Made by a program: the position numbers and the translations under genes | Part shown: piece by piece, positions 1 through 64,000 of the stretch | Position numbering within the stretch: the first letter of the stretch is position 1 | How the letters are laid out: each line of letters begins with the position of its first letter | The notes under the pieces: model-generated | Told to the model about the DNA's origin: nothing | Database searches by the model: none | Seen by the model: only the letters and a program-made list of their open reading frames with translations | Source of the DNA: a bacterium | Lineage (GTDB): Bacteria > UBA8248 > JACPRG01 > G963555815 | Assembly: GCA_965218795.1 (NCBI GenBank) | Contig: OZ244653.1 | Span: 1,920,001-1,984,000, forward strand | Length of the DNA stretch: 64,000 nucleotides | Reading direction: 5' to 3'

Positions 1-1031
1 TTGGTACGCGCCGTAAGTGAAGATAAAGATTTTTTAACTCGGAGTTTTCCCGCCTTCACCAGCCGCGCTTTCTCCGCCGCGATCCACTTCAACAGTTCCG
101 AGGCCGGCTCGTCGTTCGGGTCCTGCGGTACGAGCTTGCCGCGGACGGCGAGGTTGAGGATGGTCCGGCGCAGTTGCTTGATCTGATCGGGGCGCGCGGT
201 GAGGGCCGGGAGCGCATCCAGGGCGAAGCGGGCGTGGTCCTGAAAGGTTTCGGGATCAGGCGCGTCCAGGCGGGCGAGGCTGGCCGCGGCCAGTCGGTCG
301 CGCGTGACCTCCCGGTCGGCCCGGGCCGTTTCCAGGCGGTCGCACAGGGCCATCAGCTCGTCGACCTTGGCGACAATGCGGTGCTGTTCGGCGAGGGGCG
401 GAAGGGGGATGAAGGATGCCTTCAACAGTTTGAAGTGGCGTCCATACCCTCGGCTTTCCAACGGAAGCCATTGGAGGGCCAGAAAATAATATGGTGTGTG
501 AAGAGAAACGGGCTGTAACAGCTTGACCCCATCCGCTCCCACAACAAAATCGAAGTCTATTAGTTTCATTTCACGAGTATGATCTCCGAAAAGCACAATA
601 GGCTCTTTGACACGGATTACTTTGTTGGCGTCGTTGTAATATCCGCGTATCAGCACCTTACCCTGATCCACCACCGGAAATTCTCCAGTCTTAACAATAT
701 CCTTTGTCTGAACTTTTTTCCCTTTATCCGAGACGATGTAGCTGGGGTACGTCGAGGGACACCAATCCCATGAATCAGGCAAGTTAAAAGATATTTCACT
801 TGGGTCAGGTGGTTTAAAGGGAACCTGCTTGCTTATCTTCTTTTCCTTCACCAGCCGCGCCTTCTCCACCGTGATCCGCTTCAACAGCTCCGACGCCGGT
901 TCGTCGTTCGGGTCCTGCTCCACGAGCCTGCCGCGCACGGCCAAGTCGAGGATGAGCCGCCGCAAGCGGGGGACCGCGTCGGGCGCGTCGGCGATCCGGT
1001 CGTAATGGGCCAGCAGGCGGTCGGCGTTCAT
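1..1031 (-). CDS. hsdS: Type I restriction-modification specificity subunit (partial, runs off left edge)
   Basis: Manual translation from ATG 1031 (ATGA overlap with hsdM stop): MNADRLLAHYDRIADAPDAVPRLRRLILDLAVRGRLVEQDPNDEPASELL...LPDSWDW...IPLPPLAEQHRIVAKVDELM. The LAVRG.LV.QDPNDEPASELL block recurs at ~60-180; AT-rich TRD at ~400-850. Absent from the ORF track because no stop lies in the window. Confidence 0.93.
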   Translation of the reverse strand, partial: MNADRLLAHYDRIADAPDAVPRLRRLILDLAVRGRLVEQDPNDEPASELLKRITVEKARLVKEKKISKQVPFKPPDPSEISFNLPDSWDWCPSTYPSYIVSDKGKKVQTKDIVKTGEFPVVDQGKVLIRGYYNDANKVIRVKEPIVLFGDHTREMKLIDFDFVVGADGVKLLQPVSLHTPYYFLALQWLPLESRGYGRHFKLLKASFIPLPPLAEQHRIVAKVDELMALCDRLETARADREVTRDRLAAASLARLDAPDPETFQDHARFALDALPALTARPDQIKQLRRTILNLAVRGKLVPQDPNDEPASELLKWIAAEKARLVKAGKLRVKKSLSSLTART

Positions 1032-2485
1032 CGCGTCAGGGCCTCGGCCAGGATCGCTTTCAGCCGATCCCGCAAGTCCGCTGCATCGGCCTCGGCGGTG
1101 TTCAGTTTCGCCAAAAGCTCCTCCGGATCGCCGTAATCGTCTTCCTGCGTGCGCGGGTTCTTGAAGTCGAGGTTGTAGCCGCGCGCCTTCACTTCCTCCT
1201 CCGTCACCTTCCAGGCCCGCTCGGTCTCCTCGCGGCCCTCGCGCTTGGGCCCGCCCCACCAGTCGATGCAGCCCTGCAAATGCTTGAAGCAGATGGGCCT
1301 GGTCATGGAATAAGCCTTCTGGCCCTCGGGCACCCGGTGCTCGTAGAACCAGATGTCCTTGGTGGGCTCGCCCTTGTCGAAGAACAGCAAATTGGTGCCG
1401 ATGGAGGCGTAGGGCCTGAACACGGAGTTGGGCAAACGGACGATGGTGTGGAGGTCGCACTCCGCCATCAGGTGCTCCTTGAGGCGGGTCTTGACGCCCT
1501 CGCCGAACAGGGAGCCGTCGGGCAGGACCACGGCGGCGCGGCCGCCCGGCTTCAGCAAACGGATGATGAGGGCGAGGAACAGATCCGCCGTCTCCCGCGT
1601 GCGGAAATGCTGCGGGAAGTTGGACTCGATGCCGTCCTCCTCCCTGCCGCCGAAGGGCGGATTGGTGAGCACGATGTCCACCCGGTCCTTCCGTTCCCAG
1701 CCGATGTAGGGCCGCGCCAGGGTGTTGTCGTGGCGCACGAAGCCCGGGTCCTCGACGCCGTGCAGCAGCATGTTGGTGACGCAGAGCATGTGGGGGAGCT
1801 GCTTTTTCTCCACGGCGCGCAGGGCCGCCTGCATGGTCTGCTCGTCCTCGGGCCGCTTGACGTAGCGCTCGCGCATGTGGCGGAGCGCGCAGGCCAGGAA
1901 GCCGCCGGTGCCGCAGGCGGGGTCGAGCAGGGTCTCGCCGGGGCGCGGATCGACGCGGTCGGCCATGAAGGCGGTGACGGCGCGGGGCGTGTAGTACTCG
2001 CCTGCGTTGCCGGCGGACTGCAGGTCGTTCAGGATCTGCTCGTAGATGTCGCCGAAGTGCTGGCGCTCGGTCAGATCGTTGAAATCGACCTCGCTGATCC
2101 TGTTGACCACCTGGCGCATCAACTGGCCGGATTTCATGTAGTTGTTGGCGTCCTCGAACACGTCGCGCACCACGCGGCGGCGGTCTCCCGGCCGGCCCGT
2201 GGGTTGCAGGTTCTTGAGAGCCGGAAACAGGCCGTCGTCGATGAAGGCGAGCAGCTCCTCGCCGGTGAGGCCCTCGGGGTCCGCGGCCCATGCGCGCCAT
2301 TGGTAAGGCTCGGGGACCGGCGAGGCGTAGCCCTCCCGGGTCAGCTCCAGCTCCAGGTCCTGATCGTCGATGATCTTGAGAAAGAACATCCAGCACAACT
2401 GGCCGATGCGCTGGGCGTCGCCGTCCACGCCGGCGTCCTGGCGCATGATGTCCTGGATGGACTTGACGAGGGTGCGGACGGACAC
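1028..2485 (-). CDS. hsdM: Type I RM N6-adenine methyltransferase
   Basis: GEYYTPR, DPACGTGGF (motif I), NPPF (motif IV); N-terminus IQDIMRQDAGVDGDAQR typical of the EcoAI/EcoEI group. Confidence 0.96.
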   Translation of the reverse strand: MSVRTLVKSIQDIMRQDAGVDGDAQRIGQLCWMFFLKIIDDQDLELELTREGYASPVPEPYQWRAWAADPEGLTGEELLAFIDDGLFPALKNLQPTGRPGDRRRVVRDVFEDANNYMKSGQLMRQVVNRISEVDFNDLTERQHFGDIYEQILNDLQSAGNAGEYYTPRAVTAFMADRVDPRPGETLLDPACGTGGFLACALRHMRERYVKRPEDEQTMQAALRAVEKKQLPHMLCVTNMLLHGVEDPGFVRHDNTLARPYIGWERKDRVDIVLTNPPFGGREEDGIESNFPQHFRTRETADLFLALIIRLLKPGGRAAVVLPDGSLFGEGVKTRLKEHLMAECDLHTIVRLPNSVFRPYASIGTNLLFFDKGEPTKDIWFYEHRVPEGQKAYSMTRPICFKHLQGCIDWWGGPKREGREETERAWKVTEEEVKARGYNLDFKNPRTQEDDYGDPEELLAKLNTAEADAADLRDRLKAILAEALTR

Positions 2486-2488
2486 GGG

Positions 2489-4912
2489 CTAAGCGGTCTC
2501 CTGATAGAGGGCGGATTGAAGGCCGCGGGCGGCCTCGACGAAACCGTCCTTTCCGCCAAAGGCGTTGATCAACTGAACGGGCGTGCCGAGCTCGGTGAAG
2601 GGAAGAATGGTCAGGACCCTGGGATCGTCCAGATTGAGGACGCCCTCGTCCGCGTATTTGGCGAGCAGGGCGTCGAGCACGGCGCGGGCCTGGTCCCCGT
2701 ATTTGGCGAACACGTCGCGCTTCCTGACGTTATCGGCCCGCTCGCGCCGGGTGAGCGGCCTGGCGTCGAAGGCCACGTGGCAGATGAGGTCGAAGGGGTC
2801 GAGGTCCTTGGCCAATTCAGCGGCGACGAGATCGAGCGGCAGGCCCTCGGCCGCCAGCTCCTCGATGATCGCCTGCTTGCGCTCGGCGGCCTTCCAGCGC
2901 CTGAGGAAGTCGTCGAGGCCGGCGAAGCGCTTTTTCAGCGTTCTCTTGGTGAAGTCGCGCAGGGACTCGGTGACGAGCTTGCCGTTCTCGTCCAGATACT
3001 CGATCCGATCGGCGATGATCTCCGCGCTGACGCCGTCCACGTAGATTTTCTTCCTCCCGCCGTCTTGAGGGGGCGGAGCGGGATCGGTCGGGTCGTCGAG
3101 GATGGTCTCATCCTCTTCCGGCTCCGGCTGTTCGGAATCTTCGGGCGGGGTCATGGTGTCGTCCTCGCCGGGCTCGTAGATCTGCACCGGCTCGCCGTCG
3201 AACTCCGGATCCGCGAAATGGCGGGTTGCGCCGCGAAAGTCCATCAGCGTGAAATAGAATTTTCGGGTGTCCTCGTGGACGCGGGTGCCGCGTCCGACAA
3301 TCTGCTTGAACTCGGTCATGGAGCCCACCTCGCGGTCGAGGACGATGAGACGGCAGGTCTGAACGTCAACGCCGGTGGAGAGCAGCCGCGACGTGGTGAC
3401 CAGCACCGGGTATCTGGATTCCGGGTCGATGAAGTTGCCGAGCTCCGCCTGCCCGTCGGGATCGCCGCCGGTGATGCGCATGACGTAGCGGTGGTTACCG
3501 TCCACGAGGTCGGCGTTCTCGTTGATGAGGGCCTGGCGCATGCGGGCGGCGTGCTCCCGATCCACGCAGAAAACGATGGTCTTCTGAAAGGGATCGCCGC
3601 TTTCGGTCAGGAACCGGGTGACCTTGCGGGCGACGATCTTGGTCCGTTCGTCGAGCACGAGGTTGAGGTCGAAATCCCTGGTGTTGTAGATGCGGTCCTC
3701 GACCTCGATGCCGTCGCGATCCAACTGCCCTTTCTCGGGGCGGTAGCCTTCCACGTCGCGGTCGATGTGGACCCTGACGACCTTGTAGGGGGCGAGGAAG
3801 CCGTCCTGGATCCCCTGCTTGAGGGAGTAGGAGTAAACGGGCGAGCCGAAGTAATGGATGTTGGAGGCGTAGCTCGTCTCCCTGGGCGTGGCCGTGAGGC
3901 CGATCTGCGTGGCGGAGGAGAAGTAGTCCAGAATCTCGCGCCAGGCTGAATCATCGGCGGCGCTGCCGCGATGGCACTCGTCGATCACGATGAGATCGAA
4001 GAAACCGGGCGAAAACTCGCGAAAAACCTTCTGGTGCTCCTCCGGCCCGGTGATCGCCTGATAGAGGCCGAGATAGACTTCGTAGGCGGTGTCGATGCGG
4101 CGCTGCTTGCCCATAGCCGCGGCGAGGTCTTCCGAGGAGCCGTCCGCGCGCTCGATGGTCTTGGCTCTTGTCGAGAGCTTGGCCATCGCCGCCCCAAAAG
4201 GCCGGAAGTCGTTGACCATGGTCTGATCGACCAGGACGTTGCGATCCGCGAGGAACAGGATGCGCTTCTTGCGGCCCGCCTTCCACAGCCGCCAGATGAT
4301 CTGAAAGGCGGTGTAGGTCTTGCCCGTTCCCGTGGCCATGACGAGCAGGATGCGGTCGCGGCCCTTGGCGATGGCCTCGATGGCGGCGTTGACGGCATTG
4401 GCCTGGTAGTAGCGCGGGGCTTTGCCGCCGCCGTCGTGGTGATAATCCTGGAGGACGACGGCCTCGGCTTCGGGCGTCAGGCCCTTCCATGCGCGATAGC
4501 GCGCCCACAGGTCGCCCGGCGGCGGGAAGGAGTCGTTATCGAGGGTGGTCTCCTTCTCGGGGCCCGCGCCCGTGCGGTCGTGGAAGACGAAGCCGTCGCC
4601 GTTGGAGGAAAACACGAAGGGGATGTTGAGGGCCTCGGCGTAGCCCAGTCCCTGCTGTATGCCGCCGCCCATGGCGTGTGTGTTGTCCTTGGCTTCGATG
4701 AGGGCGATGGGGATGTTGGGCTTGTAATGGAGGATGTAGTCGGCCCGCTTGCCCTTTCCGCGGCTGACCAGCCTGCCGCGCACGGTGATGCGGCCCTTGG
4801 TGAAGCTCACCTCTTCGCGGATTTGCGTCATCTCGTCCCACCCGGCCTTGCGCAGGGCGGGCGTGATGAACTTGGTGCAGATGTCGCTTTCGGTGAGGCT
4901 TTTCTTGTCCAT
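2489..4912 (-). CDS. hsdR: Type I RM restriction subunit (EcoAI/EcoEI-like)
   Basis: ADY..IEAK nuclease motif, MATGTGKT, DECH, TATP, QIVGRGTR helicase motifs, C-terminal DPFDLICHVAFD. Start placed at MDKKSLTESDIC. Confidence 0.95.
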   Translation of the reverse strand: MDKKSLTESDICTKFITPALRKAGWDEMTQIREEVSFTKGRITVRGRLVSRGKGKRADYILHYKPNIPIALIEAKDNTHAMGGGIQQGLGYAEALNIPFVFSSNGDGFVFHDRTGAGPEKETTLDNDSFPPPGDLWARYRAWKGLTPEAEAVVLQDYHHDGGGKAPRYYQANAVNAAIEAIAKGRDRILLVMATGTGKTYTAFQIIWRLWKAGRKKRILFLADRNVLVDQTMVNDFRPFGAAMAKLSTRAKTIERADGSSEDLAAAMGKQRRIDTAYEVYLGLYQAITGPEEHQKVFREFSPGFFDLIVIDECHRGSAADDSAWREILDYFSSATQIGLTATPRETSYASNIHYFGSPVYSYSLKQGIQDGFLAPYKVVRVHIDRDVEGYRPEKGQLDRDGIEVEDRIYNTRDFDLNLVLDERTKIVARKVTRFLTESGDPFQKTIVFCVDREHAARMRQALINENADLVDGNHRYVMRITGGDPDGQAELGNFIDPESRYPVLVTTSRLLSTGVDVQTCRLIVLDREVGSMTEFKQIVGRGTRVHEDTRKFYFTLMDFRGATRHFADPEFDGEPVQIYEPGEDDTMTPPEDSEQPEPEEDETILDDPTDPAPPPQDGGRKKIYVDGVSAEIIADRIEYLDENGKLVTESLRDFTKRTLKKRFAGLDDFLRRWKAAERKQAIIEELAAEGLPLDLVAAELAKDLDPFDLICHVAFDARPLTRRERADNVRKRDVFAKYGDQARAVLDALLAKYADEGVLNLDDPRVLTILPFTELGTPVQLINAFGGKDGFVEAARGLQSALYQETA

Positions 4913-5152
4913 GCGGTGAATCTCCCGCCCGTCGGTCGTTCGTGCGATGGTGGAGCATGCGGGGTGGATCGTCAAGCACTTTGGAATCATCAACCCGCAC
5001 GAAGGGGGGACAGATTTATTTTTCCAGGATGAGACGAAGGGCGGGACGGGAAACGCGGGATCCTGGGGCCACCCTGCTGAATGAATGACTTTCGGATTGG
5101 TGTGCCCCCTGCTGAAACCATGCAGGGACAGGCTCTGGGTCATTCCCGCCCT

Positions 5153-5812
5153 TGGTGGACCCCTTCAGACTGTGCGCAGGAGGAGTTCAGATGGCAAAGA
5201 CCATCTGCCCTACGCGCCGGAATACCGGCGCCAGATGGTCGAGTTGGTCCGCTCGGGCCGGACGCCCGGGGAGCTGGCTTCGAGAATACGAGGGCTCCAC
5301 TTCGGCAATTCGCAACTGGGTGCGTCAGGCCGACCGGGACGGGGACCGTCGTGAGGATGGTCTGACGGCAGCAGAGCTTGAGGAGCTACGACGGCTTCGC
5401 CGGGAGAACCGTCAGCTTCGCGAGGAGCGTGAGATATTAAAAAGAATCCACGGCTTGGTTACGCACGGGAGACCGGTTGGGTGCCGGGTGCTGGGCGTCT
5501 CCTCCAGCGGGTACTACGCGTGGCGTGGCGGTGGGCGTTCTCTTCGTGCGAAGCGCGACGAGGAGCTACGCGGTGTGATTCGGGCCCTCCACGAGGCGTC
5601 TCGGGGCACTTACGGGGGGCACCTCGGGTCCAGGCCGAGTTGGCGGCTCAGGGATGCCGGGTGAGTCGCAAGCGGGTGGCTCGTCTGATGCGCGAGGTGG
5701 GCTTGGGGAGGTGAGCCGGCGCCGAGGCACACACACCGGGCGTGTAGACCCGGGCCATCGTGTTCGATGGGTTCAGCCGCCGGGTGGTGAGATGGACGAT
5801 GGCCCATCCTCT
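5153..5812 (+). mobile_element. Degenerate IS3-family element (frameshifted orfA/orfB fragments)
   Basis: Pieces PYAPEYRRQMVELVRSGR / IRNWVRQAD..ELRRLRRENRQLREEREILK / CRVLGVSSSGYYAW / YGAPRVQAEL..RKRVARLMR / FDGFSRRVVRW in shifting frames. Confidence 0.85.
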
Positions 5813-5817
5813 TCTCC

Positions 5818-6298
5818 ACTCGGCTACAAGCCCCTGGTCGGCGCCCAGATGCGCTACGCCGTCCACGACCGCGACGGCCGGCCGGTCGCCATGCTCGGCT
5901 TCAGCTCCGCCGCGTGGAAGCTGGCCCCTCGAGACCGCTTCATCGGTTGGACGCCGCAACTGCGCGAGAAGAACCTCCCCCTCGTGGTCGACAACCCGAG
6001 GTTCCTCATCCTGCCCTGGAGCAAGATCCCCAACCTGGGCTCGCACATCCTCGCCATCGTCCGCCGGCGCCTGCCCGAGGACTGGACCGGGCGCTACAAC
6101 ACCACCCCCGTGCTCATCGAGACCTTCGTCCAGACCCCGCGCTACACCGGCGCCGTCTACAGGGCATCGGGCTGGATCCATGTCGGAACCACCCAGGGAC
6201 GCGGACGCTACGACAGGGACAGACACTACGACAAGCCGAAGAAGGACATCTGGCCGCGACCGCTGCGGAGAAACTGGAAGCAAATCCTCAATCGCTGA
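5818..6298 (+). pseudogene. DUF4338 (Druantia DruA-like) domain, 5'-truncated, carried inside an IS66-type element end
   Basis: LGYKPLVGAQMRY..LGFSSAAWKLAPRDRFIGW..NPRFLILPW..NLGSHIL..DW..RY..PVLIETFV..GAVYRASGW.HVGTTQGRG; stop lies about 10 bp before the IR at 6309-6332. Confidence 0.85.
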
Positions 6299-6308
6299 AA
6301 CGACCGCC

Positions 6309-6332
6309 ATCACCCCACGGTTGAATGGTTAC
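6309..6332. repeat. Right terminal inverted repeat of an IS66/ISBst12-like element
   Basis: ATCACCCCACGGTTGAATGGTTAC; its reverse complement starts GTAACCATTCA, the GTAA-type end known for IS66. Confidence 0.75.
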
Positions 6333-6340
6333 CGACAGGG

Positions 6341-6575
6341 GTAACCGTTCAGTCGTGGGGTGATAGAGCGGACTCCAGCATCGTCTGGGTCTAGCTTGAC
6401 GGCGGGTGCACGGACATGATGACCAGGTTGAGAATTTTGGCCGTGTACCGCAACCGCTTGATTCTCCTGCCGCCTTCTAATTGCGAAAGCACTGGGTCGG
6501 GGCGACCACGTTCGGACAAGACAACGGACCGCTGCTGGCCCCGCCGCCATCATCACCCCACGAGCGAACGGTTAT
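6341..6575. mobile_element. 235-bp MITE with IS66-type ends and 8-bp target duplication
   Basis: Left IR GTAACCGTTCAGTCGTGGGGTGAT (6341-6364), right IR ATCACCCCACGAGCGAACGGTTAT (6552-6575), flanked by CGACAGGG at 6333-6340 and 6576-6583. Confidence 0.85.
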
Positions 6576-6745
6576 CGACAGGGACTCGCCGAGATGCGCA
6601 GGAGTTTTAACGAATCCGCTTTCATTTTGATGACGGACTGCAGAAGGCAGGTTCCGAATGAGATTGGGAATCATGTATATTCCCAATAATATCAATAGGA
6701 TATTAGGTTTCACAGTCGACGAAAATAGATCGATATATCTATCCG
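6576..6745 (-). repeat. Conserved non-coding element, copy 1 (inverted relative to 53510-53681)
   Basis: Reverse complement of 6576-6636 matches 53621-53681 at 55/61 positions without gaps; weaker similarity continues through the AT-rich 6640-6745. Confidence 0.85.
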
Positions 6746-6824
6746 AACAAACGATATCTTGCCAAAGGGGAAACGAGAACCCCCGGATGACAGAGGGAAG
6801 GAGCCGTGACATCGGCAGAGAAGA

Positions 6825-6934
6825 TGGATTCCCGCCGCAGTCTGTCCTCGAACGTCATAGTCGAGGGCAGGAATGACCGGGTTGGAGGTCACGTGTGGCC
6901 CGTGCTCGTCATTCCTGCGCAAGCAGGAATCCAG
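6825..6934. repeat. REP-like palindrome cluster (GTCATTCC-N-GGAATCCA type)
   Basis: GTCATTCCTGCGCAAGCAGGAATCCA hairpin plus an inverted partial copy containing a CTGTCCTCGAA..TCGAGG insert; same units at 38539-38760. Confidence 0.8.
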
Positions 6935-6939
6935 GCACT

Positions 6940-7078
6940 GCGAGAGAAGGACCTGGGCAGCCCCTGAAGCTCTACGACACCGAACGACTTCATCAGGGCT
7001 ATCGCAATATGGGGAGGCGACCCACCGTCACGGTCAGGAAGTTTATCCAATCTGTCAGGAAAGATGCCTAGTCATACA
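6940..7078 (+). mobile_element. IS481-family 3' remnant with terminal ...TGTCAGGAAAGATGCCTAGTCATACA end
   Basis: LKLYDTERLHQGYRNMGRRP (YNxERPHQG-type C-terminus); near-identical end on the minus strand at ~38243-38310. Confidence 0.7.
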
Positions 7079-7349
7079 CTTTACGACTTACCTCATCAAT
7101 TCTCGCCTTTTGATAAACAACGTAGCTGTCCCTTTTTACAAATGGGTGCTCTCCGGGTTCTAGAATGCAGGCAGAATCGTGATAGAGATCGTCGTGAATG
7201 CTTGAAAGACTTACAAGTAACACTTTTCTGATTCCATCATCAAAATTGCACAATGGGTCTGTAAGAACAACAAACAAATGCATCCGATCAGGGTCATGAT
7301 CAGGCCCAGAGCGCATAAGTAGAGTAGCTCGTTTGAATGGGAGAAACAA
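7068..7349 (-). pseudogene. Putative toxin partner of Panacea antitoxin (PemK/MazF-like), C-terminus cut by IS481 end
   Basis: Directly downstream of panA; HLFVVLTDP..VLLVSLSS..D.ACIL..GEHPFVKRDSYV.Y pattern; stop codon lies inside the IS481 terminus. Confidence 0.6.
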
Positions 7350-7364
7350 TGTGAATTCCCAAGC

Positions 7365-7919
7365 CTAAAGAGATTCGAAAGCGGTGTCTACATCTTGGTG
7401 TTCATCAATTCTTTTTGATAATTCACGAGCTTTATCTTCTTCATATCCAAGAGCTAAAAAGATGCTTTTGTATGATGTTGGCTTTGATGTTCCGTATGGA
7501 TTTTTCCATTCTTTAAGGGTGTGTGTGTAATTTCGAAGTTGCCACTTGTCAAAATCACCAAATTCTTTCCAGGTATGTTCAAGAATCTCCATATCAGCTT
7601 CACTAAGCTCATCAAAATCATCAGCACATGTCTGTACTTTGAGTTTGGTATCATACCCCTCACGGGGCGATATCCATGAATCCCAACCGTCCTCAACAGA
7701 TTCAATAGACGTACCATTAGCTAGATTAAGTGTATTTGACAATACCAATCCGTGATCCATTGAAACTACGAAATCGCCTGTCATTGGCATACCATAACGA
7801 TTAAGAGACTCTCGCTCAGAGAGATATAAAAGCTTCATTAGTTTGAGTATCGCCATTTCTCCACCTTGGCGTTGGAGAAAATATGCAGCCATTTGCGCTA
7901 CTTTTCGTTCATCAAACAT
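7365..7919 (-). CDS. Panacea (SocA/GepA/DUF4065) domain antitoxin
   Basis: LKLMKLLYLSERESLNRYG.PMTGD..SMDHG.VLS..LSEAD.EIL..QLRNYTH..EW; low GC. Confidence 0.88.
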   Translation of the reverse strand: MFDERKVAQMAAYFLQRQGGEMAILKLMKLLYLSERESLNRYGMPMTGDFVVSMDHGLVLSNTLNLANGTSIESVEDGWDSWISPREGYDTKLKVQTCADDFDELSEADMEILEHTWKEFGDFDKWQLRNYTHTLKEWKNPYGTSKPTSYKSIFLALGYEEDKARELSKRIDEHQDVDTAFESL

Positions 7920-8475
7920 ATGGCTTTTCTCCTAGTAGGTGGATGATGACGTTTTTCGGGGTCTTTTGTCGCAAGGAGGGGGTTACACCGTTCATCTTTG
8001 CCGAGGTCTTGACAGCATAGGATTTCGCTTTTCTTTCTTCATCCCCTCTTAGACATATTACCACAATATCAATTGTCAAGAAGTTTTTTTCTTTTTTCTT
8101 GAAAGGCTTCCTTCTCAGTCTGAGTCTGATTCATGATCTCCCCTTGGTTTTAGGGTGTGATAACTACCTAGATCCGTATCCGCTTCATCACCAATGAACG
8201 CTCCTTCCCACTGAAAGCAGTCCCACAAGAAGAATACAAACAGGACTGCCGGCTCCGAATCATCCCTTCAACGTCGAAATCGAGCATAACATAATCCTCG
8301 CCCTGCCCTCCAGAAGTCCGTACAAAGAATAATCTCTACCCACCTCAACGGCTCCCGTTCAAGTCTGCAATTCTGATTGCACGCAGGTTATCCCCATCAG
8401 CAGACCAAGGCTTTCATTCTCCGAATACATATTGAAAAAGCTGTTCATGAGCATGATTCTTTTCTATCTTTCGGC

Positions 8476-9300
8476 CTAAAGGGGCGGAACGGTCGCCTTG
8501 ATAGAGACAGGCATATTTTGAAAGGTTTCTACAAATCCCGTTGTGTTTGTCACGATGGCCTCGAAAATTTTCTCCCCCTTCTCCACTGATGCAAGGGTAG
8601 CCGCTCCGCCAACTCCCGGCACACTTCGGTTCTGCCCGTATTCCTCCATTGTCGGAGGAAAAGAGAGCTTGGGATTTTCGACTCGATTGACGGCGTGGTC
8701 CACAGACACGAACCGGTGTTCGAAATCGCCCACCTCGGGAATTGCGTCCACCGCACGCTCCATCTTGACCTGCTCACCATACTTGTAAAGCATAAAAGAG
8801 GTCTCGGATTCACACCCGTGGCCTATTCCTCCCGGGGGACTCTCGCACACGGCACGAATCTCTCTCCCGGCGACAAGCGCCAGGTCCACGATGGCAACGG
8901 CCGCACCCGTCTGATTCCTGACCCGCACGACTGCAATCTCCAACGGGGGGAGATTCGCGACCCGATGTCCATTGAGGATCACGATATGTTTGAAACCATG
9001 AATGACAAGGCTGTTACATACGTCCTCGACAACACGCGTCAACGTCTCCGCGGCGAGCGATATCGTTCCCGGAAACGCGAGATGATGAGGCGACCACCCG
9101 AACCACAGGGGAGAGGCAATCAAGGCGTCCGCTCGCTCGGCCACCTCCTCGGCGGTCGCGATGGCCTCGGCCGCATCCGTTCCGATTGGGCAATGAGGCC
9201 CATGTTGCTCTGTGGCGCCGACGGGTACGAGCACCGTATCCCCATCCTCGAGGTATTCTTCTACGTCCGGCCAGGTCAGTTCCTGTATCCAACGACTCAT
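8476..9300 (-). CDS. Creatininase/mycofactocin peptidase family amidohydrolase
   Basis: PVGATEQHGPH.PIGTD, SPHH..FPGT, NGH..N, HGCESETS. Confidence 0.92.
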   Translation of the reverse strand: MSRWIQELTWPDVEEYLEDGDTVLVPVGATEQHGPHCPIGTDAAEAIATAEEVAERADALIASPLWFGWSPHHLAFPGTISLAAETLTRVVEDVCNSLVIHGFKHIVILNGHRVANLPPLEIAVVRVRNQTGAAVAIVDLALVAGREIRAVCESPPGGIGHGCESETSFMLYKYGEQVKMERAVDAIPEVGDFEHRFVSVDHAVNRVENPKLSFPPTMEEYGQNRSVPGVGGAATLASVEKGEKIFEAIVTNTTGFVETFQNMPVSIKATVPPL

Positions 9301-9336
9301 GAATTCTTTCTCCTCATTTGCCCGACGACCCGATGG

Positions 9337-9804
9337 CTACGATTTGGGCTCCACCCACCTCGGCCAACTTCGCCGGAGGGCCTCGCATTCGGCCACCTGA
9401 ATGCCCGTGATGAGCTTGATGGTTCGATTCGTTATGCCCAAGAGCTTCTCAACTGAATAGTCTCCATAGTCGGTTCGCCCCATTTCAGCATGGCGCGCCC
9501 CCAAAACGACCGTTCCAATGCCTGCCTCGATGATCGCCCAGCAGCACATCGGGCAGGGTTCCATCGCAGTATAGAGCGTCGCCCCGGACAGGTCGGGAGA
9601 ACCCAATGCTCGACATGCGTTTCGAATGGCGTCGGTCTCACCATGACAGGTGGGATCAGCGTCAGAGTTGACGCGGTTTTGTCCCCTGCCGATCACTGCT
9701 CCATTTCTGACGATGACTGAGCCGACGGGAACGTTCCCCGATTCGAGCGCAAGACGTGATTCCTCGATCGCCAACCCCATGAAATGATTATGCTCTTCTG
9801 ACAT
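9337..9804 (-). CDS. Zn-dependent nucleoside/nucleobase deaminase (TadA/GuaD-like)
   Basis: HGE...EPCPMC motif; PVGSVIV. Confidence 0.9.
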   Translation of the reverse strand: MSEEHNHFMGLAIEESRLALESGNVPVGSVIVRNGAVIGRGQNRVNSDADPTCHGETDAIRNACRALGSPDLSGATLYTAMEPCPMCCWAIIEAGIGTVVLGARHAEMGRTDYGDYSVEKLLGITNRTIKLITGIQVAECEALRRSWPRWVEPKS

Positions 9805-10043
9805 TGAAGTTCCTCCATGCCTGCGGCGCAATGAAAAAACGCGACGTCTGGGAGCGCGCGCCCGTGGAATGGCAATGGACGCTTACTTGATGCTCACTCG
9901 AATCAGGATACCTGCCCGGAAATTCAGGCGCCGTTCCCGACCTTTGTGCAAGTCCCATGAGACTTGGGGGTATTTTCCCATCGATCAGCCTTTGATGCTA
10001 ATGAGCGCCATTCAAATCATCTTGACTCTGAAAGATGTTTCGC

Positions 10044-10100
10044 TTGACATGAGCTGAAAGTAGCCTTAAAATAATTTTTAGTCATATCAAATAATATATT
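10044..10100 (+). promoter_or_regulatory. Sigma70 promoter of the DtxR operon with possible autoregulatory operator
   Basis: TTGACA (10044-49), 17-bp spacer, TAAAAT (10067-72), followed by AT-rich TTTTTAGTCATATCAAATAA resembling MntR/SloR boxes. Confidence 0.65.
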
Positions 10101-10107
10101 TTAGGAA

Positions 10108-10770
10108 ATGGAGCGTATGCTTTCGAAACAGTTGGAAAACTATTTGAAGACTATCTGGGCCCTGGAAAAAGAGCACGGCTCAGTGACCACGAAACTCCTG
10201 GCCCAATATCGGGAAGTCTCCCCAGCCTCTGTAACGAGCATGCTGAAGAAGCTGAATGGAATGAAGCTCATCGATTATCAGCCCTATCGGGGAGCCAAAT
10301 TGACCCCGCGGGGGGAAAAGGTCGCATTGGAGGTTCTACGGCATCACAGGATCATCGAGCTTTATCTCTCCGAGGTTGTGGGGCTCCCATTGGATCGCGT
10401 GCATGCTGAAGCGGAGGAACTGGAACACGCGCTCTCCGAGGAGTTGGAAGCGGTTCTCTTTGAAAGGCTGGGTCAACCAACACGCGACCCCCATGGGGAT
10501 CCGATTCCCTCCCTGAATGGTGAAATGGTCACTGATGGGATCCGGCTGCTGGAGGCAAATGCGGGGGAATCTCTGGTTGTGGTCCGGATTAGAGACCGAA
10601 ATCCCCAGATTCTCAAATATCTCACAACGTTGGGGCTCCGCCCCGGCGTAGAAATTACAATCCTGGAAAAGCTCCCATTCAACGGCCCCGTCCGGATACT
10701 GATCGCAGACGTGGAGCGCACGCTTGGACAGGAGGTGTCCAAGGAGGTCTTTGTCTCGTCCTTTGAATGA
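10108..10770 (+). CDS. DtxR/MntR/IdeR metal-dependent repressor with FeoA domain
   Basis: ENYLKTI, VSPASVTSM, LRHHRIIE, EAEELEH, DPHGDPIP, FeoA-like C-terminus. Confidence 0.95.
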   Translation: MERMLSKQLENYLKTIWALEKEHGSVTTKLLAQYREVSPASVTSMLKKLNGMKLIDYQPYRGAKLTPRGEKVALEVLRHHRIIELYLSEVVGLPLDRVHAEAEELEHALSEELEAVLFERLGQPTRDPHGDPIPSLNGEMVTDGIRLLEANAGESLVVVRIRDRNPQILKYLTTLGLRPGVEITILEKLPFNGPVRILIADVERTLGQEVSKEVFVSSFE

Positions 10771-10871
10771 TAAATGCGCTGAAGCCGGAGAGACAAGAAT
10801 TCACAGATATCCACCATCCCGATGTCTGGTGGGCTGAACCGCTGATGTCGCATAGGGAGCACAGGTGAAGC

Positions 10872-12833
10872 ATGAAGGCGCGAGGAAACCAGAACCCCAG
10901 ATTCAGGCGATTCCGGATAGGGGCGCTTGCCGCTGGTCTTGGTCTTCTCCTGGCGGGAGTGACCCTCCCCGGGATGAAACCCGCACGCGGCCATGTCGTC
11001 CCTCCAGAAAAACTCCACCCGGCGGCCGAGAGTTACCGTCGCGCCGCGTTTTTGATGAATCTGAATCCCGTCGTTTGGGGCCAAGTATGGGGCGACATGC
11101 AAATCATCACCAAATCCATCGAGCGGGTCGACCCCGAAGCTGGGAAGAAGTTTCGCGAGGAGATCCAGGCCGCCCGCAAAATCGCAGAGCCTGCCCCGCA
11201 GGACGGAGAGGACCCTGATTGGGTCTCCGCACGCGAAAACGGACGGCGCGCCGTTTTCACGTCAACGACCCGAAGCGTGTCCGGCCTGATTGTTCGTCTC
11301 ATTGAACGAATTACGCCGGGATCCGGACGCCGAACCGTCGAGGGCAATTTGCGTGAAGCACGAAAAGTGGCCCGGGCTTTTGCCGACACCCTTCCTTACC
11401 TCGACCCGCAGGCATGGCGGGAAATGCAGGTGAGCTGGCTGGAAGCCAGCACGAGACTGGGGACGCCCGGCGTCCTCAAGGTCGGGGCCCGCGCGATGGA
11501 CGTCGAGGGCATCCGCGCCGCCTTATCCCCAATTGTGGAATACATGACCCGGAATTTTTCAAATTTCACCGCCGGCCCGGAGCGGCGGCTGGCGCCAAGA
11601 CCGCTGGCCAGCCCCTCCTACGATAAGCAGGCTAAAATCCCCGTGCGGCTTCCCCCCGGGGCCAACATCAACAAGCAGCTCCCCCGCCCCCGGCAGATTC
11701 TGGGGATGGCCGAACGGGGGGTGGACGAGAGAGAAACCACGATGATCGCGCTGGGCGACATGGCATTTGACAGCCCTCGGATCCTCGGGGAACCCGCCAA
11801 GAGCTTGGGGATCAGTTGCAATACCTGTCACAACAAGGGCGTCACCAATCCGCGGTTCTTCATTCCGGGCATTTCCAGCCGAGCCGGAGGCGTGGACGTC
11901 TCGAATTCGTTTTTTGCCGGACACGCCAACAACGGCGTATTCGATCCCGTAGACATCCCGGACCTGCGCGGCATCCGTTTCACGGCGCCCTTTACCCGGA
12001 ACGGCCGATTCCCGACCCTGCGGGAGTTCACGCGAAACGCCATCGTCAACGAGTTCAACGGCCCAGAACCGGATCCCATGATCCTGGACGCAATGATCGC
12101 GTACATGAACGAGTTTGAGTTCCTCCCCAATCCTCTGTTGAACAAGGACGGAACGCTCAACGGGAAAAGGGCCTCGCCCGCCGCTCTGTGGGGGGAAAAA
12201 ATCTTCCGCCGACCCTTTCCGCAGATGATGGGGGGAAAGAGCTGCGCCAGTTGCCATATTCCGTCCGCCCTTTTCATTGACCACAAACAGCACAACATCG
12301 GAAGCGTAAAAGGCGGATACCATAAGCACTCGCACGACGGCGCCTTGGATACGCCGACGCTGCTCTCCGCGAAATTCACAGCGCCCTATTTCCATGACGG
12401 GAGCCTGCCGACGCTCCGCGCCGTGAACGAGTGGTTCAACCGAAAATTCCGACTCGACCTGTCTCGGAAGGAATTGGCCGACCTGACGGCCTATGTGGAA
12501 GCCGTTTCCGACGGCGTGGAGGCACGAGAGGATTCGGTATTCACGCTGAAGCCTGAAATGGAAGAGTTTCAATTCTTCCTTTCGACCTATGATTTTCTGA
12601 AACAGAGGAAGAAGAAAGAACTGATCACCATTCTGCTGCGCACCGTGGCGGACGAGGTCCAGGCGCACAAATGGGACGTTCAGCAAAAGGAGATGCTGCC
12701 GACTTTGAACCGGATGGAAGGTCTCCTTCGCGAGGCCCTGGCGGCGCATCAAGCCGGGAAGATCGATGAAACCGAAGCCAAGCTGGCGGCATATCATGGA
12801 ATGTATGAGGAAAACGTCGAACAACTCAAATAA
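10872..12833 (+). CDS. Exported diheme cytochrome c peroxidase/MauG-superfamily protein with long N-terminal extension
   Basis: Signal peptide; CNTCH and CASCH; IPDLRGIRFTAPF..NG and TPTLL...TAPYFHDGS. Confidence 0.85.
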   Translation: MKARGNQNPRFRRFRIGALAAGLGLLLAGVTLPGMKPARGHVVPPEKLHPAAESYRRAAFLMNLNPVVWGQVWGDMQIITKSIERVDPEAGKKFREEIQAARKIAEPAPQDGEDPDWVSARENGRRAVFTSTTRSVSGLIVRLIERITPGSGRRTVEGNLREARKVARAFADTLPYLDPQAWREMQVSWLEASTRLGTPGVLKVGARAMDVEGIRAALSPIVEYMTRNFSNFTAGPERRLAPRPLASPSYDKQAKIPVRLPPGANINKQLPRPRQILGMAERGVDERETTMIALGDMAFDSPRILGEPAKSLGISCNTCHNKGVTNPRFFIPGISSRAGGVDVSNSFFAGHANNGVFDPVDIPDLRGIRFTAPFTRNGRFPTLREFTRNAIVNEFNGPEPDPMILDAMIAYMNEFEFLPNPLLNKDGTLNGKRASPAALWGEKIFRRPFPQMMGGKSCASCHIPSALFIDHKQHNIGSVKGGYHKHSHDGALDTPTLLSAKFTAPYFHDGSLPTLRAVNEWFNRKFRLDLSRKELADLTAYVEAVSDGVEAREDSVFTLKPEMEEFQFFLSTYDFLKQRKKKELITILLRTVADEVQAHKWDVQQKEMLPTLNRMEGLLREALAAHQAGKIDETEAKLAAYHGMYEENVEQLK

Positions 12834-12929
12834 CGGAGCCACCCGACCGACAACGGGGAGGCGACCGCTCCAGCGGATGAGGGCGTGTCAGTGGCCCGGA
12901 TGATGGAACGGCCGGTCAGGAGAATCAAG

Positions 12930-13847
12930 ATGGTTCAATTGGCAGGAGGCACCGCGCGTCGGAGAAGATGGGTGGCGATGGGCCTATCCGCCCTGTTCCT
13001 GTTCGCAATGGCGATGGCGGGACCCCCGGCGGAAGGCGCCGAGAAAGGAAAGCCGCCTCTTCGAATCGCCTTCATACCCTTTGAAAATCCGGAGCAGTTG
13101 ATCGACAACGTCCGGCCGGCCATTGTGTTCCTCGAAAAAGAGATGGGCCAAAAGATCAAGCACTTCATCACGATGAATTACTCAGCGGCCGTCGAGGCCC
13201 TCACCGCAGGGCGGGCGGACATCAGCTTCATGTCGCCATTGCCCTACGTGCTTGCCCACAACCAAACCGGCGCGAAGGCCATCCTGGGGGAGATCTACAA
13301 CGGAAAGTCCTATTACCACTCCAAGATCTTCGTCAGAAAAGACAGCGGTATTAAGAGGTTGGCCGATCTCAAGGGGAAAACCATTGCCTATGTGGACCCG
13401 CTCTCCAGTTCCGGCTTCATGTATCCTCACGACGCATTCGTGCGGGCGGGTCTCGTCAAAGGCGGTCTGGACCGGCCGGAGGGCGGCTTCTTCCGGCGCG
13501 TCTACTACGCCGGGGGCGATGAGCAGGCCATCCGTTCGGTTCATGGTCGGTTTGTCGATGCCGGGGGAATCGGGGAGTTTGCGCTGAACCTTCTCCGGCA
13601 GGATGAGCGCGACGACATCAAAGCGATCGGGCAATCCATCCGGATTCCCAGTCACGTCGTGGTCGCCCGAAAGGGCTTGAACCCCGTCCTCAAGAAAACA
13701 TTCATCGATGCCATGGTGAAGCTCAACGACCCCAAGCATCGACAAATCGTTCAGTCCCTGTACGGAACGGACGGATACGTCTGCGTAAGCCATGAAGACT
13801 ATCGGTCGGTGGAAAAGCTGGCGCGCAAATACGGGTTTCTGAAATGA
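12930..13847 (+). CDS. PhnD/PtxB-like ABC substrate-binding protein
   Basis: NYSAAVEAL, YHSKIFVRKDSGI, DPLSSSGFMYP, IPSHVVVAR. Confidence 0.88.
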   Translation: MVQLAGGTARRRRWVAMGLSALFLFAMAMAGPPAEGAEKGKPPLRIAFIPFENPEQLIDNVRPAIVFLEKEMGQKIKHFITMNYSAAVEALTAGRADISFMSPLPYVLAHNQTGAKAILGEIYNGKSYYHSKIFVRKDSGIKRLADLKGKTIAYVDPLSSSGFMYPHDAFVRAGLVKGGLDRPEGGFFRRVYYAGGDEQAIRSVHGRFVDAGGIGEFALNLLRQDERDDIKAIGQSIRIPSHVVVARKGLNPVLKKTFIDAMVKLNDPKHRQIVQSLYGTDGYVCVSHEDYRSVEKLARKYGFLK

Positions 13848-14692
13848 CCCCCTCCGAAGCCATCATTCACATCCGGGATTTGACGGTCGAGGCGGGAGGC
13901 CGGCGCGTCCTGTCCATTGACCGGCTCGAACTCGTCAGCGGCGAACGGGTGGCCATCATCGGGAACAGCGGAGCCGGGAAGACCACCCTGCTCCGCATGA
14001 TTAAGGGATACGTCCAGCCGACCCGCGGGAGCGTTCACGTGTTGGGAGAGTCGCTTCCCATCCGTGACGGAGCAAAACGGCGCTCCTATCATCGGCAGAT
14101 CGGCATGATCCACCAGCAGTTCGACCTGATTGGCCGTGAATCCGTATGGCAAAACGTTTGCCACGGCAGACTCGGGTACGTCTCACTTCTCCGCAGCATC
14201 TTCGGCCTCTTAGAGCGCGCCGATCGGGAACGCTGCAGAGCGGCCATCGAAGAAGTTCACCTCGATGACAAGCTGGATCGCCAGGCGCGCTCCCTCTCCG
14301 GCGGGGAGATGCAGCGCGTGGCCATCGCTCGCGCGTTGGCTCAGAACCCGACTATCCTTCTTGCGGATGAGCCGGTATCGAGCCTCGATCCAACGCTGGC
14401 GGAGGAGATTCTTTCCCTCCTCGTGACGATTGACGCGAGACACCCCCTGACCCTTCTGATGAGCCTCCATCATCCGGGGCTGGCGAATCGGTACGCCGAA
14501 CGGATTCTAGCCCTTAAAGATGGGATCATTATCTGGGACGGCCCCTCAACCGAATTGTCTGAATCAAAGGTCAATGAGATATATGGAAGAGATTGGACCC
14601 GCGGAGCCCGAAATGGTCAACCGGAAGAAGAGGAGCGGAAGTTCCCCGATTGGTCAGGCGGTTCTCAGGGGTTTGCCGTGGCTGGCAGCTAG
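13844..14692 (+). CDS. PhnC-like ABC ATPase
   Basis: GNSGAGKTT, NVCHGRLG, LSGGEMQRVAIARAL, ADEPVSSLDP. Confidence 0.9.
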   Translation: MTPSEAIIHIRDLTVEAGGRRVLSIDRLELVSGERVAIIGNSGAGKTTLLRMIKGYVQPTRGSVHVLGESLPIRDGAKRRSYHRQIGMIHQQFDLIGRESVWQNVCHGRLGYVSLLRSIFGLLERADRERCRAAIEEVHLDDKLDRQARSLSGGEMQRVAIARALAQNPTILLADEPVSSLDPTLAEEILSLLVTIDARHPLTLLMSLHHPGLANRYAERILALKDGIIIWDGPSTELSESKVNEIYGRDWTRGARNGQPEEEERKFPDWSGGSQGFAVAGS

Positions 14693-15404
14693 CGGGATCA
14701 TTGTCTGGTCCCTCTATGGATCAGAATTTTCCGGAAGTCTTTTCTGGAAGGGCATCCCGCAGATCCTTCGATTTTTCGGCCGGATGCTCCCGCCGAACTG
14801 GTCGGTGTGGGACGTCCTGCTCCGCGCGTCGGTCGAAACACTCCAGACGACCATCGCGGGAACCTTCCTGGGGGTCGCCTTCGCCTATCCGCTGGGTCTG
14901 CTGGCCGCCTCCAACTGGACGCCTGGTTGGGTTTATCTCCCCCTCAAGGGTTTCCTAGCGTTTATCCGGTCCATTCCCCTTCTGCTATTGGCGCTGCTGT
15001 TCGTATCGGCGGTCGGACTGGGACCTTTTCCCGGGATGCTGGCGCTCGCAGTCCATTCGGTGGGGGTGCTGGCGCGGTTCGTGGCCGAGGAGATCGAAGC
15101 CACCAATCCGAAACCAATACTGGCTCTTCAAGGCACCGGAGCGTCCCCGCTGCAGATCATTCAGCACGGCCTGATCCCGCAGGTCCTCCCGCAGATGGTC
15201 GCACATCTGGCCATTCGGTTCGAGATGAACCTGCGGGACTCGACCATTCTGGGTCTGGTAGGTGCAGGGGGACTGGGCTTTTATGTCTTTCTGTACGTCA
15301 AACAGTTCCAGTGGCAGAAGGCGGGTGTCCTCTGTCTGGCCATCATTATTCTGGTCATCGCAGGCGAATTCGTCAGCTGGCAGGTTAGAAAAAGACTCAT
15401 CTAA
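14613..15404 (+). CDS. PhnE-like ABC permease
   Basis: RSIP..LALLFV.AVGLGPFPG.LALA.H, RFEMNLRDSTILGLVGAGGLG. Confidence 0.9.
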   Translation: MVNRKKRSGSSPIGQAVLRGLPWLAASGIIVWSLYGSEFSGSLFWKGIPQILRFFGRMLPPNWSVWDVLLRASVETLQTTIAGTFLGVAFAYPLGLLAASNWTPGWVYLPLKGFLAFIRSIPLLLLALLFVSAVGLGPFPGMLALAVHSVGVLARFVAEEIEATNPKPILALQGTGASPLQIIQHGLIPQVLPQMVAHLAIRFEMNLRDSTILGLVGAGGLGFYVFLYVKQFQWQKAGVLCLAIIILVIAGEFVSWQVRKRLI

Positions 15405-15433
15405 CGATATGAGAGGGGGCCCCTGGACTCCGG

Positions 15434-16231
15434 CTACATGTGGAGACCGCCGTTCACACCCAGAACGATCCCCGTTATGTAATCGGAATCGGGCGAACAT
15501 AAGAAATACACGGCTTGGGCCACATCTTCAGGCTCGCCCTGACGGCCCAGGGGGATGCCTCGCAGGACCTTTTCAATGATCTCGGGCGGGAGGCCCGCGG
15601 CATCCCCCCCCTTTTTCTCCGCGGTCATGCGGGTCTTGATAAATCCGGGCGCAACACAATTGACGTTGATTCGGAATCGGGCCCATTCCCGGGCCACTGT
15701 TTTCGTGAGGGATATGATTCCGCCTTTTGCGGACGAGTAATTGGCCTGTCCCGGATTTCCCGTCTCTGCGACGACGGAAGTGAGGCTGACGATTTTTCGG
15801 TGGTGTGTCTCTCCCGCCTCCAGCTCCCGCTTCGCAACGTCCCGCATCCACGGAGAGGATGAGCGAATCATATGAAAACTGCCCGTGAGATGTACGTCGA
15901 GAACCGACTGCCAGGTGGGATCGTCCATTTTATGGATGAGGGCGTCTCTCAGGTTCCCCGCATTGTTAATCAGAATATCCAGGCCACCGTAGGTCTCGGC
16001 CGCGGTCCGGACAATACTCCCCGCCCCCACCGGATTCGAAACGTCGCCCGCGCAAGCCAATGCCTCCCCCCCGGTACGGCGGATTTCTTCTGCGACCTCC
16101 TCGGCGGGATCCGGATCCAAATCGTTCACGATCACAGCCGCTCCGCCCTCGGCAAGGCGCAAAGCGATGGCACGACCGATGCCCCGTCCCGCGCCCGTCA
16201 CGAGGGCGCGCCGGTGTTCGAGATCACTCAT
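15434..16231 (-). CDS. SDR oxidoreductase (FabG-like)
   Basis: TGAGRGIG, NNAG, YSSAK, GN.GQANY. Confidence 0.92.
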   Translation of the reverse strand: MSDLEHRRALVTGAGRGIGRAIALRLAEGGAAVIVNDLDPDPAEEVAEEIRRTGGEALACAGDVSNPVGAGSIVRTAAETYGGLDILINNAGNLRDALIHKMDDPTWQSVLDVHLTGSFHMIRSSSPWMRDVAKRELEAGETHHRKIVSLTSVVAETGNPGQANYSSAKGGIISLTKTVAREWARFRINVNCVAPGFIKTRMTAEKKGGDAAGLPPEIIEKVLRGIPLGRQGEPEDVAQAVYFLCSPDSDYITGIVLGVNGGLHM

Positions 16232-16426
16232 GAGTATTCCCCTCTAACGAATCAACCTCCCAGTATCGGGAAAGCCTGTCTTCCCGACGCTGCGTTCCCG
16301 GGAGGATTTCCATCGGCCCGTCATCTTCTTTCATCCTGATTCCTATACCGGCCTCAAGTCAATGCCACAATTTCACCTGACGCGACCGAGTCGTCCTCCC
16401 AGAGATTAGGCAGGTTGGAGACGAGG

Positions 16427-17040
16427 GTGAAAGCATCAGATCACGCCACAGAGAGAAATCATCTTTGAAAAGATCCTTCCAAGGGATAATCATCGGTGCA
16501 GGAATCGGTTGTGTGACCGGTGTGATGGAGACGTACCTGATTCTCTTGGTGGCCCTGCCTTCGTGCGCAGACCTACACACACGACATGGAGCGTTCTTCA
16601 CATCATCCTGACGGCCATGATCCTGAACGCTGCCGGATGTTCGTGAGGGTCAAACCTCATACGGACAGAATCCAGCTGAGCCTCTATGCCGTCGTTTTCG
16701 CCCGGATCCTGCTGTCTGGATACGTGTTTCTCCTTTTCATCACGGTGAATTCCGGGATTGTCCGACTCATTGGCGAACCTCTCCTTTTTACTGGTTGCAA
16801 TCGTTCTCATATGGTTCTTCCTGAGGCAATCTCCTTCCGCCGGGGGAAATGCTCCATCATTGAGCCCAGGTCTGGGAGCGGCAATCGTGGCCGCGGCATT
16901 CACGGGAACGCTGAGTCTGGCGGACGTTCACGCCGCGCTATCGCAATCAGGTCTTCCATCCAGCCGACCCCTCCGTTTTCCGAGCACCCCACATTATTCT
17001 GATCCTGGTCGATACCCTCCGCGCAACTGCGTAGCATGAT
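16427..17040 (+). pseudogene. Probable frameshifted membrane-protein remnant
   Basis: Successive hydrophobic segments in different frames (GIIIGAGIGCVTGVMETYLILLVA; LSLYAVVFARILLSGYVFLLFI; LSFLLVAIVLIWFFL). Confidence 0.35.
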
Positions 17041-17175
17041 TGCTCAATATGATTGAATTTTCCGAGCGGTCCGAATCGGTTTAGAATGACTTGACGAGAC
17101 CAGCGGTGATCCTTGATCTACACATTTGGCCCTCTCACCGAATACCTTCCCCTGCCCGAGAACAGGAGATCAAGC

Positions 17176-18624
17176 ATGGCTTATCGCGACATCCGTGAAC
17201 ATTTGGCTGCGCTGGAATCCAAGGGGAAATTGAGGCGCATCCAGAAATACGTCGATCACACCTGGGAGCTGGCGTGCCTGGCGCGTTGGATGTTTCAGGC
17301 ATTGCCCGATGAGGAGAGATTCGGGCTCCTCTTCGAGCGGGTTCAGGGATTCAATACGCCCGTCATGACAGGCGTATTGGGAGCCTCCCGCTCGACCTAT
17401 GCGACCGCGCTCGAAGTCGAGCCGGACGAGGTCAACGAGAAATGGGTCGAGGCGCTTCGCCATCCGATGACTCCCGTGGAAGTCGAATCCGCTCCCTGTC
17501 AAGAGGTTGTTCTTGAGGGGGATGCCGTCGACCTGAGCGCCTTTCCCATCCCCATCTGGACTCCCGGAAAAGACGTCGCGCCTTACGTGACGACCATCGT
17601 CATCAGCCGGGATGACGATACAGGCGTCCAAAACGCAGCGACCTACCGAACGATGGTCAAGAACACGCAAGAGATGGTCATCAATCTCACTCCCGGGCGT
17701 CACGGGACGCTCTGCTACGAGTCCTACGTCAACAAGGGCAAGCCGGCGCCGTTCGCTTGGGTCATCGGCGCGGAACCCGCGGCCCATTTGGCTGCCGTGT
17801 GCAACGTCCCATACGGGAGGGACGAGCTCTCCATTGCCGGAGGGTTGAAGGGGTCGCCGCTGGAAGTCGTCAAGGCGAGAACATCGGAACTCCTGGTTCC
17901 CGCGAACGCCGAAATGATCATCGAAGGGGAATTGCGGCCGCAGGAAACGTCTGAAGAAGGGACGTTCGGAGAGTTTGCCGGGTATATGGGCCCAGTCGCC
18001 CAGAAACCGATGGTTCACGTCAAGGCCATCACCCACCGCAAAGACCCGATGTATTACGGTTACATCAGCCAGCTTCCCCCGAGCGAGAGCACCGTCATCC
18101 AGAGCATGAGCAATGCGGGCCTTCTGGTGAAAATGCTTCGTCACGATCTGGGTCACAACACGGTCAAGGACGCTTACATCGACCTGACCTACGGCGGCCT
18201 CCTGTCGCACGGCATCATCTCGATGCGGCCGCTCTATCCGGCCCACGCCAAGCGGGTCGGGCGTCTCATCGCCGAGGCCACCTTGCTGAAGCGGATCACC
18301 GTTGTCGATGAGGACATCGATATCCGGGACCCGATGCACCTGGATTGGGCCATGAACTCCCGATTCAACGCCCAGCGGGATACCATCATCATCGACGACG
18401 TATATACGCCCGCCGTGCTGGATCCGACCGTCCGCATCCGGGACGGAGAGCCCGAGATGAGCAGCAAGCTGATCCTCGATGCCACCGAAAAAGAGGACGC
18501 CGGAGACATCTCTCTCCCGCACAAAGACATAATGATGAAGGCTCTCGACGTGTGGAATGAAATCGGGCTTCCCGAATTCAAGATCCCCAAACGCGTCCAG
18601 GCGTTCCTGGACCGCTATCCATAG
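17176..18624 (+). CDS. UbiD-family prFMN-dependent (de)carboxylase (paralog 1)
   Basis: YRDIREHL, QNAATYR, VPANAEMIIEG, EGTFGEF, VVDEDIDI, KLILDAT. Confidence 0.93.
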   Translation: MAYRDIREHLAALESKGKLRRIQKYVDHTWELACLARWMFQALPDEERFGLLFERVQGFNTPVMTGVLGASRSTYATALEVEPDEVNEKWVEALRHPMTPVEVESAPCQEVVLEGDAVDLSAFPIPIWTPGKDVAPYVTTIVISRDDDTGVQNAATYRTMVKNTQEMVINLTPGRHGTLCYESYVNKGKPAPFAWVIGAEPAAHLAAVCNVPYGRDELSIAGGLKGSPLEVVKARTSELLVPANAEMIIEGELRPQETSEEGTFGEFAGYMGPVAQKPMVHVKAITHRKDPMYYGYISQLPPSESTVIQSMSNAGLLVKMLRHDLGHNTVKDAYIDLTYGGLLSHGIISMRPLYPAHAKRVGRLIAEATLLKRITVVDEDIDIRDPMHLDWAMNSRFNAQRDTIIIDDVYTPAVLDPTVRIRDGEPEMSSKLILDATEKEDAGDISLPHKDIMMKALDVWNEIGLPEFKIPKRVQAFLDRYP

Positions 18625-18761
18625 AGAACCAGGCCGAGAAGACCATAGACGCACAGCGGGCATGAGATCCCTCATGCCCGCTTCTTCATTGAATTTCTGG
18701 AATAGCGCTGTCCAATCGGGATTCCAGTGGATAGCGATTCCGAGATCGAAAGGGAGAGCCT

Positions 18762-19175
18762 ATGAAGGCCCACACCGAATACTTCTGGTTCAGCACCAAA
18801 AATCACCGTGAATACCTCAACATCACGGACAAGGTGGAGGAGACCGTTCAAAAAAGCGGTATTCAGGAGGGGATGGCCCTGGTCTCGGCCATGCATATCA
18901 CGGCGTCCGTTTACGTCAACGACGCCGAATCGGGACTGATCGCCGACATCGAAGACTGGCTTCAGGAATTGGCGCCGGAAGGTCCGGACTACCGCCATCA
19001 TCGAACCGGCGAAACCAACGGGGACGCCCATCTCAAGAGCCTGTTGATGCACCATCAGGTGATCGTTCCCATCACCGGGGGACGGCTCGACCTGGGCCCC
19101 TGGCAACAGGTCTATTACGCAGAGTTTGACGGCCGGCGAAGGAAGCGCCTGATCATCAAGGTGATGGGCGAGTGA
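18762..19175 (+). CDS. yjbQ: YjbQ/UPF0047 family protein
   Basis: HITAS..ND, YRH...[19 protein letters not shown]. Confidence 0.92.
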
Positions 19176-19304
19176 CAGCCCCGGCTCCCATCTGGAATCC
19201 GATCCTGAAATGCGTTACAATTCGTCGGTTCTCGTGAGTCTTTCCGGGAAGGGTTCGATGTTCCTCCCCGTTCCATCCTGTAAGCAATACCCGATTCGAA
19301 CGAA

Positions 19305-20489
19305 ATGATTGTAGGAATTCCCAAAGAGACCTTTCCGGATGAACGCCGTGTGGCGATGATCCCTTCTCAGATTTCCGCACTCATCCAGGCGGGGCTCGAA
19401 GTGCTCGTCGAGCCGGGGGCCGGGGCGGCCGCCGGCGTCCCCGATTCCGAATATCAGGAAAAAGAGGGTCGGATGGCCGGATCCCGGGCGGATGCGTTCG
19501 GCGGGGCGGACATCGTCCTTCAGGTCCGGACGCTCGGCGCCAACCCGGATGCGGGCCAGGCCGATCTCGACCTGATGCGCTCGGGGCAGACCCTGATGGG
19601 CTTCTGTGAGCCGCTTACGCCGGGCGAAGCACTACCATCCCTGGCGTCGCGCGGGGTCTCTCTGTTCTCCGTCGAGCTCCTGCCCAGAATCGCACGCGCC
19701 CAGAGCATGGACGCGCTTTCGTCCATGGCCACGGTTTCTGGCTACAAAGCGGTCCTCCTGGCGGCCAACCATCTTCCCAGAATGTTCCCCATGCTCATGA
19801 CCGCGGCGGGCACCATGGCGCCGGCCCGGGTGCTCATCATCGGCGCGGGGGTGGCGGGTTTGCAGGCGATCGCCACGGCCAACCGACTGGGCGCCGTCGT
19901 GCAGGCCTACGATGTGCGTCCCGCCGTCAAGGAACAAGCGGAGAGCCTTGGGGCCAAGTTCGTAGAACTTCCGCTCGAATCCGAAGACGCCGAAGACCGG
20001 GGCGGCTACGCCACCGACCTGGGAGAGGATTTTTACCGGAAGCAGCAAGAACTGATGGGAAAAGTGGTCAGCGAGAGCGACGTGGTCATCTGTACAGCGG
20101 CGGTCCCCGGGAAGAAGGCCCCCATCCTGGTCACCGCGAAGATGGTGGAAGGGATGTCTCCCGGCTCCGTCATCGTGGATCTGGCCGCCGAACGAGGCGG
20201 CAATTGTGAGCTCACCCGCCCGGAACAAACCATCGTCGAACACGACATAACGATCATCGGTCCGGCGAACCTACCGTCCACCATTCCCTATCACGCCAGC
20301 CAGATGTACGCCAAGAACATCGCCACCTTCCTTCTGCACCTCGTGAAGGACGGGCAATTGACCATCGACCTGGAGGATGAGATCACGCGTGCAACCCTCG
20401 TAACGCGGGGGGGAGACGTGGTCCATCCCAGGGTGCGTGAAGTCCTCGGCCTGGCGGGAGGGTCTTCCGATGGAGGGGAGAACGCCTGA
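19305..20489 (+). CDS. pntAA: NAD(P) transhydrogenase alpha subunit, domain I
   Basis: GIPKE..ERRVA, RAQSMDALSSMA, GAGVAGLQAIATA, DLAAERGGNCE. Confidence 0.96.
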   Translation: MIVGIPKETFPDERRVAMIPSQISALIQAGLEVLVEPGAGAAAGVPDSEYQEKEGRMAGSRADAFGGADIVLQVRTLGANPDAGQADLDLMRSGQTLMGFCEPLTPGEALPSLASRGVSLFSVELLPRIARAQSMDALSSMATVSGYKAVLLAANHLPRMFPMLMTAAGTMAPARVLIIGAGVAGLQAIATANRLGAVVQAYDVRPAVKEQAESLGAKFVELPLESEDAEDRGGYATDLGEDFYRKQQELMGKVVSESDVVICTAAVPGKKAPILVTAKMVEGMSPGSVIVDLAAERGGNCELTRPEQTIVEHDITIIGPANLPSTIPYHASQMYAKNIATFLLHLVKDGQLTIDLEDEITRATLVTRGGDVVHPRVREVLGLAGGSSDGGENA

Positions 20490-20767
20490 TGGATTTCGTC
20501 ACGATCCTGACCATCTTCGTCCTCGCGATGTATATCGGCTGGGAGGTCATTACGAAGGTCCCGCCCACGCTTCATACCCCGCTGATGTCGGGGTCGAACG
20601 CCATCTCCGGGATCACCATCATCGGGGCCCTCCTCGCCGTGGGAACGCAGGAGTCAACACTGACCACAATCCTCGGGCTGATCGCCTTGATCTTCGGAAC
20701 CATCAACGCGGTGGGCGGGTTTCTGGTCACGAACCGAATGCTCGGAATGTTCCGGAAGAAAGACTGA
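20489..20767 (+). CDS. pntAB: NAD(P) transhydrogenase alpha subunit, membrane part
   Basis: VPPTLHTPLMSGSNAISG, NAVGGFLVT.RML.MF. Confidence 0.96.
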   Translation: MDFVTILTIFVLAMYIGWEVITKVPPTLHTPLMSGSNAISGITIIGALLAVGTQESTLTTILGLIALIFGTINAVGGFLVTNRMLGMFRKKD

Positions 20768-20770
20768 GCC

Positions 20771-22162
20771 TTGCAACTCTCCCTGATCAACCTCTCTTAT
20801 CTCGTCGCCTCGGCCTTGTTCATCGCCGGCCTGAAGGGGCTGGCCCACCCGCGGACAGCCGTCCGCGGCAACCTCATGAGCGCGGTCGGGATGCTCCTGG
20901 CCATCGTGGTGACGCTCGTGAACCGAAGGATCCTGAGCTACGAGATGATCGTCGTCGGGTTCATCATCGGCGCGGCGATCGGCGCGGTCCTTGCCCTCAA
21001 GATACAAATGACCGCCATGCCGCAGATGGTCGCGCTGTTGAACGGCTTCGGGGGCGGCGCGTCGGTTCTCGTGGCCGCGGCGGCCTTGGCCATGGCCGGA
21101 ATGAAGACCGGACCGCTCGACAACCAGTTCACGGTGGCGACCGCCGCTTCAGGAATCATCGGGGCCGTCACGTTTTGGGGCAGCCTCGTAGCCTTCGCCA
21201 AGCTTCAGGAGCTCATGTCCGGGAATGCCATTCTGTTCACCGGTCAGCAGGTCTTGAACGCCCTCCTCGGGGCCGTGACCCTCGCCATCGCCGTTTGGCT
21301 GGTCAACGACCCGCACGCCTTCTGGAACTATTGGTTGCTGGTGGCGATTGCCTCCGTTCTCGGCATCCTGCTGGTGATTCCGATCGGCGGCGCCGACATG
21401 CCCGTTGTCATCGCCCTCCTGAATTCCTATTCGGGTCTGGCGGCGACAGCCACGGGCTTCGTCCTGAACAACAATATCCTCATCATCGCGGGCTCGCTGG
21501 TGGGGGCCTCGGGTATCATCCTCACGCGGATCATGTGCAAGGCCATGAACCGGTCGATGACCAACGTGCTGTTCGGCGTCCTGGGGCCCGTGGAGGGCCA
21601 GACCGCCACGGCGGATGAGGTCTACGAGGGCAAGATCAAATCCGTCTCGTCCGAGGAAGTGGCGATGGTGTTCGACACGGCTCGCAAGGTGGCCATCGTC
21701 CCCGGTTACGGGATGGCCGTCGCCCAGGCCCAGCACGCCGTCCGTGACCTGACGGAACTGCTGGAATCCAAGGGCGTCGAGGTGCTCTATGGCATACATC
21801 CCGTCGCGGGCCGGATGCCGGGCCACATGAACGTCCTGCTCGCCGAGGCCAACGTCCCGTACGACCAGCTCAAGGAAATGGACCAAATCAATCCGTTCAT
21901 GGAGCAGATAGACGTCGCCCTGATCATCGGAGCGAACGACACCGTCAATCCGGTCGCGCGTTCCGACCCCTCCAGCCCGATCGCCGGGATGCCCATTATC
22001 GACGTCGACAAGGCCCGCACCGTGATCGTCATCAAGCGCAGCCTGAGCCCGGGATTTGCCGGCATCCCCAACCCGCTGTTCGCTTTGGACAACACGCTGA
22101 TGTACTTCGGAGACGGGCAGAAGGCGGTGTTGGATCTCATCGGAGCCATCAAGGAATCCTGA
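20771..22162 (+). CDS. pntB: NAD(P) transhydrogenase beta subunit
   Basis: MTAMPQMVA, IGGADMPVV, PGYGMAVAQAQ, HPVAGRMPGHMNVLLAEA. Confidence 0.96.
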   Translation: MQLSLINLSYLVASALFIAGLKGLAHPRTAVRGNLMSAVGMLLAIVVTLVNRRILSYEMIVVGFIIGAAIGAVLALKIQMTAMPQMVALLNGFGGGASVLVAAAALAMAGMKTGPLDNQFTVATAASGIIGAVTFWGSLVAFAKLQELMSGNAILFTGQQVLNALLGAVTLAIAVWLVNDPHAFWNYWLLVAIASVLGILLVIPIGGADMPVVIALLNSYSGLAATATGFVLNNNILIIAGSLVGASGIILTRIMCKAMNRSMTNVLFGVLGPVEGQTATADEVYEGKIKSVSSEEVAMVFDTARKVAIVPGYGMAVAQAQHAVRDLTELLESKGVEVLYGIHPVAGRMPGHMNVLLAEANVPYDQLKEMDQINPFMEQIDVALIIGANDTVNPVARSDPSSPIAGMPIIDVDKARTVIVIKRSLSPGFAGIPNPLFALDNTLMYFGDGQKAVLDLIGAIKES

Positions 22163-22242
22163 TTCCCCGTCGCTGGACATCCGGGCGCGTCCAGCGGACC
22201 CCCCGGAATTGTTCATTCCCTCGCGAGAAACCCCAATCCGGA

Positions 22243-22375
22243 CTACCCCGGCAACTGGACGGCCAGGCCGGAGATCCGGTTGGCTTGGCTGAGGATGGCA
22301 GTGGAGGTCTGGGTTTTCGTGAGCGCGGCCGGCTCCTGCGCGATGTCTGCATCCCGCAACACCGAGGAGCACGGG
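22243..22375 (-). pseudogene. Flagellin C-terminal fragment
   Basis: SSVLRDADIAQEPAALTKTQTSTAILSQANRISGLAVQLPG* resembles the conserved flagellin end S.I.DAD.A.E...TK.QIL.Q...A.L.QAN.....L.LL. Confidence 0.6.
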
Positions 22376-22587
22376 CATTGCCACACCCCTGTTCCCTCGT
22401 TTTCGGCAGGCTCCGGAAATCGCTGAATGGAGGAGGTATCTTGAAAATGGAAAATTGCAGGAAAATACGACAACCCGCGGCCGTCAAGCACTCCGTCAAC
22501 TGCCCGCGGTGCGGCCAGGGTGTTCCAGCGATCGGTGAAGCTGATGTGCTATCGCCCCGCGATCAAGCCTCGTGCCCAGCGCCTTTT

Positions 22588-23277
22588 TCAGCAGCACCCT
22601 TTCACCCAGCCTCGCTCAACGTTCGGCTCACAGCGAATCCAATCATAGACCCGCGCGGCGAGGAGCGCCCCCGCGATTGGACCGATCCAGTACACCCAAT
22701 GGGCGGAGAAATAACCCCCGACCAATGCCGGACCGAAGGATCGCGCCGGGTTCATCGAGGCGCCTGAAATCGGTCCCGCGAACAGAGCCTCGAGCCCGAC
22801 CGTAGCTCCAATGGCGATGGCCGCCATGGAGCCGTTGGCCCGGGCGTCTGTCGCCACGGCCATGATAACGAACATCAGGAAGAAAGTCAGGAAGAACTCG
22901 AGACCGAGCGACTGGCCTGCCGAGCCAGCCGGAAAAGTCGCGCCCAAGGCGGCATGATTCCCGATGAGGCCCCGGATGGCGAGGCTGGCGAAGCAGGCGC
23001 CCAGCAATTGGGCCGTTACGTAGGACGGAACCTCCCGACCCGGGAAACGGCCCACCCCCCAAAAAGCGAGTGTAACGGCCGGGTTGATGTGAGCACCTGA
23101 GATGTGGCCCGTGGCGAAAACCATCGCGGCGATGACCAGACCGAAGGTCAGACCGATCCCCACATGGGAGACAGCGCCGCCGCTCGCCTGGTTGATGACC
23201 AACGCGCCCGTCCCCGCAAAGACAAGGCCGAAGGTGCCGATGAATTCAGCCGCCGATCGCTGAACCAATGATTTCAT
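22588..23277 (-). CDS. MIP/aquaglyceroporin, probable arsenite channel (AqpS-like)
   Basis: Two NPA motifs (HINPAVT, MNPARS); Cys-Cys C-terminus; follows arsC. Confidence 0.9.
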   Translation of the reverse strand: MKSLVQRSAAEFIGTFGLVFAGTGALVINQASGGAVSHVGIGLTFGLVIAAMVFATGHISGAHINPAVTLAFWGVGRFPGREVPSYVTAQLLGACFASLAIRGLIGNHAALGATFPAGSAGQSLGLEFFLTFFLMFVIMAVATDARANGSMAAIAIGATVGLEALFAGPISGASMNPARSFGPALVGGYFSAHWVYWIGPIAGALLAARVYDWIRCEPNVERGWVKGCC

Positions 23278-23346
23278 CGTTCTCTCCCTTACAACTGATT
23301 CGCGCCTCCCGAAACAGGAGCCACGACCAAGTCCGAAGAAAGGTCG

Positions 23347-23784
23347 TCATTCGGCTTGGTGAAGGGCCTCCGGTAATGATTCGATGAACGCCCGTATCTC
23401 ATCCCTCACCCTCGCAAACGTGGCCAGGATTTTCTCCTCGCTCCCCCGCGCCTTGGCCGGATCGTCGAAGCCTCGATGAATCACCGCGGCATCCCCCTGG
23501 AAGGTGGGGCAATGTTGGTCGGCATGACCGCAAACGGTGACAACATAGTCGAATCGGACTTGTTCCAGTGCGTCCACGGTTTTCGATTTCTGGCCCGAGA
23601 TTTCAACACCGGCGGAGCGCATGGCCTTCACTGCCCTGGGATTGAGCCCGTGGGCCTCTATGCCGGCAGAAAAAGGTTCAATCTGATCTCCTTTGAGATG
23701 CCAGGCCCATCCTTCCGCCATCTGGCTGCGACAGGAGTTCCCCGTACACAGGAAAAGAACCTTCAGCTTTTTGTCCGGTGTCAC
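23347..23784 (-). CDS. arsC: Thioredoxin-type arsenate reductase (LMWP fold)
   Basis: CTGNSCRSQMAEG, VTVC..ADQHCP, FDDP. Confidence 0.92.
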   Translation of the reverse strand: MTPDKKLKVLFLCTGNSCRSQMAEGWAWHLKGDQIEPFSAGIEAHGLNPRAVKAMRSAGVEISGQKSKTVDALEQVRFDYVVTVCGHADQHCPTFQGDAAVIHRGFDDPAKARGSEEKILATFARVRDEIRAFIESLPEALHQAE

Positions 23785-23985
23785 CTTTCAACCCTTCGAA
23801 GTTTCCCGCACCGGGCCATTTTCAAGAAAAAGATCATCCTCGGCGCGTCTTCTTACTGAAATCCTGCGGTCTGATCCTACCGTCATCCAGCCGGAAAGAA
23901 CCGTGACGGTTCTGTGGAAACCGCATCTTCCAGCGGGACTGATGGACCTAATGGGACGGAGTGCCGCGGGGGAGGTGGCGCGCCC

Positions 23986-24891
23986 TCATCCCCCCTGGGC
24001 CGAAAAGGCCAGAATGGCGGCAACGGCAAACGCGAGGCCGATTATTTTTGAACGCGTCAACGGCTCCCCGAGGAATATTGCAGCCCAGATCATCGTCACC
24101 AGAAAGCTGAGTTGAACGATCGGAACCACCACGCTGGCGTTCCCGCCCCTTCGGAATGCGAACAGCATCAGGCTGAACGAAATCGCTTTCAGGCATCCGG
24201 TCATCGGAAGGAACACCCAGTTGGCTCTCGGCATCGAATACCTCTTCCTCGCGACAACCAGGATGCAAGCGCAGACGGCCCACGACATCGAGCCCAGGAC
24301 GATCGCCCATCCAATGTTCGCTCCCTCCTGGATGCCGATCTTCAGAGTGACCCCCAGCATGGCGAAGAGGACCATGGCCAGAAGAGCAAGGCCGATCGAC
24401 CGCCCCGAGCCCGTCCCGTTCGTCTTCCGGCGGCCTGCGAGCAGGGTCACCGATGCGATGCCGAGAGCCGCGAAGATCAGCCCCGCGCCCACGGCGGCGG
24501 TCCAAGGCTCGCCCAGCCAAAGGATCGCGAAGACCGCCACCAGGACGAAATTCAGACGGAAAATCAGCGTGTTGACGCCGACCTCCCCTTCGCGCAATGA
24601 AGAGACAAAGAAATAAACGGCCCAGAAGGAAAACACCCCGAAGACCAGACCATACAGGACCGTGGCCTGATTGATGATCAACCCTTCCATCAGATACCCG
24701 AACAGCAGGGCGACGCCGGCGAACGGGACGCACTCGACGGCGAAGTAGGACTCGAAGACGACCCCTCTTTCCTGAGCCCGCTTGTAGATGAAGTCGGAGG
24801 TGCCCTGCGTCACCATGCTGAGTACGGCCAGAAGAATATTGAGCACGGACGCGCCGCTCCCTTTCGCGCGATTGGAGGCATCCGTCGGCAA
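23986..24891 (-). CDS. EamA/DMT family transporter
   Basis: About 10 TM segments in two repeats ending L.EP.T. Confidence 0.85.
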   Translation of the reverse strand: MPTDASNRAKGSGASVLNILLAVLSMVTQGTSDFIYKRAQERGVVFESYFAVECVPFAGVALLFGYLMEGLIINQATVLYGLVFGVFSFWAVYFFVSSLREGEVGVNTLIFRLNFVLVAVFAILWLGEPWTAAVGAGLIFAALGIASVTLLAGRRKTNGTGSGRSIGLALLAMVLFAMLGVTLKIGIQEGANIGWAIVLGSMSWAVCACILVVARKRYSMPRANWVFLPMTGCLKAISFSLMLFAFRRGGNASVVVPIVQLSFLVTMIWAAIFLGEPLTRSKIIGLAFAVAAILAFSAQGG

Positions 24892-24957
24892 GGCCGCCGA
24901 ACCCCTTCAGCCCGCCGGTCTCAGGGAAGGTCTTGAGGAAGGTAAATCAACCCCGGC

Positions 24958-25371
24958 CTAGGATGCGTTCCCGTAATCCTCGTCCGAGACCGCTTCCATC
25001 CATTCGGTGGGGCCGCCCATGGAATGGGCGATGTGCTCCATGGTCTCACCGGGGGAGGCCCCATGCCAATGCTTTTCCCCGGATGGGATGTATATAACGT
25101 CGTCCGGCCGGATGAGGTGCGCCTTTTCGCCCCTGTTTTTTTCGTCCCAGCTCTGAATCAGCCCCGCGCCTTGGGTGACGTGGAGGATTTGGCCAACCGG
25201 GTGGGTGTGCCAGTTCGTTCGGGCGCCGGGCTCAAATCGGACGTGGGCAACGCGCACCAAGATGCGGTCCTCGAGATTCAGCATGGGCGTCATTCCGACA
25301 AGCCCGGTAAAGTCATCCATCTCTTCCGGCGCCGCGAGCGGCGTGTCGTCCTTCAAAAAGAACTCCATCAT
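24958..25371 (-). CDS. Cupin domain protein
   Basis: FEPGARTNWHTHPVGQ, EKHWHGA. Confidence 0.9.
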   Translation of the reverse strand: MMEFFLKDDTPLAAPEEMDDFTGLVGMTPMLNLEDRILVRVAHVRFEPGARTNWHTHPVGQILHVTQGAGLIQSWDEKNRGEKAHLIRPDDVIYIPSGEKHWHGASPGETMEHIAHSMGGPTEWMEAVSDEDYGNAS

Positions 25372-25431
25372 CCAATCCTCATTTTCAGTATTTCAGGCAG
25401 TCCCGAAGAGCGAAGTCTGATGAACGTCCGG

Positions 25432-26736
25432 TCAGGCCGCCAGCACGGACTCGAACGAGGCCTTCAGGATGTCCATGGCCCGGTCGACATCCGATCTGTC
25501 GATGTTCATGGGCGGTGTGATCCGAATGATATTCCCGGAAAGCCCTCCTTTCCCGAGGAGCAGGCCGCGTCGCCTGGTCTCCTCAAAGACCCGGTTGACG
25601 GCGTCGGGTGCAGGCCGCTTGTCTTCCCAGACCAGCTCGATAGCCTGCATCAGCCCCATCCCGCGGACATCGCCGATGACCGGGAACAATTCCTTCAGCT
25701 CGTTCAGCCGATTCGCCATGTGCGCGCCGACGACCTCGGAGTTGTAAACGATCTCCTCGCTGACCACGACGTCGATTGTGGCCAGGGCGGCCATGGTCGA
25801 TACCGGGTTTCCGCCGAACGTGGAGATCGTCAGCCCCTGCAGGCTGTCGGCCACTTCAGGCATGGCGACGGTGGCGCCGATGGGCGCGCCGTTCCCCAGC
25901 GTCTTGGCCATCGTCATGACCTCGGGCTCGGTGTTGAAGTGCTGAATGCCGAACATTTTTCCGCCCGTCCGGCCGAAACCCGTCTGGACTTCATCACAGA
26001 TGAAGACGCCCCCGTATTTCCGCACGATGTCCGTCACGACCTGGAAGTACTCCTTGGGCGGGACGATGAAACCGCCTACGCCTTGAATGGGCTCGGCGAT
26101 GAACGCCGCGATGGAACCGCTGGTTGCCGTCTGGATGACCTGCTCCACGTCGCGGGCGCAGAGCAAATCGCAGCTGGGGTAGGTTTGTTCGTACGGACAA
26201 CGGTAGCAGTAGGGATTGGGCGCATGGACCACGCCACCCATGGTCCCCGCCGCGGATGAGCGCCAGGGAGCCTGCCCCGTGAGGGACATGGCCATCCCCG
26301 TCCGACCGCTGTAGCCGGAGCGCAACGCGACGACCTCGTGGTTTCCCGTGTAACTTCTGGCCGCCAGGACGGCCGTTTCGTTCGCCTCGCTTCCACTGTT
26401 GGTGAAAAAAGATTTCTGCAGCTTTCCGGGCGTGATGTTGGCCAGTTTCTCGGCCAGGGCGACGGAAGGCTCCGTCAGATAGAGTGTCGAGGTATGCTGG
26501 ATCTTCTCCGCCTGCTCGCGGGTGCGCCTCGTGATCTCCGGATGGCAATGGCCGAGCCCGACGGTAAGAATGCCGCCGAAGAAATCCAGGTACTCCTGAC
26601 CGTCGGCGTCCTTGACCGTGGCCCCTTTGCCCTCTTCGACGACCAGCGGTTCCTCGTAATACGAAAAAGCGGCGGGAAAGACGTACTCCTTTGCCTTATC
26701 CCGGACTTTCTGCGACCGATTGTCGGAATCCGACAT
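25432..26736 (-). CDS. Class III PLP aminotransferase (AGXT2/GabT-like)
   Basis: YLDFFGG, NSGSEANE, EPIQGVGG, DEVQTGFGRTG, MAKTLGNG. Confidence 0.93.
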   Translation of the reverse strand: MSDSDNRSQKVRDKAKEYVFPAAFSYYEEPLVVEEGKGATVKDADGQEYLDFFGGILTVGLGHCHPEITRRTREQAEKIQHTSTLYLTEPSVALAEKLANITPGKLQKSFFTNSGSEANETAVLAARSYTGNHEVVALRSGYSGRTGMAMSLTGQAPWRSSAAGTMGGVVHAPNPYCYRCPYEQTYPSCDLLCARDVEQVIQTATSGSIAAFIAEPIQGVGGFIVPPKEYFQVVTDIVRKYGGVFICDEVQTGFGRTGGKMFGIQHFNTEPEVMTMAKTLGNGAPIGATVAMPEVADSLQGLTISTFGGNPVSTMAALATIDVVVSEEIVYNSEVVGAHMANRLNELKELFPVIGDVRGMGLMQAIELVWEDKRPAPDAVNRVFEETRRRGLLLGKGGLSGNIIRITPPMNIDRSDVDRAMDILKASFESVLAA

Positions 26737-26937
26737 GGCGGCGTTTCCTTTCGTCACGGGGAATTCCTGCGAATCCCGTTTCCATCCCAATCCATGAGCC
26801 GAACGATGGGGCGTAGTCGTAAAGATACCCAAGACTGTTCAGCCGCTCAAGGAGGGCGGCATCAGGGAGAACGAAAGCTGGCAACAGAAATCAAAAGCGA
26901 CGCCGGGAGTCAAAATATCAAGGCGGGGGCCTCGCCC

Positions 26938-27471
26938 CTACGACGGTTCGACCATCTCCTCCCCACCCGCCGCGACGAGGGCTCTGGGATCGAGCAGGTC
27001 AGTGCCTTCAAATCGATGGGCGTTCCCGATGGCTTTTACGATCTTTGTGTACCCCGTACACCGGCACAGGTTTCCCCCGATCCCCTGATGAATGTCTTCC
27101 AGTTCGGGGCGGGGATTTCTGTCATACAGCGCCTTGGCCGCCATCAGCATTCCGGGAATACAGATCCCGCACTGCGCCGCTCCGTAATAGACAAACGCCG
27201 CCTGCAACGGGTGGATCTCGTCAACCGAGCGGGCGAGGCCCTCCACGGTCGTGACCTCCCGGCCCTCACATTCCACCGCGAGCGTCAGGCAGGAAAGCGC
27301 GAGGCTCCCGTCGATATTCACCGAACAGGCCCCGCAGTCTCCTGTGTCGCAGCCTTTCTTGCTTCCCGTCAGCCCGAGCATGGCGCGGTTGACATCCAAG
27401 AGCGACCAGTGGTCCTGAATCTCCATCTCATGCTCGACGTCATTGACCTTGAGGGCGATTTTCCTTTTCAT
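26938..27471 (-). CDS. Xanthine oxidase-family 2Fe-2S subunit (HcrC/CoxS-like)
   Basis: GC.TG.CGAC...C and QCGIC...NLCRCTGY. Confidence 0.94.
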   Translation of the reverse strand: MKRKIALKVNDVEHEMEIQDHWSLLDVNRAMLGLTGSKKGCDTGDCGACSVNIDGSLALSCLTLAVECEGREVTTVEGLARSVDEIHPLQAAFVYYGAAQCGICIPGMLMAAKALYDRNPRPELEDIHQGIGGNLCRCTGYTKIVKAIGNAHRFEGTDLLDPRALVAAGGEEMVEPS

Positions 27472-28496
27472 CCACCTGTCTCCATCACTTCGAGCACCTC
27501 GGCATCACTTCGGCACCTCGAGACGGCACTTTGAATCGCGTCCCTGACTATCAGTTCAACCATCCTCTTCCGGTGCGGGGGCGGCATCACCGTAGTCTTC
27601 AGCGGGCGCGCCTGGGACCTGGCGGCTTTTGCCGCCATGCCGATGACCTCCTCTGTCGGCGGATTCCCCGTGAGGGTCTCTTCCACCTTGGGCGAGCGTT
27701 CAGGGGCGCAGCCGACCGCCGTCAGCGCAACCTGTACGTCGGCGCATCGCCCCTGTTCCAGACGAAGGGCGACGGCCACCCCCGCGAGCGGAAAATCCAC
27801 GCTGTCGCGAAGGCGGTATTTCTTGTAGGCCGACCCCGTACCCGGCGCAGGCGCCGGAACCAGGACATCGACGACCAACTCACCGGGTTCGAGTCCGATG
27901 GGCACCTTGCCGTCCCCCGTATACAGCTCGCGGACCGGCGCGGTGCGTACGCCCTTCGGCCCGGCGATCCTCATCTCCGCACCGAGGACCATAAAGGCCG
28001 GGGCCGTATCCCCCGAATAGTTCGCGTAGCACTCGGTGGCATCTTTCACGACAAAGCAGGCCTCCCCTCCCATCTTCAGGCACGGCCCCAATGTGCCGCG
28101 CCACATCTCGGATTGGTTAAAGTACCAGCATCGCGTATCAAGACAAAGATTTCCGCCCAGGGTTCCCATCGTCTGCTGGGCAATGGCGGCAACGCTGTGC
28201 GCGGCTTCGGCGATTGCCGCATAGCGAAGACGGACGACCTCGCTCTGGCTGAGGTCCCACAATTTCGTGGAAGCGCCGACGGCAAGCCCTTTCGATTCAT
28301 TGAAATCCAACCGGTGTAACTCGGGAAGCCGCTTGATGTCCACCACATACCGGGGTGTGAAGACGCGCTGCTTGAGCGAGACCAGCAAATCGGTCCCCCC
28401 GGCGAGAATCATGGCATCCGGGCCGTGCCGCTCCAGGAGGGCGCAAGCGTCCTCCAGGGAATCCGGCCGAACGTAATCGAACGCCGGCATGGTCAT
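27468..28496 (-). CDS. Xanthine oxidase-family FAD subunit with HcrB-type [4Fe-4S] insertion
   Basis: AGGTDL, GTLGGNLC, insertion DTRCWYFNQS..C..C..C. Confidence 0.9.
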   Translation of the reverse strand: MTMPAFDYVRPDSLEDACALLERHGPDAMILAGGTDLLVSLKQRVFTPRYVVDIKRLPELHRLDFNESKGLAVGASTKLWDLSQSEVVRLRYAAIAEAAHSVAAIAQQTMGTLGGNLCLDTRCWYFNQSEMWRGTLGPCLKMGGEACFVVKDATECYANYSGDTAPAFMVLGAEMRIAGPKGVRTAPVRELYTGDGKVPIGLEPGELVVDVLVPAPAPGTGSAYKKYRLRDSVDFPLAGVAVALRLEQGRCADVQVALTAVGCAPERSPKVEETLTGNPPTEEVIGMAAKAARSQARPLKTTVMPPPHRKRMVELIVRDAIQSAVSRCRSDAEVLEVMETGG

Positions 28497-30781
28497 GAGC
28501 CGTTCCTCTTTTTCTTTCCCAAAGCCGCCAGCACCTTGTCAGGCGTAATGGGGAGGTCGTGAATCCGGACACCGATGGCATCATAGACCGCGTTCGCAAT
28601 CGCCGCGGCCGTGGGGATCTGCACGAACTCACCGACGCCCTTGGCGCCGAAGGGGCCTTCCTCCTCCCGGGTCTCCACGATGATGGTCTGCATCTCGGGC
28701 ATGTCCGTCACCTGGGGCAGGCGGTACTCCAACAGCGACGGATTCAGCATCAACCCGTCGCGCGCGTAAAAGCCTTCCATCAGGGCCTGACCGAGCCCGC
28801 CGGAGACCGAGCCTTCCACCTGGCCTTCAACGGCCGTCGGATTGATGGCCACGCCGCAATCGATGGCGCTGCTCATCCGCGTCACCTTCACGTGCCCCGA
28901 CTCCAGGTTGACGTCTACCTCCGCTACCTGGGCCCCGAAGCTGTAAGCGGGCGAGGTGTTGCCCACGCCGGTTTCCCGGTTCAGCCGGTCGGTCTGCGGG
29001 TTATACGCCCCCCTTCCCACAATGGGCGTTCCGGACACCTGGTTGAAATTGTGCTGAATCACCTCTTCCACGGTCGCCCTGACGTCGGGGGCCGCCTCGA
29101 CCCTCGCGAATCCGTTTTCGAACACGATATCCTCTGCAGCCGCCTCCAGGAGATCGGCCGCCGCTTCCAGCAACTGCTCCTTGGCATCAGTGGCGGCCCG
29201 CTTGACAGCGTTGCCGGCGATGAAGGTGACACGGCTCGCGTAGGACCCCAGGTCCATCGGGGTCACCTCGGTGTCCGCCGTCGTCATTTCAATCTTGTGA
29301 TAGGGGATCCCCAGTTCCTCGGCCGCAATCATGGCCAGCACGGTGTCGGACCCTTGGCCTACGTCCGACGCCCCCGTCAGAACGTTCGCCGTACCGTCGT
29401 CATTGAGCTTCACCATCGCGGCCGATGAATCGTGCGGAAGGAGCGATTTGAAGCCGCAGGTATGGTGTCCGCAGGCGAGGCCGATGCCCTTGCCGAATGG
29501 AAGCTTGCCCCACTGCTCCTGAAACCGGGTAGCCTCGCTCACTTGTTCCATGCACTCCTTCAGTCCGCAGGATGTAATTACCGCTTCGTTGGGAGTGATG
29601 TCTCCCTCTTCGCGCAGGTTGATGCGTCGGAACTCCACAGGATCCATGCCGATTTCGGTGGCGATGATGTCCATCTGGCTGTCGTCGGCAAATCTCATCT
29701 GCGGGTTGCCGAATCCGCGGAAGGCGCTCCCGGGAGGATTATTCGTATAGACGAGGTACCCGTCGAAGTGAATGTTCGGGGTCCGGTACAGGACGGTGAT
29801 GTAGTTGGGGCATGAGGCCAGGATATCCGGTCCCCGTCCATTGTACGCCCCGTTTTCCATGATCATGTGGCAGTCTTTGGCGATGACGCGGCCGTCCTGG
29901 GTCACACCGGTCTTGAGCGTGATCTTCGTCGGATGACGCTGGCGGGTGGCCGAGAAGACCTCCTCCCGCGTATACGTCACCTTGACCGGACGGCCGGTCT
30001 TCGTGGCGAGGATGGCTGCCGAAAAGTCATTGGCCATCATCTCGCGCTTGCCGCCGAACGCGCCTCCCACCTTCGGCTTAATGACGCGAACGCGCGTCAA
30101 GGGTAATTGAAGGGTCTTGGCCATGTTGGACTGCACGAGAAACGGCGTTTGGCATGAAGACCAGACCGTGATCTTTCCGACCGGGTCGTACTCGGCCACT
30201 GACGCGTGGGGTTCAATGGCCGCATGATTCACGAGCTGCGTCTCGAAGGAATGCTCAAAGAAATATTCGGCCTCGGCAAACCCCTTTTCCACATCACCGT
30301 AGGTCAGATGGGTGCGGCGGGAGATGTTCCGGGACGCGTCATAGATATCGTCATTCTGCTCATGGATGACGGGCGCGCCCTCCCGCATGGCTTTGACGGG
30401 GTCTTGGACCGATGGGAGGACCTCGTAGTCGACATCGATATATTCGAGAGCGGCTTCCGCTGTTTCCTCGTCAGTCGCGGCAACCGCCGCTACCTCGTCC
30501 CCGATGAACCGGACCTTGTCCATCGCCAGCCCGTACTCGTCGGGAATGGTTCCGTAACTGATCCCGGGAGTGTCCTTGCCGAATACGACGGCCCGGACGC
30601 CGGGGAGGGCCAAGGCGCGATCGGCATTGACGTTCAGAATACGGGCGTGTGCGTGGGGGCTTCGCAGGAGCTTCCCGTACAACATGCCCGGTAAATAGAA
30701 ATCATCGGCGTATTTTGCATCGCCGGTGACCTTCTGGAGCCCGTCATTGCGGGGCAGCCGCTTCCCGATGGCCGTTGTCAT
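28493..30781 (-). CDS. Xanthine oxidase-family molybdopterin subunit (HcrA-like)
   Basis: GGAFGGK, AFRGFGNPQ, GQGSDT, ASRVT, GAKGVGE. Confidence 0.93.
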   Translation of the reverse strand: MTTAIGKRLPRNDGLQKVTGDAKYADDFYLPGMLYGKLLRSPHAHARILNVNADRALALPGVRAVVFGKDTPGISYGTIPDEYGLAMDKVRFIGDEVAAVAATDEETAEAALEYIDVDYEVLPSVQDPVKAMREGAPVIHEQNDDIYDASRNISRRTHLTYGDVEKGFAEAEYFFEHSFETQLVNHAAIEPHASVAEYDPVGKITVWSSCQTPFLVQSNMAKTLQLPLTRVRVIKPKVGGAFGGKREMMANDFSAAILATKTGRPVKVTYTREEVFSATRQRHPTKITLKTGVTQDGRVIAKDCHMIMENGAYNGRGPDILASCPNYITVLYRTPNIHFDGYLVYTNNPPGSAFRGFGNPQMRFADDSQMDIIATEIGMDPVEFRRINLREEGDITPNEAVITSCGLKECMEQVSEATRFQEQWGKLPFGKGIGLACGHHTCGFKSLLPHDSSAAMVKLNDDGTANVLTGASDVGQGSDTVLAMIAAEELGIPYHKIEMTTADTEVTPMDLGSYASRVTFIAGNAVKRAATDAKEQLLEAAADLLEAAAEDIVFENGFARVEAAPDVRATVEEVIQHNFNQVSGTPIVGRGAYNPQTDRLNRETGVGNTSPAYSFGAQVAEVDVNLESGHVKVTRMSSAIDCGVAINPTAVEGQVEGSVSGGLGQALMEGFYARDGLMLNPSLLEYRLPQVTDMPEMQTIIVETREEEGPFGAKGVGEFVQIPTAAAIANAVYDAIGVRIHDLPITPDKVLAALGKKKRNGS

Positions 30782-31022
30782 CCGCTTCTCCCCTTCTCAT
30801 ATAGAGGGATTCCGTCGCATCCAGCTCCAAGCGGGAATCACATGTTTCGATCTGACCTTGGGCCCGAACGGAGAATAAGACCCACTCATACCGAAGAAAC
30901 CCTGGAGGATGGAGTAGCCTGTTGCGAAATAAGTACTCTTGTCCGGCGCCCCCAATCCATCATTCACGTTGATTGTACTGGATCAAAGGCCGATCTTTCA
31001 ATCGATAATGGGTCTTCGCGGC

Positions 31023-32177
31023 TCATCCGGTCACCATGCCCAACAGCCGCTCACCTGCATCGCGCAGGGTCTCCTCTTTTTTCGAGAAGGTGAAACGGAC
31101 AAAATCCTTCCCCAGACCGTGCGTGTGGTAAAAACTGCTTCCCGGGACTGTTGCCACGCCGTGTTCCCGCACCAGCCGCATGGCGAAATCGACATCATCC
31201 TTCGCGTCAAAACCGGACACATCCGCCATGATGTAATAAGCGCCTTGGGGCTCGATGAAGGGAAACTCCGCTCTCCGCAAATAATGCTGCAAGAATCCCC
31301 GCTTCTCCTCATACATCGATGAGAGCCCTTCGTAGTAGGAATCAGGGAGGGAGAGAGCGACCGCCGCGGCTTCCTGTAGCGGAGCGGCGGCTCCAACGGT
31401 CAGGAAGTCGTGAACCTTGCGAATTCCATCGGTGATGGGTGGCGGAGCCAGGACATACCCAACCCTCCACCCCGTGACGCTGTACGTTTTCGACAAACTG
31501 TTGATGGTGACGGTCCGCTCCCGCATGCCGTCGATTGCGGCCAGGCTGATGTGCCTTCTCCCATCAAAAATGATGTGTTCGTAGACCTCATCCGTCACAG
31601 CTACGAGGTTGAACTCAACGCAGAGATCCCGAATCCGCTCCAGCTCCTCCAGGGTGAAAACGTGGCCGGTGGGGTTATGCGGAGTATTGACGATGATCGT
31701 CTTGGTCGAGGGACCAATAGCCGCTCTCAAATCGTCCGGGTCAAAAGTAAATTCCGGAGCGCGAAGAGGGACAAACTTCGGAACCGACCCGCTCAGAATC
31801 GTATCGGGTCCGTAATTCTCGTAGAACGGCTCAAAAACAACGACCTCATCCCCCGGGTTCAGCAGAGCCATAAGCGTTGCGATCATCCCCTCCGTGGCGC
31901 CGCAGACAACGGTAACCTCCTCTTCGGGATGAATGTCAAAGCCATTGAACCGGGCGGTTTTCCGCGCGATGGCCTCGCGAATGCTCTGTGCTCCCCACGT
32001 GATGGCATACTGATTCCACCCTTCCGCGATGGCGCGCCGGGCCGCTTCCTTCACCTCATCCGGTCCATCGAAATCCGGAAATCCCTGGGCGAGATTCACG
32101 CCCCCGTAACGCGCGCACTCCCGGGTCATTCCTCGGATAACGGATTCGGTAAACCGTTCGACTCGTTTGGAGAGCAT
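31023..32177 (-). CDS. Class I/II PLP aminotransferase (YbdL/methionine-kynurenine type)
   Basis: NLAQGFPDF, NTPHNPTG, DEVYEH, SLSKTYSVTGWRVG. Confidence 0.93.
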   Translation of the reverse strand: MLSKRVERFTESVIRGMTRECARYGGVNLAQGFPDFDGPDEVKEAARRAIAEGWNQYAITWGAQSIREAIARKTARFNGFDIHPEEEVTVVCGATEGMIATLMALLNPGDEVVVFEPFYENYGPDTILSGSVPKFVPLRAPEFTFDPDDLRAAIGPSTKTIIVNTPHNPTGHVFTLEELERIRDLCVEFNLVAVTDEVYEHIIFDGRRHISLAAIDGMRERTVTINSLSKTYSVTGWRVGYVLAPPPITDGIRKVHDFLTVGAAAPLQEAAAVALSLPDSYYEGLSSMYEEKRGFLQHYLRRAEFPFIEPQGAYYIMADVSGFDAKDDVDFAMRLVREHGVATVPGSSFYHTHGLGKDFVRFTFSKKEETLRDAGERLLGMVTG

Positions 32178-32233
32178 GGCGTTCCCAGCTGATTCCGGCG
32201 GCATCCTCGCCGAAAACAGGATTCGTCAATGCG

Positions 32234-33667
32234 TCAGAAAGACTGGAGGTCCTCTGAAAATACAGGGTGGCCGGGAGCGGAACCGCCGTCCTGACCGATA
32301 GAGGTCTGGAACACCGAGGGGTCGAATTCCGGCATCGGCACTTGCCTGAACCGGTCAAGGTCTCCCTGGGGGACCGTTGCATCCATGACCATCTTGGTCC
32401 GGATGCCCCCTGAGACCGGAACATATTCGTGCCCCCGGGCCCCTGGGATAAGAACCAAGTCGTTCTCCGCGTTGAACCGCGTGGCCACCGCCCATTCCAC
32501 CTGTTCCGGATTATGCGGATCGATATCCTCGTCCACCAGCGTGACCAGATCGATATCCTTCAGGGCGGCGAGAGCGGCGAACACTGCGTTTCTCTGGAAA
32601 CCTTCGTCGGCCGGCCGTTCCTTTTTCACCTGAATCACCAGATGGAACCGGCACAACCCTCCCGACGTCAGGCAGACATCCTGAACGATGGGTACGGCCG
32701 CCCTGACCATGCGAAGGATGCCGGGCTCCATCAGCGGCTTGCGAATCAGGCGTACCTCTCCGCCGCTGATGTCGTAATAAATCGGCCGGTCCCGGTGCGT
32801 GACCGCACGGACCTCGAACACCGGCGACAGGCTCTGCTCCGCGTACATCCCGACAAACTCAAGGAACGGCCCTTCCTCCACCCGCTCCTTTGGGAGCATG
32901 GCGCCTTCCAGGATGATTTCCGAAGACGCCGGAACTTCCACATCCACCGTCAGACATTTCACAAGCTCCAACGCCTCTCCCTTGAGACCCGAGGCCCAAG
33001 CCAGCTCATCCCGATCCTGGGGAATATGCGAGCCCATACTGGCTGCCGCGAAAAACAAGGACAGATCAGGTCCGATGACGACGGCAATCTCAAGTTCCCG
33101 GCCATCATCTTCGGCGCGTTCGTAGAGGGACCGAAGATGCCGGCCCAGGTCGAGCTGGACAGCCGTCCGATTCCCGCCCAGGAGCTGCAACCGGTGGAAA
33201 GAGGCGTTTCGAATCCCGTTCTCGTCCTTGGCGATCACGATGCCGCCCGTCACAAAGCGTCCCGCATCGTCCGGCATGTGAAAGGGGACCGGGAACAACG
33301 CTCCCAGGTCGATACAATCAGTGATGACGACCTCCTGGCACCGCCCTTTTTCGACTTCGACGGGGGCGATGGGTTCGTCGACCGCACGCTGAACAGCCCC
33401 GCGGAGTCCCTGGAGGTCCACACCCATTGCAGTCAAAGCATTCTTCCGGCTCGCGAGGAGATTGCAACAAACAGGCGTATCCCAACCTCTTACCCGTTCA
33501 AAGAAAAAGGCCAGATCGCCGTCGAGATTTTTCACAAACGCGGACAACTCAAGGTGGGGGTCAATGGGGCTCAGGACACGCTGGATCCGGCCTTCCGCGT
33601 GAAGACGGCGAATGACAGACCGAAAAGCGGTATCGAGCACACCCAATTCATTCATTTCATGGCCCAT
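32234..33667 (-). CDS. UbiD-family decarboxylase (paralog 2)
   Basis: RNASFHR, VPASSEIILEG, EGPFLEF, VDEDIDP..VEWAVATRF. Confidence 0.92.
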   Translation of the reverse strand: MGHEMNELGVLDTAFRSVIRRLHAEGRIQRVLSPIDPHLELSAFVKNLDGDLAFFFERVRGWDTPVCCNLLASRKNALTAMGVDLQGLRGAVQRAVDEPIAPVEVEKGRCQEVVITDCIDLGALFPVPFHMPDDAGRFVTGGIVIAKDENGIRNASFHRLQLLGGNRTAVQLDLGRHLRSLYERAEDDGRELEIAVVIGPDLSLFFAAASMGSHIPQDRDELAWASGLKGEALELVKCLTVDVEVPASSEIILEGAMLPKERVEEGPFLEFVGMYAEQSLSPVFEVRAVTHRDRPIYYDISGGEVRLIRKPLMEPGILRMVRAAVPIVQDVCLTSGGLCRFHLVIQVKKERPADEGFQRNAVFAALAALKDIDLVTLVDEDIDPHNPEQVEWAVATRFNAENDLVLIPGARGHEYVPVSGGIRTKMVMDATVPQGDLDRFRQVPMPEFDPSVFQTSIGQDGGSAPGHPVFSEDLQSF

Positions 33668-33751
33668 TTCAATTTCTTCCGAAGGCGGCCCGCGTCCGGG
33701 CATGACCGGATTTCTACGACGGGCCCACACGGAACTCAGGTTGAATCCGGT

Positions 33752-34105
33752 TCAGGCATGCGCGGGCGGAATTGTGAAGCGAATGAAACCAAACCCATCA
33801 TCGGAGCAATCCGTAAAGCGGCAGACCTCTCCGGCTTCCGCGTAAATGCCATGGCCCGCGCGCACGCCCTGCCGAAGGTCCCCCAGTTCGGCCTCCGCTG
33901 CACCCCGCAAGACATAGAAGAACTGTCGGGCCCTCTCCACCCGGAAGGTCTCGGAGGACGCACCCGACGCCAATTCATAGAATTCCGCCTCGACATTCCT
34001 GGCCTCTACGGTTTCCGGGGTAATCAGTCTCGACCTCCGGCCTCCGCCCCCCTCGAAACCGACTGCTTCAACGGGAAGGTTTTCAGTTCGAATGAAATGA
34101 ATCAT
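33752..34105 (-). CDS. Cupin-fold protein lacking the His metal ligands
   Basis: QFFYVLRG..VRAGHGIYAEAGE cupin pattern, but no HxH. Confidence 0.65.
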   Translation of the reverse strand: MIHFIRTENLPVEAVGFEGGGGRRSRLITPETVEARNVEAEFYELASGASSETFRVERARQFFYVLRGAAEAELGDLRQGVRAGHGIYAEAGEVCRFTDCSDDGFGFIRFTIPPAHA

Positions 34106-34118
34106 TCGGCGCTTCCCC

Positions 34119-34535
34119 TCAGCTCTGTTTCCAGACCCGCCCGTCGGTATGAAACCACCGCAGGTCCATATCTCCACCTTCCAGAATTGTCGTCCTGAAA
34201 CGATTCGGAACTTGAAACTCGAGAAACTTCAGTTCGCCTTCCAAGGATTTCATCCGGTGCTCGTCACCCTCGTGGATAAAGATGAGCGTCCCGGGCTCAA
34301 CCGGGATTTCACCATCCTCAGTGACGACCACCCCGCGGCCTCCCAGGATGTACTGGAAATGCTCGCATCCCTCATGGAAGTGATAGGGGGATTGAATTCC
34401 GGGCAGATACGTCAGAACCCCCGCAAGAAATTCGTCCGTCCCTGCAAGCTCCTTGCTGACGAAAAACACCCGCTCCCGTCCCGGCCGCTCGGAGACCAGT
34501 TTTTCCAGTTCGGATTCGTGAACGATGTAGCCCAT
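34119..34535 (-). CDS. Cupin domain protein
   Basis: PYHFH..EHFQYILGGRG..PG.LIFI..GDEH. Confidence 0.88.
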   Translation of the reverse strand: MGYIVHESELEKLVSERPGRERVFFVSKELAGTDEFLAGVLTYLPGIQSPYHFHEGCEHFQYILGGRGVVVTEDGEIPVEPGTLIFIHEGDEHRMKSLEGELKFLEFQVPNRFRTTILEGGDMDLRWFHTDGRVWKQS

Positions 34536-34888
34536 GCGCGATTTCTATCCAATGGATATAAAGGCTCAATCACAAGTGAAAATCACATCATCCATTTTCT
34601 TCTCATAAGTCTATTCTGCTCTGAGGGCACAGGCAAATGGTCGCGGACAGGCCCCAAAATCCGGCCCTATAGGGCGCACACCTCAGCCCCACTCAAGATC
34701 ATGAGTTTGGATGCCGATAAGGACTTACGTCGTGGGTCAAACAACCACGGGAGGGAAGGAACAAGAATGGCCCGAGCATACAGATAGGAATACCTAAGGT
34801 TGAGCCGGGATGAGAACACTGTCTCATTCGGCTCGATCCGCTTCAAGCGAGCCTGCCTGCGCGATAGACCGTCCAGGCCAGGGAATCG

Positions 34889-35482
34889 CTAACCCGAAAT
34901 CCGGTTTTGAAGCGCACCCAGGACGTCATCGGTCGGGTCCGCGCCCCAATAAGGGTTCCCGTCCACGATATAAGTCGGAATCCCCGTAACGCCCGCTGTT
35001 TCGCCTTGTCGGCGCAGTTCATCCAAATCAGCCGCATGGGTCTCCGTCTTCAGTGCCTCTCTCATGGATGAACCCTCCAGTCCGACCTGTTCGCCAAGCG
35101 AAACCAACACCTCGGTATCGCCGATATCCAGATCCTCCTGAAATCGGGCCGCGAACACGGCATCCCGGAATTCGTCCATCCGCCCATGATCGCGCGCAAA
35201 CAGCGTGGCCTGATGTGCCAGGCGGGTCCGGCATTTCTTCCATGGAAAATCGAGTTGCAGCTCATAGCGGGCTGCGAGGCTGTTGTGCTTGGCAAGCAGC
35301 TCTTCAGCCTGCTCAGGCGTGCGCTCCAGGAAATCCACACCTTCCGGCCGCCCCTCCCAAGGCACCCAACGAACCTTGACGCCGCCTTCCTGCTCCACTC
35401 GCTCCATCCCACGGAGGGCGATATAGCAATAGGGTCACGTATAGTCGGAGTACTTCAGAATCTCTTCGCGTGTCTCACCCAT
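34889..35482 (-). CDS. DsbA/FrnE-like thiol-disulfide oxidoreductase, probable selenoprotein (UPYC)
   Basis: ATG 35482 gives MGETREEILKYSDYT-[TGA 35435-37]-PYCY, in frame with the 34889..35407 ORF (GVTGIPTY cis-Pro motif); GC-rich hairpin just 3' of the UGA. Confidence 0.85.
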
Positions 35483-35693
35483 GTCGAATTTTCCTTATCC
35501 CCGAATCTTCCATTCAACCCCAATTGATGTGCCGGACAATCCTAGACAAGTCGCGCCGTCTCTTGCAACCTTTGTGCAAATATCCCCATGCGCGATGAGT
35601 TCAACGAGGACTGTGATAAAGTAGCTTCATTGACCGAACTCGGTCCATCCCGTGCCTCATCTCACTCGGTTTTTCGAACGTTCGGCGGAGAAC

Positions 35694-37091
35694 ATGGCAA
35701 TGCCGAAAGATTTGAGATCCTTCATTGAAGAGGTGGCTGAAAAGCGACCTGACGACCTCGTGCGCGTCGAGCGCGAGGTGGATCCGAAACATGAGCTCAC
35801 TGCCGTCGTCGAGAAACTTGAAAGGGCCGGCGAATTCCCCGCTGTCTATTTTGAACATGTGAAGGGCTCGGACTTTCCAATCATCATCAACTTGACCGCC
35901 TCCTATGACCGGCTCGCCATGGCTCTCGACACGGATCTGGACCAAATGGTGCAAACCTTCTGCGAGCGGGAGGAAAACCCCATTCCCCCCGTGGAGGTCT
36001 CCAGCGGCCCCGTCAAAGAAGTCGTCCTGACCGGAACGGATGCGGACCTCTCTATACTTCCGGTCACCACCCACAATGCCCTGGACGCGGGCCCTTACAT
36101 TTGTTCCGGACTGGGGATCTGCAAAGACCCGGAGACGGGCAAGCACAACGTGGGAATTTACCGTCACATGGTCCACGACCATAAGACCTTGGGCAATTGG
36201 ATTTATGAAGCGCATCACGGCTACTACGTCTGGCAGCGCTATACCACGCAGAACGAGCCAATGCCGTTCGCCATTGCGATCGGCCACCATCCGGGTGCGA
36301 TCATGGGAGCGATATCCCGTTATCCGGGTATCGGCGGCGAGTTCGACGGCTCAGGCGGGTTGATGAGCGAACCCCTGGAAGTCGTGCCCGCCGAAACGGT
36401 CGACCTGATGGTTCCCGCCCGCGCGGAAATCGTGGTCGAGGGCACCGTGCATCCAACCGAATTGAGGCAAGAGGGTCCGTTTGGAGAGTGGCCCCGCTAC
36501 TACACCGCAACCGGCCCCAAGCCCGTCATGACTGTTACTGCCATCACGATGCGCAGAGAACCCATCTTTTTCGACCTCTTTGCGGCCCACCCCGAACACA
36601 ACATCGTCGGGGGGCTTCCCCGGATGGGCAGCATCTATCGGCGGGTGAAAGAAGTGGTGCCCAGCGTCAAAGCCGTGAATATGCCCATGAGCGGAGGGGC
36701 TCGCGCACATGCCTACATTTCCCTGAAAAAGAGCGTGGACGGGGAGCCCAAACAGGCGGCCTTCGCGGCATTGATGGCTGAAAACAACGTCAAGCTGGTG
36801 ATCCTCGTCGACGATGACATCGACGTGTTCAACGAGTCCGAGGTGCTCTGGGCGGTGATGTCCCGCTTCGAGGCCGACCGGGATATGATTGTCATGCCCA
36901 ACTGTCTGGGGATGAAGGTCTTTCCAACAGCGTATGACATCACGCGAGACAATCATGGAACGATGAATACCAAGGTGATCATGGACGCGACCCGCCCCGC
37001 GCCGCCGACGCCGTTTCCGGAAAGGGCCCAGGTTCCACCCGAGTGGATCGAGAAAATCGACATCAAGGATTACATCAAACCCTGGGCATAG
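35694..37091 (+). CDS. UbiD-family decarboxylase (paralog 3)
   Basis: KDLRSFI, HNVGIYR, VPARAEIVVEG, EGPFGEW, VDDDIDVF. Confidence 0.93.
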   Translation: MAMPKDLRSFIEEVAEKRPDDLVRVEREVDPKHELTAVVEKLERAGEFPAVYFEHVKGSDFPIIINLTASYDRLAMALDTDLDQMVQTFCEREENPIPPVEVSSGPVKEVVLTGTDADLSILPVTTHNALDAGPYICSGLGICKDPETGKHNVGIYRHMVHDHKTLGNWIYEAHHGYYVWQRYTTQNEPMPFAIAIGHHPGAIMGAISRYPGIGGEFDGSGGLMSEPLEVVPAETVDLMVPARAEIVVEGTVHPTELRQEGPFGEWPRYYTATGPKPVMTVTAITMRREPIFFDLFAAHPEHNIVGGLPRMGSIYRRVKEVVPSVKAVNMPMSGGARAHAYISLKKSVDGEPKQAAFAALMAENNVKLVILVDDDIDVFNESEVLWAVMSRFEADRDMIVMPNCLGMKVFPTAYDITRDNHGTMNTKVIMDATRPAPPTPFPERAQVPPEWIEKIDIKDYIKPWA

Positions 37092-37103
37092 GTCTCGGCA
37101 CGG

Positions 37104-38210
37104 ATGAGTAACGCCGAACAGGTCGGTCGACCGGAGTCTGCCGGAAAACGTCCCGCCCTCAACCGGACCGACCGGGAAGTCCTTCTGACCGATCTTCTCC
37201 GGCGCGTCTCACGGTCCTTTTATCTGACCCTTCGAATCCTTCCGCCAAAGCTGCGAGTGCCCATCGGGCTTGCCTATTTATTGGCCCGCACGGCCGATAC
37301 CATCGCGGACACCCGGATCCTCCCGCCCGGGGAACGCCTCCGCCATCTGCTTTCCTTCCGCGCCCAGGTGCAGGGGCCGATGAATCCCGATGCCCTCCAG
37401 TCCATCTGCCTGACACTGACGGAACACGGACCCCAACCCGAGGAACGCGAGCTCCTGTCCTCGGCTCATGAAGCCTTTACCTTCCTGGAGGCGCTTCCTG
37501 ATGAGAACCGGAGGCGCATCCGGACGGTTGTCATTACCCTGACGGAAGGGATGGAGATGGACCTTCGAACCTTTCCTTCCGAGGTCTCGGGAGAGATCGG
37601 AGCCCTGGATGCGCCCGAGGAGTTGGACCGTTACATTTTCCTTGTCGCGGGATGCGTGGGGTCTTTTTGGACGGCCATGCTCACGGCCCACGCCGGCGCC
37701 CTCGCCCACTGGGACAGAGGGCGCATGTCGGAATCCGGAATCCGCTTCGGCAAGGCCCTTCAACTCACGAACGTACTCCGGGACGTGCCGAAAGACCTGC
37801 GAATCGGACGGTGCTATCTGCCCTCTCGCCAGATGAATTCAGAGGGTCTCGATCCAGTGGATCTCCGTGCACCCTCCAACAGTCTGAAAGCCCGCCCCCT
37901 CCTCGATGTCTGGCTCCAGACCGCACTCGATCATTACGGGGCGGCGGAAGAGTACTTGTTGGCCATCCCCAGGAGGTGCCCCCGACTGCGCCTCGCAGCT
38001 TTATGGCCCATACTGATCGGTCTCGAAACGCTGTCGCTTCTCGCACAGAAAACGGATTGGCTTGACCCGGAAAAACCGGTCAAGGTATCACGCAGGTGGG
38101 TATACCGAATGATCGCGCGTTCAATACCCGCCATTTTTTCAAATCGGCTCCTGTCTGTCTGGATCGCCCGGCTGCGACGGGACGTTCAGCGTGCGCTCCC
38201 CGCCGATTGA
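37104..38210 (+). CDS. Squalene/phytoene synthase family (SQS-type)
   Basis: VSRSF, YLLARTADTIAD, YIFLVAGCVG, FGKALQLTNVLRD..DL..GRCYLP. Confidence 0.9.
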   Translation: MSNAEQVGRPESAGKRPALNRTDREVLLTDLLRRVSRSFYLTLRILPPKLRVPIGLAYLLARTADTIADTRILPPGERLRHLLSFRAQVQGPMNPDALQSICLTLTEHGPQPEERELLSSAHEAFTFLEALPDENRRRIRTVVITLTEGMEMDLRTFPSEVSGEIGALDAPEELDRYIFLVAGCVGSFWTAMLTAHAGALAHWDRGRMSESGIRFGKALQLTNVLRDVPKDLRIGRCYLPSRQMNSEGLDPVDLRAPSNSLKARPLLDVWLQTALDHYGAAEEYLLAIPRRCPRLRLAALWPILIGLETLSLLAQKTDWLDPEKPVKVSRRWVYRMIARSIPAIFSNRLLSVWIARLRRDVQRALPAD

Positions 38211-38242
38211 TCCAACATGCTGGCACCCAAGGGATGAAAATG

Positions 38243-38530
38243 TATGACTGGGTTTCATTCCTGACAGATTGGATAAACTCCCTGACCGGCTCGGTCGCCT
38301 CCCCATCGTTTTTATCGATAACCTGGACCCGAATATTTGGCTTTCATGATCCGAACCCAAATCGTCTTTCCTTATCCAACAACAACTATTTGGCTTTGTT
38401 TGGTCCTTTTTTAATGTTTCACATACGCCCCAAAGAGACCAACCCATTGGCTTTTCCGATTGGTTGACCGCACATGCGCCACGATGAGGACGCTCGGTGT
38501 TGTAGTATTTCAGAGACTGTCTGTCGCCTG
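38243..38530 (-). mobile_element. IS481-family 3' remnant interrupted by an AT-rich insert
   Basis: LKYYNTERPH, then about 155 bp of unrelated DNA, then GYR..MGRRP and the same terminal sequence as 7010-7078. Confidence 0.65.
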
Positions 38531-38538
38531 CCAGCCAC

Positions 38539-38760
38539 TGGATTCCTGCTTGCGCAGGAATGACCGGGTAGGAGGTCACGTGGCCCATGTTCGTCATTCC
38601 CGCGAAAGCGGGAATCCACATCCCGGGCCGTCATTCAGCGCAGGTCATGCCCCCCCAATGCCTTCGTCAGGAGGCCTGCCCTCCATGGATTCCTGCTCCA
38701 CCCTGTCCTCGAATGTCTTCGTCAAGAGCAGGAATGACAGACTCTGGGCGGGAATGACCG
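38539..38760. repeat. REP-like palindrome cluster
   Basis: TGGATTCCTGCTTGCGCAGGAATGAC, GTCATTCCCGCGAAAGCGGGAATCCA and related hairpins with the same linker as 6870-6934. Confidence 0.85.
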
Positions 38761-38958
38761 ACCCAATCCACGCCAGGCCCGATCACTTTCGTTCGACTTA
38801 CGTAGAATATGAGACCTCTTCCAAAGCTTGTCAAGGAGATTTTTCGTTTTGATGTTGTTTTGCAGGGCCTTCATCGGCTGAATTTTTTTTCGAGGATGTA
38901 CCAAACCGCCCCGCAACGCCGCTCCATCGCCGCCGCCTGCTGCGGCGTGAGGGGCAGC

Positions 38959-39066
38959 TTCTCCTGGCCGGCCCGCTCCTTTCGCTTCACAAGCCACTTT
39001 AACGGCGGGCCTGCGCGGGATCCTTGAAGTTCTCCTGACCGGCCCGTTCCTTTCGCTTCACAAGCC
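38959..39066. repeat. 37-bp direct repeat pair separated by 34 bp
   Basis: TTCTCCTG(G/A)CCGGCCCG(C/T)TCCTTTCGCTTCACAAGCC at 38959-38995 and 39030-39066. Confidence 0.8.
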
Positions 39067-39434
39067 GCTCATGCCGGGAGAAGCCATCCCGTTCTTGATC
39101 AGGATGTTCTGAATGGCGGGGCTTCTTCTCCCTTGTCAAGATAGCATTGGTTCGGAAAAATGCCTGGTTGTACACTTAATGAACGTGCGCCAGATGAAAT
39201 TCTGGTATTCCCGAACATGAATCTGCCCCCCCCTTCAAGTCGATCTGACATGGAAGCAGCTGAATTAGTTCCAAGGAACAGGGAGGGTCGTGTCAACGGC
39301 AAGCCCATTTATCGATGACGCTCATGTCTTCAATGCTATATTGACCCAATCGGTTCCCAATCAGAAAAATGGCCCTCTTCTCAGATAGCGGCCAACCTCA
39401 GCCTTCCTCGAAGGGAAGACCAGGAGAGATATTC

Positions 39435-39851
39435 ATGGAGAAGCAGGTCATCCATCCCCAGCCGCCGGCAGCGGACATGCCCTTCGTTCCGGCCATCACG
39501 GTCAAGGGCGACCACACGGTCGTCTACGCTTCCGGCTGCACGGCCTCTCCCCTCTATCACAGCCACCCCCACATGGAGGAAGAACTCCGTGTTCCCGACG
39601 ACATACGGGTGCAGACCCGGATGACATTCGACAACATCAAGCTCATCCTGGAGGCGGGCGGAGCGACGCTCAAGGACGTGGTAAGGGCGACGGTCTACCT
39701 GACCGACCGGGGCGAGATGGACGCCATGAACGAAGAGTACGAGAAAATCTTCGAGGGCCACCTGCCGGCGCGTTCCTGCATCATTGTCAACGGCCTCGTC
39801 GCCCCGAATCTCAAAATCGAGGTCGAGGTGACGGCCGTGGTGCCCGGGTAA
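39435..39851 (+). CDS. RidA/YjgF family protein
   Basis: VYASG, QTR.TFDNIK.ILEAGG..DVV...VYL, PARS, IEVEVTA. Confidence 0.9.
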   Translation: MEKQVIHPQPPAADMPFVPAITVKGDHTVVYASGCTASPLYHSHPHMEEELRVPDDIRVQTRMTFDNIKLILEAGGATLKDVVRATVYLTDRGEMDAMNEEYEKIFEGHLPARSCIIVNGLVAPNLKIEVEVTAVVPG

Positions 39852-39908
39852 TCTTTCCCGCAAGCCGATTTGAATTCGGTCCGGCGTCTCGTCAAAGACT
39901 GGAGGTCA

Positions 39909-40325
39909 ATGATGAAAAAAATCTTCTTTCGACCCGGTGAGGCGGAACCGCTGCGTATCGCAAGTAAGGCGCCGCGGGAGTGGGGAATCGTCGTGAGCCC
40001 GGAGGGCGTCGGGGCGGAGCGCCTGTCATTCGGGGTCCAGGAGGTGGACATCGGAAGCCGTATCCCTGTCCACGTTCACGACAAGGAGGAAGAGATCCTT
40101 TTCTTCTGGGGGGGACGGGGACGATGCATCCTGGATGATGAAGAGTTCGAGATCGAGCCGGGATCTACGGCGTATGTCCCGATCGGTGTATGGCACGGCG
40201 TCGTGAACACGGGCGATGAGCCCTTGAGACTGACGTGGACCTTCTCCCCGCCGGGACGGGAGAAGGTCTTTCGGCACATGGCCGCCACCGGAGAGGACAT
40301 GCCCCCGCGGCCGAACGGCGATTAG
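39909..40325 (+). CDS. Cupin domain protein
   Basis: PVHVH..EEILFFWGGRG..PG...P.GVWHGVVNTG. Confidence 0.9.
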   Translation: MMKKIFFRPGEAEPLRIASKAPREWGIVVSPEGVGAERLSFGVQEVDIGSRIPVHVHDKEEEILFFWGGRGRCILDDEEFEIEPGSTAYVPIGVWHGVVNTGDEPLRLTWTFSPPGREKVFRHMAATGEDMPPRPNGD

Positions 40326-40445
40326 GGCTTTGCGGCCCCGAGACGGCTCGGCATGGTCTCCAGCGGCGGAAAAGGTTTTGCCCTCTACAACCCTGTATAT
40401 CTCCAGCCCTTGCGAACGAGGGAACCGCCGACATTGGCGTTGCCG

Positions 40446-41009
40446 CTACCGGCCAGGCCAAGGGGTGTGATAGTTCTCTTCGTTGTGTTGAATCGTATTG
40501 ATAAAAGCGAGAGCCAGCGGCTTGCCAGAGGCTTCGGCCAGAGGCTTCACATGGGAGAGCATATCAGCCCGGGGACAGAATGTTCGGTATCCCTCCTCTT
40601 CGTAGGCTTCTCGTTCAGGCAGGCTGCTTCCATAAAGAACGGCCGACTTCTCCGCCCGCCATTCCATCGGCAGCGCCAGCGCCAGCGGCAGGCCCTGCCC
40701 CGCGTTGTTCCCGAAGACCACGTAATCCAGCCCCTCCCCCAATGCTCCCAGCGCATTGACGATTCCTGTAATGGAAACCTGATCCCAGTACAGCTTTTCC
40801 CGCTCCGCCTGTTCAAGGCTTAACTCGCAAGGGTACCCTTCGGCCATCCTGTACTCGCCTTGGCTTTCGACAAGACGGCCCCAGGGCAATGGCGGCACCG
40901 CGACAAAGCTCTCCACTGTCACTTCGTTGTCCAGAATGAGGACTGAAAAGCAACCCATGAATGAGGGCGCCAGGTCAGCAGAGATCGCGCGGTTCATTTC
41001 TGTTTCCAA
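40446..41009 (-). CDS. Hypothetical protein
   Basis: 187-aa ORF with normal composition; no family recognised. Confidence 0.6.
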   Translation of the reverse strand: METEMNRAISADLAPSFMGCFSVLILDNEVTVESFVAVPPLPWGRLVESQGEYRMAEGYPCELSLEQAEREKLYWDQVSITGIVNALGALGEGLDYVVFGNNAGQGLPLALALPMEWRAEKSAVLYGSSLPEREAYEEEGYRTFCPRADMLSHVKPLAEASGKPLALAFINTIQHNEENYHTPWPGR

Positions 41010-41106
41010 ACTCGGGGTGAGGGATCATCATAAGGGAGAATGTTTGTCATGGAATCGTTCAGGCCTTTTGAGGAGGATTCCTCGGACCTCGCCCAACATG
41101 GTTGCA

Positions 41107-41565
41107 TCACCTTTCGGCCAGGGCCGCCCTGACCGACCCTTCCACCGCCATCGGCAATTTCCATAAACCCTCCTGACCTGGCACCTCCACCGGCTCAGGA
41201 AGAATTCTCACCTCCCTCAGCCGCCAGACGAACCTGCCGACGGCCCACTCTCCCCATTCCCGCTCCAGCGGCCCCTGCGATTTGAGCAAGGCAGGTGTCA
41301 CCTCAGAACACTCTGTCAGTCTGCCGACGGAAACAACGGCCCCCAATGAGAACTCATCCATCTTGGGGAAAAATAATCCGGGCGCAAAATACATTGTACC
41401 TCGATGAAGCCTTGTCCAATCCCATGGATCCACCTGCCGGTCCGCTGCGTGGACCGCCACCCATCTGCCTATCGCATCCTCCGGCGCCCGGCAAACGAGT
41501 GTTTCGAACTCCTTCAAGCGCCCAATCGCCCAGGCCCACGGCTGTCGGATGGTCAGCGCTTTCAT
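41107..41565 (-). CDS. ASCH domain protein
   Basis: MKALTIRQPWAWAI..K.FET, VAVHA, GAVVSV, GQEGLW. Confidence 0.85.
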   Translation of the reverse strand: MKALTIRQPWAWAIGRLKEFETLVCRAPEDAIGRWVAVHAADRQVDPWDWTRLHRGTMYFAPGLFFPKMDEFSLGAVVSVGRLTECSEVTPALLKSQGPLEREWGEWAVGRFVWRLREVRILPEPVEVPGQEGLWKLPMAVEGSVRAALAER

Positions 41566-41783
41566 CCCGCCTCCCCTCTCATTCACTGTCACGTTGCATC
41601 GTTTTCGAATCCCCCTGATGCACAGAAATCAATCGATCCCCGTGCCGCTGAGCTCTCGCGCCGCAGGCCATGATCTCGGCGGTCCTGAGTAGGTATGGCG
41701 ATCGCAAAATCCATTGGTTGCCAGCGCTCCGTATCCCAGAGCGTTGCAGACACGCTTGGCGGCTCGTGGCATGAGTCGATCAG

Positions 41784-41823
41784 AAAAGAAAAGGGGTCAG
41801 CCAACAGCACTGGCCAACCCCTT
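41784..41823 (-). terminator. Rho-independent terminator after tRNA-Arg
   Basis: AAGGGGTTGGCC..TTGGCTGACCCCTTTTCTTTT on the minus strand. Confidence 0.65.
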
Positions 41824-41831
41824 GATATATT

Positions 41832-41908
41832 TGGTGCCCCCGGCACGACTCGAACGTGCGACCCCAGGATTAGGAATCCTGTGCTCTATCCACCTGAGCT
41901 ACGAGGGC
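41832..41908 (-). tRNA. tRNA-Arg (anticodon CCT)
   Basis: GCCCTCGTAGCTCAGGTGGATAGAGCACAGGATTCCTAATCCTGGGGTCGCACGTTCGAGTCGTGCCGGGGGCACCA cloverleaf with CCA end. Confidence 0.96.
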
Positions 41909-41922
41909 TGAGCGGAGCCCCC

Positions 41923-42426
41923 CTAAACGCTGAATTCCTGGTCGAGGATTTCATAGATGTAGCGTTCCAGTGAGACCGGATAGAACTTGGCGTCGGGTGA
42001 AAGAATGATCCCTGTATCGATGATCTCCTTCCTCATCAAGTCGTCCATCGCCCGGTTCAGGAACGATTTTGGATCGGAATTCACATTCTGGATTTTGAGT
42101 TCGTCGTTTTCGAGCTGTATCTGGGACCGGCCGGAATAGAGAAAGCTGAAGACACGGCCAACGAGTGCCCTGTCCATGTACTCGCTCTCTTCAAAGACCT
42201 CGCCGTAAGTCTGTTGGGATGCATTGGGTGAAAAAACAAGCCGGGGAGAAACCCGAATCTTTCCCCGGACTTCAATGGCCCGCTCACTACCCACAGCCAC
42301 TGGCCCCGCCAGGATGTACGGAAGAGTGTGGTATCCCGAAATGATTCCGGAGATGGGCTTCCGCAGAACCTGCGTGTTCTCGAATATGGTCTTTACGTGT
42401 TCGCTGTCGACTCTGTCTTCGAACAT
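41923..42426 (-). CDS. Hypothetical protein
   Basis: 167-aa ORF with an upstream purine-rich RBS-like sequence; no family recognised. Confidence 0.7.
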   Translation of the reverse strand: MFEDRVDSEHVKTIFENTQVLRKPISGIISGYHTLPYILAGPVAVGSERAIEVRGKIRVSPRLVFSPNASQQTYGEVFEESEYMDRALVGRVFSFLYSGRSQIQLENDELKIQNVNSDPKSFLNRAMDDLMRKEIIDTGIILSPDAKFYPVSLERYIYEILDQEFSV

Positions 42427-42647
42427 TCCTATCTCACCCGCTTTCAGGGATCCCTATCCATCGAAATTCTTTCTGGCAGCCATTCTGATTCCCGACCAAG
42501 CTGCAACAACTCTCCATTCCGACCAGCCCATTATCCCTCATGCCGACCGATGATGTCACCGACTCATGTTTTGAACCCACGATGAGAGCAAAGTATGGAA
42601 TCAGAGAGGTCTCTATGTAGGTTCTCCGGCCGTGGAGGGAAAGAAAA

Positions 42648-43040
42648 ATGTGCAAGAAAACCATGATCGCAACCGCAGCGGGAGCCCTGTTCTTTGCCAT
42701 GTCAGGATGGGCTGCCGGTGCAGAGGCAGTCCACAAGAAAAATCTCCCCCTGATGAAGCAGGACGGCATTTCATGGTACGGCAGCGAAATCGGCGCCGGC
42801 AGCCGTGAGACCATCGTCAAGGGGTTCCCGCCCAAAGTTGTCCTGGCGAACCAGAAGGGCGATCGGATGTCCAATGTCGAGGTCAAGCTTGAGCAGGCCG
42901 GCGTGAAAGAATGCACAATGATCAATGCCGGGCCTTGATACGTTCGCGCCAAAGTGAACGGGATGGCAATTGTCCGAAAGAGCGTTCGGGCTCCGGCAAA
43001 AGGCATCGAGATCATCACGATGTACTTTTCCATGAAATAG
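42648..43040 (+). pseudogene. Small secreted beta-sandwich (carboxypeptidase-regulatory-like) protein with internal TGA
   Basis: Signal peptide, ..G..MSNVEV....NAGP-TGA-YVRAKV..; the frame continues to TAG at ~43040. Confidence 0.45.
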
Positions 43041-43099
43041 CCGGCGGCTACCCTTTCCCGGGAAGGTTTGATCCCCCGAGAACCGTCCCGAGAAGCGGA

Positions 43100-44398
43100 T
43101 CAGCCAATGAGATCGTATGCCGCAAGCGCATAGGACTTTGTGACGTTGGCCAGGTTCATCACGTTCAAACACTCTCCCTTCGCGCCGTCATACATCGAGT
43201 AAACGCCCGAAGGGGTGATGCCTCCGGCCCCGTAGGTGATACTCGTGCACCCGTATTCGGAGATCGGTCCGCCGTCGCTGGAGACGGAATATCGTGCAGG
43301 CTCGGGATAGAGGGGCGCCCTTTTGAAGATCTCTTTGTGGATACCGTGGACGGTCTTGACCAGTTCGTGGTCGGGCGAGGTCTCGTAACCGTTGCTCACC
43401 ATATAGAAGCCCACCTCGGCGTGAAGCTCGGGGTCCTTCGCCTCCAGCCGGTCGAGCCATTCCAGAAGCTCATCGCGAACTTCTACAGGGGTCGTGCCCG
43501 GCAGAGTCGTGACATGGACGTACAGCGTGCAGGATGGCGCGGGGCAAAATGAAGGCTTGAACGGAAGCCCGCCCTCAATGGCGCTGATCCCGACCGAGAC
43601 CAGCATGAACGGGTGGGGATGCCGCCTGCGGTAGTCCGCCTCCCAACCCTTCAGTCCCTCCCGGATCTTGACCATTTTCTCAATGGCATCCACTCCCTTA
43701 TCTTTGCTGAAGGTGTGTTGGCCGATGCCCTGAGTGGTGATTTTGGCGAAGATGTACCCGGTGTTGCCCAGCTGGATCCGCATCCCGGTGGGCTCGCCGA
43801 TGATGGCAAGGTCCGCAACGCATCCGTGCGACATCAGAAAACGCGCGCCACTCCCTCCACCCCGGTAGCCGATCCCTTGATAGTGGCTGACCGGCGCTTT
43901 CTCGATCTCGCCGACAACACCTGTAATGAGAATGTCGCTCGAGAGGTTGACTCCAGTCTCTATCAACGCCTCGACCGCGCCGATATAGCCGGCGAAGGCG
44001 TTCTTCATGTTCGAGGCGCCGAGACCGTAGAGCCAATCCCCCTCGCGAACGGCCTTGGACACCTGACCGGGGATCTTGTCCGCATCCGTGGCCGAGGTAT
44101 CGAAATGGGCATTGAACATCAGGTTTCGTCCCCTGCCGCCACCCTTGCCGCGAAGTTTCGCGATCACGTTGTTCCGACCCTCCTCGACCTCCTGCAGCGA
44201 TACCTCGAGTCCGATCCCCTCGAACTCCCTGGCCAAGAAATCCGAGATCTCCGCCTCACCCCCGGTTGGGCTGGGGATGTTCGTCAATTGTTCTGTAATC
44301 TCTCCGACGCGGGCCTTGCTGACCGCCCTGACGATCCGGTCCCGAATCGAGCCCCGCGCGGATTTACCTTTCTTGACGGCCGTCTTTCGTTTCGCCAT
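43100..44398 (-). CDS. M20/ArgE/DapE family metallo-amidohydrolase with non-canonical ligands
   Basis: IPSPTGGE, NAHFDT, YGLGASNMK, VGEIE, IIGEPT. Confidence 0.88.
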   Translation of the reverse strand: MAKRKTAVKKGKSARGSIRDRIVRAVSKARVGEITEQLTNIPSPTGGEAEISDFLAREFEGIGLEVSLQEVEEGRNNVIAKLRGKGGGRGRNLMFNAHFDTSATDADKIPGQVSKAVREGDWLYGLGASNMKNAFAGYIGAVEALIETGVNLSSDILITGVVGEIEKAPVSHYQGIGYRGGGSGARFLMSHGCVADLAIIGEPTGMRIQLGNTGYIFAKITTQGIGQHTFSKDKGVDAIEKMVKIREGLKGWEADYRRRHPHPFMLVSVGISAIEGGLPFKPSFCPAPSCTLYVHVTTLPGTTPVEVRDELLEWLDRLEAKDPELHAEVGFYMVSNGYETSPDHELVKTVHGIHKEIFKRAPLYPEPARYSVSSDGGPISEYGCTSITYGAGGITPSGVYSMYDGAKGECLNVMNLANVTKSYALAAYDLIG

Positions 44399-44468
44399 TG
44401 GGTTTTCCCTATTTCCCTTATCGAGAAGCGGAAACAAGTCGGATTGAATCGTGAAACACGAAATATCC

Positions 44469-45122
44469 TCAAGGCTCGTAAACAATGATCTTCATCGGCG
44501 AAGGATTGTATCCCGTCCCTGGATTGTTTTCCTGGGGGCAGTTGGAAATCCCCGCCAGGACGTCCATTTCCGCCCTCAGGTCCGCATAATCCCCCGGTTG
44601 CGTAGGCGTGGGGCGGATCTCGAACGTCCCGTCGGGGTCGTACGAGACGTTCAGAAAGAAAGTGAAGCATGCTCCATCATCGATGCGGCCGCGCGTAAAC
44701 CCGTGGGGCTCAAGCGCATTCATCAGGTTCTCGGAGCAGCTCCGGGTGCCATGGACGCCGTATCGCCTGAAATTCGCCTCCTCGCAACAATATCCGCCTC
44801 CCATGAAATGCACCCCGACCGTGTCCTCCAGGATAGTGTACATCGGGTTGCATTTGTTCGTGTACAGGACGTGCCCCGATGTGGGTTTCCAGGTCTTGTT
44901 CAGAAAATTGCTCCAAACGACAGAAAGCTTTTCCTCGAAAGGATCCGCCATGCTGAACGAGGCGTAGTCCAGCACCTGAACACCTTCCAAATCAATCACC
45001 CGGAAACATTGCCCCTGGGTCAGCACCAGGTCACAGTACCCCTTCGCGGGAACGGTAACCTCCTTGACCTGCTTCCCGGGCACGTCGTGAGCCCGACCCA
45101 ATCTCTCTTCGTCCGCGGACAT
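44469..45122 (-). CDS. DUF1989 / urea-carboxylase-associated family protein
   Basis: GQCFRVIDLEG.QV.D, DTVG.H..GG.C, SC.ENL, PGDY.DLRAEMDVL.GISNCP. Confidence 0.88.
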   Translation of the reverse strand: MSADEERLGRAHDVPGKQVKEVTVPAKGYCDLVLTQGQCFRVIDLEGVQVLDYASFSMADPFEEKLSVVWSNFLNKTWKPTSGHVLYTNKCNPMYTILEDTVGVHFMGGGYCCEEANFRRYGVHGTRSCSENLMNALEPHGFTRGRIDDGACFTFFLNVSYDPDGTFEIRPTPTQPGDYADLRAEMDVLAGISNCPQENNPGTGYNPSPMKIIVYEP

Positions 45123-45285
45123 TCGGCCCTCCTGTCGTCGCTGGTCTCTCTCACGCGTGAAATGAACTGAGAGGATATTCTTGGTCCATGAATTTTCATA
45201 CAATCCCGACTCGGGTTCAATCTTGAGACGGGCAAAGGATTCCCTCTGGAACAAAAGGGGAATCTCTTCAATCCGCGGTCATCCT

Positions 45286-45987
45286 CTATTGCAACCGTTG
45301 GGTGATCAATGCAACCGCTAAGCGGGTGGGTCCCTCCAGCGAATCCGGACCCATCAGCTTCCGGCCCGAACCTGAACCGCCTGAGGCGAGGATGGCCGCT
45401 GATTCCGCCCATTGCGAATTCGCTCTTCCGATAGAGCCCTCCGGCTGCGTGACCTCATTTAACCGATCTTCCGAAAAGGTCTCGTACCGAAGCTTGAATT
45501 CCTCGGCCAGAGCCTCAACGGCATCCCGGCCCGGATCCGCATTCGCCGTCGCCAGCTTCGCAACGGACCCCCAGGCGAGGCCGGAATGCCGAATCCCATC
45601 ACGAACTCTCCGTTCCAGTTCTGCGCCGCCGACAGGTTCCGCATTGCTCAAGCCAACGGCAAGGTTTTTCGGCCGAATGACGGCTACGGGATATGGGATA
45701 CCCCGAATTTGTTCCTCTACCAGACGGTGGGTCACAATCATTGCGGCGTCAAACGATCGGTTCCTAAGCTGCTGTGAATCCTCCAGAATCTTCACCCGAC
45801 CCGTCGTACCCCATAGCAGACCCTCCCGGTCCCCGGATTCCGAGCAAAACCCCACGCTTCCCTTATTCCTCAGCGCGTCTTCCACCGCATGGACGGCCGA
45901 CTCGTTTTCGACCCCCCACCCGAAATTTCTCGCTAGTGATACGAGCGTAACTTGAGTCATCCCGAATCCGCTTAAGGCGACGACCAT
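45286..45987 (-). CDS. CbiG-like (cobalt-precorrin-5A hydrolase) middle/C-terminal domains, possibly degenerate
   Basis: IRPKNLAVGL, VAKLAT, AESAAILASG, RLAVAL; N-terminal CbiG domain absent. Confidence 0.65.
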   Translation of the reverse strand: MVVALSGFGMTQVTLVSLARNFGWGVENESAVHAVEDALRNKGSVGFCSESGDREGLLWGTTGRVKILEDSQQLRNRSFDAAMIVTHRLVEEQIRGIPYPVAVIRPKNLAVGLSNAEPVGGAELERRVRDGIRHSGLAWGSVAKLATANADPGRDAVEALAEEFKLRYETFSEDRLNEVTQPEGSIGRANSQWAESAAILASGGSGSGRKLMGPDSLEGPTRLAVALITQRLQ

Positions 45988-46176
45988 ACCCCGATTCGCT
46001 CCCCTTCAAGGGAGGGGATGGAGCCCATGAAATTCCGGGGGAATTTGGATTCCAAAGGGAAAAGAACCCGCCTGAATGTCCCTCCGGAGTTCTGGTTTTT
46101 GGCCGCTCTACCGCCCGTCTCATTTAATACCTTTGCATAAAACATACCGTCGTGAGTCTCCGATAACTATTTGCAT

Positions 46177-46482
46177 TTACTTCCCAAAACAGAAAAAAGG
46201 AAAGGTCTTGCTCCAAAAACCCGCCTCGATCTGCTCATCCAATCCTCCGGCTATCGGGGGGAAGATCCCAACGGTGTCACCGTCTTTGAGCATTTGCTCC
46301 ACCGAAGATTGTTCGTCATTCTGCATGACTAAACTCACTTCACCTCGAGGAATCCCGAGTCTTTTGATGACATCGATGATCCGGCTGCCCGTGCGAACCC
46401 TGATTCGGGAGGCTTTTTCCTTCCGGTCGGCCGGAGGAAGATAATCCACAAAATGTGCAAACACCCGGACTTCAATCAGCAC
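46177..46482 (-). CDS. MoaD/ThiS ubiquitin-like sulfur carrier with 21-residue tail after GG
   Basis: GTG start overlapping the larC end; LKDGDTVGIFPPIAGG followed by LDEQ..FGK. Confidence 0.85.
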   Translation of the reverse strand: MLIEVRVFAHFVDYLPPADRKEKASRIRVRTGSRIIDVIKRLGIPRGEVSLVMQNDEQSSVEQMLKDGDTVGIFPPIAGGLDEQIEAGFWSKTFPFFCFGK

Positions 46483-47665
46483 GGGGAAGCGCCTCTCTGG
46501 CGGCCGCCAGCGCCTCCTGATAGACCCGCCAAAGCGGTATCCTTTTCTCCACGGCCACTCGGCGGCAATCTTCATACTCCGGAGACACGCACCCAGCGGA
46601 CCCGTCGGCTGAGGACATCTTGATCTTCACGTCGCCAAAGGCCGTGTGGACGACGATTTCGCTTCGGCCGGCGGCCAACCGGTCGACCGAAGACCAGCGG
46701 ACCCCCAGGGTGGTCGTCTCACGGAGAATCGTTCGGACGACAACGTCCTTCTCCTCTATACGGCAAAGAACCGAAAGAAGCGTCCCCGGCCGAAACTTCT
46801 TCATCCCGACCGCCGTCCAGAACACATCCAATGCACCTTGGCCGAACAAGACTTCCGCGACGTGCTCATAGAATTCGGGGTTCATGTCATCGATATTGGC
46901 TTCCACCACGACCAAGCGTTCGACCGTCTCCTCACCGGCCTCGCCCAGGGTTGCCGTCTCACTGGATTCTCCCAGCAGGAGTCGCAGCACGTTGGGTATC
47001 TCCAGGTCCCAGGTTCCGGCCCCGTAGCCCACGGCCTTCTGCCGCATGGCGGGCATCGGCCCGAATGAATCGGCCAGGGTCGTCAGAATGGCGGCTCCCG
47101 TGGGCGTAACCAACTCCGCCTCGATACCGGTTCCGCGAACCGGAAGATCCCGGACCAGCTCCAGCGTCGCGGGCGCGGGCTGGCGTCCGTGCGCGGAACG
47201 GACGAACCCGGTACCCATTGGGAGCGGGGACCCGACGACCCGGGTCACGCCGAGCCATTCGAGGCCCGTCACGGATCCGACAATATCCGCGATCGCATCC
47301 ATGGCCCCGACCTCATGAAAAAGGACATCTTCGTTCTCGATTCGGTGAATACGGGATTCGGCTTCAGCCAACCGATGAAAAATCCGCAGACTTTTCTCCT
47401 GAACGGTCGTGGAGATGTCACTGGCTTCGATGATTCGCCGGATCTCGGAATAATGCCGATGCCCCTCCCGGTCATCCGCGGAGACATTCACTTTGGTGGC
47501 CCCGAATCCGTTTTTCGTAACGGTCTCGGATTGAACCGATAGTCCCGGCAGGTGAAGCAGATCCATCGCTTCCTGAAGAATTTCGATGGGCACTCCGGCG
47601 TCCACCAGCGCCCCCAGGGTCATGTCTCCCGCAATTCCCGCAATACAGTCAAAGTAGACGAGCAT
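46472..47665 (-). CDS. larC: Nickel-pincer cofactor cyclometallase
   Basis: YFDCIAGIAGDMTLGAL, FHEVGAMD, PAPAT, ELVTPTGAA, EANIDD, MKK.RPG, PEYED. Confidence 0.94.
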   Translation of the reverse strand: MLVYFDCIAGIAGDMTLGALVDAGVPIEILQEAMDLLHLPGLSVQSETVTKNGFGATKVNVSADDREGHRHYSEIRRIIEASDISTTVQEKSLRIFHRLAEAESRIHRIENEDVLFHEVGAMDAIADIVGSVTGLEWLGVTRVVGSPLPMGTGFVRSAHGRQPAPATLELVRDLPVRGTGIEAELVTPTGAAILTTLADSFGPMPAMRQKAVGYGAGTWDLEIPNVLRLLLGESSETATLGEAGEETVERLVVVEANIDDMNPEFYEHVAEVLFGQGALDVFWTAVGMKKFRPGTLLSVLCRIEEKDVVVRTILRETTTLGVRWSSVDRLAAGRSEIVVHTAFGDVKIKMSSADGSAGCVSPEYEDCRRVAVEKRIPLWRVYQEALAAAREALPRAD

Positions 47666-48429
47666 CAATCCTCAATCCGGTTGATCCGGTCGGCCAGGAC
47701 AGCGGCGCCGAACCCGTTATCGATATTGACGACGGACACGCCGGGAGTGCAGGCGTTGAGCATGGAGAGCAGGGCCGCCAACCCGCCGAAACTCGCTCCG
47801 TACCCCACGCTCGTCGGCACCGCGATGATTGGACGATCGACCAATCCGCCGATAACGCTCGGAAGCGCCCCCTCCATCCCGGCCACGACCACGATGACCC
47901 GGGCCCGCCTGAGAACAGGCCAGTTCTCCAAAAGCCGGTGAAGACCGGCAACACCCACGTCGTACACCCGTTCCACCCGGCTGCCCATCAAATCGAGCGT
48001 GACGGCGGCCTCTTCCGCTACGGGAAGATCTGATGTGCCAGCGGATATCACCGCTACCCGTCCCACCCGCTCTCCACGCCCTTGACCTTGGGGCCGGTTC
48101 AGCACGACGATACGCGCGGTTTCGAGATATTCGAAAGTAGCGTCCAGTACCCCGAGAGCCCGGGCGGCATCGGGGGAGACCCGTGTCGCGAGAACCATCC
48201 CCCCGTCCCCTTTCAGGATTTCGCGGGCGATGGCGTAGATCTGCTTCGGGGTTTTTCCTTCGGCGTAGATGACCTCCCCGATCCCGTTTCGGAGGGGGCG
48301 ATGATGGTCGACTTTTGCGAAACCGAGGTCGGTAAAGGGGAGCGTCCGCAACCGCTCCAGCGCTTCATCCGCTGAAATCCGCCCCGCTTCAACGTCCGAC
48401 AATAGAGACCTCAGCCGCTCAATGTCCAT
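47665..48429 (-). CDS. larB: Nickel-pincer cofactor carboxylase/hydrolase
   Basis: AGTSDLPVAEEA, DVGVAGLHRL, AGMEGAL, PTSVGYG, VVNIDNGFGA. Confidence 0.95.
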   Translation of the reverse strand: MDIERLRSLLSDVEAGRISADEALERLRTLPFTDLGFAKVDHHRPLRNGIGEVIYAEGKTPKQIYAIAREILKGDGGMVLATRVSPDAARALGVLDATFEYLETARIVVLNRPQGQGRGERVGRVAVISAGTSDLPVAEEAAVTLDLMGSRVERVYDVGVAGLHRLLENWPVLRRARVIVVVAGMEGALPSVIGGLVDRPIIAVPTSVGYGASFGGLAALLSMLNACTPGVSVVNIDNGFGAAVLADRINRIED

Positions 48430-49276
48430 TCGTAGGCGCGAAACTCGGCATGACGGGAAGGGGAACCCACTGAGGGTTCAGACTGCCCGTTCGATATCCC
48501 CCCAAATCGACGGAAACCCTTGGGAAACCCAGACGGAGAAAGGCATGTCCGATTTCATCCATCAGATCGGATTGGAAAAAACGGCGAACCTCATCCTCCC
48601 CCACCTCAATTCGGGCGAGCCCTCCATGGTGGCGAACCCGAAGCTGTCGAAAACCCAAACCACGAAGATGCGCCTCCGCCTTTTCCACCACTCGGAGCTT
48701 CTCAACCGTCACGCGCTGACCATGGGGGATGCGGGATGCCAGGCAGGCCATGGCCGGCTTGTCCCAGGTGGGCAATCCGAAGGCCTCCGAAAGCGCTCGA
48801 ATGTCCGCCTTTTCCAGCCCGGCCTCCTGGAGCGGGCTTCGGATCCCGAATTCCAAGGCCGCGGAGTGGCCGGGCCGATGATCCGAGAGATCGTCAACGA
48901 TGGCCCCGTAGGCGATATGAGTCAGGCCCTCCCCTTTGGCGACGGGTCGAAGGCGACGGAAGAGCTCCACCTTGCAGAAGTAGCAACGATTGGCGGGATT
49001 CGCTGCATACCGAGGGTCGTCCAGTTCCCGAGTGTCGACCTCGAGGAGACGGATACCGATCCGCCCGGCCAACCGGCGCGCTTCCGCCAGCTCCGAGCCG
49101 GGAAGAGACGGTGACTTCGCGATCCCCGCAGCGGCCCTGACACCGAGAACGTCAAATGCGACATGGGCCAGGAAGGCGCTGTCCACCCCGCCAGAGTATG
49201 CAATCAGAACACTTCCGATCTCACCGAGAGAATCTCGAAGATGGTTCAGTTTGCGTTCAGTCTCTGGAGAGAGCAT
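48419..49276 (-). CDS. larE: ATP-dependent sulfur transferase LarE (three-Cys Fe-S type)
   Basis: SGGVDS PP-loop, RCYFCK, ACLASR, RVRHHG. Confidence 0.94.
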   Translation of the reverse strand: MLSPETERKLNHLRDSLGEIGSVLIAYSGGVDSAFLAHVAFDVLGVRAAAGIAKSPSLPGSELAEARRLAGRIGIRLLEVDTRELDDPRYAANPANRCYFCKVELFRRLRPVAKGEGLTHIAYGAIVDDLSDHRPGHSAALEFGIRSPLQEAGLEKADIRALSEAFGLPTWDKPAMACLASRIPHGQRVTVEKLRVVEKAEAHLRGLGFRQLRVRHHGGLARIEVGEDEVRRFFQSDLMDEIGHAFLRLGFPRVSVDLGGYRTGSLNPQWVPLPVMPSFAPTNGH

Positions 49277-49397
49277 CGAAACACCACAGGTTAGGTGGAC
49301 GATACGGAATCAGATGGTTGATAATGTCCATGTTTGAAAAGCCTTCCAACGGGTTTCATTATCTTTCCGAACCGACGGGAACGCAACGGAGTTCTTG

Positions 49398-50714
49398 ATG
49401 ATGGCGACTGAAAATGAAGCAGCGGTTGCGAGTCAGGTGTCGGCCGGCCTGGATGGAAAGACGGGCCAGCGATCAATGTTCGAAAATGCCCAGCTGTATT
49501 TTGATCGGATTGCGGAACAGATGAACCTGGACCACGGTGTCTGGCAATTCCTCCGCAATCCGGTTCGAGAATTGGCTGTCAATTTTCCCGTCGTGATGGA
49601 TGATGGATCGATCAAAATCTTTCAAGGCTATCGGGTGCAGCATAGCCTTCTCCGCGGGCCGGCCAAGGGCGGCATCCGGTATGCCCCGAGCGTAACGCTG
49701 GATGAAGTCCGCGCCCTGGCCATGAACATGTCGTGGAAAACCGCGGTTGTGAATCTCCCTTTCGGAGGATCCAAAGGAGGCGTCTGCGTCAACATCAAGG
49801 AGATCACGGACCACGAGCTCGAAAGAATCACACGCCGCTATACGGCTGATATTTCCATCATCATCGGCCCGGACAGCGACGTCCCCGCACCGGATATGGG
49901 GACCAACCCGCGAGTCATGGGCTGGATCATGGACACGTACAGCATGATCACGGGGTATTCGGTTCCCGGGGTGGTGACCGGAAAACCCATTTCCATCGGG
50001 GGCTCGCACGGCCGGACCGAGGCCACGGGCCGGGGCGTCATGTTTGCGACGGTTCTCGCCGCCAAGCAACTCGACATAAACCTCCATGGCGCCAAGGTCG
50101 CGATTCAGGGATTCGGTAACGTAGGCTCTGTCACGGCCAGACTATTGGAGGAGGTCGGTTGCAGCATCATCGGCATCAGTGATGGAGAGGGCGGGATCTA
50201 CAACCCCTCCGGGATCGACCCGGATGCGGTTCTCCGGTACAAGGAGGAAACGGGCGCTCCAACCGTCAGAGAGTATCCGGAGGCCGATCGCGTGGGTCCG
50301 GATGAGGTCCTTTTCCTGGATGCTGATATCGTGATCCCGGCCGCCCTGGAAAATCAGATCCGAGCCGATAATGTCGATCGGATAAAGCCCCGTCTCCTCA
50401 TCGAAGCCGCCAACGGCCCGACAACACCCGAAGCCAATGCCGCCCTATTGGACCGGGGCGTTTACATCGTCCCGGACCTCTTCGCCAATGCCGGAGGCGT
50501 CATCGTCTCTTACCTGGAATGGGTGCAGAACCTTCAGGAATTCCGGTGGGCCGAGGAACTGATTAATCAGAACCTGAGACGAACCATGGAAGAGAGTTTC
50601 CACGCGATCCGTGAAGTCGCGGACAAGCAGGACGTCGACATGCGGACCGCCTGTTACTACGTCGGTGTGGAGCGCGTCGTCGAGGCCTTCCAGGTCCGCG
50701 GGGTGTTTCCTTGA
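49398..50714 (+). CDS. gdhA: Glu/Leu/Phe/Val dehydrogenase (glutamate dehydrogenase)
   Basis: GPAKGGIRY, GGSKGG, DVPAPD, GFGNVG, EAANGP, NAGGV.VSY.EW. Confidence 0.94.
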   Translation: MMATENEAAVASQVSAGLDGKTGQRSMFENAQLYFDRIAEQMNLDHGVWQFLRNPVRELAVNFPVVMDDGSIKIFQGYRVQHSLLRGPAKGGIRYAPSVTLDEVRALAMNMSWKTAVVNLPFGGSKGGVCVNIKEITDHELERITRRYTADISIIIGPDSDVPAPDMGTNPRVMGWIMDTYSMITGYSVPGVVTGKPISIGGSHGRTEATGRGVMFATVLAAKQLDINLHGAKVAIQGFGNVGSVTARLLEEVGCSIIGISDGEGGIYNPSGIDPDAVLRYKEETGAPTVREYPEADRVGPDEVLFLDADIVIPAALENQIRADNVDRIKPRLLIEAANGPTTPEANAALLDRGVYIVPDLFANAGGVIVSYLEWVQNLQEFRWAEELINQNLRRTMEESFHAIREVADKQDVDMRTACYYVGVERVVEAFQVRGVFP

Positions 50715-50790
50715 TCCACTGCGGCGCGCTTTCTCACTCAGCCGAACGCCTCGCCCTCAAACAGGTGTCCGTCGGGAGGACGCTGGTCCT

Positions 50791-51384
50791 TTGAAATTGA
50801 GAAGCAAGATCCCCACTACGACTGCGCTCTTCATGGTTTCCGTCTCGCTCGTCCTGCCCCTGGCGGAAGCGAATCAACCCGGGAAGGGTGATACGGGAAT
50901 CCGCATCATGAAGCGGGAGCTTCGGTTCAATCTCATCCAATTTTCCCGTCCCCGTCCTTCCCCCGACATCGCGCTGCCAGACCTGGAAGGGAATGAGATC
51001 CGGCTCTCCGCGCTCCGGGGGAAGGTGATTGTCTTGAATTTTTGGGCGACATGGTGCCCCCCCTGCATAGAAGAAATGCCAAGCCTGGAACGGCTCCATG
51101 GACAATTCAGAAGCCGTAAATTCGCAATCGTCGCAGTCTCGGTGGACGCCGAGGGGGCAAAACCCGTCCGGAAGTTCATCGGAGAGCGAGGTTTTACGTT
51201 CCGGGTGCTGCTCGATCCGGGAAAGAAAACCGAGGCTCCTTTTGGCGTGCGCGGGCTCCCTATCTCCTACGTGATTGACCACAAAGGCCGCATGGTCGCC
51301 GGGGCCATCGGGGCGATCGATTGGAGCTCCAAAAAGGCGACCACATACTTCGAGAACCTCATCCGACAGGTCGATCCCCCCTGA
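50791..51384 (+). CDS. TlpA/ResA-like exported thioredoxin
   Basis: LNFWATWCPPC..EMP, GLP; N-terminal hydrophobic segment. Confidence 0.93.
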   Translation: MKLRSKIPTTTALFMVSVSLVLPLAEANQPGKGDTGIRIMKRELRFNLIQFSRPRPSPDIALPDLEGNEIRLSALRGKVIVLNFWATWCPPCIEEMPSLERLHGQFRSRKFAIVAVSVDAEGAKPVRKFIGERGFTFRVLLDPGKKTEAPFGVRGLPISYVIDHKGRMVAGAIGAIDWSSKKATTYFENLIRQVDPP

Positions 51385-51540
51385 CGATATGAACGCGACA
51401 TCGGAGGGCCTCACCCGCCATGACCCGAGGCATTCCCCCGTCCGATGGAATCAGACCCCAAGAAAGAAGGTTGCAAGGTCACACATTTTCGTCCCCACCC
51501 GGTTCCGGCTACCATTGGCACTCCAGAGAGTGAAGTAAGG

Positions 51541-51573
51541 AGAATGGGACGCCGATTCCGGCGCCCCATTTCT
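51541..51573. terminator. Hairpin between convergent tlpA and cytochrome genes
   Basis: AGAATGGGACGCCG-ATTC-CGGCGCCCCATTTCT. Confidence 0.55.
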
Positions 51574-51653
51574 TGTCTGCATCAGCGGCCGCCATGGAAA
51601 TTCACAACGCCTCCACGGCGGGCATCTTGGCGGACCGCCCCCCGCCTCGAACC

Positions 51654-52865
51654 CTACGGCAGGATCATCGTCCGGTCGTAGAGGACATAGGGCGTCGACA
51701 TGGCGTGATCCCGTGCCTTGGTGATCATGGCCCGCGCCTTTTGGCTCATCCGATTCTCGAGAAATGAAGGGAAAAACGACCGCCCGTAGAAATAATCCGG
51801 GTGGACTTCGACGTAGACCCGAAGGCGCTTGGCGCCCCTGGGATTGGGGACGTTGTAATTGAAAACGTGGGTCTTCTGCGGGGCGATTCGCGTGTCGGAC
51901 CGCTCGACCCATCCCTGATGGGTAAACTCGAGAACCCGCTGAATCCGGTCCGTCCGCCGGCTGCCGGTCATCATCTTCCCGTCTTGGTCTTGAAGCTCGA
52001 CCCTGATAAAGACGGCCGGAATCATATAAGTGGGGAACATGTGCCCCGCGCCGGAATTGGTCAGGCTGATCTTGGCCACGGCGCGTCCGGGGATGGCATC
52101 CCTCCCCCGCGGGATCTCAACGCCCAGCGTCACGGCCCGGGCGGTCATTTCCTTGTCGTGGATCCCCCGCCACAGATGCCTGCGGGACGGCATATGGCAG
52201 TCCTGGCACTGGACGCCCAGCTTGGCGTAGGGACCCGCTTTCCACTCGGCGTAGGTATTCTCGATGGGCTTTCCGTTGATCGCGGTGGAGGGGGGATGTT
52301 GGTGGCACTCGCTGCAGAATTCAGACCGTTCGAATGCCGTTGTGCGCGTCACGCCTCCGTGGGGGGCCTTTTCGACGCTCGGGCCCAGGGGCTTCCCGGC
52401 CTTGGGCGGACCGAAACGCTCGTGCTGCCTCACGTGACAGGCGGCGCAGATCAGACCCTTCGAATCCAGGCCTTTCACAAAGTCCTTGTTTTTGACAATC
52501 GAACCGGATCGCGTGAACAGATAGGGCTGTTGCTCGACCAGCGGCGCGTGACATGAAACGCAATCCCGCGCCCCGGCAGGATTGTCCGCCCACTGACCGA
52601 TCACGCCGGGACCCATTGCTTTGGCGTGGAGCGTCGTTTTCCAATCGTTGAACTGGACGGGATGACAGGTCCCGCAGTCCTTGGGGTCCAGCGAGGCTTC
52701 CAGCGGAGAAAAACTTCTGGGCGGTTGACCGTTAGGCGCGAAGGGGAAACGCCAGTGCTTCGTGACGAATTCTCCAATCCCCTTTGCGGATTCCCGGGAA
52801 AACGTAACCGTGCCGAATAAGACGCCGGCGGTGACCATCACGATAAGAATCTTAAGCCGCACCAT
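51654..52865 (-). CDS. Exported pentaheme c-type cytochrome (c554/c552-like)
   Basis: CGTCH, CVSCH, CAACH, CSECH, CQDCH; GAGHMFPT; signal peptide. Confidence 0.9.
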   Translation of the reverse strand: MVRLKILIVMVTAGVLFGTVTFSRESAKGIGEFVTKHWRFPFAPNGQPPRSFSPLEASLDPKDCGTCHPVQFNDWKTTLHAKAMGPGVIGQWADNPAGARDCVSCHAPLVEQQPYLFTRSGSIVKNKDFVKGLDSKGLICAACHVRQHERFGPPKAGKPLGPSVEKAPHGGVTRTTAFERSEFCSECHQHPPSTAINGKPIENTYAEWKAGPYAKLGVQCQDCHMPSRRHLWRGIHDKEMTARAVTLGVEIPRGRDAIPGRAVAKISLTNSGAGHMFPTYMIPAVFIRVELQDQDGKMMTGSRRTDRIQRVLEFTHQGWVERSDTRIAPQKTHVFNYNVPNPRGAKRLRVYVEVHPDYFYGRSFFPSFLENRMSQKARAMITKARDHAMSTPYVLYDRTMILP

Positions 52866-52979
52866 GTCTCCCACCGCCCCTTTCGGAGGGAATTGAAAAA
52901 CAAAGCCGGGAAGGAATCTCCCTCCTGGCTATTTTCTACCAGATTGAGCCTGCATGCAGCTAGTCGGTCACCAAGAACA

Positions 52980-53315
52980 CTACTTTTTTGCTTTGCAAGG
53001 ATTTGCAGCCTTCATGGCCTTCATAGCCTTCTTGTCCTTCATGGGCATCGCAGCCTTCTTGTCCTTCATGGGCATCACGGCCTTCTTGTCCTTCATGGGC
53101 ATCGCGGCCTTCTTGTCCTTCATGGGCATCGCAGCCTTCTTGTCCTTCATGGGCATCGCGGCCTTCTCGTCCTTCATGGGCATCGCGGCCTTCTTGTCCT
53201 TCATGGGCGCGCAGGGATTTGCAGCCTTCTTCTCGGCGGCGTAGACCACGGAGCCTCCTGCTACAAAGAGAACTGCAACAGCCGCAATCAGGAAACTACT
53301 GAAAAGCTTCTTCAT
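52980..53315 (-). CDS. Secreted Met/Lys-rich tandem-repeat protein
   Basis: Signal peptide MKKLFSS..VYA; seven PMKD(K/E)K units between two AANPC motifs. Confidence 0.85.
   Translation of the reverse strand: MKKLFSSFLIAAVAVLFVAGGSVVYAAEKKAANPCAPMKDKKAAMPMKDEKAAMPMKDKKAAMPMKDKKAAMPMKDKKAVMPMKDKKAAMPMKDKKAMKAMKAANPCKAKK
53027..53207. repeat. 27-bp tandem repeat (about 6.7 units)
   Basis: GCCTTCTTGTCCTTCATGGGCATCGC(A/G) repeated, encoding AAMPMKDKK. Confidence 0.95.
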
Positions 53316-53509
53316 GAACCTTACTCCTCTCAATGGGATCTGAAGCGTTGAAATGGCTGATGACTTCGGACCGGTTCCGACCATCAACCCGAGAAAGAAA
53401 TTTTTTCTTATTCACCGACTTGTCACCGGACTATAACCGACATTCAAGGGGAGAATTTCCAGCTATGCCATTTTTTGGTCGAGATGACATTTAAATGACA
53501 TTTCGTTGA

Positions 53510-53681
53510 CAGAGAACTATATCGAACCATTCTCATCAGCCGTGAAGATCTACTAACATATTGATATTGTTGGATAATAGACATTCTTCCTGCTCTTGTT
53601 TAGAACTTACCTCGCGTAGACCGTAATCAAAATGAAAGCGGATTCGTTAAAACGCCCGCGCATCCAGGCGAGTCCCTGGCG
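53510..53681 (+). repeat. Conserved non-coding element, copy 2
   Basis: Inverted homolog of 6576-6745; contains TAACATATTGATA (IHF consensus WATCAANNNNTTR on the minus strand). Confidence 0.85.
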
Positions 53682-53804
53682 GTAAGCATTCAGTCACGCG
53701 GTGATGGCGGTCAGGAAAGCACCGGTCCAAACCGACTACGCCGCGCAATATCAACAACTGCCTCCGGCACCAGCGACCATCTCACCCCACGACTGAATGG
53801 TTAC
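53682..53804. mobile_element. 123-bp MITE with IS66-type ends and 8-bp target duplication
   Basis: GTAAGCATTCAGTCACGCGGTGAT ... CTCACCCCACGACTGAATGGTTAC, flanked by CCCTGGCG at 53674-81 and 53805-12. Confidence 0.85.
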
Positions 53805-54069
53805 CCCTGGCGAACCGTTGCACCTTCCTAAAAAAAAGTACGATCCCGCAACAACTCGCTTACGGTTACGCCCCGGCACTGAAATCTTACCGTTGGTCCG
53901 CGCCGGTCAGCCATGGCCGGAAGCTTGCTTACGACGATGGTAACCGTGTTCGCGCGCGTGGCATCGTATCACCCGGAGGGCCGTAGCGAAGCGAAGGAGC
54001 CGCGAAGCGGCTTGACGCGACGCCAAGCGCGGAGTTGCCGGCGGGTGCTCTTATGCGAATCACGCCGCG

Positions 54070-54171
54070 CACTCGTAGCGGTACGCTTCGCTCGGGGTGA
54101 GCCCGCCGAGTGCGGGCGTTCGTCGTTGTAAAGCGCATCCAATTGCCGATGATGCGTTCGGCCTCGCGTCT
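54070..54171 (-). mobile_element. IS3-type integrase-core C-terminal fragment
   Basis: REAERIIGNWMR./YNDERPHSA..TP.EAY with frameshifts. Confidence 0.65.
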
Positions 54172-54267
54172 TGCCATCGCCAGCCAACGCGAAGACAAGC
54201 GCGATACTGCTTCCCATGGCCCCCGCCCCGATGACGGCGACGCGCTGAGGCAAGTCCTGCCCGTCAC
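54172..54267 (-). pseudogene. 3-hydroxyacyl-CoA dehydrogenase N-terminal stub
   Basis: RVAVIGAGAMGSSIALVFALAG Rossmann start, cut off by the IS fragment. Confidence 0.7.
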
Positions 54268-54315
54268 GGCGATCAGGCGCGGGCCGGAGCCAGTAGGAGC
54301 GGCGAGAGAGGCAGT

Positions 54316-55836
54316 CTAGAGGCCATACCGGGCGAGCTTATCTTTCACGACTTTGACGACTTTGGGATCGGCATTGGCAACGAGCGGGTAATCGTCGAAC
54401 CGCTCGGGAACCTTTATGGTGGCGTCAATACCGAGCTGCTCGGAAACCGGGGTGTTGCCCTGCGGTCCGCGAGGGGCTGAAGGATCGAGGAGCGCCGCGC
54501 CCTTTGTGTTCTGAATGGTATCGGTGAGCGGCTGGACCCTTGTTGCAAGCGCCCACGCCACTTGGTCCATGTCATAGGGGTCGACATCCGGCCCGACTAC
54601 GATCACGTACTTCGCCTGCCGCGCCCACCGCGACATCGAACCCCAAACCGCGTGAATAACGAAGCGCGCGTACTCTTGCTGTGGCTTGTCGGCGCCGTCC
54701 ACCGACAGTTGCAGAACGTAAATGTTTCCCCAACCCAACGGATGGATGGCCAGATCTTGCACATGCGGAAAACGCGGCATTATCTCCGAGAGGATCTCAG
54801 TGGCGATCTGAACGTCGGCAATATACGCGTGGTCGAATGGCGGCATCATCTCGTACGTGAACCACATCATCGTGTCCCTCTTGCGCGTGATGCAGTTCAC
54901 TTTCATGAGCGGCAGACTGAACTCGGGATCGTAGTAGCCGAGAAAGTTTCCGTGAGGTCCGTCATCTTCTTCTTGGTCCAGTAGAATCTCGCCTTCCACG
55001 ACCCAGTCCGACCACGCCGGGATCTCAAGATCCACGGTTTCACATTTGACGAGCTCGATCGGCGCGCCGCGAAGGGCACCGGCGTACGGAACCTCGTAAC
55101 GATCGATCGGAATGGTCATGCCCGCGGTGATCGACAGTGAGGGATCGTTCTGGAACGTGATCGCGACTTCCAGCGGGCGGCCTATCTTTTTCGCCTTTGC
55201 CAGATGGAGTCCAATGTGTGAGATCGGCGGATTCCACCAGACATAGGAAGTCAAGAACCTTCTCTGCAGCTCCTCTGGATAAGGCTTGCCCTCGCGGTCC
55301 ACGTCAAGCATACCGTATCGATACCAACCCATGTTGTAGAGTCCGTTCTCAGGATCCTTTGTGAACGAGAGTCCGCTCGTCAGATAGACTTGTCGTTCAC
55401 CCTGAAACCAGACCTTGGGAAAGTCCCGGCGCAGGTCGATGTCATCGCCCTTGATGATCACTTCTTTGCAGGGCACGTCACCGTGATCCAGCAGCACCCC
55501 ATCAAGCCAGGGCTCGGTGGCGGCCGCCATCGCCTTCAGCCTCGTTTGCTGAGTGGTCTCCTCGCCGAGCACTAGTGCTACACGTTTGCGCGAGCCGAAA
55601 AGGTTGATGATTATCGGCACATCGGGCGTATTCAGCCCAATCGGATTGGTCAGAATGACCGCCGGCCCGTCCGTGTTCTGGAGATGCCGCGTGAGGGCAT
55701 CGAGTTCCGAATTCTCCCGGTCGACGGCCAGCGGCGCATCGATGGTTCGAACCTCGCCGCATTCTTCGAGGCGAGCGAGAAACTCGTGAAAGTCTTTATA
55801 TGCGACCTTGGGACCGTATGAAACCTTTGGAGCCAT
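54316..55836 (-). CDS. UbiD-family protein (paralog 4) with divergent catalytic motif
   Basis: YKDFHEFL, YNMGWYR, IPAWSDWVVEG, DGPHGNF in place of EGPFGE, WALATRVQP, LGIDAT. Confidence 0.9.
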   Translation of the reverse strand: MAPKVSYGPKVAYKDFHEFLARLEECGEVRTIDAPLAVDRENSELDALTRHLQNTDGPAVILTNPIGLNTPDVPIIINLFGSRKRVALVLGEETTQQTRLKAMAAATEPWLDGVLLDHGDVPCKEVIIKGDDIDLRRDFPKVWFQGERQVYLTSGLSFTKDPENGLYNMGWYRYGMLDVDREGKPYPEELQRRFLTSYVWWNPPISHIGLHLAKAKKIGRPLEVAITFQNDPSLSITAGMTIPIDRYEVPYAGALRGAPIELVKCETVDLEIPAWSDWVVEGEILLDQEEDDGPHGNFLGYYDPEFSLPLMKVNCITRKRDTMMWFTYEMMPPFDHAYIADVQIATEILSEIMPRFPHVQDLAIHPLGWGNIYVLQLSVDGADKPQQEYARFVIHAVWGSMSRWARQAKYVIVVGPDVDPYDMDQVAWALATRVQPLTDTIQNTKGAALLDPSAPRGPQGNTPVSEQLGIDATIKVPERFDDYPLVANADPKVVKVVKDKLARYGL

Positions 55837-55870
55837 CAGGAATCCTCCTCCCCGTTCGTAGTCGGCCTAG

Positions 55871-57040
55871 GGAAACTCTGAATAATAGGCAGAATATTTT
55901 ACAACAGTGATGATTCTACCCTGAGAGGCCATTGATATGCGACAGCCAACGTTTTCAGAGACGGAGTTCGAGAAGTACCGAAAGAAGACGCGGAAGGAAC
56001 AGTTTTGGGAGGAGATGGAAAGAATCATACCGTGGACAGAGCTGACGGAAGCGATAGAGCCATTCTATCCCAAACCGGAGGGTGTGCGGGTGGTCGGCCG
56101 ACAGGGATAGAACGGATGCTGCGTATCCACTTCCTCCAGCACTGGTTCAATCTATCCGATCCTGGGGTAGAGGAAGCCCTGTACGATTCTCGCGCCCTGC
56201 GCCGGTTTGCAGGGATTGACCTGGGGCGGGAACCGGTGCCGGATGAGACCACGGTGTGCAAATTCCGTCACTTGATGGAGAAGCATCATCTGGGTGATGA
56301 GTGGTTCCATCGGGTGAATCAATATCTGAGGGACCATGGGATGCAGGTGAACCGGGCACGATTGTGGATGCCCGTATCATTCACGCGCCCAGTTCCACCC
56401 AGAACAAGAAGAAGCAGCGGGACCCGGATATGCACCAGACCCGCAAGGGCAACCCGTGGTCCTTCGGGATGAAGGCCCATATCCGGGGTGGACAGTCGCA
56501 GCAAGATCATTCACTCCGTGGTGGCGACTGCGGCCAATGTGCACGATTCCTAGGGTATTGGCGGATTTGCTCCACGGTGAGGAGACCCGTGTCTGGGGTG
56601 ATTCAGCTTATGCGGGCCAGAAGAAGGTCTTGGCGCAGGCGGCCCCCAACGCCAGGGACTGGACCCAGACAAAGGGCAGTCGCCATCGAAAACTGACCGA
56701 TGAGGAGCGAGCCAGAAACCGCCACAAGTCCCGCGTTCGCGCCAAGGTGGAGCATCCGTTCGGCTTCACCAAGGTCCGCTACCGAGGGCTTCAGAAAAAT
56801 GCTCATCGTCTGTGGACGGCCTGCGCCCTGAGCAATCTGGTGATGGCCAAAAAGGCGTTATTGCGCAAACCACCGCACCGACTACAGCCAAGTTGCACCT
56901 GAACCAGGGCCATCTGGCCCATCCTTGACGCTTGACACCAAGAAACTTCTTCTCATCGGCGATTACAACGGAAAACTGAAAAACTCAACTGTTCTAACTG
57001 ATTGTGCCATCGACACAATACTCAATTAATCAGATGATCT
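55871..57040 (+). mobile_element. IS5-family (IS5 subgroup) element, transposase frameshifted, CTAG duplication
   Basis: IRs GGAAACTCTGAATAAT / ATTAATCAGATGATCT flanked by CTAG; MRQPTFS..RKKTRKE, MLRIHFLQHWFNLSDP, WGDSAY, RAKVEHPF..KVRYRGL in several frames. Confidence 0.92.
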
Positions 57041-58092
57041 CTAGATCTCCCTTTGCGCACTCTCACAGTCAACTCGCTGCCACCCATCAGACCTTGTGGG
57101 CGGATGATGAGCGCGGCGAGAAGCAGAACTGCGAGCACGACTTGCTGGCTGCCGGCCGGGATCGAGATCTCTTGAGAACCGACCGAGAATCCGTGCTGAA
57201 ACCTGCGCAACCCCTCGATGAGCATCGAAAGCAAGACGGCACCGACGACGGCGCCGCCAAGCGTCCCCGTCCCACCGATGACGAGCATCGCCAGCGTCAA
57301 GATGGTGAGGTCTAGGAAGAATGCCTGAGGACTAATCGAGCCGAGGAGGTGCGCGTACAGGGCGCCAGCGACGGCAGCCATGCCCGCGCTGAGTGCGAAC
57401 GCCAGCCGACGCTCTGCCTGGACGTTAACACCGATCGATTCTGCGGCGATCTCTTCCTCCCTCGAGGCCTGCAGCCGGATCCCGAATCGGGACTCCTGGA
57501 ATAGGTACACCAGCGAGATAAACCCAACAACCCAAGCGAGGGCAGTCCAGAGTGTCGTGTTCAGCGGTGTGACGATGAGCGTGAGCTTGCCGCGGGTTAC
57601 GTCCGCCCACTCGGACAGCACGACATTGATGATCACCAACACCGCGAACGTGCCGATTCCGGCGGCAAGCCCGGAGAGCCTCATCAGCGGCACAGCGACC
57701 AGATACGCAAGGACCATCGCGACCGCGGCGGCAATCAGCGCCGCCGGAAACGTCGGCGTGACGATGGTGGAGATGAGGTCCGGAAGCTGGGGTAGCTGGG
57801 ATGCTTTGACGGGCAGCGGCATCGTCAGGAGAGCCGACACGTAGGCGCCGATGCCCATGAAGCCCACATGGGCAAACGACAAGATCCCCGAGATCCCCAT
57901 GAACATATAGAGGGACAGGACAACGATCAGATTTACCAGCATCACCGTCGCACTCCGCTCGAGCGAAATCCCGCCCAGCGTCGACAACGCCGCTGCACTC
58001 ACCACCACGGCGATCGGCAACACCGCCGCGGGTAGCTCCCCCGGTAGGGTGCCCCACCAGGCCGAATTCAACTGTGGAGGCGACTTACTCAC
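57022..58092 (-). CDS. Branched-chain amino acid-type ABC permease (LivM-like), C-terminus altered by IS5
   Basis: GILSFAHVGFMGIGAY, AAESIGVN, LVIGGTGT, RPQGLMG. Confidence 0.88.
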   Translation of the reverse strand: MSKSPPQLNSAWWGTLPGELPAAVLPIAVVVSAAALSTLGGISLERSATVMLVNLIVVLSLYMFMGISGILSFAHVGFMGIGAYVSALLTMPLPVKASQLPQLPDLISTIVTPTFPAALIAAAVAMVLAYLVAVPLMRLSGLAAGIGTFAVLVIINVVLSEWADVTRGKLTLIVTPLNTTLWTALAWVVGFISLVYLFQESRFGIRLQASREEEIAAESIGVNVQAERRLAFALSAGMAAVAGALYAHLLGSISPQAFFLDLTILTLAMLVIGGTGTLGGAVVGAVLLSMLIEGLRRFQHGFSVGSQEISIPAGSQQVVLAVLLLAALIIRPQGLMGGSELTVRVRKGRSRDHLIN

Positions 58093-58099
58093 CTGAATA

Positions 58100-59002
58100 T
58101 CACACGCGCGCCACGGTGCCCTTGGCGACAAAGATCCCCTGCGGTCTGAAGAGCAGGACCACGATCACAGCCGCATAGACGAGCGCAGTGCGAAACGGCA
58201 CGATGTCCGCTGGCAGATACGCCTGAAGCATGATGAGCGTGGTGCCGAGGAAATAGCCGCCGAAGGCGGCGCCGGCGAGGCTTCCCATCCCGCCTATAAC
58301 GATCGCGACGAGGCCGATGAGGAGCGGCGCCAGTCCGCTGGTCGGCAGGACACCGCCGAACCTGGCGAGGTAAAGAATCGAGACGACTGCCGCGAGTAGC
58401 CCGCTGAGCGCAAAGGCAGCGCCGATCACCATGTTCGCGCGCACGCCGAGCATTCGAGCCATTAGGAAGTTCTCGGCCGAGGCGCGCATCTCGAGACCGA
58501 GCCTCGACCGTGCGAAGAACAATATCAGACCGACAAGCAACGCGACTGTCGTGATGACGGTGATGATATCTATCTTGCCCGCCTCGAACTCGCCGATAGC
58601 GAAGGACTCGGAGAGCTCTGGCGGAAACACGATCGGCACGAGATTGCCTTGGGGGGTGAGCGCGAGTCGCGCCAGATTCTGGAGTCCGTAGCTGACCGCG
58701 AAGGAAGTAATGAGCAGAGTCGCGGGCGATGCGCCGCGCACGGGGCGAAACGCAACGCGCTCCATGAGAAGCGCGAGCGCCGCCACCGCGAGAAGCGTAA
58801 TCAGCACGACGGCCGGCCACGGAACTCCGGTCGTCTGAAATGTCAGATACGCGAGAACGTAACCCCCAGCCATGATGAGCTCGCCGTGAGCGAAATTGAT
58901 GAGCCGCATGATCCCGAAGATCAGTGCCAGTCCCAACGCAACGAGCGCGAAGAGACCGCCGAGGCTCGCGGCGGTGATAGCATTCTGTATGAAGTAGCTC
59001 AT
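58100..59002 (-). CDS. Branched-chain amino acid-type ABC permease (LivH-like)
   Basis: ALGLALIFGIMRLINFAHGE, IGGMGS, RPQGIF. Confidence 0.92.
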   Translation of the reverse strand: MSYFIQNAITAASLGGLFALVALGLALIFGIMRLINFAHGELIMAGGYVLAYLTFQTTGVPWPAVVLITLLAVAALALLMERVAFRPVRGASPATLLITSFAVSYGLQNLARLALTPQGNLVPIVFPPELSESFAIGEFEAGKIDIITVITTVALLVGLILFFARSRLGLEMRASAENFLMARMLGVRANMVIGAAFALSGLLAAVVSILYLARFGGVLPTSGLAPLLIGLVAIVIGGMGSLAGAAFGGYFLGTTLIMLQAYLPADIVPFRTALVYAAVIVVLLFRPQGIFVAKGTVARV

Positions 59003-59724
59003 CGGCGCGATGGTGGGCAGACGGCGAGGTAGTAGCGTTCCAAATCGGATGGGTCGGCAATCGTCTCCGCCGCCACTTCGGCGATCACACGACCGGTCTG
59101 CATGACGTAGATTCGGTCCGCCAGTTCGGAGATGCGTCGCGCCTTTTGTTCGGCCAGAAGGAGTGTCATATCTTCCTTTCGCAGCTCCATGAAGGTCTCG
59201 AAGAGGCGCTCTATCACCATGGGAGCCAATCCCAGCGTCGGCTCGTCGAGCAGCAGGATTCGAGGTTTGGACAACAACGCGCGAGCGATCGCGAGCTGCT
59301 GCTGCTCTCCTCCGGAGAGCTTGCCCGCCGGAGTGCGAAAGAGCGGCGGAAGGGACGAGAACAGCGACGCTATCCCGTCGAAGTCAGTTTTGTCAAGGCG
59401 GTTCCGAGGCCTGGTGGTCAATCCAAGTCGGAGGTTCTCTTCAACCGTGAGCGTTTGGAATAGGCCTCGGCCTTCGGGAACGAGGCTGACGCCCTTGCGG
59501 GCGATCTGCTCGGGCTTGAGGTCGACGAGCGAGTGACCATCGAGTAGAATATCGCCCGAATCGGGCTTGAGCGCTCCGGCGATGGTGGCCAGCACCGTCG
59601 ACTTTCCCGCGCCGTTGGCACCCAGAAGGGCGACCGTCTCGCCCTTGCGCACCACGAGAGAGGCCCCACGAACCGCTGCGATTCGGCCGTAGCTGACCGA
59701 GAGGTCCGTGATCTCGAGCATCAA
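58999..59724 (-). CDS. ABC ATPase (LivF-like)
   Basis: GANGAGKS, VPEGRGLF, LSGGEQQ, DEPTLGLAP. Confidence 0.92.
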   Translation of the reverse strand: MMLEITDLSVSYGRIAAVRGASLVVRKGETVALLGANGAGKSTVLATIAGALKPDSGDILLDGHSLVDLKPEQIARKGVSLVPEGRGLFQTLTVEENLRLGLTTRPRNRLDKTDFDGIASLFSSLPPLFRTPAGKLSGGEQQQLAIARALLSKPRILLLDEPTLGLAPMVIERLFETFMELRKEDMTLLLAEQKARRISELADRIYVMQTGRVIAEVAAETIADPSDLERYYLAVCPPSRR

Positions 59725-60487
59725 GATCCACCCGCACCGAGATATGCTGCGACGACGCGTTCGTCGGCTTGAACCTCCTCCGGCACGCCCACGCAGATGG
59801 TCTTGCCGGCGTCCAGCACCTGGATTCGTTCGCAGAGACCCATCACCACGGTCATGTCATGCTCGATCAGCATCACTCCACATTCCTCTTCGACGCGAAG
59901 TCGATCGACGGTCTTCATCAGTCCCTCGATCTCGACCTCGCTCAGGCCCGCCGCCGGCTCGTCGAGAAGAAGGAACTTCGGGGCGGTGGCGGTCGCCCGC
60001 GCTAAGCTGACGCGGCGCTCTTCACCGAGGGGCAGGGCCGAGGCGAGAAACTCGGCCCGGTGCGCGAGTTCGACACGCTCAAGCGCGGTCCACGCCCGTC
60101 GTCGCGCCTCACGACGGCTGAGACCGACCGCAAGGCCGCTGACCTCGACGTTTCGAAGCACCGAGAGCTGTGGGAAGAGGCGGACGCCCTGAAAGGTGCG
60201 CGCAAGCCCCATTCGCGCAAGCCGATAAGGTGGCAAGCCCCCTATGTCGGCCACGCCCAACTTGACGGTGCCCGTGTGGAGACGCTGAAAACCGCTCAGA
60301 GCGTTCAAAAGTGTGGTCTTCCCCGCACCATTGGGGCCGATCAGGCCTAGGATCTCCCCTCGGCGCAGGCGCAGATCGACCCCGTCCACGGCCCTTACAC
60401 CGCCAAAATGAACGCGGATTCCTGCGCCTGTAAGCGCGTCCGGTGCGTCCTCGCGCCACGTTTTGGAGACGGCCGGGAGATGTCTCA
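59721..60487 (-). CDS. ABC ATPase (LivG-like), 5' end separated by IS insertion
   Basis: GPNGAGKTT, ARTFQ, DEPAAGL, IEHDM, VVAAYLG; the ORF-track start at 60524 lies inside the IS end. Confidence 0.85.
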
Positions 60488-61360
60488 GTATCTGTTTCGG
60501 AATGCATTGAAGCATTTCAAGCACTTGCGATCCTGCGTGTGAGTATCTGTATGCTGGCGATCAGCAGCCAAGCCATGCGACGGCGCGTTCGACGACCCAG
60601 CGTCGAGGCAATGGCACGAAGCCCTTGGCCGTGGTGGAGCGCTTGACGATCTCCAATGTCCAGATGCCGAGCCTGGCCAGCGGGTCAGCGAGTTTCGGCC
60701 CGCCGTAGGCGCCATCGGCAAAGAAGTACCGAAGCCAGGGGAAGGCATATCGGATCGAGGCCAGCACTGCCGGCGTGCCGTCGCGGTCTTGGATGTCGGC
60801 GGCATGGACAACGACGCCGACCAGTAGCCCGCAGGTGTCGGTGATGATGTCACGCTTGCGTCCCTTAATCATCTTGACTGCGTCAAAGCCACGGATACCG
60901 CCGCTTTCCGTCGTTTTCACAGACTGGCTGTCAATCACGCCGGCCGACGGGCTGGCCTCGCGCCCGGCGCTTCCCGCGCCGCCATGAGAAGGTGATGGTT
61001 CATGGCACGCAACGTACCATCGCAGCGCCAAGCGTGAAAGTATCGCTGAACCGTACCGCGTGGACGGAATTCCCTCAGCAGCATCCGCCATTGGCAGCCG
61101 GTGCGGGTCATGTACAGGATCGCGTTCAGCACCTCGTGTAAATCGGTGATGCGCGGTTGCCCTTGTTCTTTGCGGGCGGGAAGCAACGGTTCAGTCAAGA
61201 ACGACTCCTCATCCGTCAGGTCACTTGCGTAGCGAAGCGTCCCCCGGTCATACTGAGCGCAAGTGATTTCAGTCCACATGTTTTATCCCCTCGTATGGTC
61301 GAACAGAAACGAGAGAACCACAACAGACTAAAGTCACTCAACTCTTTTCGTGCCAGACAC
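60488..61360 (-). mobile_element. IS5-family (IS1031/IS427-type) element, transposase frameshifted and C-truncated
   Basis: MWT..R.LRYASDLTD, TGCQWR.L, IDSQSVK, KGRKR..TDT.G, ADGAY, RRWVVER; IRs GTATCTGTTTCGGAA / TTTCGTGCCAGACAC; TCA/TTA flanks. Confidence 0.88.
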
Positions 61361-61432
61361 TTAGGACCTGCAACGACGTTCACTTACTGCACTTGTCCGA
61401 CGGCTTCGCCGTTCAAGCCGTCGGTTACTCCT

Positions 61433-62623
61433 TTACTGGTCGGAAACGAGGATTTTCTCCGGAACGAACTTCGTTACGAAGGCGAATGTCTTGCTCTTGA
61501 TTTCGTGGATGGCGATACTCCTCTTGAACGGCATGTGCCACTTCGGAGTAAACGTCGTGAGGCCGGTGATGCACTCGACGTCTTCGAACTGCTCGAACGC
61601 CTGAGTGACCGCCGCGCCGTCTACCGAGCCCGCCCTCTTGACCGCCTCTGCATAGAGCTGGACCGCGCAGTAGCCCTCGGCGGCGTGGGACCTGAATAAT
61701 TCTTGCCCGGTCCGTTCGCGGAAATCGTCATAAAAGGCATTTATCTTCTGATCCGGATCCTTCCCAAGAAAGTTGGCCCGCGTCATGACGAACGCGTTAT
61801 CGAGCGCCGGAACCGACTCGAGCCAGTCCAGACCTTCCATGCCGGCGCACAGCACGATCGGCGCCGAAATACCGGCAGCACGGATTTGCCGAATCGCCGA
61901 CGGGCCGCCGGGCGGGAACGAGCACATCCCGATAACGTCGAACTCGTGGTTTTGCATCTGCGCGATCTGCGTAGCGATCGTGGGATCGTTGTTCTGGAAC
62001 GTCGCGTCACCAACGATTGTACCGCCAAAGAATTCATGGTGCTTTTTGAAGTTTTCAACCCACGACTGTGTGTATTTGAGGGTCATGTCTTCGAGCACGA
62101 ACGCTCTCGGCCAACTTCGCCCCTTTACCGCGAATTGAGCCGCTGCGGATGCCTCGGTCGGCGTTGAAATCGCCGTGTTGAAAGTCATCGGGGGCAAGCC
62201 GTTCGCACCGAGTTCCGGATCCGCGGCGCACAACGTCATGGAAGGAACGCCATTGGCACCGAACGTCACGGCGGGAGGGGCGGCGACATCAGGCGTGCAA
62301 GGGATCAACCCGAACACCGCACCTTCTTCGACCAAAGTCAGGGCCGCCGTCGCCGCGGTCCCCGGACCGCTTTGCGAATCGGCGATGATCCACTTGAGCG
62401 GGCGACCTAGCACCCCGCCAGCCTTGTTGATGTCCTCGACGGCCATGCGCGCGGCAAGCGCCCCAGGATAATCTAGGTACCTCATCCATCCGCTGACACC
62501 GGCAACGACGCCGATCACAATCGGCTTTCCCGAAGGGGCCTCGGCCGCTTGGCTCGGTGCTGCGAGCAAAAGCAGGCTCGAGACCACCAGCATCGCCATG
62601 GTCTTGGCATAATGGCTGATCAT
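61433..62623 (-). CDS. Branched-chain amino acid-type ABC substrate-binding protein (LivJ/K fold)
   Basis: Signal peptide, PIVIG, MAVEDINKAGGVLGRP, EAVKRAGSVDG. Confidence 0.9.
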   Translation of the reverse strand: MISHYAKTMAMLVVSSLLLLAAPSQAAEAPSGKPIVIGVVAGVSGWMRYLDYPGALAARMAVEDINKAGGVLGRPLKWIIADSQSGPGTAATAALTLVEEGAVFGLIPCTPDVAAPPAVTFGANGVPSMTLCAADPELGANGLPPMTFNTAISTPTEASAAAQFAVKGRSWPRAFVLEDMTLKYTQSWVENFKKHHEFFGGTIVGDATFQNNDPTIATQIAQMQNHEFDVIGMCSFPPGGPSAIRQIRAAGISAPIVLCAGMEGLDWLESVPALDNAFVMTRANFLGKDPDQKINAFYDDFRERTGQELFRSHAAEGYCAVQLYAEAVKRAGSVDGAAVTQAFEQFEDVECITGLTTFTPKWHMPFKRSIAIHEIKSKTFAFVTKFVPEKILVSDQ

Positions 62624-62721
62624 ATCTCCTCCCTCCCGCGGTGGTGTTGGCACGCGGCCCAAGAAAGGGGTCGCTTTAGCCGGTCTCGTTCAGACCTTTA
62701 TTTTAGCACCGGTGACCGCGT

Positions 62722-63972
62722 TGACCAGACCGATTTTTTGTACCACTTATTGGGAGAGAGTTTACATGACAGCCTGAGGCTGTGAAACCGGTTTGGGGGG
62801 AAGGAATGGATTGCAGACCTCCGGCGCCGGGGGCCGATAATTCAGCGCCGAGTGCGGTCTCCGGGTGTTATATTCCTCCCGCCATGGCTCAATCACAATC
62901 TGGGCCTCCTTCAACGAATAGAAGATCTCACCATTCAGGCATTCGTCTCTCAGCTTCCCATGGAAACGCTCACAATACCCATTCTCCCAGGGACTGCCGG
63001 GTTCGATGGATAACGTTCCGGTCCCAAGCTTCTCCAGCCACTGGCGCAAGTCCCGGGCCAGAAACTCTGGGCCGTTGTCGGATCGAATATGCTCCGGGAC
63101 CCCTTGCCACACCATCACGTCCGACAACGTCTCGATCACCTCCGGGCTGCCTATCCTCCGCTCGACTCGGATGGCCAGGCATTCCCTCGTAACCTCGTCC
63201 AGCAGCGTCAGAAGCCGCAGCGTTCTTCCATCGTGCGTTCTGGCGCTGACAAAATCATAGCTCCAGACGTGGTTCCGATGCTCCGGCCGCAGTCGCACAC
63301 AGGAACCGCCGTTCAGCCAGAGCCGTCTTCGGGGCCTTTGTTTCTGCGGCACTTTCAAACCTTCCCGCCGCCAGATTCGCTGCACCCGATCCTTCCCCAC
63401 CGGCCAGCCCGAGCTCTGCAGCAACGCCGTGATTCGTCGATAACCGTACCGCCCGTACTGCGCCGCCAGAGCCACCACCGCTCGTGTCAGCTCATCCTCG
63501 TCCAACCGATCCATCGGCCGGTATCGTTGCGTTCCCCTCCATTGCCCCAGCAGCCGGCAGGCGCGCCGTTCCGACAGGCCATACTTCCACCGCGCACACT
63601 CCACCGCGCAACGTCGCCGCTCAGGGCTCAGAAGTTTCCCTGGGCTACCTCCCGTAGCACTTGCTTCTCCAGCGACAACTCGGCCACCAGTCGCTTCAAC
63701 CGCGTATTTTCCTTCTCGAGCTCCTTCAGCCGTTTCGCCTGATCCAGCTTCAGCCCTCCATATTCCTTCCGCCAGCGGTAATAAGTCTGGGTGTGGATGC
63801 CGGCTTCCTTGCAGGCTTCGGGAGCCGTCTTCCCGTTTGCCATCTGCACTTCGATCTGCCGCAGCAAGGTCACAATCTGCTCTGCTTTGTACTTTCGGAT
63901 CGGCATGTCCAGCTTCCTCCTTCGTGAGATCCTCTCTCACTTCCGCTGGTACATAAAACGCCGGTCAGGTCA
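62722..63972 (-). mobile_element. IS3-family element (IS407 group), apparently intact
   Basis: IRs TGACCAGACCGATTTTTTGTACCA / TGGTACATAAAACGCCGGTCAGGTCA; orfA 63628-63906; orfB to 62762 with WSYDF, SDNGPEF, PWENGY.E; GGGAAAC frameshift site at the orfA end. Confidence 0.94.
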
Positions 63973-64000
63973 ACGGGTTGCTTCCCTCGGGCGCTACACC

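What the first reader, a model, noticed from the sequence alone, without database searches (positions are those of the whole stretch)
6309..6745. Site-specific landing pad: IS66-type elements stacked in tandem at one 8-bp target next to a conserved leader-like element
Seen: [DUF4338 element end GGTTAC]-CGACAGGG-[235-bp MITE]-CGACAGGG-[conserved element]. A second, inverted copy of that element lies 47 kb away (53510-53681; 55/61 nt identical over the proximal part, weaker AT-rich similarity for about 110 bp more). It carries a different-sized MITE of the same family at exactly the homologous 8-mer (CCCTGGCG, reverse complement CGCCAGGG). Known: IS66 elements have GTAA ends and 8-bp duplications but are not generally described as site-specific. 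Inference: at least three insertions at one homologous position imply a dedicated attachment site where elements accumulate in a polar tandem array. The architecture recalls an integron attI or a CRISPR leader, including an IHF-consensus motif in the AT-rich part. This is my best candidate for an undescribed system.
Basis: partly seen in the sequence, partly recalled or inferred. Interest (0 to 1): 0.8.

Follow-up and report, generated by a model that had tools for sequence, protein, structure and literature searches.

The report
IS66-type elements target one repeat site
Dead copies of an IS66-type jumping gene and its miniature derivatives sit at the same few bases inside a short repeated DNA element, here and in related bacteria, so this transposon lineage appears to choose a specific landing site, which I did not find described for its family.

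Summary
At 6327-6590 and 53666-53820, elements with GTAA...TTAC ends sit between 8-bp direct repeats next to a shared sequence.

The "leader-like element" (E) is not a unique pad. It is a dispersed non-coding repeat: 19 copies plus 2 partial ones in this genome, and present in 17 of 41 relatives. Its uninterrupted form is U-8mer-E.

The inserted units belong to a two-gene IS66-family IS (a ~784-aa DDE_Tnp_IS66 transposase plus a DruA/DUF4338 protein) and to its MITEs.

- They lie a fixed 16-18 nt from E's GATGCGC motif in 32 of 34 scored junctions.
- That covers 5 of 19 E copies here and 18 of 19 in a sister-genus genome.
- Local 8-mers match on both sides of an insert but differ between loci.
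- Both orientations occur, and the position shifts by about 1 nt in some copies.
- The MITEs are more alike (96%) than their host repeats (83%).

This indicates repeated independent site-directed transposition, sometimes in tandem.

This genome holds no intact IS66 transposase, so its copies are relics. E gave no Rfam match and no conserved RNA fold, and is not regularly next to an integrase or repeat array. What E is, and how it is recognised, remain open.

Verdict: a new variant of a known kind (a site-specific IS that targets a repeat). Moderate interest.

The parts
5150..5664 (+). Context: an IS3-like left-end fragment (terminal-repeat core at 5150-5172 and an orfA-like ORF at 5152-5664). 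It truncates the IS66-type element on its left.
   Evidence: Terminal-repeat match with 3 mismatches at genome position 1925150. Pfam HTH_Tnp_1 E 3.9e-5.
5819..6332 (+). Right-hand remnant of a two-gene IS66-family IS: the 3' part of the DruA/DUF4338 gene (stop at 6298) and the 26-bp right terminal repeat (6307-6332, ...GGTTAC).
   Evidence: Pfam DruA E 3.6e-34 over aa 56-188 of ORF 5654-6298. tblastn matches to other copies start at aa 42-56. Terminal-repeat match with 2 mismatches. Full elements in relatives carry the transposase plus this gene.
6333..6340 (.). First copy of the 8-bp target word CGACAGGG.
6341..6575 (+). 235-bp MITE with IS66-type inverted ends (GTAACCGTTCAG...CGAACGGTTAT).
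   Evidence: Its interior (38-208) is 66-68% identical to an internal stretch of the full IS in three genomes. The same MITE sits at the same site in G004.
6576..6583 (.). Second copy of CGACAGGG (target-site duplication, E-proximal).
6584..6750 (+). E, the right half of the dispersed U-8mer-E repeat. Its conserved blocks are GATGCGC, TTTTAACGAATCCGCTTTCATTTTGAT and ATAATATCAAT. The U half is missing at this locus.
   Evidence: 21 BLAST matches in the genome including itself. Alignments.
53508..53673 (-). Second E copy.
53674..53681 (.). 8-bp word CCCTGGCG (CGCCAGGG in E orientation), E-proximal copy.
53682..53804 (+). 123-bp MITE of the same terminal-repeat family.
   Evidence: It is 96% identical to the copy at genome 2639804-2639926, which lies in the opposite orientation relative to E, and 85% identical to the copy at 166701-166823.
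53805..53812 (.). Second copy of CCCTGGCG (target-site duplication, U-proximal).
53813..53890 (-). U, the left half of the repeat (reverse complement of ...GTAACCGTAAGCGAGTTGTTGCGG...GGTGCAACGGTT). This shows the MITE split an intact U-8mer-E unit.
   Evidence: read against the uninterrupted copies. BLAST match 1973805-1973879 to U.

Best explanation
An IS66-family insertion sequence of about 3.3-3.4 kb, and the short non-autonomous MITEs derived from it, transpose by preference into one position of a dispersed non-coding repeat, U-8mer-E. The IS carries a 781-794-aa transposase with a DDE_Tnp_IS66 domain and a long coiled-coil N-terminus, an overlapping DruA/DUF4338 gene, and 26-bp GTAA... 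terminal repeats. Each insertion duplicates the local 8 bp.

The insertion point lies a fixed 16-18 nt upstream of E's conserved GATGCGC motif. A minor second site lies about 11 nt further away.

Inferred, not shown: an element-encoded protein (the transposase N-terminus or the DruA-like protein) or a host protein binds the conserved ~60 bp of E and sets the strand-transfer site by distance, as Tn7's TnsD does at attTn7. Also inferred: because the E-proximal copy of the duplication keeps that distance, a further insertion can land on it again, which would produce the tandem stacks.

In this genome the lineage is extinct. Only MITEs and truncated IS remnants remain.
For: (1) The target pre-exists. 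Six U-8mer-E copies are uninterrupted in G000 by my reading. Occupied copies have U on the far side of the insert: c166692, c1973673, c2639 and c3110980 in G000, and L020 and L033 in G004.

(2) The distance is fixed. It is 17 nt in 23 junctions, 16 in 5, 18 in 4, and 27 or 29 in 2, out of 34 scored. Occupied copies number 5 of 19 in G000, 18 of 19 in G004, and 11 of 32 among exact-motif hits in other genomes by a strict regex. About 7 more are visible by eye.

(3) The events are independent.
- The 8-mers match on both sides of an insert but differ between loci: CGCCAGGG at locus 2, CGACAGGG at c166692.
- The position appears shifted by 1 nt at c2197143, c2639 and c3110980.
- Both orientations occur.
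- At least four occupant types flank near-identical E units in G004.
- Two MITE123 copies are 96% identical while their host E copies are 83% identical.

(4) The 8-mer alone does not explain the pattern. Only 16 of 866 such words lie at E, yet 11 of 16 terminal-repeat matches belong to inserts there.

(5) The element is a DDE transposon. Pfam DDE_Tnp_IS66 scores E 7e-55. Matching 8-bp duplications of unrelated sequence flank copies at 6 of 7 G036 loci.

(6) All 9 relatives with the transposase are among the 17 that have E. None of the 24 without E has it. These genomes are kin, so this is not an independent test.

(7) Two ISs sit in tandem at one site offset by 1 nt in G036 locus L058, so repeated hits on one site occur in this lineage.
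Against: - The 8 near-identical IS copies examined in G036 all lie at flanks unrelated to U-8mer-E. The preference is therefore not absolute, or it is lineage-specific, or there is a second pathway.
- Several junctions in other genomes lack a clean duplication: L099/L118, L063 and L162.
- In G004, 586-bp units (E plus an IS256-type 3' fragment) are about 99% identical at 6 loci. Some occupied copies there may have spread as composites or by gene conversion rather than by new insertions.
- Old insertions have been filtered by selection, so abundance in a neutral repeat is partly survivorship. That does not explain single-base precision.
- No recognition factor was identified. The AlphaFold model of the DruA-like protein was too poor to use (mean pLDDT 45).
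- What U-8mer-E itself is remains unknown.
Confidence: 0.75

Rival explanations
1. One ancestral insertion into one repeat copy was later spread with the repeat, by duplication of the composite or by gene conversion between repeat copies. The shared position would then be inherited rather than chosen.
For: - The arrangement [IS end]-8mer-[235-bp MITE]-8mer-E seen at locus 1 also occurs in G004 (L023/L043), with the same MITE.
- G004 E units are about 99% identical at 6 loci.
- L039 and L040 share 6.4 kb that includes the IS and E.
Against: - The 8-mer differs between loci but matches on both sides within a locus.
- MITE123 lies in opposite orientations at two loci, and is 96% identical where the host E copies are 83% identical.
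- MITE235 and MITE123 share only their ends.
- Four occupant types sit beside near-identical E units.
- The position appears shifted by 1 nt at three loci.
- The same fixed distance is seen with diverged terminal repeats and 8-mers in genomes whose records are titled as different phyla.
Confidence: 0.1
2. The direction is the reverse. E is the mobile unit and inserts next to the ...TTAC tip of IS66-type ends, in the way IS608 inserts 3' of TTAC. The IS ends would then attract E.
For: - Many E copies begin at the 8-mer with unrelated sequence to the left.
- More than half of the E copies in several genomes abut a ...TAC end.
- E units in G004 look recently amplified.
Against: - Uninterrupted U-8mer-E copies exist in several genera.
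- In occupied copies the other half (U) and a second copy of the 8-mer lie on the far side of the insert. That is the signature of insertion into U-8mer-E.
- The inserted units make 8-bp duplications at unrelated sites elsewhere.
- In uninterrupted copies E's left neighbour ends in ...GGTC, not TTAC.
Confidence: 0.05
3. E is the recombination or acquisition site of a dedicated system resembling an integron attI or a CRISPR leader, served by a recombinase or a guide RNA.
For: - Stacks of units in one register, separated by the same 8-mer.
- An AT-rich conserved module lies next to the site.
Against: - The units carry inverted terminal repeats, and their autonomous relatives encode a DDE transposase.
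- No stack holds more than two units.
- E is dispersed in about 20 copies with unrelated downstream DNA.
- A tyrosine-integrase gene lies within 6 kb of only 2 of 21 copies.
- No Rfam match and no consensus RNA structure on either strand.
- Both orientations of the inserted unit occur.
Confidence: 0.03
4. The joins are assembly artefacts produced where repeats collapse.
For: The region is rich in repeats. Short-read depth is very uneven across 5800-6200.
Against: - Short-read contigs of 421 bp cover 6188-6608 without a difference in 2 of 4 runs.
- The same architecture recurs at several loci of this one-contig genome and in other assemblies.
Confidence: 0.01

Closest known systems
IS66 family insertion sequences (IS66, IS679, ISRm14; single-ORF ISBst12 group). 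Family features are recalled from ISfinder-type descriptions, not from a call.
   Same: DDE_Tnp_IS66 transposase domain, terminal repeats starting GTAA, and 8-bp target duplications.
   Different: - I found no tnpA or tnpB among the ORFs scanned.
- The transposase has an extra coiled-coil N-terminus of about 330 aa.
- It is followed by a DruA/DUF4338 gene.
- Insertion shows a strong preference for one position. I found this neither for the family from recall nor in my paper searches.
Site-specific ISs that target repeated sequences: IS1397/ISKpn1 (IS3 family) into REP/BIME units, IS1111/IS110 members into REP or attC, IS4321/IS5075 into Tn21-family terminal repeats. All recalled. For IS1111/IS110 I saw only the abstracts listed.
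   Same: An IS repeatedly uses one position in a multicopy, probably dispensable sequence as a safe haven, and many target copies are occupied.
   Different: - The transposase family differs.
- The IS110/IS1111 group uses a DEDD enzyme with a guide RNA and makes no such duplication. Here the enzyme is DDE and makes an 8-bp duplication.
- The target is a 300-500-bp repeat of unknown nature, not a REP hairpin or a transposon end.
Tn7 insertion at attTn7 directed by TnsD. I saw only the abstract of PMC2918618 in the listing; the rest is recalled.
   Same: Insertion at a fixed distance from a conserved sequence that is itself not cut. This is the working model here.
   Different: - No TnsABCD homologues were seen.
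- The target is multicopy and probably mobile, not an essential gene.
- Both orientations occur.
- The selector protein is unidentified.
Integron attI and CRISPR leader
   Same: Units can pile up next to one conserved module, separated by one short word.
   Different: There are no attC sites and no repeat array. A tyrosine-integrase gene lies near only 2 of 21 copies, and IntI and cas genes were not searched for as such. Stacks hold at most two units. The units are transposon derivatives.
Druantia type I protein DruA (Pfam PF14236)
   Same: The accessory gene of the IS matches the DruA family in Pfam (E 3.7e-36) and weakly in PADLOC (DruA1, E 1.6e-4).
   Different: - It is a short protein of 293-324 aa inside a transposon, with no Druantia genes seen beside it.
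- It is very conserved: about 80% identity across the 120 homologues listed.
- One passage I read in PMC10853773 calls DUF4338 a GNAT-like acetyltransferase domain. I did not see that paper's supplements.

Membership tests
IS66 family (the inserted elements) | Transposase with the DDE_Tnp_IS66 domain | tested here: met
   The 784-aa ORF of the full element in G036 (L046) matches PF03050 at E 7.1e-55 over profile positions 3-282 of 284. This is not met inside this genome: the 158-aa transposase piece found 0 matches, and PF03050 found one 57-position fragment.
IS66 family (the inserted elements) | Terminal inverted repeats beginning GTAA, and 8-bp target duplication (definition recalled) | tested here: met
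   26-bp repeats GTAA(C/G)C... at both ends. Matching 8-bp flanks at 6 of 7 G036 loci, at window locus 2, and at c166692.
IS66 family, canonical three-gene type | Accessory genes tnpA and tnpB upstream of tnpC (definition recalled) | tested here: not met
   Pfam and NCBIfam scans of the ORFs of the G004 element found only a weak IS66-transposase match and DruA. At 13 of 14 loci the element is the transposase followed by the DruA-like gene.
MITE (the 235-bp and 123-bp units) | Short, with terminal inverted repeats of an autonomous IS, a target duplication, and no transposase | tested here: met
   The MITE235 interior is 66-68% identical to an internal IS segment. The MITE123 copies share the terminal repeats.
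Integron attI site | Adjacent intI tyrosine recombinase, and cassettes ending in attC | tested here: not met
   A tblastn search with one tyrosine integrase of this genome found such a gene within 6 kb of 2 of 21 E copies. IntI itself was not searched for. The inserted units have inverted repeats and DDE relatives.
CRISPR leader | Abuts a repeat-spacer array | tested here: not met
   DNA downstream of E is unrelated between copies beyond about 170-500 bp and shows no array. cas genes were not searched for.
Structured non-coding RNA (for U-8mer-E) | Rfam family match, or a conserved structure with covariation | tested here: not met
   No relevant Rfam match at E <= 1 in six uninterrupted copies. 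RNAalifold on 25 copies gave 3 pairs at -0.09 kcal/mol on the forward strand and 3 pairs at -1.9 on the reverse strand. There was no compensatory change.
Non-autonomous IS3-family derivative (for U-8mer-E) | IS3-type inverted ends bracketing the unit, with a 3-4-bp duplication | tested here: inconclusive
   An IS3-like left end lies 195-1427 nt upstream in 6 of 19 copies, but at different junctions. The fuzzy search found no IS3 right end downstream of any of the 19 copies. By eye, E's last 30 nt only resemble one. The longest shared form starts at about -330 without the IS3 end.

The most novel reading that the evidence does not exclude
This IS66 lineage has a true attachment site. An element-encoded selector binds the conserved ~60-bp module of E and places strand transfer one fixed distance away, or one helical turn further. 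My guess for the selector is the highly conserved DruA-like protein or the transposase's long N-terminus. Renewed insertion at the E-proximal copy of the duplication would build polar stacks. Druantia's DruA would then be a domesticated relative of a transposon targeting factor. The dispersed repeat would act as a genome-wide safe harbour, or trap, for these elements.
Probability: 0.2. Interest if true: 0.8.

Novelty: new variant of a known kind. Interest (0 to 1): 0.55.

Why it matters
- The transposition chemistry and target choice of the IS66 family are poorly understood. A lineage with base-precise, distance-measured targeting of a defined 60-bp module gives a concrete handle for study: a binding site, two candidate selector proteins and a simple assay.
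- It ties the DruA/DUF4338 family, a Druantia defence component for which I know of no established function (recalled), to a very abundant transposon gene. My searches found at least 4990 homologues at E <= 1e-10.
- It shows how nested mobile DNA can build ordered stacks that look like cassette arrays, which is a caution for genome scans.
- For this genome in particular the copies are fossils, and they mark IS-rich accessory DNA.

Tried and rejected
- Rfam: the whole window at gathering thresholds gave only a tRNA. Six uninterrupted repeat copies at E <= 1 gave one chance snoRNA match.
- RNA structure of U-8mer-E: none on either strand.
- tRNA idea for the 60-100-nt repeat upstream of long copies: ARAGORN found a tRNA near only 1 of 21 copies. 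That repeat is an IS3-type left end.
- U as the right end of that IS3: rejected, because the IS3's own right end is different.
- E as the left end of an IS256-type IS: in G004, E is fused to a Transposase_mut 3' fragment plus right end. However, G000 has no such gene by that query, full-length relatives have no E upstream, and no IS256 left end bounds the G004 units.
- Integrase or att-site idea: 2 of 21 copies lie near an integrase.
- UE derived from the IS itself: the only BLAST match was the E copy that lay inside the G021 slice I used.
- Promoter scan: one weak sigma-70-like match per locus, in opposite senses relative to E and within the chance range.
- Empty-site search in three relatives: no syntenic match.
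- Plasmid collection (distant DNA search) and viral contigs: no U-8mer-E. JGI metagenome contigs: one hit, again occupied and stacked but without a clean duplication.
- Earlier notes of this scan by sequence: nothing.
- Expression: no RNA holder was listed, so nothing can be said about expression.
- AlphaFold model of the DruA-like protein: mean pLDDT 45, with only residues 1-70 moderately confident. I therefore ran no fold search and make no structural claim.
- Papers: searches for DUF4338 (4 papers), IS66 family with target-site terms, ISBst12 with IS66, and DruA with transposase turned up no description of an IS66-DruA element or of IS66 site specificity. I read passages of PMC10853773 and PMC13639185, and otherwise only listings and abstracts. 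No supplements were opened.
- The 3.6-kb direct repeat in G021 that I suspected to be an insertion is a tandem duplication.
Full report
**What is in the window.**
- Locus 1: a right terminal repeat ending GGTTAC (6307-6332), CGACAGGG (6333-6340), a 235-bp unit with GTAA...TTAT inverted ends (6341-6575), CGACAGGG again (6576-6583), then the shared sequence E from 6584.
- Locus 2, on the other strand: E ends at 53673, followed by CCCTGGCG, a 123-bp unit (53682-53804), and CCCTGGCG again.
- The ORF to the left of locus 1 matches Pfam DruA/DUF4338. An IS3-like fragment cuts it off at its 5' side.
- The two E copies are 51 of 61 identical at their start, not 55 of 61.
- The IHF consensus is present only in the locus-2 copy.
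- Short-read contigs from two runs cover 6188-6608 without a difference. An assembly chimera is therefore unlikely, although those runs may not be independent of the assembly.

**The 'conserved element' is a dispersed repeat.** BLAST of E against the one-contig 5.17-Mb genome gives 21 matches including itself, of which 2 are partial.
- Alignment with flanks shows six copies by my reading in which E continues leftward, without interruption, through the 8-mer into a second conserved half, U. It reads ...CCGGAGCGTAACCGTAAGCGAGTTGTTGCGG.TCGGACTTTGGAGG...GGTGCAACGGTC | CGACAGGG | ACTCGCC...
- At locus 2 the sequence beyond the second CCCTGGCG is exactly this U half. The 123-bp unit therefore split an intact U-8mer-E and duplicated 8 bp.
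- The longest shared form of the repeat starts about 330 nt left of the 8-mer and ends about 165-190 nt to its right.

**What the inserted units are.** A fuzzy search for the terminal repeat finds 16 matches in the genome, and 11 belong to inserts at the E site.
- Full-length relatives occur in other genomes. They are 3.3-3.4-kb elements with 26-bp GTAA... terminal repeats.
- They carry a 781-794-aa ORF with a DDE_Tnp_IS66 domain (E 7e-55) behind a coiled-coil N-terminus of about 330 aa.
- An overlapping DruA/DUF4338 gene of 293-324 aa follows. The pair is present at 13 of 14 loci examined.
- At 6 of 7 G036 loci the copies are flanked by matching 8-bp duplications of unrelated sequence. These are ordinary DDE transposition products.
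- This genome has no such transposase: 0 matches to the 158-aa transposase piece and one 57-position PF03050 fragment. It has three truncated DruA-like genes plus a weaker partial match at about 175 kb.
- MITE235 keeps 66-68% identity to an internal IS segment. MITE123 shares only the ends with it.

**Evidence for site choice.** I measured the distance from the tip of the terminal repeat to E's GATGCGC motif.
- The distance is 17 nt in 23 junctions, 16 in 5, 18 in 4, and 27 or 29 in 2, out of 34 scored.
- Occupied copies: 5 of 19 in G000. A sixth (c2638960) has a MITE at the U side and a further 840-bp insertion before E.
- Occupied copies: 18 of 19 in the sister-genus genome G004.
- Occupied copies: 11 of 32 exact-motif hits in other public genomes by a strict regex, with about 7 more visible by eye.
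- Those records are titled Nitrospinota or Nitrospinaceae MAGs, unnamed MAGs, and two alphaproteobacterial families.
- In those genomes the 8-mer and the terminal repeat have diverged (for example TTAC|GACAAAGG or TTAC|GACGTGGA), yet the distance to the motif is kept.
- The 27-30-nt class also appears by eye in three G021 copies and one JGI contig. It lies about one helical turn further out. I read that as consistent with a protein measuring along one face of the DNA. This is an inference.

**Independence of the events.**
- The 8-mer is CGCCAGGG on both sides at locus 2 and CGACAGGG on both sides at c166692.
- The site appears shifted by one base at c2197143, c2639 and c3110980. A 1-nt deletion cannot be excluded.
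- The full IS lies in both orientations in G004 (L022 and L027 against L021, L024 and L028-L031).
- MITE123 lies in opposite orientations at loci 1973 and 2639, where it is 96% identical while the host E copies are 83% identical.
- The genome holds 866 CGACAGGG or CGCCAGGG words, and only 16 lie at E. The word alone therefore cannot explain the pattern.
- The G036 targets do hint at an intrinsic preference for CGACA-like words. In reverse complement they read GACAAGGA, CGGCAGGC and CGACACGA. This is my reading of 6 sites.

**Stacks.**
- Locus 1 is [IS remnant]-8mer-[MITE]-8mer-E.
- G004 L033 is U-8mer-MITE-8mer-MITE-8mer-E. L023 is IS-8mer-MITE-8mer-E.
- A JGI contig shows another stack.
- In G036 L058, two full ISs sit in tandem at a site unrelated to E, offset by 1 nt.
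- No stack exceeds two units. If E positions the insertion, the E-proximal copy of the duplication stays at the right distance, so re-insertion there is expected. I could not test polarity.

**What speaks against a strict attachment site.**
- All 8 near-identical G036 copies examined are away from E, although G036 has E copies.
- Some junctions lack clean duplications.
- In G004, E is fused to an IS256-type 3' fragment, and this 586-bp unit is about 99% identical at six loci with different right flanks. I cannot explain how that unit spreads.

**What U-8mer-E is.** This is unresolved.
- It has no consistent ORF by my reading of the alignments, which show 1-2-nt indels between copies.
- It has no Rfam family and no conserved fold.
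- It has no regular gene downstream and no link to integrases.
- It gave no match in the plasmid or viral collections.
- It lies in IS-rich DNA. An IS3-type left end lies upstream in 6 of 19 copies, but at different junctions.
- In one genus E's right end runs into a 20-nt word that is itself dispersed: 50-65 copies in three genomes and none in G000 or G004.
- Its most conserved part is the ~60 bp next to the insertion site.

**Distribution.**
- E is found in 17 of 41 relatives and the transposase in 9 of 41, all of them among the 17. These genomes are related, so this is descriptive only.
- In public protein collections my searches found at least 1155 transposase homologues at E <= 1e-20 and at least 4990 DruA-like homologues at E <= 1e-10. 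The DruA-like proteins listed are about 80% identical and mostly 293 aa long. Two of the 120 listed are read-through fusions with PF03050.

**Comparison and verdict.**
- The elements meet the IS66 family's domain, end and duplication criteria, but not the canonical three-gene layout.
- Functionally the closest precedents are ISs that home to repeats (IS1397, IS1111/IS110 members, IS4321/IS5075; recalled) and Tn7's distance-measured attTn7 insertion.
- The site is not an integron or CRISPR-like acquisition site.
- I rate it a new variant of a known kind. The site specificity is well supported (about 0.75). The recognition mechanism and the nature of the target repeat are inferred or unknown. 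In this window everything is a relic.

Noticed in passing
window 2489-5143 (-) and 7365-7919 (-): A type I restriction R subunit (ResIII, EcoEI_R_C and HSDR_N domains) lies just left of locus 1. A SocA/Panacea antitoxin-domain protein lies just right of it. Locus 1 therefore sits in defence and accessory DNA.
   Followed up: no
window 52980-53387 (-), repeats at about 53000-53230: A small ORF with a signal-peptide-like start and many tandem copies of a 33-nt unit (KDKKAAMPM-type) lies downstream of the locus-2 E copy. It has no Pfam family.
   Followed up: no
G000:C1 about 1909569-1910980 and three other places (2655600, 177916, 1637421): A 1411-bp IS3-family element in four near-identical copies (three pairs 100% identical, one 99.9%). 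Its left end reads TGGAGTTGACC... and its right end ...GGTAAATCCA. About 37 related left ends are scattered in the genome.
   Followed up: partly
G000:C1 2197153-2245487: Two truncated IS66-type remnants with identical right terminal repeats face outward 48 kb apart. One abuts E and the other does not. This looks like an inversion or a composite structure.
   Followed up: no
G004 loci L039-L044 (for example L039:5999-6584): E is fused to the last 117 codons and the right end of an IS256-type transposase gene. This 586-bp unit is about 99% identical at six loci with different right flanks. How it spreads is unexplained.
   Followed up: partly
G036 locus L058:1781-8615: Two full 3.4-kb IS66-DruA elements lie in direct tandem, separated by 9 nt. 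This is consistent with two insertions at one site offset by 1 nt, away from any E copy.
   Followed up: partly
G021, G035 and G036 genome-wide; for example L161:782-845: The 20-nt word AAACCCCGTGAATTTATCGA is dispersed in 50-65 copies per genome in one genus, sometimes as 21-nt tandem pairs and often 40-60 nt beyond E. It has no copies in G000 or G004.
   Followed up: partly
G000 c1997727 and c2638960; loci L016, L017, L110; G036 L046 and L055: A REP-like palindrome (GGCCGGGTAGGCGGGG...CCCCGCCTACCCGGCC type) repeatedly lies next to the E site or next to IS66-type ends.
   Followed up: no
plasmid NZ_CP020371.1 261804-262313 (hit H2): A protein annotated as 'ISAs1 family transposase' matches residues 139-309 of the DruA-like protein at 43% identity. 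On NZ_CP020372.1 a stand-alone DUF4338 gene sits among IS91 and IS4 genes, between two genes both annotated as DUF2235 domain proteins.
   Followed up: no
window 5802-6203: Summed short-read contig depth rises to thousands over the conserved part of the DruA-like gene in all four runs. Many related copies from other organisms are therefore present in those samples.
   Followed up: no
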